Source of the DNA: a virus
Lineage: Duplodnaviria; Heunggongvirae; Uroviricota; Caudoviricetes
Length of the DNA stretch: 8,869 nt
Virus record (IMG/VR): IMGVR_UViG_2740892258_000018
Coordinates: 1 to 8,869 of that record
Strand: one strand, 5' to 3'
Translations under genes and position numbers: made by a program
Shown: positions 1 through 8,869 of the stretch, piece after piece
Layout of the letters: each line of letters begins with the position of its first letter
Position numbering within the stretch: the stretch's first letter is position 1
Notes under the pieces: generated by a model
What the model was told of the DNA's origin: nothing
Database searches by the model: none
The model's input: only the letters and a program-made list of their open reading frames with translations

Positions 1-1338
1 ATGACGGGGGCAGATAGTGAAGGCGGAGCTGAGGTGTATTCAGCCGCAACCACGCGTGACCAGGCCAGAATCGTGTTTGAAGACGCCAAAAATATGGTCA
101 GAAAAGCCCGGTCGACACTCGGGCGGTTGTTTGATTTCAACAAGCTGGCGATTTACCAGGAGCAGAGCGCATCAAAATTTGAACCGCTTTCCTCGGATGC
201 AAACAACCTGGACGGTCTGAACATCCACTGCGCCATTATTGATGAGCTGCATGCACATAAAACCCGCGACGTGTGGGACGTTCTGGAAACGGCAACCGGT
301 GCCCGTCTGCAGTCCCTGTTATTTGGTATCACCACGGCTGGCTTTAACAAGGAAGGGATTTGTTACGAGCAGCGTGATTACGCCATCAAGGTATTGCGAG
401 GCTATAACAGCGACGTGGAGGGCGCTGTAAAAGACGACTCTTACTTTGCGATCATTTACACGCTCGATGAGGGAGATGATCCGTTTGATGAAACGGTCTG
501 GCAGAAAGCGAATCCTGGCCTGGGCATCTGTAAACGCTGGGATGATCTGCGTCGTCTGGCGAAAAAAGCGAAGGAGCAGGTCTCTGCGCGGGTGAATTTT
601 TTTACCAAACACATGAATGTGTGGGTCACTGCCGAATCTGCCTGGATGGATATGATTAAGTGGGAGAAGTGCGAATACATTGCTCCACAACATGAGCTGA
701 AAACATATCCCATGTGGGTCGGCGTCGACCTTGCTCATAAGATTGATATCTGTGCGGCGGCAAAACTCTGGCGAACCGATAACGGACATGTTCATGCTGA
801 TTTTAAATTCTGGCTTCCGGAAGGACGGCTGGAACGATGCTCGCGGCAGCAGGCAGAACTTTACCGGAAGTGGGCGGAGATGGATAAGCTCATCCTGACG
901 GATGGTGATGTTATCGATCATGCTCAGATAAAAAGTGACTTACTGGAATGGATTGGCGGTGAAAACCTCAGGGAACTGGGATTTGACCCGTGGAGCGCAA
1001 TGCAGTTCAGTCTGGCACTGGCTGAAGAAGGGATACCGCTGGTGGAGGTTCCGCAGACGGTCCGCAATCTGTCAGAGGCCATGAAGGAAACGGAATCACT
1101 GGTTTATGCCGGGCGTTTCCATCACAGCAATCATCCGGTCATGAACTGGATGATGTCTAACGTTACTGTAAAACCGGACAAAAACGACAACATCTTCCCG
1201 AATAAATCCACGCCGGAAGCCAAAATCGACGGCCCTGTTGCGCTTTTTACAGCCATGAGCCGCTTTCTGGTAAATGGCGGGGGCGTGAATGACTTTCTGT
1301 CCACGCTTGATCCTGATGAGGACCTGTTAATTCTGTGA
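1..1338 (+). CDS. Phage terminase large subunit (HK97/Terminase_1-like), 5'-partial: window starts inside the gene
   Basis: 445-aa ORF running from window edge to TGA at 1336-1338. Contains an ATPase Walker-B-like segment (HCAIIDELH) followed by a TTAG motif and a C-terminal nuclease-type region. Walker A is absent, so the N-terminus lies upstream of the window; the ATG at position 1 is probably coincidental. Family assigned by recognition of the translated sequence, no search run. Confidence 0.85.
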   Translation: MTGADSEGGAEVYSAATTRDQARIVFEDAKNMVRKARSTLGRLFDFNKLAIYQEQSASKFEPLSSDANNLDGLNIHCAIIDELHAHKTRDVWDVLETATGARLQSLLFGITTAGFNKEGICYEQRDYAIKVLRGYNSDVEGAVKDDSYFAIIYTLDEGDDPFDETVWQKANPGLGICKRWDDLRRLAKKAKEQVSARVNFFTKHMNVWVTAESAWMDMIKWEKCEYIAPQHELKTYPMWVGVDLAHKIDICAAAKLWRTDNGHVHADFKFWLPEGRLERCSRQQAELYRKWAEMDKLILTDGDVIDHAQIKSDLLEWIGGENLRELGFDPWSAMQFSLALAEEGIPLVEVPQTVRNLSEAMKETESLVYAGRFHHSNHPVMNWMMSNVTVKPDKNDNIFPNKSTPEAKIDGPVALFTAMSRFLVNGGGVNDFLSTLDPDEDLLIL

Positions 1339-1355
1339 AACAGCTTATTACTGAT

Positions 1356-1496
1356 ATGACCGGGCTGATCGGTTTCGGTCTGCTCACTGCTGGCGTTTAT
1401 CTGTATGCAGGTCTGCCAGCGTCTCTGATGCTGTCTGGCTGTTTGTTGCTGCTTTATGCACTGGTGGTGTCCATGAGGAGAAAACATGCTTCTTGA
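1356..1496 (+). CDS. Hypothetical small membrane protein (46 aa, two predicted TM helices) filling the terminase-portal gap
   Basis: ORF ATG 1356 to TGA 1494-1496, not in the supplied track (under 60 aa). Translation MTGLIGFGLLTAGVYLYAGLPASLMLSGCLLLLYALVVSMRRKHAS is strongly hydrophobic with a basic C-terminus. Its stop overlaps the portal start (1486). An in-frame GTG at 1335 overlapping the terminase stop would give 53 aa. No convincing Shine-Dalgarno, so coding status is uncertain. Confidence 0.3.
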   Translation: MTGLIGFGLLTAGVYLYAGLPASLMLSGCLLLLYALVVSMRRKHAS

Positions 1497-2712
1497 TGCT
1501 CTGTTTCGCAGTGAGCCTCTGGAAAATCCCTCGGTTCCGGTAACCGGAGAGGCCGCTGAGACGGATAATATTTTTGCCCGGGATGTGTATGTCAGTCCGG
1601 AAACGTCCATGAGGCTGGCTGCTGTCTATGCCTGTATTTATGTTATTTCATCCAGTGTGGCTCAGATGCCCCTGCATGTGATGCGAAAAACGAATGAGCA
1701 TGTTCAGCCGGCACGCGATCACCCGTTGTTCTGGCTCGTTCATGATGAACCGAATGCCTGGCAGACCAGCTATAAGTGGCGGGAACTGAAGCAGCGTCAT
1801 GTGCTGGGGTGGGGCAATGGTTATACGTGGGTGAAACGTAATCGTCGTGGCGAGGTTACCAGTCTTGAATGCTGTATGCCATGGGAAACCACGTTACTTA
1901 ACACTGGAGGGCGTCATACCTACGGTGTGTATAACGAAGAGGGTGCATTTGCGGTAAGTCCGGACGACATGATCCATATCAGGGCGCTGGGAAACAATCA
2001 GAAAATGGGACTGAGTCCGATCATGCAGCATGCTGAAACCATTGGTATGGGAATGAGTGGTCAGCAGTATACCAGTGCTTTTTTTAACGGTAATGCCCGT
2101 CCTGCCGGGATTATTTCTGTGAAAAATGAACTGAACGAACAGAGTTGGAGCAGGCTCAAGAATATGTGGCAGCGGGCGGTGACAGCGCTTCGCAGTCAGG
2201 AAAATAAAACCATGCTGCTGCCTGCGCAACTGGATTACCGTGCCCTGACAGTTTCTCCGGTGGATGCTCAGATCATTGATATGACCAAGCTGAACCGGTC
2301 GATGATTGCCGGAATTTTTAATGTCCCGGCGCACATGATTAATGACCTGGAAAAAGCCACATTTTCGAATATTACACAGCAGGCGATTCAGTTTGTTCGC
2401 TACACGATGATGCCCTGGGTTGCGAACTGGGAGCAGGAGCTTAACCGTCGCCTGTTTACCCGCACAGAACGGGCTGCCGGGTATTACGTTCGTTTCAACC
2501 TTACAGGATTGCTCCGCGGGACTCCACAGGAGCGTGCGCAGTTTTATCACTTTGCCATTACAGATGGCTGGATGAGCCGGAATGAAGCGAGGGCATTTGA
2601 GGACATGAACCCGGTTGATGGTCTGGATGAAATGCTGGTCAGCGTAAATGCAGCAAATCCGTTGAATGATTTTAAAGATACGAAAGGCAAAGAGGAAAAG
2701 AACGATGAATGA
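1486..2712 (+). CDS. Phage portal protein, HK97 family
   Basis: 408-aa ORF with strong RBS (AGGAGA 1475-1480, 5-nt spacer). Size and sequence character fit HK97-type portals, including a C-terminal acidic tail. Sits directly after the terminase, the canonical order. Confidence 0.85.
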   Translation: MLLDALFRSEPLENPSVPVTGEAAETDNIFARDVYVSPETSMRLAAVYACIYVISSSVAQMPLHVMRKTNEHVQPARDHPLFWLVHDEPNAWQTSYKWRELKQRHVLGWGNGYTWVKRNRRGEVTSLECCMPWETTLLNTGGRHTYGVYNEEGAFAVSPDDMIHIRALGNNQKMGLSPIMQHAETIGMGMSGQQYTSAFFNGNARPAGIISVKNELNEQSWSRLKNMWQRAVTALRSQENKTMLLPAQLDYRALTVSPVDAQIIDMTKLNRSMIAGIFNVPAHMINDLEKATFSNITQQAIQFVRYTMMPWVANWEQELNRRLFTRTERAAGYYVRFNLTGLLRGTPQERAQFYHFAITDGWMSRNEARAFEDMNPVDGLDEMLVSVNAANPLNDFKDTKGKEEKNDE

Positions 2713-3304
2713 CCGTGAAACGCGCTGTTACAGCGGGGAAGTGCGGGCAGAACAATATGATAATGCCCCGACTCATATTTTGGGGTATGGCTCGGTATTT
2801 AACAGTCGTTCAGAACCTCTGTGGGGATTTCGTGAAATCATCAAGCCGGGGGCTTTTGACGACGTGCTGAATGATGATGTACGTGGATTGTTTAATCATG
2901 ATCCTAATTTCATTCTCGGACGAAGTTCTGCCGGCACGTTGTCATTATCAGTGGATGAACGTGGTTTGCGTTACGACATTGTTGCACCGGATACGCCGAC
3001 GATTTGTGACCTGGTGCTGTCACCAATGTTGCGTGGTGACATTAATCAGTCCTCGTTCGCGTTTCGCGTCGCTCGTGATGGAGAGAGCTGGTATGAAGAC
3101 GACGAGGGGATTGTTATCCGGGAAATCACGCGCATTTCTCGTCTGTATGACGTCAGCCCGGTGACATATCCGGCCTATCAGGACGCAGACTCTGGTGTCC
3201 GCTCAATGAAAGCCTGGCAGGAAGCGCGGGCGAGTGGTGCGCTGAAGAAAGCTGTTAACGAACGAATGGCGCGTGAGCGTCTTTTGACCCTTCTTAATGC
3301 ATAA
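2705..3304 (+). CDS. Prohead maturation protease, HK97 family (peptidase S78-like)
   Basis: Track ORF starts at 2666, but the ATG at 2705 has a GAGGAA SD 8 nt upstream and overlaps the portal stop (ATGAATGA), so 2705 is the preferred start. About 199 aa; contains the conserved His-containing LFNHD motif and a downstream Ser-rich segment (GDINQSSFAFR) typical of HK97 gp4-type proteases. Position between portal and capsid is canonical. Confidence 0.8.
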   Translation: MNDRETRCYSGEVRAEQYDNAPTHILGYGSVFNSRSEPLWGFREIIKPGAFDDVLNDDVRGLFNHDPNFILGRSSAGTLSLSVDERGLRYDIVAPDTPTICDLVLSPMLRGDINQSSFAFRVARDGESWYEDDEGIVIREITRISRLYDVSPVTYPAYQDADSGVRSMKAWQEARASGALKKAVNERMARERLLTLLNA

Positions 3305-3318
3305 GGATACTACTGACG

Positions 3319-4536
3319 ATGAAACTTCATGAGATGAAGCAAAAACGAAACACCATTGCAAAGGATATGCGTGCACTGCATGAAAAAATTGGTGATAACG
3401 CATGGACTGATGAGCAACGGGCAGAGTGGAACAGGGCGAAAGCTGAGCTGGATGCGCTGGATGAGCAAATCGCCCGTGAAGAAGAGTTGCGCCGTCAGGA
3501 TCAGGCATATGTGGATGAGTCCGGGCCGGAAGAGCGCCAGAATAATGAGGCGGAGAACGGGAAAAAGGCGGTGGAAGAGAAGCGCGCTGCGGCATTTAAC
3601 CGTTTTCTGCGTGCCGGATTTGCAGAACTGAATGCTGAAGAGCGTAATCTGATGCGTGAACTGCGGGCTCAGAGTGTAACAACGGATTCTCAGGGCGGAT
3701 ATACGGTGCCCACGCAGATGCGTAACAAAATCATTGACACCATGAAGGCTTATGGCGGGATTGCCAGTGTTGCGCAACTTCTGACCACATCAACCGGGCA
3801 GGATATCACCTGGTCAACGTCTGATGGCACGACTGAAGAGGGCGAACTGCTGGCGGAAAATACAGCCGCAACGGAACAGGATGTGACGTTCGGGACCGCT
3901 ATTCTGGGGGCTAAAAAGCTGTCATCAAAAATAATTCGTGTGTCCAATGAGCTGCTCCAGGACAGTGGGGTGGATATTGAATCTTATCTGGCAAACCGTA
4001 TTGCCCAGCGTATTGGTCGTGGAGAGGCGAAATATCTGGTTCAGGGGACCGGAACGGGATCACCGTTACAGCCAAAAGGGCTGGCAGCGTCGGTGACGGG
4101 AATCATCCAGACTGCAGCCTCTGCCGCTTTCACCTGGAAAGAAATGAATGCCCTGAAACATGCCATTGATCCGGCATATCGTGGTGGGCCGAAATACCGC
4201 TGGGCATTCAATGATGCCACATTGCAGACTATTGAAGAGATGGAGGATGGACAGAAACGCCCGTTATGGCTGCCGGATATTGCAGGCGGTACGCCGGCTA
4301 CTGTGCTGGGGATCCCTTATGTTATTGATCAGGCTATTGACGGGATTGGTACCGGAAAAAAATTCATTTTCCTGGGGGATTTCAACCGCTTTATCATTCG
4401 CCGCGTTACTTATATGGAACTGAAACGTCTGGTTGAGCGTTATGCTGAGTTTGATCAGGTGGCATTTCTGGCTTTCCATCGTTTTGACTGTGTGCTGGAA
4501 GATGTGGCAGCCATCAAGGCGCTCACTGGCAAATAA
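3319..4536 (+). CDS. Major capsid protein, HK97 family, with N-terminal delta (scaffolding) domain
   Basis: 405-aa ORF with AAGGAT SD about 10 nt upstream. The N-terminal ~110 aa are charged and coiled-coil-like (EQRAEWNRAKAELDALDEQIAREEELRRQ...), as in HK97-type capsids that carry their scaffold in cis. The rest reads as an HK97-fold capsid body. Followed by an intrinsic terminator. Confidence 0.85.
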   Translation: MKLHEMKQKRNTIAKDMRALHEKIGDNAWTDEQRAEWNRAKAELDALDEQIAREEELRRQDQAYVDESGPEERQNNEAENGKKAVEEKRAAAFNRFLRAGFAELNAEERNLMRELRAQSVTTDSQGGYTVPTQMRNKIIDTMKAYGGIASVAQLLTTSTGQDITWSTSDGTTEEGELLAENTAATEQDVTFGTAILGAKKLSSKIIRVSNELLQDSGVDIESYLANRIAQRIGRGEAKYLVQGTGTGSPLQPKGLAASVTGIIQTAASAAFTWKEMNALKHAIDPAYRGGPKYRWAFNDATLQTIEEMEDGQKRPLWLPDIAGGTPATVLGIPYVIDQAIDGIGTGKKFIFLGDFNRFIIRRVTYMELKRLVERYAEFDQVAFLAFHRFDCVLEDVAAIKALTGK

Positions 4537-4556
4537 CCACTCGTTGTTCAGTTACA

Positions 4557-4580
4557 GACCGCGCCGACGCGGTTTTTTTA
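4557..4580 (+). terminator. Rho-independent terminator/attenuator downstream of the major capsid gene
   Basis: Sequence GACCGCGCCGACGCGGTTTTTTTA: stem ACCGCG (4558-4563) pairs with CGCGGT (4568-4573) around loop CCGA, followed by a run of 7 T (4573-4579). Lies 21 nt after the capsid stop. Confidence 0.6.
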
Positions 4581-4602
4581 TGCCCGCACAGTGTTGCGGG
4601 CA
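4581..4602 (+). promoter_or_regulatory. Perfect 8-bp inverted repeat (TGCCCGCA-N6-TGCGGGCA) overlapping the SD of the connector gene
   Basis: TGCCCGCA at 4581-4588 and its exact reverse complement TGCGGGCA at 4595-4602, spacer CAGTGT. The 3' arm overlaps the GGAG SD (4603-4606) of the gene starting at 4613. No T-tract follows, so it is more likely an operator or translational-control hairpin than a terminator. Confidence 0.35.
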
Positions 4603-4612
4603 GGAGTTTCTG

Positions 4613-4930
4613 ATGGCAGCAATAGTGGAAAAACTCAGGGCGCAGTGCCGTATTGATACAGATGATGCAACTGATGATGAGTTACTGATGCTGTATTTCC
4701 GGGCTGCCTGCCGCAAGGCAGAAAATTTTATCAACCGTAAGCTTTATGAGGAGACGGTGCCGGAAGGTGATCCTGAAGGGGTGCTTATAGCTGATGATGT
4801 TTTGCTGGCGCTCATGTTGCTGGTCGGGCACTGGTACGAAAACCGGGAAAATTCCTCAGATGTCAGCAAGGCACCAGTCCCGTTTGGTTTTTCTTCTCTG
4901 CTGGAGCCTTATCGTTTTATTCCTTTGTAG
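4613..4930 (+). CDS. Head-tail connector protein (gp6-like, Phage_connect_1 family)
   Basis: Track ORF 4433-4930 overlaps the capsid gene and spans the terminator, so the ATG at 4613 (GGAG SD 4603-4606, 6-nt spacer) is the likely start. About 105 aa; the N-terminal pattern LRAQCRIDTDDATDDELLMLYFRAA is characteristic of gp6-like connectors. Confidence 0.75.
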   Translation: MAAIVEKLRAQCRIDTDDATDDELLMLYFRAACRKAENFINRKLYEETVPEGDPEGVLIADDVLLALMLLVGHWYENRENSSDVSKAPVPFGFSSLLEPYRFIPL

Positions 4931-4938
4931 GAGGAGAC

Positions 4939-5277
4939 ATGCAGGCGGGCAGATTACGTGATCGCGTAATTATTCTGAATGTCACCACCGCCCGCTCTCC
5001 GTCAGGGCATCCGGTGGAGACGGTGACGGAGGGAGCTACCGTATGGGCAGAAGTTAAGGGTATCAGCGGGAGGGAGATAATCTCAGGCGGAGCAGAAACC
5101 GCTCAGGCTACGGTCAGAGTCTGGATGAGATTCCGGCGCGATGTGACAGCGACTTCACGTCTGAAAGTGCTGACCGGTGCATTTAAAGGGGCCATTCTGG
5201 GTATAGAAGGTCCACCAATACCGGATGCACGCGCTACCCGGCTTGAAATACTCTGCAGCCTGAAGGGGAATGTGTGA
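4939..5277 (+). CDS. Head closure / head-tail adaptor protein (SPP1 gp16-like, Phage_H_T_join family)
   Basis: 112-aa ORF with strong SD AGGAGGAG (4929-4936). Pattern RDRVIILNVTTARSPSGHPVETVTEGATVWAEVKGISGRE...RVWMRFRRDV fits head-closure proteins. Canonical position after the connector. Confidence 0.75.
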   Translation: MQAGRLRDRVIILNVTTARSPSGHPVETVTEGATVWAEVKGISGREIISGGAETAQATVRVWMRFRRDVTATSRLKVLTGAFKGAILGIEGPPIPDARATRLEILCSLKGNV

Positions 5278-5723
5278 TGGATTTCAGTCTTGATTTTTCC
5301 GGCCTGGCGGATATTGCACGGGATTTGGAGACGCTCAGCAGGGCAGAAAACAATAAGGTTCTGCGCGATGCCACCCGTGCCGGTGCTGAAGTTATGCGGG
5401 ATGCAGTTGTTGAACGTGCGCCGGAGCGAACCGGGAAACTGAAGAAAAATGTGGTTGTTCTCACTCAGCGTTCAAAGCGTCGGGGGGAAATTATCTCGGG
5501 TGTCCACATTCGCGGACGGAACCTGCGAACCGGAAACAGTGATAACAGCATGAAAGCCAGCGATCCCCGAAATGCATTTTACTGGCGCTTTGTGGAGCTG
5601 GGAACGATAAACATGCCCGCGCATCCATTCATTCGCCCGGCTTTCGATACGACAGAGGAACTGGCAGCACGGATTGCTATACAGCGAATGAATCAGGCTA
5701 TTGATGAGGTCTTAAGTAAATGA
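5277..5723 (+). CDS. HK97 gp10-family phage protein (neck/tail-attachment component)
   Basis: ATG at 5277 overlaps the upstream TGA (TGATG), indicating translational coupling. About 148 aa, with the ERAPERTGKLKKN segment matching the P..TG.L pattern of the gp10 family. Confidence 0.65.
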   Translation: MDFSLDFSGLADIARDLETLSRAENNKVLRDATRAGAEVMRDAVVERAPERTGKLKKNVVVLTQRSKRRGEIISGVHIRGRNLRTGNSDNSMKASDPRNAFYWRFVELGTINMPAHPFIRPAFDTTEELAARIAIQRMNQAIDEVLSK

Positions 5724-6055
5724 GAGAGGCCACACTGTATTCCCTGTTGTCTCAGCTGGCCGGAGGACAGGTTTATCCTTATGTGGTCCCACTGACGGAG
5801 GGAAAGCCTGCGGTATCTCCGCCGTGGCTGGTGTTTTCTGTGGTGTCTGACACGGCATCTGATGTGCTTGATGGGCAGGCTGAATCCAGAATTACCGTGC
5901 AGATCGATGTCTGGGCGACAGTACCTGATGACGCAGATAATATTCGTGAGCAGGCGCTTGATGCGGTAAGAAAACTGGCTGCCGCTACGGTCCGATGCGT
6001 GAAAACCCGGGCTTGCAGCGACCGTTCCGGTCGCGCCGCCCCTGTCGCGCCGTGA
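5720..6055 (+). CDS. DUF3168-like protein (gp11-like tail completion/neck protein); C-terminus possibly altered
   Basis: ATGA overlap with the upstream gene at 5720-5723. N-terminal two thirds (LYSLLSQLAGGQVYPYVVPLTEG...WLVFSVVSD...ITVQIDVWA) fit DUF3168 proteins. The last ~20 aa (RCVKTRACSDRSGRAAPVAP) are Cys/Arg/Pro-rich and read like translated GC-rich non-coding DNA. Confidence 0.5.
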   Translation: MREATLYSLLSQLAGGQVYPYVVPLTEGKPAVSPPWLVFSVVSDTASDVLDGQAESRITVQIDVWATVPDDADNIREQALDAVRKLAAATVRCVKTRACSDRSGRAAPVAP

Positions 6056-6439
6056 CCTGCGCTCCCTGCACACCTGACGGTGTGTGAGGAAACTGCGCCT
6101 GATGGCGCAGCAGTCCTCCCTCCTGCCGCCCCCCCTGCGGCCTGTTTCCCCGCTGTGGACTTTCCGGGGGGCAGACGTAACCCCCTCCCGTTCCATCTGT
6201 CCAGGGTGAGATGCACCGGCCACAAAATTTTTAGCCATGAACCCGGCAAAAAATTTTGCGTCCGCCCCCGGACAGCTGCCCCGTGAGGCGGTAAACGGGC
6301 CCCCATCGGAAAGGTCCACTGCGGGGAGAAACCCCTGTGAAGTGGACGGCAGGAGGAGCTTTCGCTCCTCTGAAGGGGCACATGAACGTCCCGTCGCCGG
6401 TATCCGGTTTATCTCACATCTTTCAGTCAGGAGGTTCTT
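6056..6439 (+). promoter_or_regulatory. GC-rich structured non-coding region upstream of ssb; candidate single-stranded-DNA promoter (Frpo/ssi-like)
   Basis: 384 bp with no credible ORF. Nested imperfect inverted repeats: CACACC/GGTGTG (6070-6084); CTGCGCC/GGCGCAG (6093-6110); long-range arms CCCGCTGTGGACTTTCCGGGGGG (6148-6170) versus CCCCCATCGGAAAGGTCCACTGCGGGG (6300-6326); inner AT-rich pair CACAAAATTTTT (6219-6230) versus AAAAAATTTTG (6248-6258). Ends at the ssb SD AGGAGG (6429-6434). Plasmid leading regions are known to carry ~300-nt hairpin-forming ssDNA promoters upstream of ssb, psiB and ardA. Confidence 0.45.
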
Positions 6440-6967
6440 ATGAGTGCACGTGGTATCAACAAGGTCATCCTCGTCGGGCGTCTGGGCAATGATCCGGAAG
6501 TCCGTTACATCCCCAACGGGGGCGCAGTGGCAAACCTGCAGGTGGCCACATCAGAAAGCTGGCGTGACAAACAGACGGGGGAGATGCGGGAGCAGACGGA
6601 ATGGCACCGCGTGGTGCTGTTCGGCAAGCTCGCGGAAGTGGCAGGTGAATATCTGCGCAAGGGTGCGCAGGTCTACATCGAAGGTCAGCTTCGCACCCGT
6701 AGCTGGGAAGATAACGGTATCACCCGTTACGTCACTGAAATTCTTGTTAAGACCACGGGCACCGTGCAGATGCTGGGACGTGCACCACAGCAGAACGCTC
6801 AGGCGCAACCGAAGCCTCAGCAGAATGGGCAGCCACAGAGTGCTGACGCGACGAAAAAAGGTGGCGCGAAAACGAAAGGCCGTGGACGTAAGGCCGCGCA
6901 GCCAGAGCCTCAGCCGCAACCGCCGGAGGGGGAGGATTACGGGTTTTCAGACGACATCCCGTTCTGA
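6440..6967 (+). CDS. ssb: Single-stranded DNA-binding protein, conjugative-plasmid type
   Basis: 175-aa ORF with AGGAGG SD 5 nt upstream. N-terminal OB-fold ([99 protein letters not shown]), a Gln/Pro-rich linker and the acidic tip DDIPF. The linker is [21 protein letters not shown] rather than the Gly/Gln-rich linker of chromosomal E. coli SSB, so it resembles F/IncI plasmid SSB more closely. Confidence 0.95.
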
Positions 6968-6987
6968 TCGGGCTGACTGTGACAACC

Positions 6988-7006
6988 GCCCCGCCCTGTG
7001 CGGGGC
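6988..7006 (+). other. GC-rich hairpin in the ssb - ParB-like intergenic region
   Basis: GCCCCGC (6988-6994), loop CCTGT, GCGGGGC (7000-7006). No T-tract follows, so it is more likely an mRNA-stabilising or processing hairpin than a terminator. Confidence 0.3.
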
Positions 7007-7024
7007 ATCACCGGAGATATGAGG

Positions 7025-8869
7025 ATGAGCGAATATTTCAGAATACTTCAGGGACTCTGCCCTGCTGGCGCAGACGGAGGAAGTGAGCGTGCCGCTGGCC
7101 TCGCTGATTAAATCACCGCTGAATGTGCGCACGGTGCCGTATTCTGCGGAGTCCGTCAGCGAACTGGCGGAGTCCATTAAGGGCGTCGGACTGCTGCAGA
7201 ATCTGGTCGTGCATACCCTGCCTGGTGACCGTTACGCTGTCGCCGCAGGCGGTCGCCGACTGGCAGCACTCAACATGCTGGCAGAGCGCAACATCCTTCC
7301 GGCTGACTGGCCTGTACGCGTGAAGGTCATTCCGCAGGAGCTGGCGACTGCCGCATCGATGACCGAGAACGGTCAGCGTCGGGATATGCACCCTGCCGAA
7401 CAGATTGCCGGATTCCGCGCAATGGCGCAGGAAGGCAAAACGCCTGCACAAATCGGTGATTTGCTGGGCTATTCACCCCGCCACGTTCAGCGAATGCTTG
7501 TCAGGCGCTGGCGCTGGAGAACGACACCGCGCGTCAGGTGCAGGTGTTTGAAGCCGCCTGCCAGTCGGGATGGGGCGGTAAACCGGAAGTACAGACCATT
7601 CGTCGTCTGGTGACCGAAAGTGAAGTGGCGGTGGCGGGGAACAGTAAATTCCGCTTCGTGGGGGCTGATGCCTTCTCGCCAGACGAACTGCGCACCGATT
7701 TGTTCAGCGATGACGGGGACGGTTATGTCGACCGCGTGGCGCTCGATGCCGCCCTGCTGGAAAAACTCCAGGCTGTCGCAGAGTTCCTTCGGGAAGCCGA
7801 AGGCTGGGAATGGTGCGCCGGACGCATGGAGCCTGTCGGTGAGTGCCGTGAAGATGCCCGGGCATACCGCAACCTGCCGGAGCCGGAAGCGGTGCTGACG
7901 GAGGCGGAAGACGAACGTCTGAACGAACTGATGGCTCGTTACGACTCGCTGGAAAACCAGTGTGAGGAATCTGACCTGCTGGCAGCAGAAATGAAGCTGA
8001 TTGACTGCATGGCGAAGGTCAGGGCGTGGACGCCGGAGATGCGTGCCGGAAGTGGCGTGGTGGTGTCCTGGCGTTACGGTAATGTGTGTATCCAGCGTGG
8101 TGTGCAGTTGCGCAGTGAGGATGATGTGGCTGACGACGCTGACCGCACGGAACAGGGGCTGGAGAGCGCGTCAGTGGAGGAAATTAGTCTGCCGTTGCTG
8201 ACTAAATTGACCTCAGAGCGCACGCTGGCAGTCCAGGCAGCACTGATGCAGCAACCGGACAAATCCCTGGCACTGCTGGCATGGACGCTCTGCCTGAATG
8301 TGTTTGACAGCAAAGCGCATAGTAGTCCCGCCAGAATTCGCCTGGAATGTGAGCATTATGCGCTGACCAGCGATGCACCGTCAGGGAAGGAAGGTGCCGC
8401 ATTCATGGCGCTGATGGCAGAACACTCTCGTTTTGCTGCCCTGCTGCCGGAAGGATGGGAACGGGATATGACGACGTTCCTGTCACTTAGCCAGGAGGTG
8501 CTGTTATCCCTGCTCAGTTTCTGTACCGCGTGCAGTCTTAACGGTGTCCAGACCCGCGAGTGTGGTCACACGTCACGCAGTCCGCTGGACTCGCTGGAAA
8601 CCGCCATCGGCTTTCACATGCGCGACTGGTGGCAGCCGACAAAAGCAAACTTCTTCGGACACCTGAAAAAGCCGCAGATTATCGCAGCCCTGAATGAGGC
8701 CGGACTGTCCGGTGCCGCACGGGACGCGGAGAAAATGAAGAAAGGCGATGCGGCTGAACATGCAGAGTTCCATATGAAAGACAACCGCTGGGTGCCTGGC
8801 TGGATGTGTGCACCACGTCCACAGACGGATGCCACTGAACACACCGCTAACCTGGCTGATGCCGCCTGA
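7025..8869 (+). pseudogene. ParB-N-domain (ParB/sulfiredoxin-like) protein gene of plasmid leading-region type, interrupted by two frame changes
   Basis: ATG 7025 (GGAGA SD 7012-7016) opens MSEYFR... but stops at TAA 7109-7111. A second frame is open from 7029 to 7613 and carries the ParB-N-like core (GVGLLQNLVVH...AAGGRRLAALNML...RDMHPAEQIAGFRAMAQEGKTPAQIGDLLGYSPRHVQRML). From about 7502 the first frame resumes (QALALENDTARQVQVFEAACQSGWGG...) and runs ~455 codons to TGA 8867-8869. The three segments together make one ~600-aa protein. Confidence 0.7.
7031..7050 (+). repeat. 10-bp tandem duplication (GAATATTTCA / GAATACTTCA) in the first codons of the ParB-like gene
   Basis: Direct adjacent copies at 7031-7040 and 7041-7050, one mismatch. 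Removing one copy fuses ATG 7025 in frame to the ParB-N domain, giving MSEYFRDSALLAQTEEVSVPLASLIK... Confidence 0.7.

Follow-up and report, generated by a model that had tools for sequence, protein, structure and literature searches.

A conserved small gene for a predicted membrane hairpin fills the terminase-portal junction of a widespread phage head module

The window analyzed here is the whole 8,869-nt stretch that makes up positions 1 to 8,869 of IMG/VR record IMGVR_UViG_2740892258_000018 (Caudoviricetes), and the features described below lie on its + strand unless stated otherwise. The window opens inside the gene for the large terminase subunit (TerL), of which the 3′ part is present in the ORF list (1-1338; 445 codons in the window, stop codon TGA at 1336-1338) and has the same sequence as WP_001140907.1 (terminase large subunit) of E. 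coli 14EC020. The TerL gene closes with a conserved acidic C-terminal tail, DFLSTLDPDEDLLIL (1291-1335), and is followed by the portal gene (1486-2712), which encodes a 408-aa protein of the HK97-family Phage_portal type. Between the two lies a small ORF (1335-1496), a conserved gene whose 53-aa product, VKQLITDMTGLIGFGLLTAGVYLYAGLPASLMLSGCLLLLYALVVSMRRKHAS, has a GRAVY of 0.99, two hydrophobic segments, and a C-terminal tail with a charge of +3, and is predicted to be a two-helix membrane hairpin. The small ORF overlaps its neighbors at both ends: its GTG start (1335-1337) shares the tetranucleotide GTGA (1335-1338) with the TerL stop, and its own stop (TGA, 1494-1496) falls 11 nt into the portal gene, which begins with the ATG at 1486 (overlap 1486-1496). 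The original prediction, made from the window's sequence, had described an ORF that fills the terminase-portal gap and whose stop overlaps the portal start; both points held, although the gap is 147 nt (1339-1485) rather than the 148 nt given there. Its description of a small hydrophobic protein with a basic C-terminal tail was likewise borne out by hydropathy, charge, and an AlphaFold2 model with two helices.

The length of the product had been put at 46-53 aa, and we retain only the longer form. Nearly all homologues from Enterobacterales retain a start that overlaps the TerL stop as ATGA or GTGA, which argues for 53 aa, as do the facts that Met8 is replaced elsewhere by V, I, L, A, or T and that the alignment to the matching PHROG family begins at residue 1. 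The 46-aa form, which would start at the ATG at 1356, was ruled out since Met8 is not conserved. At the other end, the junction with the portal gene in nearly all homologues, distant ones included, was an overlap of 11, 7, or 4 nt or an abutment.

Relatives of the locus were gathered via the portal alone; because it was anchored in this way, the survey did not select for the small ORF. Of the species-level prophages that could be assessed, 56 of 60 had an intact small ORF at this position, as did 79 of 80 viral contigs. The exceptions were three prophages that had decayed or been rearranged and two portals (L065 and L067) that are very distant and have no such ORF. Among the surveyed loci there were 78 different nucleotide sequences and 64 different peptides, and a small ORF in the TerL-portal slot was recorded at 139 portal-anchored loci. 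Down to a portal identity of 57%, every intact relative had it, in a family whose hosts span Enterobacterales to Pseudomonas, Halomonas, and Ralstonia and which also includes unclassified metagenome contigs.

The reading frame itself has been maintained. Across 54 distinct 162-nt homologues, we found no stop codons in the small-ORF frame compared with 223 and 50 in the other two + frames, and the three antisense frames were broken in 43-54 of the 54. One antisense ORF (1131-1610, 159 aa) was considered as a candidate and rejected, being broken in 43 of the 54 homologues. The dN/dS ratio was 0.35 in the small-ORF frame, whereas the shifted frames gave 0.95 and 1.73. Site entropy was highest at codon position 3 and lowest at position 2, and of the 12 sites that vary within the E. 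coli clade, 10 carried synonymous changes. The comparison of synonymous with non-synonymous variation that the original prediction had proposed thus showed a frame that is kept under purifying selection at the amino-acid level. Frameshifts and stops in relatives, which it had named as evidence against the ORF, were looked for and turned up only in visibly decaying or rearranged prophages. It had also offered spacer sequence with a chance ORF as an explanation, and a 53-codon open frame in a single T-rich sequence is indeed not very improbable; that explanation is refuted by the intact copies at the surveyed loci and the dN/dS ratio, and the stop-free homologues, the dominance of third-position variation, the full-length match to a PHROG profile, and the 407 clusters of relatives described below leave it a negligible chance. 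We are virtually certain that 1335-1496 is a real, conserved protein-coding gene, and it is a late gene.

The original prediction had called the ORF unannotated. This is the case for the phage SfV reference genome (NC_003444), in which the CDS is absent, but not for RefSeq, where PGAP lists the identical protein as hypothetical protein WP_000811487.1, nor for several phage GenBank records; in Klebsiella phage 1 LV-2017, the matching region has no listed CDS. The protein matched the HMM of PHROG 7105 end to end (E 9.4e-20, 71.2 bits, residues 1-52 against profile positions 1-52 of 52), a family of unknown function with sister PHROGs 502 ("membrane protein") and 4810. WP_000811487.1 and PHROG 7105 therefore belong to the same family as the small-ORF protein, as catalogue entries that carry no function, synteny rule, or Pfam family. 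A word-indexed homology search with the single peptide reached only near-identical E. coli proteins, and an alignment query was needed to recover the wider family; at a threshold of 50% identity, the profile search then gave 407 clusters, almost all of them 45-60 aa long and matched end to end. As delimited here, members of the family occupy the TerL-portal slot, are 45-70 aa long, and have two hydrophobic helices, invariant glycines at positions 13, 20, 26, and 35, and a basic C-terminus, and the small ORF has all of these features.

Searches beyond the family yielded no named relative. A Pfam scan of the small-ORF protein matched no family at E up to 10, holin families included; the sole NCBIfam match was sub-threshold and irrelevant; and the PADLOC defense models, run against three diverse family members, gave no match at E up to 1. 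A sequence search of the PDB with the family profile returned chance matches only (E 0.17 or worse), and Foldseek found no match with E below 6 between the AlphaFold2 model and the PDB, as expected for a bare helical hairpin. Matches by tblastn in 53 Streptococcus phages were taken as chance (E 6-9, opposite strand, outside the head region). We searched the literature for the family, for the accession, and for a small membrane protein between terminase and portal, and found nothing on this gene. Papers on SPP1 and on Microbacterium phages do mention small ORFs between terminase and portal, but these are unrelated.

The position of the gene is likewise fixed. In all seven distant family members for which we examined context, the gene lay directly upstream of the portal or of a gene in the portal position (the portal was confirmed by Pfam in five), and TerL was found upstream in all four of the distant-member contigs that were both long enough and carried Pfam calls. 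One short contig (L151) had two small unassigned ORFs upstream and no recognizable TerL. The order TerL, small ORF, portal was also kept in Ralstonia phage Dina and Synechococcus phage Ssp-JY37, and the portal proteins of six phages that we aligned were 79-88% identical. These data define a widespread type of head module in which a TerL of family PF03354, the small gene, and a portal of family PF04860 follow one another, with a P27-family small terminase subunit (TerS) where annotated, and in which the small gene is a fixed part. This region occurs in about 17% of complete E. coli genomes. The original prediction had described small membrane proteins within head cassettes as uncommon; this one is common and fixed in its module type. 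It is not a general requirement of the portal fold, since it is absent from HK97, in which gp2 and gp3 abut, and from the distant PF04860-type portals L065 and L067.

Pairwise comparison of loci suggested that the gene is inherited with the portal. In pairs whose TerL C-terminal regions were only 0.38-0.41 identical, small-ORF identity was 0.70-0.96 and portal identity 0.89-0.99; in the pair L033/L042, for example, the values were 0.41 for the TerL C-terminus, 0.96 for the small ORF, and 0.90 for the portal. In four of four pairs, nucleotide identity was about 0.45 up to a point roughly 40 nt before the small-ORF start and at least 0.9 beyond it. The recombination joints thus lie in the acidic TerL tail (1291-1335), which is common to the two types of TerL body that they separate. 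Because these joints fall just upstream of it, the small ORF travels with the portal, and TerL tail, small ORF, and portal move as one block. A distance of 150 nt and a hot spot of recombination in the conserved tail of TerL may be all that lies behind this co-inheritance.

We saw no promoter-like (+ strand) or terminator-like sites in 900-1900, and the GC content of the small ORF (0.51-0.53) was like that of its flanks (0.48-0.54). A Shine-Dalgarno (SD) sequence at usable spacing before the small ORF was absent in most homologues. The portal, on the other hand, has an SD, GAGGAG (1475-1480), 5 nt before its ATG and within the small-ORF codons for Met47-Arg48-Arg49, and most homologues have a purine-rich SD (AAGGGGG or AGGAGG) in the same codons, which encode the basic R-R or R-G tail. 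Since the small ORF is not marked by a promoter, a terminator, or a change in GC content and in most homologues lacks an SD, it looks coupled to the translation of TerL and portal, and we consider such coupling probable from the arrangement of the signals. Ribosomes that finish TerL would restart at the overlapping ATGA or GTGA and produce the small protein, the GTGA at 1335-1338 being the likely site of termination and reinitiation. With the portal SD and start both lying inside the last seven codons of the small ORF, TerL, the small protein, and the portal would form a coupled set of low abundance.

Such an arrangement raises the idea that only the act of translation matters, with the ORF serving as a spacer or upstream ORF that passes ribosomes from TerL to portal and the peptide having no function. 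The overlaps at both ends, the internal portal SD, and the missing SD of its own are what this idea would predict. It accounts poorly for a dN/dS of 0.35, for four invariant glycines, and for the retention of length and hydropathy over deep divergence, and HK97 couples TerL straight to portal with no spacer; we regard it as very improbable.

The same signals bear on the suggestion in the original prediction that the gene is a moron for superinfection exclusion, which our data did not support. Several exclusion proteins are small, prophage-encoded proteins of the inner membrane, so the small-ORF protein has their general shape. HK97 gp15 is a small inner-membrane superinfection-exclusion moron that lies in the late region, has its own expression signals, and is patchily distributed. 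The small ORF resembles it in size, presumed membrane location, and late position, but it has no promoter, terminator, GC shift, or, in most homologues, SD of its own; it holds a fixed late-operon position across about 400 clusters; it gave no PADLOC match; and it is itself absent from HK97. Nor is it patchily present among close relatives, being absent only from the HK97-type lineage, from distant portals, and from decayed copies. Expression from a repressed prophage is unlikely given the lack of its own signals and the fixed late-operon position, and an exclusion or defense function of the gp15 kind seems to us highly unlikely.

AlphaFold2 modeled the protein with a pLDDT of 88.7 as a two-helix hairpin with helices at residues 2-25 and 27-52, and the transmembrane check called for in the original prediction gave the same picture, with two hydrophobic helices by both hydropathy and the model. 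By hydropathy, Hessa-scale sums, and the model, predicted transmembrane helix 1, MTGLIGFGLLTAGVYLYA (1356-1409, residues 8-25), is weakly hydrophobic, consists to 44% of Gly, Ala, Ser, and Thr, and contains the invariant G13 and G20. Predicted helix 2, LPASLMLSGCLLLLYALVVSM (1413-1475, residues 27-47), is strongly hydrophobic and contains the invariant G35 and the near-invariant L31 and A42. The turn between them is formed by Gly26 (codon 1410-1412), which is invariant in alignments of 28 and 70 sequences, is the sole non-helical internal residue in the model, and is predicted to be periplasmic. The conserved positions lie mostly inside the helices, and the charge of the C-terminal tail averages +3 while the N-terminus and loop are about neutral. 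The model and these features make a membrane hairpin very probable. The protein would form a tight antiparallel hairpin in the inner membrane, with Gly26 as the periplasmic turn and both the N-terminus and the +3 C-terminal tail in the cytoplasm, and small residues at seven-position spacing (G13 and G20 in helix 1, G35 and A42 in helix 2) would pack the helices together.

In outline, the predicted architecture resembles that of class II holins and pinholins of the S21 type, with a predicted two-helix topology with both termini inside, a weak Gly/Ala/Thr-rich helix 1, and a basic tail. One reading is therefore a late protein that perturbs the membrane, such as a mini holin, an antiholin-like factor for the timing of lysis, or a depolarizing peptide. 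Very small phage membrane proteins can act as holins, as the 49-aa NGO0488 of Neisseria was toxic and complemented lambda Sam7 (PMC1931599). NGO0488 was rejected as a relative because it has a single transmembrane segment and is encoded in an early region beside RusA. The surroundings of the small ORF speak against a lysis function: a closely related prophage has a complete lysis cassette (class II holin, lysozyme, and lysis protein) about 5 kb upstream, before TerS, and the small ORF lies outside it; the class II holin of that prophage is 71 aa long rather than 53, shows no sequence similarity, and scored a probability of 0.3% by hhalign; and no locus that we examined had an endolysin neighbor. 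Coupling to TerL, moreover, implies low expression, unlike that of a holin that works by mass action. A role of this kind is therefore unlikely.

The reading that we prefer ties the protein to the portal that it accompanies. It would be an accessory factor linked to the portal and acting at the cytoplasmic face of the inner membrane. Taken whole, we give this explanation a probability of about one in three, and a portal-linked role in assembly or packaging is accordingly put forward as a tentative proposal. One option within it, itself unlikely as a specific claim, is that the hairpin serves as a membrane tether or nucleator of the portal, of a procapsid initiation complex, or of the packaging complex. 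We know of no membrane-bound assembly step in HK97-like phages. In phage T4, gp40 is a larger protein whose gene does not lie between those for TerL and portal. The small-ORF protein may nevertheless be likened to it in function, with no relatedness claimed, as a phage membrane factor associated with the portal when head assembly begins: in T4, assembly of the portal gp20 takes place on the inner membrane and is assisted by the viral factor gp40 and the host protein YidC (PMC9958956). What the hairpin could offer as a binding surface for portal or terminase is small, since few residues would be exposed to the cytoplasm (about seven N-terminal and about six C-terminal) and the C-terminal tail is constrained by the portal SD. 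Targeting of the mRNA to the membrane during translation of the small ORF was also considered and judged unlikely: a chain of 53 aa would be complete and released when little of it had emerged from the ribosome.

Another way to connect the protein with the portal is to suppose that it is carried in the virion, with the portal or the DNA, and is ejected to insert into the inner membrane of the next host for DNA entry. The peptide is inherited and translated together with the portal, and small virion or head-completion genes adjoin the portal gene in other phages. Lambda gpW, a 68-aa head-completion protein, occupies the very same slot, its gene lying between those for terminase (A) and portal (B); however, gpW is soluble, whereas the small-ORF protein is a hydrophobic hairpin. 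A hairpin with a GRAVY of about 1.0 and no soluble carrier domain should insert into the membrane of the cell that produces it, and our literature search gave no proteomic report of the peptide. We consider ejection improbable.

The protein could, on the other hand, have no direct role at the portal and act late in infection as a modulator of a host inner-membrane protein, such as an insertase, a protease, a transporter, or a component of respiration, much as small membrane proteins of bacteria act as regulators, with the slot being no more than convenient for coupled expression. A peptide that is almost wholly intramembrane and whose conserved residues suit helix-helix contacts in the bilayer fits this description, and low, coupled expression would fit a regulatory stoichiometry. 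More movement and loss would be expected of such a gene, yet across a wide span of hosts it always lies directly upstream of the portal, and no candidate target is indicated; we find this explanation rather unlikely as well.

If the protein does act with the portal, this would suggest that HK97-type head assembly or packaging includes a membrane step. If the tether proposal in particular were true, the initiation of procapsids or the packaging of DNA would be associated with the membrane, as in T4, throughout a large clade of HK97-like phages in Proteobacteria, and would make use of an unrelated factor of about 50 aa that escaped notice through its tiny size and its label "hypothetical". If the protein instead acts on the host membrane, it would represent a new late function in host takeover. 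The annotation of phage genomes often misses small membrane proteins or disregards them, and the present family deserves a name and a model of its own; the portal starts in this group also need checking. In the SfV reference genome, the start of the portal gene also looks misplaced.

The small ORF lies at 1335-1496 on the + strand, between the 3' part of the gene for the large terminase subunit, TerL (1-1338, +), and an HK97-family portal gene (1486-2712, +), which is followed in the window by protease, major capsid and head-completion genes. Its GTG start at 1335 overlaps the TerL stop (GTGA), and its TGA at 1494-1496 falls 11 nt within the portal gene. The original prediction that the ORF fills the terminase-portal gap, with its stop overlapping the portal start, was borne out, except that the gap, which the ORF wholly occupies, measures 147 nt rather than 148 bp. 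The product is a 53-aa peptide, VKQLITDMTGLIGFGLLTAGVYLYAGLPASLMLSGCLLLLYALVVSMRRKHAS, with a GRAVY of 0.99. A length of 46-53 aa had been proposed, and we rejected the 46-aa form, whose start, Met8, is V/I/L/A/T in other family members. The ATGA or GTGA start overlapping the TerL stop is kept across Enterobacterales homologues, and the PHROG profile alignment begins at residue 1; because of this, together with the variability at Met8, the 53-aa form was taken as the conserved one. The Halomonas and Pseudomonas groups carry the small-ORF ATG 1-10 nt after the TerL stop.

To gather relatives we used the portal protein alone, so that sampling could not favor the small ORF. Among 61 loci from bacterial contigs (one genome per species), 60 had upstream sequence, and in 56 of these the ORF was intact at the corresponding position, though four residues shorter in one of them (L036). 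The four remaining loci were a frameshifted copy in the genome-decaying symbiont Ca. S. endolongispinus (L061), where TerL also has a stop, a deletion that removed the TerL end and portal start (L064), and two very distant portals (28-47% identity; L065, L067) without such an ORF. In 80 loci from IMG/VR viral contigs, 79 copies were intact; in the exception (L102), a rearrangement had replaced the first five codons. Portal identity to the window ranged down to 57% among the surveyed loci, with hosts including Escherichia, Klebsiella, Xenorhabdus, Proteus, Serratia, Halomonas, Marinobacter, Pseudomonas and Idiomarina. Across the 139 loci, the ORF occurred as 78 different nucleotide sequences encoding 64 different peptides. 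Across 54 gap-free sequences, median dN/dS was 0.35 in the annotated frame (no stop codons), 0.95 in the +1 frame (223 stops) and 1.73 in the +2 frame (50 stops). Per-site entropy was highest at codon position 3 (1.28), followed by positions 1 (0.87) and 2 (0.49), and 10 of the 12 variable sites in the E. coli clade were synonymous. These data point to purifying selection on the small ORF, and the earlier suggestion of a chance ORF in spacer sequence, refuted by its intactness, dN/dS and freedom from stops, now has a negligible probability. A 159-aa antisense ORF (1131-1610, minus strand) spans the entire small gene; it was rejected as a conserved gene, with stops in 43 of the 54 homologues. 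The Symbiopectobacterium purcellii chromosome holds five copies of the head module (L013-L017) with an identical small-ORF peptide in each, and in its symbiont relative Ca. S. endolongispinus the small ORF has become a pseudogene along with TerL.

Database matches showed that the family is already catalogued yet uncharacterized. E. coli 14EC020 carries a lambdoid prophage to which window 1-5979 is 99.93% identical, ungapped, and there PGAP lists the ORF as hypothetical protein WP_000811487.1, with 'terminase large subunit' on one side and 'phage portal protein' on the other; of 5426 complete E. coli genomes, 928 have the region, as do several deposited E. coli phages. The description of the ORF as unannotated fails for 14EC020 but holds for SfV NC_003444, whose gene list lacks it, and for Klebsiella phage 1 LV-2017, which gives no CDS for it under the matching region. 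The peptide matched PHROG 7105, a group with no assigned function, over its full length (E 9.4e-20) and more weakly PHROG 502 ('membrane protein') and PHROG 4810; Pfam holds no family for it, and we found no literature report on the family. An alignment-based search returned 147 clusters at 90% identity; each is labeled either 'hypothetical' or 'membrane protein', and no Pfam domain is assigned to any of them. An exhaustive profile search of 1.84 billion representatives (E up to 0.001) returned 407 clusters at 50% identity, nearly all of 45-60 aa and matching end to end. For seven remote family members (E 1e-8 to 1e-5) we checked the genomic context: all lay directly upstream of a portal or portal-position gene (Pfam-confirmed in five), abutting or overlapping its start. 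TerL (PF03354 + PF20441) was upstream in all four contigs long enough with Pfam calls, while one short contig (L151) had two small unassigned ORFs there. Among these loci the portal ranges from 416 to 511 aa, and the protease is either S78 or ClpP-like. Ralstonia phage Dina (gp24-gp25-gp26) and Synechococcus phage Ssp-JY37 have the same gene order.

The small ORF has no promoter-like or terminator-like sites around it on the + strand, and its GC matches that of its flanks; only T-richness differs, as expected from hydrophobic codons. Most homologues lack a Shine-Dalgarno at usable distance ahead of the small-ORF start. The purine-rich portal Shine-Dalgarno, GAGGAG (1475-1480), lies inside the last small-ORF codons; in homologues it is AAGGGGG or AGGAGG, and the sequence doubles as Arg-Arg or Arg-Gly codons of the protein's basic tail. 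This anatomy suggests that ribosomes finishing TerL would reinitiate on the small ORF and that the portal would be initiated on mRNA being read through the small ORF, making TerL, the small protein and the portal a coupled, low-abundance set. A pure coupling spacer is very unlikely, as the amino-acid sequence itself is under selection. The arrangement is the reverse of a moron's, and the originally proposed exclusion or defense moron, without expression signals of its own and with no PADLOC match, is likewise very improbable.

Relatives carry two TerL body types (...NVTVKPDKNDNIFPNK... vs ...NVVGK.LPGNDDVV...). In pairs differing in type, identity was 0.38-0.41 for the TerL C-terminal part, 0.70-0.96 for the small ORF and 0.89-0.99 for the portal. 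In four pairs (L027/L030, L028/L031, L033/L042, L034/L042), unrelated-looking TerL C-terminal bodies are spliced onto near-identical small-ORF and portal blocks, and nucleotide identity rises from about 0.45 to at least 0.9 some 40 nt upstream of the small-ORF start. The jump falls within the conserved acidic TerL tail DFLSxLDPDEDLLxL (1291-1335), which may be both the portal-docking segment of TerL and a recombination hot spot; TerL tail, small ORF and portal are therefore exchanged as one unit. C-terminal residues of the lambda large terminase reportedly specify portal binding (Yeo and Feiss, 1995), and the small ORF thus looks to be inherited within a portal-specificity block, with the caveat that a conserved tail simply favors homologous recombination and that 150 nt is a short distance. 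Portals downstream of the small ORF (loci L003-L157) share a short N-terminal hydrophobic motif, M-[ILG]-[ILF]-x-x-[LI]-[FL] (MLLDALF at 1486-1506 in the window), unlike HK97 gp3 (MEEPKYTIDL), which has no small ORF upstream and abuts gp2. The motif may bear on a link between small protein and portal or be a mere by-product of overlapping coding.

The hydrophobic two-TM peptide with a basic C-terminal tail that was originally described agrees with an AlphaFold2 model from a 70-sequence alignment (mean pLDDT 88.7), in which helices 2-25 and 27-52 are joined at G26. Helix 2 is strongly hydrophobic and helix 1 weakly so (44% Gly/Ala/Ser/Thr). Family-wide, the tail has a mean charge of +3 and the N-terminus and loop are near neutral, from which the positive-inside rule predicts a hairpin with both termini inside (N-in/C-in) and only a very short turn in the periplasm. 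G13, G20, G26 and G35 are invariant and D7, Y22, A30, L31 and A42 nearly so. Small residues are spaced by seven on each helix (G13/G20, G35/A42), a pattern reported for antiparallel transmembrane helix pairs that pack tightly (Walters and DeGrado, 2006); the modeled fold would therefore mostly account for the invariant residues itself, leaving few conserved surface positions to hint at a partner. A holin-like or membrane-perturbing late protein would fit the predicted topology; it is doubtful given its dissimilarity to the class II holin of a related prophage, the wrong genomic location and the low expression expected. The 49-aa holin-like Neisseria protein NGO0488 was rejected as a relative (single TM, early region beside RusA), and it does show that small size alone is no bar to holin activity.

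The reading that we rank first, at a probability of about 0.3, is an accessory factor linked to the portal and acting at the inner membrane. In its favor are the fixed synteny, the coupling and the joint inheritance with the portal; the very small cytoplasmic surface and the gene's absence from HK97 count against it, and we know of no membrane step in HK97-like assembly. T4 offers a precedent, in that its gp20 portal initiator assembles on the membrane with gp40 and YidC (PMC9958956). T4 gp40 and lambda gpW resemble the small ORF by analogy or position only. Modulation of a host membrane protein comes next as a tentative reading, ahead of the holin-like one, and a virion or ejection peptide is unlikely. 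On the defining features that we tested, the ORF does not qualify as a moron, a member of a holin family or a PADLOC defense protein. The gene is annotated and common, and small phage-encoded inner-membrane proteins are a known kind; apparently undescribed are the strict slot directly upstream of the portal and downstream of TerL, the purifying selection, the invariant glycine pattern, the coupling anatomy and the co-inheritance with the portal. The ORF nonetheless offers a lead, open to testing, toward a membrane step that HK97-type head assembly may include.

In SfV NC_003444 (L006), the small ORF is intact at 1530-1691, though unannotated. The annotated SfV portal start (record 2392; 1633 in L006) sits within it in a different frame, and the start kept in all relatives is a GTG 48 nt downstream (1681 in L006; VLLDAL...), which argues that the SfV portal start is probably misannotated. 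The window itself represents a chimera, a misassembly or else a unique rearrangement: prophage sequence breaks off at about 5977-5979 inside the tail-completion (gp17) gene, and no record among the 6114 matches in complete E. coli genomes crosses the junction. Beyond it, 5977-8869 is F-type plasmid leading-region DNA (ssb, ParB; 100% identical). Relative to plasmid pEcoUTI1f, the window is short of 338 nt at 7056, comprising nearly all of a DUF905 gene together with the start of ParB, and of 67 nt at 7498/7499 within ParB, which leaves ParB as two ORFs (7083-7613 and 7538-8869). The last nucleotide of the window is exactly the end of the ParB stop codon.

Follow-up and report, generated by a model that had tools for sequence, protein, structure and literature searches.

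A single antiterminated transcript has to supply hundreds of capsid subunits and just a dozen connector subunits, about 415 to 12 copies in each HK97-type T=7 virion; the usual, rather loose explanation is weak terminators or RBS strength. Post-capsid terminators, structured standby sites and intercistronic stabilisers are already known classes of element. Among the stabilisers and processing sites, arrangements of hairpin, AU-rich linker and hairpin are known from the malE–malF REP, from puf and from engineered tunable intergenic regions, the last of which carry two hairpins flanking an RNase E site; the motif recognised by RNase E is RN/WUU. RNA polymerase modified by Q passes through intrinsic terminators. 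In lambdoid phages, expression of the late operons is turned on by Q antitermination (PMC2629481). Inefficient terminators that balance phage gene expression have been described in T7 and in Pseudomonas phages (PMC9163698), and in the HK97 record a putative terminator is annotated at 5192–5213, between genes 5 and 6. For structured standby sites, hairpins just 5' of the SD that determine how fast translation starts, a quantitative rule is available, in which As = 15+P+D−H and the penalty on initiation is 0.038As^2−1.629As+17.359 (PMC3936740).

The junction between capsid and connector genes is where protein demand falls most steeply. In the phage analysed here this junction carries two hairpins in tandem, referred to as H1 and H2, of which the first has the form of a terminator and the second lies flush against the Shine–Dalgarno (SD) sequence of the connector gene. 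A literature search covering work other than the original HK97/HK022 and SfV papers found no description of a composite of weak terminator, flush covarying hairpin and SD, and found no transcript data for these phages.

The locus and its host phage

The window, by which is meant the whole stretch of 8,869 nt that was analysed, contains the HK97-type head module of a lambda-like E. coli prophage on the + strand, and Pfam matches are clear for all of the listed genes (Table 1). Several phages of E. coli, among them Evi, PhiR49_2 and vB_EcoS isolates, match the region at 99.6–100% identity. The capsid gene is annotated as major capsid protein in Evi, PhiR49_2 and others (DNA identity 99.6–99.8%), and the Ad1 adapter protein annotated in Evi starts at the position that was found for the window's connector gene. 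The three small head-completion genes that follow the connector are packed tightly or overlap, with gaps of 8, −4 and −4 nt. The intact and near-identical phage PhiR49_2 is lambdoid; it carries cI, cro, O, Q and S-R-Rz, then terminase and lambda-like tail genes. Its Q antiterminator gene lies upstream of the late genes, and SfV likewise has a Q-like gene ahead of its late genes.

Table 1. Features of the head module and of the capsid–connector gap (window coordinates)
Feature	Position	Strand	Description or basis
Large terminase	1–1338	+	Pfam
Portal	1486–2712	+	Pfam
S78 prohead protease	2666–3304	+	Pfam
Major capsid protein gene	3319–4536, stop TAA	+	405 aa, HK97 fold, SfV type; PF05065 Phage_capsid, E 3.9e-70
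Spacer, capsid stop to H1	4537–4557	+	Length and sequence free to differ among relatives
H1, putative terminator stem-loop	4558–4573	+	ACCGCG 4558–4563 / CCGA / CGCGGT 4568–4573
T7 run (U tract)	4573–4579	+	First T inside H1 stem
H2 hairpin, perfect 8-bp inverted repeat	4581–4602	+	TGCCCGCA 4581–4588 / CAGTGT 4589–4594 / TGCGGGCA 4595–4602
Shine–Dalgarno AGGAG of the connector gene	4602–4606	+	Sequence reading; 6-nt spacer to ATG 4613
Connector/adaptor gene Ad1	4613–4930	+	gp6-like head–tail connector, 105 aa; PF05135, E 5.7e-14
Head closure protein	4939–5277	+	Pfam
gp10-like neck protein	5274–5723	+	Pfam

Structure of the capsid–connector gap

The gap of 76 nt between the two genes is laid out in the order TAA, 21-nt spacer, H1, T7, A4580, H2, GGAG, TTTCTG and ATG 4613; across the two-hairpin class the whole intergenic region measures 76–97 nt. 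Both inverted repeats were recovered at exact coordinates by a repeat search, in agreement with the sequence-only reading, which had described the second as a perfect 8-bp repeat with a 6-nt spacer; the arms of H2 are 100% complementary. That reading also had the palindrome abutting the connector SD, which is correct, and its title spoke of an overlap, which is not, as at most A4602 is shared. When the RNA from 4537 to 4630 was folded with RNAfold, a check of the kind that had been proposed, H1 and H2 were both present in the minimum free energy (MFE) structure and in the centroid (z = −5.3 against 200 dinucleotide shuffles).

Three other readings of the gap were set aside. The RNAfold MFE structure contains a closing helix between 4537–4551 and the start-codon region at 4609–4627; this helix suffers uncompensated changes, in one strand or the other, in the near-identical variants L014, L026, L029 and L130, and the spacer that would form it is unrelated in relatives with 78% capsid identity. 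An ATG at 4580 lies in frame and would extend the connector by 11 codons. In relatives the equivalent triplet is ATG or GTG and stands in another frame; in SfV it is offset by 32 nt from the connector start and is out of frame. The ATG at 4580 is part of the outermost H2 pair, which alternates between A-U and G-C, and not a start codon. Finally, no terminator is read from the minus strand, where the reverse complement of H1 or H2 is followed by A's or mixed sequence and not by a U run.

Neither the palindrome nor the terminator-like element would stand out by number alone. The scan for terminator-like sites is not enriched overall in the window (9 found against 8.1 expected). Perfect repeats of this kind, with 8-bp arms and a short spacer, are found elsewhere in the window, for example at 3018–3041 inside a gene, and by our own estimate about one such repeat is expected per 8.9 kb, so the H2 palindrome in itself is not beyond chance. 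H2 is marked out as a real feature by a high GC content and a location between genes, and most of all, on comparative grounds, by the fact that it is conserved and covaries.

Conservation and covariation of H2

The comparison set consisted of about 175 loci, which reduced to 63 unique two-hairpin intergenic variants and 38 distinct H2 hairpins. In an unbiased scan with the capsid protein as query and one genome per species, H1, the T run, H2 and the SD are all retained in every Enterobacterales relative, at capsid identities of 65–79% (Citrobacter, Kosakonia, Kluyvera, Buttiauxella, Serratia, Mixta, Rouxiella, Lonsdalea, Rosenbergiella, Morganella, Proteus and others). In phages of Klebsiella and E. 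coli whose DNA is about 68% identical the layout is unchanged, with different loops, and it is unchanged also in IMG/VR relatives with about 78% capsid identity, even where the connector is of another sequence type. H2 folds in 63/63 unique variants, at −13.5 to −25.3 kcal/mol with its 3' flank, while H1 is weaker (−5.6 to −11.2 kcal/mol). Taken alone, the H2 hairpin has a folding energy of −17.7 kcal/mol in the window and of −12.8 to −24.6 kcal/mol across the variants, in which the arms are 8–14 bp, the loop is 3–7 nt and the hairpin measures 20–33 nt.

Pairing in H2 is maintained by compensatory change. When 55 sequences were aligned with MAFFT, 93% of cells belonging to the eight core pairs of H2 proved to be paired. 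Three of these eight pairs have changed on both sides, although the sequences are related and the counts that follow overstate the number of independent events. Columns 31–53 exchange CG for UA in 6 sequences, with 2 further UG intermediates; columns 33–51 do so in 4 sequences, with 13 UG; and the outermost pair, columns 26–58, exchanges AU for GC in 7 sequences, with 8 GU. When the helices of H1 and H2 are taken together, 94.5% of cells are paired in register against 28–54% in slid registers, and the covariation score of 0.140, compared with 0.103 in shuffles, is reached by 0/500 of these and by none of the slid registers. RNAalifold recovers both helices unguided. Moreover, the upper stem has been replaced wholesale with pairing kept in Morganella (TGCCTGTGG/CCACAGGTA), Proteus (TGCCTGCGA/TCGCAGGTA) and Rouxiella (GCCCGTA/TACGGGC). 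As the many U.G pairs would turn into A.C mismatches if the other strand were read, and are asymmetric in duplex DNA, the selected object is the + strand transcript; H2 is a genuine, selected RNA hairpin of that strand.

The same data bear on the suggestion of the sequence-only reading that the palindrome is a protein operator. A perfect palindrome does adjoin the ribosome-binding site, and the lower stem, GCCCG/CGGGC, is well conserved, as might be expected of a palindromic DNA operator or of an MS2-like RNA operator for the head-completion genes. Nevertheless growth of the upper stem and loop alters the distance between half-sites by as much as about 11 bp. With the loop length and arm length varying as given above, loop sequences are not conserved and are unrelated to one another (CAGTGT, ATCT, TTCG, GTTCTG and others), and many T.G positions pair only in the + strand RNA; 32 cells of the H2-helix alignment are G.U pairs, which would be mismatched in the symmetry of duplex DNA. 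A search of 4400–4800 against Rfam at a permissive E-value gave no match to a family (nut/boxB, put, leaders or sRNAs), the best scores being 10–18 bits against gathering scores of 37–60. An operator would seem a very improbable function for H2.

It could also be asked whether H2 has any function of its own. The block GCGGTTTTTTT(A/G)TGCCCG is more conserved than the genes on either side of it and joins one capsid family to two connector sequence types, and two recombinants (L053 and L150) have their junctions in or beside H2, so that the block clearly serves as a crossover point. H2 might, then, be a palindromic insertion or conserved linker that frequent homologous recombination has homogenised where the head module meets the connector module in the mosaic. 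Homogenisation alone, however, predicts neither compensatory double changes, nor G.U intermediates on the + strand, nor paired replacement of whole stems. The sole copy with a broken pair lies in a Symbiopectobacterium genome that holds five identical copies of the module. We consider it improbable that H2 is a passenger of this kind.

The sequence pattern of the junction also occurs elsewhere. Exact matches to GCGGTTTTTTTRTGCCCG in viral contigs numbered 120, and 47 of the 120 are this capsid–connector junction; the remainder lie in other contexts, many of them probably ordinary terminators that share the 7 downstream bases. Those contexts rule out a repeated mobile element. In the intact phage, GCCCG...CGGGC occurs 7 times against 1.1 expected, and the H1–H2–SD layout is found in this copy only.

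Position of H2 relative to the connector start

H2 is held in place on both sides. It begins 0–2 nt past the T run in 37/38 variants, the exception being a decayed Symbiopectobacterium copy at 5 nt, and its last pair lies 10–12 nt before the ATG in 36/38 variants, at exactly 10 nt in most. Variation in hairpin length is absorbed entirely by the loop and upper stem. Since the spacer from the capsid stop to H1 varies freely, the lack of slack on either side of H2 makes compaction unlikely as the sole cause. This fixed geometry ties H2 to the region in which translation of the connector is initiated. The proposal that the palindrome provides a second layer of control over the head-completion genes is in this respect reasonable, as H2 is both selected and tied to that region.

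One form of control that the sequence-only reading had suggested, sequestration of the RBS by the palindrome, was not supported. A purine-rich SD comes straight after H2 in all relatives; it is 3' of the stem in 63/63 variants, and in the window it is about half unpaired in the ensemble. A more elaborate version is that H2 is extended by pairing between the U tract and the purine-rich SD, in which case the U tract would serve as an anti-SD as well and the connector would be repressed until the helix is opened. In SfV, in the L066 type and in the Klebsiella type, the MFE structure and the ensemble do extend H2 by 5–7 U.G or U-A pairs onto the SD. The pairing probability is 0.5–0.74 in about half of the variants, with a mean of 0.35, and in nearly all variants H2 holds the U tract in exact register with the SD. 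In the window, however, the extension is broken by a mismatch between A4580 and G4603 and its probability is 0.12. Most pairs of the extension are G.U, and it contributes no more than a few kcal/mol; any purine SD beside any U run would score alike, so that selection for the pairing is not evident. The SD is never inside the conserved stem and starts 0–4 nt 3' of the last H2 pair (0–2 nt in 49/50 tabulated variants). Covariation between U tract and SD cannot be scored because both partners are invariant for other reasons. Given the probability of only 0.12 in the window, this pairing is regarded as a possible reinforcement and not as the core mechanism; there is little chance, in our estimation, that repression of this type is what H2 is for.

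H1 as a putative terminator

The canonical intrinsic terminator that had been noted right after the capsid gene has all of the expected sequence features: a GC stem and loop, a U tract and a position 21 nt past the capsid stop. It is kept in all Enterobacterales relatives and ranks first in the terminator scan of the window (8 pairs counting G-T, 5 GC, 4-nt loop). It folds at −11.2 kcal/mol in the window; the values for relatives lie between −5.6 and −10.3 kcal/mol, mostly −7.5 to −9. In these relatives the stem is CCGC/GCGG with a GNRA- or UNCG-type tetraloop, the U tract consists of 6–8 T's in alignment columns that are invariant or nearly so, and RNAalifold predicts H1 independently. In form, H1 with U7 reads as a short-stem, weak intrinsic terminator.

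Whether it also acts to make capsid mRNA exceed connector mRNA, as had been thought probable, is a separate matter. Terminator-like hairpins stand at two other junctions of the same late operon. One immediately precedes the gene for the abundant major tail protein (hairpin, then TTTTTTATTTTC, then AGGAG) and the other stands before the tape-measure gene (ACCGC-TTCG-GCGGT, T8, 5 nt, GGAG). At both, an open U-rich tract leads to the SD without an H2, which within this operon is found at the capsid–connector junction only. A terminator ahead of the most abundant tail protein argues against these hairpins being simple attenuators in lytic growth. Because of the Q genes and the like hairpins before the major tail and tape-measure genes, attenuation by H1 in lytic growth cannot be assumed; the terminator's form stands, and it may attenuate little at that stage, the phage having Q. 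The presence of Q antiterminator genes in PhiR49_2 and SfV makes a post-transcriptional layer of control plausible.

H2 itself has been taken for the terminator in the SfV GenBank record, in which a putative rho-independent terminator after orf5, at 5547–5584, corresponds to H2, the SD and TTTT and not to H1. This annotation suggests that the tandem went unrecognised. H2 is not a credible backup terminator, as purines lie directly 3' of its stem and there is no U tract: the stem is followed in the window by GGAGTTTCTG, in other variants by GGAGATTTTT or AGGAGGTTTT, and in the Klebsiella type by CAGGGAAAA, with purines always first.

Hairpins in distant relatives and mRNA decay

Beyond the Enterobacterales the junction is built differently. 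In Pasteurellaceae relatives (61–71% identity) a single hairpin and U tract are followed directly by the SD, and in Marinobacter, Aeromonas, Cobetia, Pandoraea and others there is a single strong GC hairpin, which often lacks a U tract. Of 25 distant, non-enterobacterial relatives, 23 have a hairpin downstream of the capsid stop, with energies of −13 to −29 kcal/mol. From this comparison the post-capsid hairpin is concluded to be old and general, and H2 to be a clade-specific addition. As many distant relatives have no U tract, the family-wide feature is a stable hairpin and not a terminator.

These observations speak for the main rival of the reading favoured below, namely that H2 is mainly an element of mRNA decay or processing, a barrier which would save the capsid message from 3'-to-5' exonucleases on read-through transcripts. 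H1, at about −8 kcal/mol in most relatives, would be too weak for this, and H2 would provide the block after endonucleolytic cleavage downstream. In a variant of the idea RNase E would cut the U7A linker and thereby uncouple the lifetimes of the capsid and connector mRNAs, with H2 near the new 5' end. On either version the flush placement of H2 by the SD would be compaction only. The stable, GC-rich hairpins of the 23 distant relatives, many of them without a U tract (Marinobacter, Aeromonas, Cobetia, Pandoraea, Ancylobacter, Sphingopyxis), fit such a barrier. As a stable stem-loop, H2 is placed 3' of the cistron that is expressed more abundantly, a role for which a U tract is not required, and in the enterobacterial clade the combination of weak H1 and strong H2 resembles a division of labour. 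The succession of hairpin, AU-rich linker and hairpin is reminiscent of intercistronic processing and stabiliser arrangements, and GG/UUU at the border of H1 and the U tract fits the RNase E motif. With Q present, moreover, differential mRNA levels would on this account need to arise from decay.

A barrier, though, needs no flush position with the U tract and the SD, and yet 36 of the 38 H2 hairpins stay 10–12 nt from the ATG, with a drifting spacer upstream. Where distant relatives have a stabiliser-like hairpin and nothing else, its distance from the SD does vary. Protection of the capsid message is rather unlikely to be the main function of H2, though worth serious consideration, and it would be a rival for the main function only, as the two roles are not mutually exclusive. 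A role for H2 as an RNase III site was considered unlikely; typical substrates of that enzyme are longer than its 8–14 bp.

A proposed damping role for H2 at the standby site

We favour, with a probability of roughly 0.4, a reading in which H2 occupies the ribosome standby site and dampens translation of the connector. It builds on the structure of H2, its conservation and covariation, its fixed geometry, its occurrence in a single clade and the finding of Q genes, all of which are observed. We infer in which direction, and how strongly, translation would be affected, and take the sign of the effect from a synthetic-biology model.

In the proposed mechanism, H1 with U7 would end transcripts made by unmodified RNA polymerase and leave a 3'-end hairpin on capsid messages, so that H2 would be present only in transcripts that run past H1. 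There, as a stable stem-loop flush between the U tract and the SD, H2 would restrain connector initiation by filling the standby position. It would set the SD apart from the U-rich tract and, in some relatives, may pair with that tract. Together with any termination at H1, it would help to give the large ratio of capsid to connector protein. The next three head-completion genes would track the level of the connector through translational coupling.

By the standby rule, H2 in the window fits the geometry of a single hairpin that lies upstream of the 16S-binding site, excludes it and has a distal and a proximal single strand on its sides; D = 7, P = 0 and H = 11, for which As = 11. The predicted penalty is 4.0 kcal/mol, which at beta = 0.45, the value used in the RBS Calculator, amounts to a reduction of initiation by about 6-fold. 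For 50 variants the predicted penalty has a median of 4.9 kcal/mol (range 1.5–9.0), figures to be read with the caution that the model is less accurate at a proximal site of 0 nt, as here, owing to coaxial stacking (PMC3936740). The rule predicts no penalty without H2, nor at the open U-rich tract of the major-tail junction. An in silico mutant of H2 with the 5' arm complemented was discarded, since new pairings arise and differences in accessibility between wild type and mutant are uninterpretable.

Several considerations weigh against damping. Being flush with the SD, H2 could stack on the SD/anti-SD helix and so aid initiation, or it could simply hold the SD free. The connector SD is strong (AGGAG with a 6-nt spacer), which is unexpected for a gene that is tuned down, unless it offsets H2. 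Relatives outside the Enterobacterales also do without H2. A stronger version of the damping reading, that H2 is a dedicated damper whose flush insertion turns a U-rich tract, elsewhere an S1-type enhancer, into an occluded standby site or even a weak anti-SD, seems unlikely.

If this stronger version is true, H2 would represent an evolvable and general way for Q-antiterminated late operons, in which mRNA ratios cannot be set by terminators, to fix a capsid-to-connector stoichiometry of about 35:1, its strength tuned by stem height alone, over 8–14 bp across the clade. The junction offers a compact and testable case, in which a doubtful attenuator lies beside a clade-specific, covarying hairpin whose geometry is fixed in nearly all variants and whose height is variable. 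Whether H2 were a damper or a decay barrier, engineers of phages and operons would gain from it a simple part with which to adjust expression ratios. Should H2 do nothing measurable, that would bear on the weight due to covariation in short GC hairpins.

Comparison with known systems

The capsid–connector element is a case of ordinary gene-dosage tuning, known in kind, and not a new principle. Like T7 T-phi, which follows gene 10, and like the putative terminators after HK97 gene 5 and SfV orf5, H1 with U7 comes directly after the major capsid gene and is oriented as that gene is; it consists of a GC stem, a stable tetraloop and a U run. It is unlike known internal terminators of late operons in that its operon is Q-dependent, in that its stem is unusually short (4–6 bp) and in that it is followed by a second, stronger hairpin without a U tract.

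H2 in turn shares with the intercistronic stabilisers of malE–malF REP, puf and the engineered tunable regions a stable stem-loop 3' of the most abundant cistron and a U/A-rich strand between hairpins. By eye it bears no resemblance to the REP consensus and it is much shorter than REP pairs; unlike intercistronic stabilisers in general, it strictly abuts the downstream SD. As in RNA thermometers and the MS2 replicase operator, the hairpin adjoins a translation initiation region. In contrast to both, the SD and AUG are outside the stem, and there is no conserved loop or bulge for a protein. With the structured standby sites of Espah Borujeni et al. 2014 (PMC3936740), H2 has in common a hairpin, a short distal strand, here U7, and a near-absent proximal strand. 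The standby sites of that study belong to synthetic 5' UTRs in monocistronic reporters, whereas H2 is internal to a polycistronic phage mRNA, just past a putative terminator.

The window is a chimera of prophage and plasmid DNA

The window combines two kinds of DNA. Over positions 1-5979 the identity is 100% to a prophage in the chromosome of E. coli IHE3034, O18 and many others. Over positions 5977-8869 it is also 100%, here to conjugative plasmids in their leading region, including ssb, a ParB-like gene and DUF905. The ORF at 5720-6055, labelled 'tail completion', is therefore a hybrid, and the tail genes are absent. Among 20,395 E. coli records, not one spanned at least 80% of the window. 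Its chimeric make-up could have arisen through an assembly error, through artificial joining or through a rare rearrangement.

The plasmid-derived part also carries a long imperfect inverted repeat upstream of ssb (6217-6264), with 20-nt arms that are 85% complementary, a spacer of 8 nt and an A/T-rich centre. It may be related to the single-strand promoters or to the initiation structures that occur in the leading regions of plasmids.

Terminator-like hairpins at other junctions

In the intact phage PhiR49_2 (L269), the Q-dependent late operon contains two more terminator-like hairpins, both abutting the following SD: one immediately before the major tail gene and one, resembling the terminator stem-loop H1, before the tape-measure gene. 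H2, the conserved hairpin that abuts the connector-gene SD, is absent at both of these junctions. The annotated start of the major tail gene (25948) would place the first hairpin within the CDS; the true start looks like the ATG at ~26000.

Coordinates and composition of the junction and terminator-like features
Feature	Sequence	Position	Composition or basis
Prophage/plasmid junction	Window	5977-5980	Identity of 1-5979 versus 5977-8869 to different sources
Hairpin directly upstream of major tail gene	PhiR49_2 (L269)	25960-26003	ACCCGCC-GCT-GGCGGGT, TTTTTTATTTTC, AGGAG
H1-like hairpin before tape-measure gene	PhiR49_2 (L269)	27400-27440	ACCGC-TTCG-GCGGT-T8
Putative terminator	HK97 (L267, NC_002167)	686-722	GGGCGGG-GAAA-CCCGCCC-TTTT

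The exact 18-mer scanned in viral contigs, continued as GCGGTTTTTTTATGCCCGGAG...ATG, likewise recurs without H2 in unrelated phages (loci L104, L155, L117, L183 and ~15 others). In the four named loci it immediately precedes very long ORFs which, judged by eye, look like tape-measure proteins (L104, L155) or, in L117 and L183, like lambda J-like tip proteins. This recurrence fits the order of terminator, U tract and SD being a common layout of late-operon junctions.

A tandem resembling H1, T7 and H2 was also found in high-GC contigs (L123 3290-3370, and also L088 and L186), where it reads GCCGCGGAAGCGG-T7-GTGCCCGCGTTATGGCGGGC. After the tandem comes a third hairpin, GGGAGCTCGAAAGAGCTGCC, within non-coding DNA, and no capsid gene lies upstream.

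Variation and recombination at the capsid-connector junction

Two IMG/VR loci are mosaic recombinants with a crossover in or beside the conserved capsid-connector intergenic block. L053 joins H1 and H2 of the window type to an SD and connector gene of the SfV type; L150 joins an SfV-type H1 to window-type H2, SD and connector gene. The block serves as a module boundary.

The chromosome of Symbiopectobacterium purcellii carries the head module five times in one genome (L205, L206, L207, L233 and L243), with an identical intergenic region in all five copies. Here one arm of H2, GACCGC, faces GCGGGC with a mismatch, and the T run is broken (TTTTTTC). This is the sole degraded H2 among the relatives compared, which fits prophage decay in a symbiont.

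Terminators annotated in SfV and HK97

In SfV (L268, NC_003444) the GenBank feature 'putative rho-independent terminator' (5547-5584) comprises H2, the SD and TTTT, and extends into the start of orf6. The canonical hairpin of H1 and T7 lies just upstream (~5526-5547), outside this feature, which is probably a mis-annotation.

The putative terminator of HK97 lies between GGAGG, which directly follows the gene 5 stop, and the gene 6 ATG. The sole good SD is therefore ~30 nt from the gene 6 start unless the hairpin folds; folding would be predicted to bring GGAGG and the start codon together. HK97 presents another way to combine a terminator with the initiation region of the connector gene.

Follow-up and report, generated by a model that had tools for sequence, protein, structure and literature searches.

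A phage–plasmid junction in an Escherichia coli draft contig, most probably a false assembly join

The two components of the DNA analysed here, the head module of a CDT-I prophage and the leading region of IncI plasmids with its Frpo-like hairpin and ssb, are ordinary and already known. The prophage in E. coli strain IHE3034 is lambdoid, carries cdtABC (CDT-I) and occupies NC_017628.1 at ~2.106–2.147 Mb, and its gp17 gene precedes the major tail, chaperone and tape-measure genes. The leading regions of IncI1/B/O/K plasmids (LR213460.1, NZ_CP023387.1) hold Frpo/ssi, ssb, DUF905, a ParB-like gene, psiB and psiA. Aberrant excision (specialized transducing) and template switching form joins in which phage DNA meets other DNA over a few bases of microhomology, and such events leave one or few junctions near the attachment site or in one replicon.

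We analysed a stretch of DNA of 8,869 nt (the window), in which prophage and plasmid sequences of these two kinds meet at a junction that we call J1. The window corresponds to positions 54187–63055 of contig CVOH01000144.1, a single draft contig of 82,682 bp in the NCBI assembly GCA_001245225.1 of a draft E. coli genome, and a literature search on the source accession returned as its sole match an unrelated fungal paper. We mapped ~20 kb around the window against IHE3034, LR213460.1 and two ColV plasmids. Positions in this larger locus are given in L004 coordinates, where the window position equals the L004 position minus 4281, and the features discussed below are collected in Table 1.

Table 1. 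Coordinates of features in the window and, where marked L004, in the surrounding locus
Feature	Coordinates	Strand	Description
Prophage head-module piece	1..5979	+	IHE3034 annotation; 100% identity over 5979 bases to ST95-type chromosomal prophages
Chimeric ORF, 111 aa	5720..6055	+	gp17 tail completion protein residues 1–87 plus 24-residue foreign tail
Junction J1	5977..5979	.	GGC, 3 bases common to both parents; crossover within or next to them; three-way alignment and BLAST boundaries
Plasmid intergenic DNA read through from gp17	5980..6055	+	24 codons plus stop; G+C-rich left flank of the Frpo-like element
IncI1/B/O leading-region piece a	5977..7056	+	100% to LR213460.1 15241–16320 (L006 7242–8321); annotation from NZ_CP023387.1
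Long imperfect hairpin, Frpo/ssi-like	6121..6356	-	ssDNA fold; intact, upstream of ssb
Junction J2	7056..7057	.	338 plasmid bases missing, 1-nt overlap
Junction J3	7498..7499	.	67 plasmid bases missing, no overlap
Chromosome: hprS, hchA, porin	L004 1–3294		
Phage-like piece	L004 3294–3591		Phage-like part 92% identity
Internal cvaA fragment, ColV plasmid	L004 3592–4277		
Prophage piece	L004 4278–10260		
Four collinear IncI pieces	L004 10258–14845		338, 67 and 437 bases skipped
Second cvaA fragment	L004 14844–15076		98.7% identity
bor/iss-like piece	L004 15077–15650		87% identity
Another phage piece	L004 15651–15876		
Piece without assigned source, 156 nt	L004 15877–16032		
ColV ets operon	L004 16033 onward		

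Sequence discontinuity within gp17

We determined the position of J1 by a megablast search with window positions 5700–6500 and by a three-way alignment with the prophage and plasmid sequences, which together place a sharp breakpoint between window positions 5979 and 5980 (60165 and 60166 in source-contig coordinates). In the megablast search, phages and chromosomal prophages match positions 5700–5979 only and >5000 plasmid records match positions 5977–6500 only, with up to 100% identity in either case, and no record in the phage, plasmid or complete E. coli collections covers 80% of the query. In the alignment, prophage identity ends at 5979 and plasmid identity begins at 5977. Across positions 5850–6300, the G+C content rises from ~0.53 to 0.62–0.66 and the GC skew becomes negative. 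J1 marks an exact break in the sequence and is not a matter of random variation in composition.

The reading frame that runs across J1 encodes a chimeric product that reaches 32.5 bits, above the cutoff of 24.5, for Pfam family PF11367 (Tail_completion_gp17, formerly DUF3168) and belongs to this family, residues 29–103 matching profile positions 27–109 of 124. We compared it with native gp17, a protein of 114 aa found in IHE3034 and in phage vB_EcoS-640R1. In the protein alignment, the chimeric product equals native gp17 through residue 87 (…DAVRKLA) and then diverges: the native tail of 27 residues, PSVISKTQGYDPDSRLSRATLEFQVIA, is absent, and the product ends in a foreign tail of 24 residues, AATVRCVKTRACSDRSGRAAPVAP. 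The DNA encoding this foreign tail is 100% identical to IncI1/B/O/K plasmids, and its frame differs from that of the sole plasmid-annotated ORF in this stretch (L001 3830–4111, hypothetical). Translation of plasmid intergenic DNA accounts for the foreign C-terminus of gp17. A full-length gp17 that retains its native C-terminus and precedes the major tail gene is not present in the window; the DNA 3′ of gp17 is plasmid DNA.

Neither the junction nor its product recurs in the collections that we searched. Searches of 5,426 complete E. coli genomes, 72,556 plasmids and 50,697 phages gave no record that covers both sides of J1, and the exact 30-mer at J1 has 0 occurrences in the collections of viruses, species-representative genomes and metagenome contigs. 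We also looked up the exact 111-aa chimeric protein in an index of 153 billion gene positions, which includes Logan assemblies of E. coli isolates, and obtained one contig only, CVOH01000144.1. The junction is private to one assembly, as is characteristic of an assembly chimera.

A separate irregular gp17 coding sequence is annotated in ON470600.1 (phage vB_EcoS-569R6; locus L002, positions 6021–6470), a partial phage record. Its translation includes a stretch of X residues and ends in a longer C-terminus of unrelated sequence, which hints at ambiguous bases or a local mistake in that record.

To the left of J1, the window carries a truncated TerL, a small ORF, the portal, an S78 protease, the major capsid protein, the head–tail connector, the head closure protein, an HK97-gp10-like protein and codons 1–87 of gp17. 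Positions 1–5979 are 100% identical to the prophages of IHE3034, O18, PMV-1 and many other ST95-type ExPEC strains and 98–99% identical to induced E. coli phages. The complete prophage piece measures 5983 bp and begins 4 nt before the window, at a seam between L004 positions 4277 and 4278, where an internal 686-bp fragment of the ColV gene cvaA adjoins terL at ~codon 141; the 'TerL' of the window is therefore N-terminally truncated, with 445 aa. The native right end of the CDT-I prophage lies on the same contig, ~10 kb to the left of the window, with 99.97% identity. This end (L133 1–3164, corresponding to contig positions 44187–47350) comprises the last bases of cdtC, the attR copy of the tRNA-Ser site and zinT, as in IHE3034, and because it is present on the same contig, the head piece appears to stem from the prophage that resides there. 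The source contig also carries ColV genes (cvaA, etsABC) and IncI-type plasmid DNA, and the source isolate is probably an ST95-like ExPEC.

To the right of J1, positions 5977–8869 constitute an IncI1/B/O/K leading region with a G+C-rich hairpin region, ssb, DUF905, the ParB-like gene and psiB. This part is 100% identical to LR213460.1 in three collinear pieces (5977–7056, 7056–7498 and 7499–8869). The first of these contains the Frpo-like region, ssb (6440–6967) and the first DUF905 codons (from ~7025). The gap at J2 takes out most of DUF905 together with the first 26 codons of the ParB-like gene, and across J2 the best ten of ~5000 plasmid matches all need two pieces. J3 frameshifts the ParB-like gene into two ORFs (7083–7613 and 7538–8869+), and the 174-aa product spanning J3 was found by exact-protein look-up in CVOH01000144.1 only.

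We further folded positions 6060–6420 as single-stranded DNA and obtained an energy of −106.7 kcal/mol (z = −8.2), which 0 of 100 shuffled sequences equalled. The fold contains one long hairpin with nested inverted repeats, ~140 nt to the right of J1, and the intact plasmid forms the same hairpin. It immediately precedes ssb and shares its orientation, as in IncI/K plasmids. By its position and shape, the hairpin is a putative Frpo/ssi-type single-strand promoter; Frpo elements upstream of ssb genes have been described (PMC11541004). A search of the hairpin region against Rfam returned no family, with a chance snoRNA match (E = 0.34) as the only hit. In the intact plasmid, a related element of ~200 bp overlaps the position of J1 (L006 7137–7335), and it recurs at L006 13481–13680 and on IncF plasmids.

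The initial annotation had placed a phage–plasmid junction at the 3′ end of the DUF3168-like gene, with phage DNA to its left, a plasmid leading region to its right and a sharp breakpoint predicted in between. Nucleotide BLAST bears out this description to the base, G+C content and skew change across the junction, and the hairpin-rich region described on the right side is real. Similarity to native full-length gp17 stops after residue 87, and the last codons of the gene do derive from GC-rich non-coding DNA, although they number 24 and not ~20 as had been estimated.

Seams and duplicated overlaps in the source contig

J1 is accompanied by further discontinuities. Mapping revealed ~12 abrupt seams in ~12.7 kb (contig 53.2–65.9 kb) with overlaps of 0–6 nt, which link five sources: the chromosome, two prophages, a ColV plasmid and an IncI plasmid. 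Through these seams, chromosomal DNA and an operon of a ColV plasmid appear to be connected in the contig. Most pieces are 99–100% identical to their sources, with three short exceptions at 92%, 98.7% and 87% identity to the references tried. Every seam runs through a gene or unique sequence, and the genes cut at seams are cvaA, terL, gp17, DUF905, parB (twice) and psiA.

One of the pieces carries a Bor/Iss-family lipoprotein gene (L004 15162–15455) with ~87% DNA identity to the iss region of ColV plasmids; because identity reaches only this level, the gene is probably a prophage bor and not a plasmid iss.

Three perfect repeats are each located at a seam: (i) Two cvaA fragments that are consecutive in the native gene (NZ_LS992172.1 30669–30437 and 30492–29807) share a perfect overlap of 56 nt, which is present in the contig as a direct repeat (L004 3592–3647 and 15021–15076) with the copies 11,429 nt apart. 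(ii) Two phage pieces share a perfect overlap of 57 nt, here in inverted orientation (L004 3294–3350 and 15651–15707) and 12.3 kb apart. (iii) The chromosomal part contains a perfect tandem duplication of 47 nt (L004 1827–1920) that is absent from the ST95 references. Each copy of the 57-nt sequence has one native flank only, and when the two phage pieces are rejoined via these 57 nt, they yield a contiguous match to 6 IMG/VR phage contigs with 99.6% identity. Natively adjacent pieces that have been placed apart thus keep perfect overlaps of k-mer size with one native flank per copy, which is a second mark of an assembly chimera. We also considered that the 57-nt inverted repeat represents transposon ends and ruled this out, since the sequence is ordinary conserved DNA that is widespread among lambdoid phages (at least 120 IMG/VR contigs), with one native flank per copy.

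Origin of the junction

We consider J1 to be, most probably, a false join in a draft genome assembly and not a biological feature. Two unrelated pieces of the DNA of one isolate would have been put end to end during contig or scaffold building, the first an internal 5983-bp stretch of the chromosomal CDT-I prophage and the second the leading region of an IncI-type plasmid. The 111-aa 'gp17' with its GC-rich tail would then represent a gene-caller reading across the seam, a product with no function, and no tail genes would have been replaced. Most plausibly, the pieces would have originated in silico from a de Bruijn graph, with overlaps of k−1 and k near 57, and would have been concatenated by scaffolding, gap closing or gap removal. 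The overlap of 56–57 nt kept by both sets of native neighbours points to graph pieces laid end to end without merging, whereas breakage and joining or template switching does not predict that such overlaps are kept, least of all twice and at near-equal length. In all likelihood, the seams, their uniqueness and the duplicated overlaps therefore arose in the computer and not in the cell.

It is unlikely that J1 stems from a real complex rearrangement that serially copied or joined short segments of the chromosome, of resident prophages and of ColV and IncI plasmids. Such a rearrangement would most likely proceed through repeated template switching, of the kind known from microhomology-mediated break-induced replication, or through a series of illegitimate recombination events, and its outcome would be a non-functional patchwork beside the yedS-type porin gene. 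Such an origin agrees with a contig that is continuous and without gaps, with overlaps of 0–6 nt as expected of microhomology-mediated or blunt joining, with the preserved order and orientation of the four IncI pieces, as produced by serial forward template switches, and with breaks of the prophage piece that do not fall at repeats in reference genomes. However, most pieces have remained 99–100% identical to their sources, which would place all ~12 junctions between the five sources in the very recent past, and none of the junctions is found in another genome. Moreover, two separated pairs of native neighbours keep their perfect overlap of 56–57 nt at both new positions, and the contig seemingly joins the chromosome to a ColV plasmid operon. 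We regard as similarly improbable that the locus is a very recent chromothripsis-like patchwork, assembled at one locus from about a dozen fragments by a series of microhomology-mediated template switches, of which J1 would be one.

Several points count against an artefact. The seams contain no N characters, the three duplicated overlaps are unequal in length (47, 56 and 57 nt), three short pieces have no near-identical counterpart in the references tried, and illegitimate recombination also yields joins with 0–3 nt of microhomology. An overlap of 3 nt alone cannot mislead a de Bruijn assembler, and for this reason a false join at J1 requires that a scaffolding, gap-closing or N-removal step be assumed. 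Given its many contigs (at least 144), we assume that the assembly is a short-read draft.

We examined several possible causes for the positions of the piece ends. At three ends, the missing native flanks have a G+C content of 0.76 and 0.71 (IncI) and 0.17 (chromosomal), and such extreme composition would be compatible with gaps in short-read coverage; we rejected it as the general reason why pieces end where they do, since most ends have ordinary composition. Repeat-driven breaks do not account for the ends of the prophage piece, the native flanks of which are single copy in IHE3034 and other ST95 complete genomes. The missing 338, 67 and 437 bases were also considered as collapsed repeats shared with the leading region of an IncF plasmid, and exact k-mers showed no correspondence to the ColV plasmid NZ_LS992172.1, a proxy that may differ from the strain's own plasmid. 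Ligation of restriction-digest fragments was dismissed, as inspection by eye revealed no sites at J1 or J3.

By far the least probable origin is a single phage–plasmid recombination that created a hybrid mobile element of the phage-plasmid or transducing type, with the leading region replacing the tail module. In favour of such an event, the head module to the left is complete from portal to neck, the DNA to the right begins a short way before the undamaged Frpo-like hairpin and ssb, and the 3-nt microhomology resembles aberrant excision junctions. Against it, the 5′ end of terL is cut by another seam just before the window, two more breaks in the plasmid part destroy DUF905 and the ParB-like gene, psiA is cut too, no replication, tail, lysis or integration genes lie alongside, the flanks are chromosomal and ColV genes, and the junction is found nowhere else. 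A phage-plasmid is a coherent element that combines a complete virion module with plasmid replication or partition functions; in the locus, the phage module and the plasmid module are each cut at both ends and internally, and there is neither a replicon nor a tail module. The initial annotation had attributed the junction to a biological recombination that made such a phage/plasmid hybrid, an interpretation that we abandon for a junction unique to one draft contig, set among ~12 seams with duplicated overlaps and followed by two further breaks of the plasmid part within the window. It had also proposed that the native C-terminus of gp17 and everything downstream were replaced. Both are indeed missing at J1, but the tail genes have probably not been lost from the strain because the native right end of the prophage is on the same contig.

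If J1 is an artefact, as we favour, CVOH01000144.1 is unfit as evidence for phage–plasmid recombination, for a chromosomally integrated ColV or IncI plasmid, or for variant forms of gp17 and the ParB-like protein, and its value is one of quality control; protein databases already list chimeric ORFs from this contig as singletons. Should the junction be real, the locus would be a rare natural multi-replicon complex rearrangement in E. coli, an organism without classical end joining.

Comparison with known systems

The left part of the window shares gene order and products with the CDT-I prophage of ST95 ExPEC over positions 1–5979. Compared with this prophage, the copy in the window is without the first ~140 codons of terL, without the 27 C-terminal residues of gp17 and without the tail module. 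Compared with IncI1/B/O/K plasmids, the right part is without 338 and 67 bases, so that DUF905 and the ParB-like gene are broken, and the G+C-rich stretch to the left of position 5977 and all upstream anti-restriction genes are absent.

Joins formed by aberrant excision or template switching share with J1 the abutment of phage and non-phage DNA at a few bases of microhomology. In contrast to the few junctions of these events, the locus described here contains ~12 junctions between five sources, together with duplicated overlaps of 56–57 nt. The closest match is to mis-scaffolded short-read drafts. Apart from overlap lengths that are not all equal and seams that are free of N runs, the locus agrees with such drafts in its private junctions, its clustered seams, its duplicated overlaps of k-mer size with one native flank each, its small collinear 'deletions' and its small perfect tandem duplication.

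Follow-up and report, generated by a model that had tools for sequence, protein, structure and literature searches.

An intact ssi3 repeat, a predicted class-1 single-stranded DNA promoter, upstream of ssb in a phage-plasmid sequence that is probably chimeric

The stretch of DNA analyzed here (hereafter, the window; 8,869 nucleotides) combines phage and plasmid sequence. From position 1 to ~5976, it carries an HK97-type phage head module, identified by Pfam matches, that encompasses the large terminase, portal, prohead protease, major capsid, connector, head-completion, gp10-like and gp17-like tail-completion genes and is 99.1-99.9% identical to Escherichia coli siphoviruses, for example, vB_EcoS-569R6. 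From position 5977, the window matches the leading region of conjugative IncI/K/B/O/Z plasmids at 99-100% identity; in these plasmids, ssb, a ParB-like gene, psiB and psiA run rightward toward nikA and oriT. The position of ssb is the same in three native plasmid loci (L001, L003 and L006).

Between the stop codon of the last phage-derived open reading frame (ORF), at 6055, and the ATG of ssb, at 6440, lies a 384-nt gap (6056-6439) that is, as the first-pass annotation had it, the longest stretch of the window without a credible gene. Four mechanical ORFs overlap this gap, two of them (68 aa each) essentially contained within it; none of the four matched Pfam, and protein coding inside 6056-6439 was rejected. 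The region is indeed GC-rich: the GC fraction is 0.64-0.69 at 6001-6300, ~0.50-0.55 in the phage-derived left 6 kb, and ~0.56-0.65 in the ssb/ParB-like DNA to the right of the gap. The left edge assigned to the region at 6056 had to be moved, given that plasmid homology begins at 5977 and the repeat unit described below begins at 6042, 14 nt inside the annotated phage-derived ORF. The coordinates of the features discussed in this work are collected in Table 1.

Table 1. Features of the ssi3 element and its surroundings in the window
Feature	Position	Strand	Basis
Phage (left)/plasmid leading-region (right) breakpoint	5977..5979	.	Phage match up to 5979, plasmid match from 5977
Upstream flank bearing small hairpins	5998..6118	-	No variation in helices 10, 11 or the inner pairs of helix 9
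ssi3/'Frpo3' class-1 ssDNA-promoter repeat (predicted), complete	6042..6373	- (T-strand orientation)	blastn against ColIb-P9 ssi3
Main imperfect T-strand hairpin, 238 nt	6119..6356	-	DNA-parameter MFE -105.4 kcal/mol, z -10.2
Hairpin 3' arm, non-template role	6119-6236	-	Two-arm layout of fold
Probable -10 zone TTACGT, facing plus-strand TAAACG (6292-6297)	6175..6180	-	Fold layout; putative hexamer
-35-like hexamer TGGACA, 5/6 to TTGACA, non-template arm	6198..6203	-	Read from sequence; fold layout
A/T-rich apical stem, 19 bp, GCAAAATTTTTTGCC / GGCTAAAAATTTTGTG	6217..6264	-	Inverted repeat I1; helix 7
Apical loop, 8 nt, GGGTTCAT on T-strand	6237..6244	-	Predicted fold
Hairpin 5' arm, template	6245-6356	-	Two-arm layout of fold
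Predicted transcription start, ~7-8 nt past the -10 zone, template arm	6303..6305	+	Suggested by fold layout
Shine-Dalgarno AGGAGG of ssb	6430..6435	+	Sequence
ssb, 175 aa, first gene of the ssi3 operon	6440..6967	+	PF00436, E 2.4e-37

The five entries listed as 'known Frpo/ssi' in Supplementary file 4 of Samuel et al. 2024 were used as references in blastn comparisons, in line with the alignment to plasmid leading regions and Frpo/ssi elements that had been proposed as a check. The ssi3 sequence of plasmid ColIb-P9 (AJ238399.1:11381-11711) aligned with the minus strand of the window (6373-6042) at 98.5% identity over its full length (331/331 nt), with only four substitutions and one indel separating the two. 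The paralogous ColIb-P9 repeats ssi2 and ssi1 also aligned at full length, at 86.7% and 80.4% identity, respectively. For F ssiD (Frpo1), the match was 76% over 80 nt of the core only, the identity to the F Frpo core ranging from 76 to 80% across ~80 nt, and F ssiE had no blastn match in the window. The larger segment 5977-6439 is 98.9% identical over 463 nt to the ssi3-ssb region of pESBL, whose ssi3 is in turn 99.1% identical to that of ColIb-P9, and the ssi3-ssb region is 100% identical in many IncI/K/B/O/Z plasmids. In the PLSDB plasmid collection, the element matched 156 records at 99% identity or higher and 2026 records in all at 80% or higher, 94% of which are predicted to be conjugative; the number of matches rises to more than 5000 once the F-type core is included.

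We consider it highly probable (about 0.92) that the repeat is an intact ssi3, a class-1 (Frpo-type) single-stranded DNA (ssDNA) promoter of IncI-complex conjugative plasmids, its promoter role being predicted. The earlier proposal of a candidate ssDNA promoter thus stands with respect to the type of element but not with respect to its novelty: this ssi3 is a previously characterized element. By the same sequence comparison, the region is assigned to class 1 together with the F Frpos but falls outside the F-type Frpo1/Frpo2 subfamily, because it shares just 76% identity with F ssiD over 80 nt of the core.

The nested inverted repeats noted at the outset were recovered by a repeat finder. Repeats I2 (6147-6163/6311-6327) and I7 (6160-6171/6302-6313) jointly make up the outer arms of ~25 nt (6147-6171/6302-6327), I1 (6217-6236/6245-6264) is the A/T-rich inner palindrome, and I3 (6119-6131/6344-6356) lengthens the stem outward. 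Folding of both strands as ssDNA, also suggested by the first-pass annotation, yielded an extended, stable hairpin on the predicted template (minus) strand, which is the better folder. The minimum free energy of 6056-6439 is -108.2 kcal/mol (z -8.2) for the minus strand versus -95.5 kcal/mol (z -7.0) for the plus strand, and for the ssi3 segment proper, the respective values are -105.4 kcal/mol (z -10.2) and -87.1 kcal/mol (z -7.3), a difference of 18 kcal/mol in favor of the minus strand. Significance was assessed with 100 dinucleotide shuffles and DNA parameters, and no shuffled sequence was as stable as the original in any of the four folds. In the predicted structure, a 10-nt bulge on the non-template arm separates the A/T-rich apical stem from the helix that contains TGGACA. 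The apical stem is kept in relatives from IncF plasmids, Serratia and Salmonella, and F Frpo2 and ColIb-P9 ssi1, each folded independently, adopt the same architecture as the window hairpin. When tested in M13, the activity of ssi3 itself reportedly depended on orientation and structure.

Evolutionary support for the fold was sought in an alignment of nine IncI-type copies with a mean column identity of 88%: that of the window, those of ColIb-P9 (three), pESBL (one) and an IncK plasmid (two), and two further variants. The T-strand structure pairs 92.9% of the alignment cells, compared with 44-48% when the partners are slid by 1-3 columns. Twelve pairs are changed on both sides; shuffles gave 6.6 +/- 1.3 such pairs, none of the 500 attaining 12, and the controls with slid partners gave 0-5. 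Many of the single-sided changes lead to G·T, a pair that is possible on the minus strand only; 19 pair columns contain G·T and five contain A·C, a count that is biased because the source fold permits G·T. All nine copies share three unchanging G·T pairs, one of which lies in the -35 box. The window copy itself has six G·T wobbles and no facing A·C, and as a control, its symmetric internal-loop positions also contain no A·C, only purine-purine and T·T mismatches. The best fold of the plus strand has 18 fewer pairs. When the promoter core was aligned across families, both the apical stem and the -35 helix were retained; only three compensatory pairs emerged, the core being too strongly conserved for covariation to say much.

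The direction of the downstream genes constrains the layout of the promoter. RNA polymerase must run toward ssb, and therefore, the template is the 5' arm of the T-strand hairpin and the 3' arm is the non-template, which places the boxes on the minus strand at 6175-6203. The -35-like hexamer is fully paired with 6269-6274; its first base forms a T·G wobble that is kept in 9/9 copies (columns 108/175). The first five bases, TGGAC, are invariant in the nine IncI-type copies, the sixth base being variable, and are also found in both F Frpo1 and Frpo2. The probable -10 zone, 17 nt past the -35 box, is rich in mismatches and bulges, and both TTACGT and the facing TAAACG are poor matches to TATAAT; in this model, the mismatched zone is a plausible pre-melted region. 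A start at the predicted position would give ssb a leader of ~135 nt ending in AGGAGG, followed by the ssb ATG. By analogy, the A/T-rich apical stem, located upstream of the -35 box, would by its position resemble an UP element, a reading that follows Samuel et al. 2024. The minus-strand hairpin is, then, supported by compensatory pairs, conserved G·T wobbles, the A/T-rich tip and the invariant, paired TGGAC(A) box.

Covariation alone would fit either a DNA hairpin or a palindromic protein-binding site, given that a palindrome bound by a dimer would also covary and that nested inverted repeats can be operators. It is nevertheless very improbable that the region is an ordinary double-stranded regulatory region, with a sigma-70 promoter and palindromic operators. 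The G·T asymmetry favors the hairpin, with conserved wobbles, which are pairs of the single strand only, outnumbering A·C, and the arms of ~110 nt, interrupted by bulges, far exceed the length of an operator. Furthermore, a scan of 5900-6500 as double-stranded DNA detected no sigma-70-like sites on either strand, and according to the literature, the downstream genes are silent in established double-stranded plasmids and are induced only on entry. Equally hard to credit is a structured RNA (an ssb leader, riboswitch or small RNA) in place of folded DNA. With a start at ~6304, the outer part of the right arm (6304-6356) would lie within the ssb leader, so that the 5' end of the mRNA would be structured. 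However, the left arm is located upstream of that start, and the full hairpin would be absent from the mRNA; the sense (plus) strand folds less stably, by the 18 kcal/mol given above, and the wobble pattern favors the minus strand. A search of the whole window against Rfam 15 produced no covariance-model match even at E<=1, a null result that is expected for an element that is DNA.

The reading of the repeat as an ssDNA promoter is in line with what has been described for its relatives. Bates et al. 1999 described three dispersed Frpo-homologous repeats within ColIb-P9's leading region and proposed that they serve as T-strand promoters; the three paralogous copies per native plasmid that we observed agree with this description. 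For the F plasmid, Masai and Arai 1997 are reported to have shown that single-stranded Frpo forms a stem-loop with -35 and -10 boxes that RNA polymerase uses for both transcription and priming in vitro. By RNA sequencing of pESBL during early conjugation, Wen et al. 2025 (NAR gkaf1299) placed ssi1-3 and the F Frpos in one category of ssDNA promoters, 'class 1', and used 5' RACE in pESBL transconjugants to locate where transcription of each of the six early operons begins. The ColIb-P9 ssi3 and its pESBL orthologue are the class-1 ssDNA promoter of the ssb-psiB operon of IncI1 plasmids, and the genes downstream were named 'the ssi3 operon' by Benz et al. 2023. Finally, an anti-CRISPR gene driven from Frpo confers protection on the plasmid solely if carried on the T-strand within the leading region (Samuel et al. 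2024).

A mechanism can be proposed on this basis. The minus strand is the transferred strand in native plasmids, as shown by their gene order and orientation relative to oriT. On entry into the recipient, the T-strand would snap into the 238-nt imperfect hairpin of the predicted, covariation-supported fold, and the stem would rebuild a duplex promoter in which an UP-like A/T tip and the paired TGGACA box are followed, after 17 nt, by the mismatched, partly open -10 zone. Of these parts, the -35 box is read from the sequence; the UP-like role and the -10 hexamer we infer. As in the ssi3/Frpo literature, host sigma-70 RNA polymerase would then bind and transcribe the 5' arm outward, into ssb, the ParB-like gene, psiB and psiA. 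The transcript may also prime synthesis of the complementary strand, as observed in vitro for F Frpo, and once that strand is made, the hairpin would be ironed out and the promoter switched off, as the literature describes.

The priming step raises the possibility that the hairpin is chiefly a site of single-strand initiation for complementary-strand DNA synthesis, with gene expression as a by-product. We regard this as a tangible possibility but would not bet on it. Masai and Arai are reported to have found that the F Frpo RNA remains hybridized to DNA and, in vitro, serves DNA polymerase III as a primer, and early conversion events that are sensitive to rifampicin have been described in vivo close to ssp1/Frpo loci (2026 preprint). 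Nevertheless, deletion of Frpo1 or Frpo2 abolishes the downstream genes' expression in published work, the window shows no similarity to the primosome-type F ssiE, and a priming role is compatible with a promoter role because one transcript would serve both.

Comparison with known systems places the window copy closest to ColIb-P9 ssi3 and its pESBL orthologue, with which it shares sequence, length, the position abutting ssb, gene order and the predicted hairpin; it differs from native ssi3 loci in that the left flank turns into phage DNA at 5977 and the downstream operon contains deletions. The ssi2 and ssi1 repeats of ColIb-P9 keep the helices through compensatory changes but serve other operons (an ORF after ardA and a DUF4942 gene), and in ssi1, the loop is also shorter and the apical stem contains a G·G mismatch. 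The F Frpo1 (ssiD, ssp1a) and Frpo2 (ssp1b) resemble the window element in the long T-strand hairpin, the A/T-rich tip, the TGGAC -35 box and the role, and Frpo2 also abuts ssb; apart from the ~80 nt central part, however, their arms are unalignable with those of the window by blastn. Judged by sequence, the IncF-type Frpos and the IncI-type element of the window are separate subfamilies that are distant relatives. The outer flank to the left of the hairpin is far better conserved between the two types: ~70 nt (5998-6070) are 93-94% identical to sequence beside both F Frpo1 and F Frpo2, as against the 76-80% for the promoter hairpin. This flank holds small hairpins (6086-6118, 6069-6084, 6047-6062 and GACCG-TTC-CGGTC at 6020-6032), the cores of which are invariant among the IncI-type copies.

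More remote are the class 2 and class 3 elements (ssp2 upstream of klcA/ardA/ardB and the M.EcoGIX promoter, respectively), which are likewise leading-region hairpins that rebuild -35 and -10 boxes but lack sequence homology to class 1 (Wen et al. 2025); ssp2 additionally acts as a replication roadblock (2026 preprint). Primosome-type sites, such as F ssiE, and rolling-circle sso are also folded ssDNA that starts RNA synthesis on an incoming or displaced strand, but they only prime and do not drive gene expression.

ColIb-P9 carries one copy that abuts ssb (27924-28254) and two more at 34957-35282 and 37848-38176, all to the left of nikA/nikB and oriT; the arrangement recurs in pESBL and in an IncK2/Z plasmid. 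Across IncI-type plasmids, one class-1 copy stands ahead of ssb, one ahead of an ORF that follows ardA, and one ahead of the DUF4942 gene. In all native plasmids examined, the element lies in the leading region, co-oriented with the downstream genes and toward oriT. Accordingly, of the three genes upstream of which such elements had been expected, ssb is confirmed, whereas psiB lies inside the ssi3 operon and ardA has a class 2 ssDNA promoter. The expected gene orientation relative to oriT likewise holds in native plasmids but oriT is not to be found to the right of this window: ssb directly follows the element, and leading-region homology stops 1.7 kb past the window, before ardA, where ColV DNA begins.

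An exact match to the protein encoded by the chimeric ORF at the junction came from a single source, contig CVOH01000144.1 (82.7 kb) of assembly GCA_001245225.1; in locus L130 (1-20336) from this contig, the window occupies positions 4282-13150. The contig contains, in order, chromosomal hprS-hchA-porin DNA that matches ST95 genomes at 100% identity; part of an HlyD-family gene from an IncF plasmid; the phage head module, which lacks its right end and apparently also its left; an IncI-type leading region extending from just left of ssi3 to just before ardA; and a Bor-family (bor/iss-like) gene with etsCBA, 100% identical to ColV plasmids. At the phage-plasmid breakpoint, a three-way comparison showed an overlap of 3 nt, GGC. 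The break falls inside the tail-completion gene; the native phage gene extends 85 nt beyond it, and the last 26 codons of ORF 5720-6055 are accordingly plasmid-derived. At the other end of the module, the large-terminase ORF (1-1338) matches the ATPase profile only from position 55 of 178 and is directly preceded by the unrelated plasmid gene fragment (L130 3592-4281), so the terminase is probably N-terminally truncated by a blunt join. The break at 5977 does not coincide with a natural edge of the repeat module, as the native ssi3/ssi2 paralogy extends ~105 nt further left.

Compared with native plasmids, the leading-region fragment has three internal deletions, of 341, 67 and 437 nt. The first, at 7053/7056 with a 2-nt filler, and the second, at 7498/7499, have removed a DUF905 gene and the start of the ParB-like gene, which is split into ORFs 7089-7613 and 7610-8869; the third truncates psiA just beyond the window. 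The joins along the contig are all blunt or have at most 3 nt of microhomology. The contig is probably chimeric, with a scaffolding or gap-closing artefact as the simplest explanation, because it strings together pieces of four replicon types through at least seven arbitrary joins in ~12 kb, each piece being 99-100% identical to living replicons. If so, the strain would be host to this prophage and to two plasmids, one ColV and one of the IncI complex. The junction is not spanned by any record in PLSDB, INPHARED or a set of 5,426 complete E. coli genomes. A 40-nt probe across it had no match among contigs from viral, genome and metagenome collections, and in complete ST95 genomes, the porin gene is followed directly by drpB, without an insert. 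We accordingly think that the phage/plasmid junction is unlikely to be real; ssi3 itself is intact whether the contig is chimeric or real.

If the contig were real, the element would never be delivered in single-stranded form by conjugation, with phage DNA on its left and neither oriT nor ardA on its right. This would make it an inert relic, a leading-region fragment truly recombined into a chromosomal/prophage mosaic and therefore silent. The order of the contig, chromosomal hprS-hchA-porin, then phage, then a leading-region fragment with three internal deletions and devoid of ardA and oriT, speaks for such a relic, but we consider it unlikely: pieces of ColV plasmid flank the phage/IncI block on both sides, and the density of blunt joins between near-identical copies of living replicons, together with a junction that no other public record spans and the uninterrupted ST95 site, suits a chimeric draft contig better than biology. 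An improbable biological scenario would have a 4.6-kb leading-region piece (ssi3-ssb-psiB) end-joined, with little or no microhomology, into a phage/ColV mosaic near hchA in an ST95-like E. coli; that piece might derive from an incoming T-strand fragment after aborted conjugation. Were this true, the locus would be a footprint of the capture of leading-region DNA by a recipient, with an ssDNA-only promoter beside phage packaging genes. A probable chimera in a public draft would mislead analyses of phage-plasmid hybrids.

The broader interest of ssDNA promoters is the head start that they give to anti-SOS, anti-restriction and ssDNA-binding genes, which are turned on before the plasmid becomes double-stranded; such early firing helps resistance plasmids past host defenses. 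The copy described here adds no new biology, but it shows that the element is recognizable from sequence alone.

A search of species-representative genomes with the degenerate pattern CTGTCCGGGGG-N50-80-CCCTGGAC returned, among the matches listed, unrelated sequences from many phyla and no usable divergent relatives. One form, CTGTCCGGGGG-N77-CCCTGGAC, came up repeatedly among the matches listed (L007-L086), with the same 96-nt span across many unrelated phyla of bacteria and archaea; this is suggestive of either a gene conserved universally or a widespread contaminant, with no relation to Frpo.

Annotation pipelines miss the ssi3 element or cover it with 'hypothetical protein' calls. In many RefSeq plasmids, ORFs so labeled run into the repeat (L001 11751-12032; L006 8467-8838), and the element itself is never annotated in those plasmids; such ORFs are probably annotation artefacts of GC-rich, structured DNA. 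Native plasmids contain another repeated non-coding element, upstream of the klcA-like and ardA antirestriction genes (L001 10171-10400 and 17120-17352), and the leading-region fragment of the source contig ends inside a copy of this repeat, to the right of the window (L130 14613-14845); this is probably the published 'class 2' ssDNA promoter.

Follow-up and report, generated by a model that had tools for sequence, protein, structure and literature searches.

In conjugative plasmids, genes of the leading region are known to be expressed early from single-stranded DNA, and in the F plasmid the element Frpo2 lies upstream of the genes ssbF-yfjA-yfjB-psiB-psiA (PMC9849209, PMC11541004). For IncI and IncF plasmids the Frpo-ssb-yfjA-parB-psiB-psiA module is already well described, as are the way it faces oriT and how it is expressed early from the transferred strand (PMC9849209, PMC11541004). 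Here we compare with these systems a stretch of 8,869 nucleotides, the whole of which is referred to as the window, from the virus record IMGVR_UViG_2740892258_000018. Judged by its sequence, the right part of the window (5977-8869) is an ordinary, already well-known piece of the leading region of an IncI-type conjugative plasmid.

Layout of the window and identity of the plasmid block

The window is delimited by gene calls, since it starts on a called ATG and ends exactly on the stop codon of a parB-like gene. The features are as follows; the head-block genes were taken from the annotation of the matching prophage and a Pfam gene list, and the breaks in the parB-like gene were defined against the intact 652-amino-acid plasmid protein.

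1..5979, plus strand: prophage head-morphogenesis block, outside the plasmid module
1-1338: terminase large subunit, C-terminal 445 of 585 amino acids
1486-2712: portal
2705-3304: HK97 prohead protease
3319-4536: major capsid
4613-4930: head-tail connector
4939-5277: head closure
5277-5723: gp10-like
5720-5979: tail-completion gp17, 5' part
5977..5979: phage-plasmid junction, blunt, with 3 bp (GGC) common to both sources
6042..6373, minus strand: predicted Frpo3-type single-stranded DNA promoter (ssi/Frpo element), upstream of ssb, by homology to ColIb-P9 Frpo3
6147..6327, minus strand: principal long hairpin of the Frpo element, with 69 pairs predicted and its apical loop at 6236-6245
6440..6967, plus strand: ssb, intact, plasmid-type single-stranded DNA-binding protein of 175 amino acids
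7025..7056, plus strand: remnant of a DUF905 (yfjA-like) gene, first 32 nt only (intact gene at 13049-13282 of the plasmid sequence L001)
7056..7057: breakpoint 1, 338 bp of plasmid (L001 13081-13418) missing, 1 bp microhomology
7056..7498, plus strand: parB-like gene, codons 27 to about 174 (ParB_N and the start of the HTH)
7498..7499: breakpoint 2, 67 bp (L001 13862-13928) missing, no microhomology
7499..8869, plus strand: parB-like gene, from codon 197 through codon 652 to the stop; no Pfam family covers the C-terminal part

Over 5979 bp the head block matches chromosomal DNA of IHE3034 and of numerous related E. coli at 100% identity, and it is 98-99% identical to Escherichia phages. At the junction (5977-5979) the GC content climbs from about 0.52 to about 0.61. 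A 46-mer spanning it had no match in the metagenome, viral and species-representative genome contig collections, which is a sign of uniqueness and by itself no proof of an artefact, and the protein of the ORF that crosses it (5720-6055) was found in a single record of the whole assembly collection searched. This join is most likely an artificial contig join.

Every retained base of 5977-8869 is 100% identical to the IncI-gamma/K-type plasmids p866 and pN62c. Identity is 100% for p866 and for 25 or more of the plasmids listed, and the total of matching plasmid records is 5000 or higher. Counts in complete E. coli genomes put the module at 12,266 places on plasmids versus 264 on chromosomes, and a comparison with 50,697 phage records gave no near match. 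These data bear out the assumption of the first-pass annotation that the module is plasmid-derived. The gene order in native plasmids is ssb-DUF905-parB-psiB-psiA-orf198-ardA, followed further on by oriT-nikA-nikB (MobC/MobA/relaxase).

The minus strand of 6042-6373 aligned with ColIb-P9 Frpo3 over 331 of 331 nt at 98.5% identity, as compared with 86.7% for Frpo2 and 80.4% for Frpo1 (reference sequences from Supplementary file 4 of PMC11541004). As in the described systems, the element thus precedes ssb and lies on the strand opposite to the coding one, and p866 has three Frpo copies, each immediately upstream of a gene start. When folded as single-stranded DNA, the minus strand gave -116 kcal/mol (z = -8.0, with none of 100 shuffles folding as well), and the plus-strand fold gave z = -7.0. 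Among the three p866 copies, ten hairpin pairs are altered on both sides, that is, in a compensatory manner. By analogy with the published F and ColIb elements, 6042-6373 would be expected to have promoter activity.

The ssb product matched Pfam SSB (2.4e-37), passed the NCBIfam model NF010292 (385.8 bits, cut-off 265) and failed NF006533 (237.5 bits, cut-off 260). Its DNA is the same as that of ssb in p866 and pN62c, where the product is annotated as WP_001276120.1. The protein is 87% identical to an F-type plasmid SSB, with which it has a K/R-rich linker in common, versus 61% to the chromosomal E. coli SSB. The chromosomal protein has a like N-terminal domain (OB-fold) and a like DDDIPF-type tip at the C-terminus, whereas its linker is Gly/Gln-rich and that of the window SSB is K/R- and P/Q-rich. 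The plasmid type that had been assigned to the linker at first sight is therefore correct.

A ParB-like gene had been reported to follow ssb. The gene is present, but it is not one ORF, and in native plasmids the DUF905/yfjA gene lies between the two. Breakpoint 1 leaves parB without codons 1-26, including the start codon, and deletes the intergenic region and the greater part of DUF905; the missing DUF905 stretch is probably a collapsed assembly gap. The loss of 67 bp after codon 174 or so shifts the frame inside the HTH_ParB domain, and the gene appears in the window as two ORFs in different frames, 7083-7613 and 7538-8869, in place of an intact ORF of about 652 codons. The former begins at an internal GTG; an exact look-up of its 176-amino-acid product returned no record, because the gene call takes a different start. 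Each of the 55 plasmid matches listed is split where it crosses the 338-bp stretch (in one set of 30, 28 need two or three pieces), and the two window deletions (338 and 67 bp) were found in none of the plasmid matches listed. The intact plasmid protein matched ParB_N (5.9e-08), HTH_ParB (2e-08) and TIGR00180 (67.4 bits, cut-off 58.45), and so has both domains of a ParABS-type ParB, of which the HTH is disrupted in the window copy. No cognate parA adjoins the gene, whose neighbours are ssb/DUF905 and psiB; the ParA gene of the plasmid is on the opposite strand, at a distance of about 9 kb. Because the same operon has no parA gene, we state the likeness to ParB for the fold alone. The first-pass annotation was silent on the breaks in parB, on the Frpo element at 6042-6373 and on the prophage DNA left of 5977.

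Downstream genes and the transferred strand

The sequence beyond the window was read in the source contig CVOH01000144.1 (GCA_001245225.1; 28.9 kb of contig). We found that psiB starts 55 bp past the end of the window (the parB stop), on the same strand and intact (Pfam PsiB 9.3e-57; NF010255 266 bits). On the same strand psiA comes next, in two pieces, residues 1-37 and a C-terminal part, with 437 bp missing. The expectation that psiB and psiA would lie just beyond the right edge was thus confirmed, with psiA interrupted.

The plasmid block ends 128 bp short of ardA, and no ardA, oriT, hok/sok or relaxase genes were found in the 28.9 kb of the contig, nor any of the further Frpo copies, of which ColIb-P9 has two. 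A Rfam scan of a 20-kb stretch of the contig gave no family at gathering score, and so no Sok/hok-type RNA was detected; the hok/sok-like loci that had been suggested for this side did not turn up. In the native plasmids ardA lies 2.3 kb beyond parB, and at 8.3 kb downstream there follows an R64-type oriT nick, which is on the minus strand. The forecast of ardA and oriT downstream therefore holds in the native plasmids and fails in the source contig. The oriT core GACATTCCCACATCCTGTC was found once, on the minus strand (L001 23591-23609), and the nick position is presumably that of the MOBP/R64 nick consensus, with a spacing of 8 bp from repeat A. The minus strand had also been predicted to be the transferred one, and both the strand of the nick motif and the published Frpo3, which corresponds to the minus strand of the window, agree with this.

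These features suggest how the block would work in its native setting. The source plasmid would be a conjugative plasmid of the IncI complex (IncI-gamma/K-type, MOBP/MPF_I), the leading region of which would be the first DNA to enter the recipient. The minus strand, nicked at the R64-type oriT about 8.3 kb downstream, would enter with its 5' end first, and on this single strand the Frpo3 element (6042-6373) may then form a long hairpin resembling a double-stranded promoter. From it, host RNA polymerase would transcribe ssb-yfjA(DUF905)-parB-like-psiB-psiA ahead of complementary-strand synthesis. According to the literature, from which both the promoter activity and the protein functions are drawn, SSB would coat the incoming strand and PsiB would block RecA-dependent SOS induction.

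Assembly of the source contig and rival explanations

CVOH01000144.1 consists of at least 12 pieces from the chromosome, a prophage and two plasmid types, without any N characters, and the pieces are 87-100% (most of them 100%) identical to separate replicons. All junctions examined in the contig are blunt with 0-3 bp microhomology, and piece ends show exact overlaps of 47, 56 and 57 bp in tandem, permuted or inverted order. The plasmid block is just 4.6 kb long and lies between the prophage head genes and pieces of ColV plasmid. The right flank proved to be etsCBA, a ColV-plasmid operon, at 100% identity, together with a bor/iss-like piece; a chromosomal origin of this flank (Bor, OEP, MacB-like) was ruled out by the etsCBA match. 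No complete E. coli genome holds at least 80% of the window. In complete genomes with an identical prophage and flank the parts are on separate replicons: the prophage and the hprS flank are chromosomal in IHE3034 and EC9682, the leading region is on the 101-kb plasmid pN62c, and cvaA/ets are on ColV plasmids.

Since piece ends have exact 47-57-bp overlaps and the parts are on separate replicons in complete genomes, we infer from the sequence that the context and the 'deletions' are most likely artefacts. We consider it very probable that the block is a fragment of an IncI-gamma/K-type leading region and that its phage context and internal deletions arose in assembly. The draft contig would then consist of short de Bruijn-graph contigs strung together end to end with no gap characters between them, their sources being the chromosome, the prophage, an IncI/K-type plasmid and a ColV IncF plasmid. 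Of the eight plasmid breakpoints, three fall no more than 3 bp from an edge of an exact run common with an F-type leading region, and such edges would be graph branch points; the right edge of breakpoint 2 is 2 bp from the start of such a run. The runs were defined with an arbitrary ColV plasmid, pMTY1887, rather than the strain's own, and those shared with pMTY1887 explained neither the psiA gap nor the left edge of the 67-bp gap. The hypothesis of repeats collapsed between IncI/K-type and F-type shared stretches, which fits these three of eight breakpoints only, was consequently demoted to a supporting role. Against an assembly artefact it counts that the 47-bp overlap implies a k inconsistent with the 56/57-bp overlaps and that leading-region blocks do occur at the 264 chromosomal places in complete genomes, so that integration is possible.

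The same chromosomal places, the continuous deposition of the contig without N characters and the intact state of ssb, Frpo3 and psiB would also suit a real mosaic, in which a 4.6-kb Frpo3-ssb-parB'-psiB-psiA' fragment was captured by illegitimate recombination and is decaying by deletions, the partners being a defective prophage and integrated ColV-plasmid DNA in the isolate. We regard this as unlikely, as the block shows no substitution in 4.6 kb versus three blunt deletions (338, 67 and 437 bp), the exact 56/57-bp overlaps join piece ends in permuted order, and the contig shows comparable damage elsewhere: the housekeeping gene msrP has a 137-bp 'deletion', and hchA-region DNA contains a tandem overlap of 47 bp. 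Moreover, the arrangement was seen in no other assembly, complete genome or plasmid examined, and breakpoints match assembly breakpoints of unrelated data sets; the terminase breakpoint is the exact, adapter-capped contig start in an unrelated assembly, with two other contig starts within 45 bp. Slightly less likely still is the fuller version in which the junctions are real and, inside a mosaic of integrated ColV-plasmid DNA, the head module of a defective lambdoid prophage gained Frpo3-ssb-parB'-psiB from an IncI/K-type plasmid resident in the same isolate. If so, anti-SOS genes and a single-stranded DNA promoter would have a phage-linked chromosomal location, where they could act on other single-stranded DNA, whether incoming or packaged.

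The flanking cvaA and ets pieces, which are ColV-plasmid DNA at 100% identity, might instead suggest that the block is the F-type leading region of the strain's own ColV IncF plasmid, natively linked to ets/iss/cvaA, and ColV plasmids do carry an ssb-DUF905-parB-psiB-psiA region of their own. In the one ColV plasmid examined, however, this region is only 89-94% identical, versus 100% for the IncI-gamma/K-type, and it is differently arranged, with tens of kb between it and cvaA and ets, which makes a ColV origin very improbable. We give next to no credence to the idea that ssb and the ParB-like gene form a replication/partition module of a prophage or phage-plasmid, unrelated to conjugation. 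The two genes do stand directly downstream of phage head genes on the same strand, and ParB_N/HTH domains also occur in partition proteins of phages and phage-plasmids; but all 31 matching phage records (50,697 searched) are confined to window positions 1-5979, an intact prophage has tail genes after gp17, no parA adjoins, and the sequence of the block is that of conjugative plasmids, preceded by Frpo3 and followed by psiB/psiA. A phage origin of ssb and parB was rejected, as none of these phage records matches beyond 5979.

Comparison with known leading regions

Returning to the reading of an IncI-gamma/K-type fragment in an assembled context, we note that the prediction made from gene context, with psiB and psiA next and the minus strand transferred, proved sound. 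Biologically, the window adds nothing new with 5977-8869, and since its context is artefactual on this reading, nothing on transfer can be inferred for this locus itself. What it offers is a caution: in this public draft both the seeming fusion of phage and plasmid and the seeming pseudogenisation of parB and psiA are most likely a matter of contig joining, and the window should not be counted as evidence for plasmid-to-phage gene capture or for decay of leading-region genes.

The closest relatives are p866 (NZ_CP022673.1) and pN62c (NZ_JBUBMV010000004.1), in which the 100% identity runs on through psiB, psiA and orf198. They have 338, 67 and 437 extra bp at three points and, in contrast to the contig, continue into ardA, more Frpo copies, the R64-type oriT and nikA/nikB-like relaxase genes. 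ColIb-P9 (IncI1; AJ238399) is arranged as Frpo3-ssb, psiB-psiA, ardA and oriT in that succession. The likeness extends to the Frpo element (98.5%), its strand relative to ssb and the gene set of ssb, ParB-like, psiB and psiA. Unlike ColIb-P9, the window copy is without the DUF905 gene and the start of parB, its parB is frameshifted, and the contig has neither ardA nor oriT. In the F plasmid (Frpo2-ssbF-yfjA-yfjB-psiB-psiA; PMC9849209) the gene order is alike and the genes point toward oriT, and it has in common a single-stranded DNA promoter and the early, transient expression of ssb, DUF905-type and ParB-like genes and SOS inhibitors. The F-type leading region, in the version examined, is 89-94% identical in DNA and 87% in SSB. 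F has a MOBF relaxase and an F-type oriT, whereas the plasmids related to the window have the R64 type.

A composite window: phage head module and plasmid ssb-parB block

The ORF listing and base composition divided the window into two distinct parts, with GC content climbing to ~61% from position ~5980 onward. The features of the window are as follows:

1 to ~5980: phage head module, ~51% GC, with genes for a terminase large subunit lacking its N-terminus, portal, HK97-type protease, major capsid, connectors and the start of tail-completion gp17
6042-6373, minus strand: full-length Frpo3 element
6147-6327, minus strand: predicted single-stranded DNA (ssDNA) hairpin of 69 pairs
6440-6967: ssb
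7083-7613 and 7538-8869: a pair of ParB-related ORFs that overlap and differ in frame

In BLAST searches of annotated collections, positions 1-5979 matched prophages in the chromosomes of IHE3034 and many related E. coli at 100% identity, and several Escherichia phages at 98-99%. Positions 5977-8869 matched conjugative plasmids of ~83-125 kb at 100% identity, among them Shigella sonnei p866 (typed as IncI-gamma/K1, MOBP and MPF_I). No phage record matched past position 5979, and among complete E. coli genomes none was found to contain at least 80% of the window. The right end of the window is exactly the parB stop codon. Independent assemblies of related prophages varied at the boundary of the terminase small and large subunits (stretches L011, ~1037, and L014, 1449-3204); one prophage lacked positions 7171-7972 of reference stretch L002, and in another the large subunit was split into 144- and 445-aa ORFs. 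This boundary is a hot spot of mosaicism or frameshifting in these prophages.

The ssb gene is intact and of plasmid type. Its product scored 385.8 bits against NCBIfam NF010292 (cut-off 265), the sole curated cut-off that it passed, and fell below that of NF006533 (237.5 vs. 260). It shares 87% identity and a K/R-rich linker with the SSB of an F-type plasmid; the chromosomal E. coli SSB is 61% identical and has a Gly/Gln-rich linker.

The ParB-like gene, in contrast to that of p866, is not intact. At position 7056, 338 bp of p866 (reference stretch L001, 13081-13418) are absent; lost with them are the DUF905 (yfjA-like) gene beyond its first 32 nt, the DNA between the two genes and the first 26 parB codons. 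At 7498/7499, a further 67 bp (L001 13862-13928) are absent, shifting the frame within the HTH_ParB domain. All 55 plasmid matches listed, including 30 spread through a ranked list of over 5000 plasmid records, cross this stretch in split pieces, and thus none of the plasmids listed carries the 338- and 67-bp deletions. The protein has ParB_N and HTH_ParB domains, and no parA lies next to its gene; it resembles ParB in fold and is at most a candidate partition protein. In an independent assembly (Logan, of SRR18681712; L019 325-2282), a 1-bp indel divides the same gene into ORFs of 233 and 419 aa; this indel is a true frameshift variant or else a homopolymer error.

The leading region beyond the window

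The first-pass annotation had predicted psiB, psiA, ardA, hok/sok-like loci and an oriT to the right of position 8869, with the minus strand transferred. An exact look-up of the ORF spanning the phage-plasmid junction (5720-6055) led to contig CVOH01000144.1 (82.7 kb; assembly GCA_001245225.1), in which the window occupies positions 54187-63055. An intact psiB (144 aa; Pfam PsiB, 9.3e-57) starts 55 bp past the parB stop. It is followed by psiA, which lacks 437 bp (L001 15896-16332), and, as in the plasmids, by a 198-aa ORF. Plasmid homology ends at L001 17431, 128 bp short of ardA. Within the 28.9 kb examined, neither ardA nor an oriT of R64 or F type turned up, nikA and traM were likewise absent, and no Rfam family (Sok, for example) was detected. 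Of the predicted items, psiB and psiA alone were found in this part of the contig.

For the native plasmids, the prediction of psiB and psiA next, anti-restriction genes and oriT beyond, and minus-strand transfer was borne out by gene order and oriT strand. Both p866 and pN62c have the order ssb-DUF905-parB-psiB-psiA-orf198-ardA, followed by two more Frpo copies and MobC, oriT, MobA (nikA-like) and relaxase. The oriT core, an inverted repeat followed by ACATCCTG|T, has a single occurrence, which lies on the minus strand and 8.3 kb downstream from parB; the nick consensus used, with 8 bp between it and repeat A, is that of the R64/MOBP literature. The annotation of the complete ColV plasmid pMTY1887_IncF (L009 1-655 and 4020-4225) gives psiA as frameshifted, and likewise an additional ssb fragment that precedes ssb; leading-region genes in finished plasmids do therefore undergo some decay.

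The first-pass annotation had overlooked the Frpo element at 6042-6373. Compared with the reference sequences (Supplementary file 4 of PMC11541004), this minus-strand element matched ColIb-P9 Frpo3 over 331/331 nt at 98.5% identity, Frpo2 at 86.7% and Frpo1 at 80.4%. Folded as ssDNA, its minus strand gave -116 kcal/mol (z = -8.0), and its plus strand gave z = -7.0. p866 carries three Frpo copies, each shortly upstream of a gene start, in which 10 predicted pairs keep pairing with both sides changed. A second repeat family, distinct from Frpo (~354 bp, 94.6% identity; L001 10250-10602 and 17199-17551), lies directly upstream of both p866 anti-restriction genes (a 426-bp gene and ardA), with a partial copy in the source contig (20-kb stretch L003, 14613-14845). 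It could represent an additional element of regulatory or single-strand type.

Probable assembly origin of the patchwork

Mapping to references resolved 20 kb of the source contig into at least 12 pieces, including:

chromosomal zinT-msrQP-hiuH-hprRS-hchA-porin, 100% identical to IHE3034
prophage-like piece, ~300 bp
L003 3592-4277: first piece of the ColV exporter gene cvaA, from its middle, 686 bp
prophage head block, 5983 bp
IncI/K-type leading region, in four pieces
L003 14844-15076: second cvaA piece, which precedes the first in the real gene
bor-like piece
etsCBA operon of ColV plasmids, collinear for >7 kb

The two fragments of cvaA (colicin V exporter, HlyD family) thus flank the phage and plasmid DNA, and their order is not that of the real gene. 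The second has three mismatches to the ColV reference and might, on this sequence divergence, come from a paralogue, e.g., a chromosomal microcin exporter.

The junctions examined were blunt, with microhomology of 0-3 bp. Piece ends shared exact overlaps of 47 bp in tandem (L003 1827-1873 = 1874-1920), 56 bp in permuted order between the cvaA pieces (3592-3647 = 15021-15076) and 57 bp inverted (3294-3350 = reverse complement of 15651-15707), which look like k-mer overlaps of assembly-graph contigs abutted unmerged, from a de Bruijn graph with k near 57. The housekeeping gene msrP shows a 137-bp "deletion" of the same blunt kind as the parB and psiA gaps (source contig, L010 3391; chromosomal reference L005 21870-22006), with flanks 100% identical to IHE3034. 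The 4.6-kb plasmid block differs from p866 by three blunt deletions and zero substitutions. Of its 8 breakpoints, 3 are no more than 3 bp from an edge of an exact match to the F-type leading region of a ColV plasmid; with both plasmids present, the assembly graph would branch at such edges. In other assemblies found by look-up, the leading region appears as ~1.7-kb contigs whose starts are 39-93 bp away from the 67-bp gap.

The terminase breakpoint (L002 7997; L003 4278, window position -3) coincides to the base with the point where an unrelated metagenome contig starts after an adapter, and two more independent contigs begin within 45 bp of it. That contig, ENA k111_24024 (L015 1-16), opens with TGTGTATAAGAGACAG, the Nextera/Tn5 mosaic-end adapter, fused to the phage terminase gene; its start is adapter contamination in a public assembly, and the coincidence may reflect a Tn5 hot spot or a breakpoint that recurs.

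Genuine insertions of leading regions into chromosomes seem to occur: a search of complete E. coli genomes with positions 5980-8869 returned 264 chromosomal vs. 12,266 plasmid places. The phage-plasmid junction sequence was absent from metagenome, viral and genome contig collections, the junction-spanning ORF is on record once, and complete genomes with the identical prophage and hprS flank carry the components on separate replicons. Taken together with the blunt junctions, end overlaps, msrP gap and breakpoint coincidences, the junction and replicon results point to an assembly origin. From the assembled sequence, we consider it very probable that the phage-plasmid adjacency is a contig misjoin and the three "deletions" are collapsed scaffold gaps. 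The draft assembly is the best explanation for the unusual features: the phage neighbor, the broken parB and psiA, and the absence of ardA and oriT.

Proposed function and comparison with known systems

During conjugation, the relaxase would nick the minus strand at oriT, and the leading region would be the first DNA to enter the recipient, in single-stranded form. Frpo3 would then fold into a promoter-like hairpin from which host RNA polymerase may transcribe ssb, the DUF905 gene, the ParB-like gene, psiB and psiA ahead of complementary-strand synthesis, and SSB and PsiB would protect this strand as it arrives and hold the SOS response in check. What we observed of this scheme is sequence identity, gene order, fold, strand and the oriT motif; for promoter activity and protein functions we rely on published work (PMC9849209; PMC11541004). 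The F plasmid has the order ssbF-yfjA-yfjB-psiB-psiA with Frpo2 upstream (PMC9849209; PMC11541004). The block thus belongs to a well-described and already known module, that of IncI/IncF leading regions, and shows no departure from known systems.

Follow-up and report, generated by a model that had tools for sequence, protein, structure and literature searches.

Among the conjugative plasmids that belong to IncF, IncI and related groups, the genes ssb, parB2, psiB and psiA form a conserved cluster of the leading region (PMC8406263). The ParB2 protein of pED208 is translocated through the T4SS, and deletion of parB2 in this plasmid left plasmid transfer, T4SS assembly and SOS induction without detectable change (PMC8406263). 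In the present study, we analysed a stretch of 8,869 nt (the window, whose positions are used below unless another sequence is named) in which a parB-like gene of such a cluster is interrupted by a change of reading frame. The window is an exact substring of the contig CVOH01000144.1 (GCA_001245225.1, 82.7 kb), and the accession CVOH00000000 belongs to the E. coli K1 strain A192PP (PMC5054322). For A192, the sister or parent strain from the same laboratory, 2x151-bp MiSeq reads were assembled with Velvet and VelvetOptimiser (PMC5115809).

The ParB-like gene and its split copy

In the megablast search with positions 6960-8869, thousands of enterobacterial plasmids matched, the best of them being 100% identical in three pieces. 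At least 5,000 plasmid records match the ParB-like region, nearly all of them across its full length, and 49 intact plasmids are at least 99% identical over 6960-8869. The locus of plasmid pSCU-123-2 (NZ_CP051713.1, here L001) was chosen as the IncI-type reference to which the window was aligned. In this plasmid the gene is one CDS of 1,959 bp, encoding 652 aa annotated as 'ParB/RepB/Spo0J family' and lying between ssb/DUF905 and psiB; the homologue of p582 is likewise one CDS, of 1,965 nt. The version in the window is split into ORFs of 176 aa and 443 aa and is without its native start. On the source contig the genes follow in the order SSB, ParB_N, a 419-aa ORF, PsiB and PsiA', and the same order is found in the IncI and IncF references. 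This synteny, ssb - (DUF905) - parB - psiB - psiA, is the one expected for a leading-region ParB-like protein.

The Pfam search detected ParB_N (PF02195) in the window ORF at 7083-7613 (E=7.6e-9, 35.9 bits, cutoff 26.3). In the intact reference, ParB_N occupies residues 41-131 and HTH_ParB (PF17762) residues 136-222 (E=2e-8). HTH_ParB was detected in neither of the window ORFs, residues 174-196 being missing, and we attribute the loss of a detectable contiguous HTH_ParB in the window to an assembly gap. No Pfam domain was found in the 7499-8869 portion of the gene.

The ORF at 7083-7613 (frame 0) carries the ParB_N core and is protein-like as far as ...GYSPRHVQRML; 3' of this motif it continues as a tail rich in Arg and Trp and stops at 7613. 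A second frame, which is -1 relative to the N-terminal part of the gene, reads ...CQALALENDTARQVQVFEAACQSGWGGKPEVQTIRRLV... and stays open through to the TGA at 8867-8869, the end of the window. Alignment to the intact homologue of pSCU-123-2 placed the break at 7498|7499. The piece at 7056-7498 (plus strand; 443 nt, IncI-specific, codons 27-173 with ParB_N and the first half of HTH_ParB) corresponds to L001 8436-8878, and the remainder of the gene at 7499-8869 (plus strand; codons 197-652 and the stop) corresponds to L001 8946-10316, each with 100% identity and no mismatches. The two pieces are joined end to end at 7498|7499, where exactly 67 nt are absent, GAAACTGG...CAGAGCAC, equal to ParB nt 522-588. 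The residues lost are K174-H196 (KLADLAPVILDALAEDRITTEH), inside the HTH_ParB domain, and the alignment of the window to L001 showed no microhomology at the joint. The first-pass annotation, made from the window alone, had placed a frame change in the ParB-like gene at this point and explained it by a short deletion not divisible by three; both statements hold as a description of the deposited sequence and of its proximate cause, since 67 nt are missing relative to intact IncI-type plasmids. It had also proposed aligning the two segments to intact homologues, and in this alignment residues K174-H196 were absent at the junction.

The junction itself was searched for with a 50-nt query (25 nt on each side), designed so that it is matched only by records having the joint. 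With megablast it had no match in plasmids or complete E. coli genomes, and an exact 37-nt pattern had no match in viral, genome or metagenome contigs. The 176-aa ORF has no record as an exact protein because the gene caller chose another start.

A second end-to-end joint lies at 7056|7057, where the alignment to L001 showed 339 nt missing, with an ambiguity of 1 nt. This gap takes out DUF905 from codon 12 to its end, the intergenic region, and the ParB start with the first 26 codons. To its left, the IncI-type leading-region block at 5977-7055 (plus strand) is 100% identical to pSCU-123-2 (L001 4357-4858 and 7520-8097) and carries a repeat region of ssi/Frpo-like type, the ssb gene (6440-6967) and DUF905 up to its 11th codon (from 7025). 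The earlier reading had taken the upstream lesion to be a duplication; a repeat search over 5900-8869 gave only short chance repeats, and the lesion actually present upstream is the 339-nt gap at 7056|7057. A third gap, of 437 nt, interrupts psiA beyond the end of the window (window coordinate 9465; 13746|13747 in L002, the 20 kb of CVOH01000144.1 around the window that were mapped against the references) and cuts psiA to a 49-aa call.

Two further features of the leading region were observed. A group II intron is inserted in pSCU-123-2 at the site equivalent to 6478|6479. The segment 5977-6370, upstream of ssb, is a repeated element, whose other copies in the IncI plasmid are 86% (L001 13363-13754) and 81% (L001 16823-17147) identical. 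Its position is that for which Frpo/ssi single-strand promoters are described.

Block ends shared with an IncF-type copy

For comparison with an IncF-type copy, we used the ssb-DUF905-parB-psiB-psiA locus of the ColV plasmid p582_124850 (L007). From ssb to psiB, this copy has 89% identity to the IncI-type reference, and just seven of the identical runs between them reach 57 nt or more. At all four block ends of the 339-nt and 67-nt gaps, the terminal 56 nt are found exactly in the IncF copy and the 57th base is different, a count that allows for the 1-nt ambiguity of the 339-nt joint. Expressed in L001 coordinates, the block ends or starts are 8096, 8436, 8878 and 8946, and the closest IncI-specific variants are 8040, 8492, 8822 and 9002, always at a distance of 56 nt. 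At the 339-nt gap, the last 56-mer of the left block (7000-7055) is an anchored exact match of 56 nt to p582 (L007). At the 67-nt gap, the left block closes with the 56-mer at 7443-7498 (last IncI-specific variant L001 8822, block end 8878) and the right block opens with that at 7499-7554 (block start L001 8946, first IncI-specific variant 9002). The 443-nt piece at 7056-7498 has both its first 56 nt and its last 56 nt exactly in the IncF copy.

We considered whether the deleted blocks are simply those parts in which the IncI and IncF copies do not differ. This was rejected: the deleted blocks hold divergent positions and the block ends sit in shared runs, and it was this arrangement which led to the k-1 reading given below. 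No motif common to the gap boundaries was seen, whether of splicing-like removal, of restriction sites or of another kind.

A shared terminus of constant length, 56 nt, indicates that the block ends are ends of k=57 de Bruijn nodes and not biological breakpoints. Given how the blocks are arranged, the exact 56-nt signature and the further misjoins seen in the contig, it is very probable on sequence grounds that the frame change was produced by assembly and scaffolding of the A192PP draft genome and not by mutation. The break at 7498|7499 is almost certainly an artefact rather than a real biological feature.

The proposed mechanism starts from two diverged leading-region clusters, about 89% identical, carried by an IncI-type and a ColV/IncF plasmid respectively. 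In a k=57 graph, each stretch of at least 57 nt identical in both copies would become a shared node, and a node would stop where its terminal (k-1)-mer also occurs in another sequence of the sample. The IncI-specific nodes would then terminate exactly 56 nt (k-1) past the last copy-specific base, and where shared stretches are closely spaced the nodes between them may be too short to keep or resolve. The 67-nt gap lies between shared runs of 65 and 62 nt, and the 339-nt gap between shared runs of 60, 141 and 62 nt. At the 67-nt gap, the expected chain would be a long IncI node to L001 8878, a 65-nt shared node, a 164-nt IncI node (which would hold the variants at L001 8888, 8897 and 8939), a 62-nt shared node, and a long IncI node from 8946. 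Paired-read scaffolding would have linked the flanking long nodes, with the gap written as a direct end-to-end joint; dropping of the three short nodes would lose 67 nt, and the same structure would apply at the 339-nt gap. Shared runs of 90 and 67 nt that stand alone between long unique nodes were correctly bridged, which would be what read threading can resolve.

This mechanism needs a second copy of the cluster. A192PP appears to have an IncF-type ssb-DUF905-parB-psiB-psiA copy on a ColV/IncF plasmid, because ColV segments are present in the contig, the 56-mer signature is found, and a plasmid-borne tra locus has been reported in this strain (PMC5847654). It also needs an explanation for the missing gap characters. 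There are no runs of N at the gaps of the CVOH01000144.1 joints, and Velvet would normally mark a scaffold gap with such a run; hence, an additional step must be assumed in which the gap characters were taken out or were never written. We infer both the identity of the assembly software and the step removing these characters. The blocks of the window are 100% identical to intact IncI-type plasmids and differ from them by clean gaps only (339 and 67 nt, and 437 nt further along the contig). On the artefact reading, A192PP most likely has an intact parB-like gene of the IncI type, with a single ORF of 652 aa.

The first-pass annotation had taken two independent lesions to suggest that a leading-region gene is in genuine decay. 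Real deletions of 67 bp and 339 bp in the IncI-type plasmid of A192PP, making the gene a true decaying pseudogene, would agree with the existence of the lesions in the deposited sequence. Natural frameshifted genes do occur in the leading region, psiA of p582 being annotated as frameshifted, and the loss could be tolerable given the pED208 parB2 deletion with no detectable effect (PMC8406263). However, on both sides of the two sites the distance to the closest IncI/IncF variant is exactly 56 nt. With the lengths of the identical runs observed as the basis, the chance of an anchored run of exactly 56 at a random position is 0.002, and four such ends have a chance of about 2e-11. A real deletion would not start and stop exactly k-1 nt from variants in another plasmid, and it is on this account that we read the break as an artefact. 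Furthermore, the joint at 7498|7499 is without microhomology, the junction and the chimeric ORF are in no other public sequence searched, and several other joints of the same contig are clearly artificial. The conclusion of genuine decay is thus contradicted by all four block ends, and we regard deletions in the plasmid itself as improbable.

Other joints of the source contig

The order of blocks in L002 begins with the chromosomal hprS-hchA-porin region, present as two blocks concatenated despite their true overlap. In IHE3034 the two blocks overlap by 47 nt; in the contig they were concatenated unmerged, and a 47-nt tandem duplication stands in the hchA-porin intergenic region (L002 1873|1874, upstream of the window). 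These blocks are followed by a 297-nt piece with no source assigned, and then by a fragment of cvaA, the colicin V export gene of the ColV plasmid (L002 3592-4277). Next are the prophage head block, which begins within TerL at codon 141, and four collinear IncI-type blocks with gaps of 339, 67 and 437 nt. A second cvaA fragment (L002 14844-15076) is joined to a bor/iss-like piece (L002 15077-15572), 95% identical to a prophage of EC958, and after a 460-nt piece with no source assigned (L002 15573-16032) the ColV etsCBA operon follows, in which a comparison of 4,304 nt with p582_124850 gave 1 mismatch.

The prophage head-module block occupies 1-5979 (plus strand) and is 100% identical to chromosomal prophages of the ST95 strains IHE3034 and O18. 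The prophage is of HK97 type, and the genes in the block are TerL (from its internal Met141), portal, protease, capsid, connectors, a gp10-like gene and the 5' part of gp17. The block starts 4 nt upstream of the window, where it adjoins the ColV cvaA fragment (window 1-3 = L002 4278-4284). TerL has 585 aa in IHE3034 and the first ATG of the window is its internal Met141; as the block boundary falls at Met141, the '445-aa terminase' is a truncated product. The prophage DNA forms an assembly block of its own, to which the plasmid DNA has been joined. At its other end, the joint between gp17 and the IncI-type leading region lies at 5977-5979 (L002 10258-10260, 3-nt ambiguity); there gp17, a phage tail-completion gene, is broken mid-gene, giving a chimeric 111-aa ORF (5720-6055) which is on record on a single contig only, CVOH01000144.1. 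Most likely, this joint too is a misjoin of scaffolding. Among E. coli genomes, the 56-mers at the ends of the phage block recur in several different settings within prophages, at up to 4 places per genome, and this recurrence is only suggestive.

The 56-nt length was found again at other joints of the contig. In p582 the two cvaA pieces are adjacent and overlap by exactly 56 nt, which makes them neighbouring k=57 nodes; the contig places them at a distance of 10 kb from each other. The opening 56 nt of the bor/iss block are exactly common to a prophage. Another block start (B3) was found again reverse-complemented as a 56-mer, with its partner at L002 15687. Exact anchored 56-nt matches were present at 9 block termini in L002: the four ParB-gap ends, the bor/iss start, the cvaA ends (the end of B10 and the start of B4), and the start of B3 together with its partner. 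Against the proxies p582, pSCU-123-2 and the EC958 prophage, the 5977-5979 joint, the psiA 437-nt gap and the plasmid end gave no 56-nt match, and these three joints probably need other repeats of the strain itself to explain them. The 437-nt psiA gap showed no microhomology, and p582 as a proxy does not account for it, its psiA being only about 67% identical there.

If the contig were correct as deposited, a 4.6-kb piece of IncI leading region carrying three homology-free deletions (339, 67 and 437 bp) would lie between prophage and ColV DNA, and it would be the trace left by end joining after incoming conjugative DNA had been fragmented. In favour of this reading, the plasmid blocks are collinear and in the same orientation with non-IncI DNA on either side, and the joints have 0-3 nt of homology. 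Nevertheless, the k-1 = 56 signature links the breakpoints to an assembler parameter, and the flanking cvaA pieces are adjacent nodes with a 56-nt overlap. The bor/iss piece is also on the wrong side: in intact prophages bor/iss is upstream of terS/TerL, whereas in the contig it is downstream of the head genes and the plasmid blocks. Among 5,426 complete E. coli genomes and 72,556 plasmid records, none covers more than 67% of the window, and the chained order chromosome, ColV, prophage, IncI, ColV was found in 0 of the genomes and 0 of the plasmids. With no second example in these collections or among the records of the chimeric ORF, we judge a real mosaic to be still more improbable than plasmid deletions.

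A division into two normally separate genes, or their joining by programmed ribosomal frameshifting, has in its favour only the two open frames of the window and is scarcely worth entertaining; it is already refuted by alignment to intact homologues, which have one continuous ORF of 652 aa in a region matched by at least 5,000 plasmid records, with the break falling inside the HTH_ParB domain (residues 136-222) and 67 nt of coding sequence simply missing. The idea of the first-pass annotation that the two frames are parts of one gene is accordingly borne out, as intact plasmids have a single ORF and not two neighbouring genes.

Implications and comparison with known systems

With the frame change read as a scaffolding artefact, nothing new is learned about the underlying ParB-like gene. 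The sole value of the finding at 7498|7499 is a warning on draft assemblies together with a simple k-1 test. Short-read drafts of strains with two related conjugative plasmids (IncI and IncF/ColV) can hide end-to-end joints free of N, and such silent joints resemble frameshifts, truncations and phage-plasmid chimeras. Pseudogene counts, inferences of 'gene decay' and discoveries of chimeric elements would be wrong if they were made from contigs of this kind. For triage the test can be reused: it asks whether a suspect joint is bounded on both sides by (k-1)-mers that a paralogous copy shares and whose length is constant. Since A192PP serves as a reference genome for TraDIS (PMC5847654), its misjoined ORFs could affect gene-level TraDIS calls.

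In the comparison with the leading-region ParB2 proteins, the gene underlying the copy in the window is one of them, with ParB_N and HTH_ParB domains and a place between ssb/DUF905 and psiB. Every block retained from it matches the IncI-type allele WP_001145476.1 (652 aa) with 100% identity. The deposited copy differs from ParB2 in being without the start and the first 26 codons and in having a 67-nt gap in the HTH domain, differences that we ascribe to assembly. With genuine frameshifted pseudogenes of the leading region, such as psiA of p582_124850, it has in common that a non-essential leading-region ORF is split into two frames; in contrast to them, its breakpoints follow the k-mer length of an assembler and the lesion is present in one draft contig only. 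From a de Bruijn-graph scaffold misjoin the locus differs in that its gaps are without a run of N. In other respects it is like such a misjoin: the blocks end in (k-1)-mers common to a second copy, with a constant 56 nt across many joints; the missing parts are short nodes between closely spaced shared runs only; and the same contig contains a chimeric order of replicons and a duplicated overlap.
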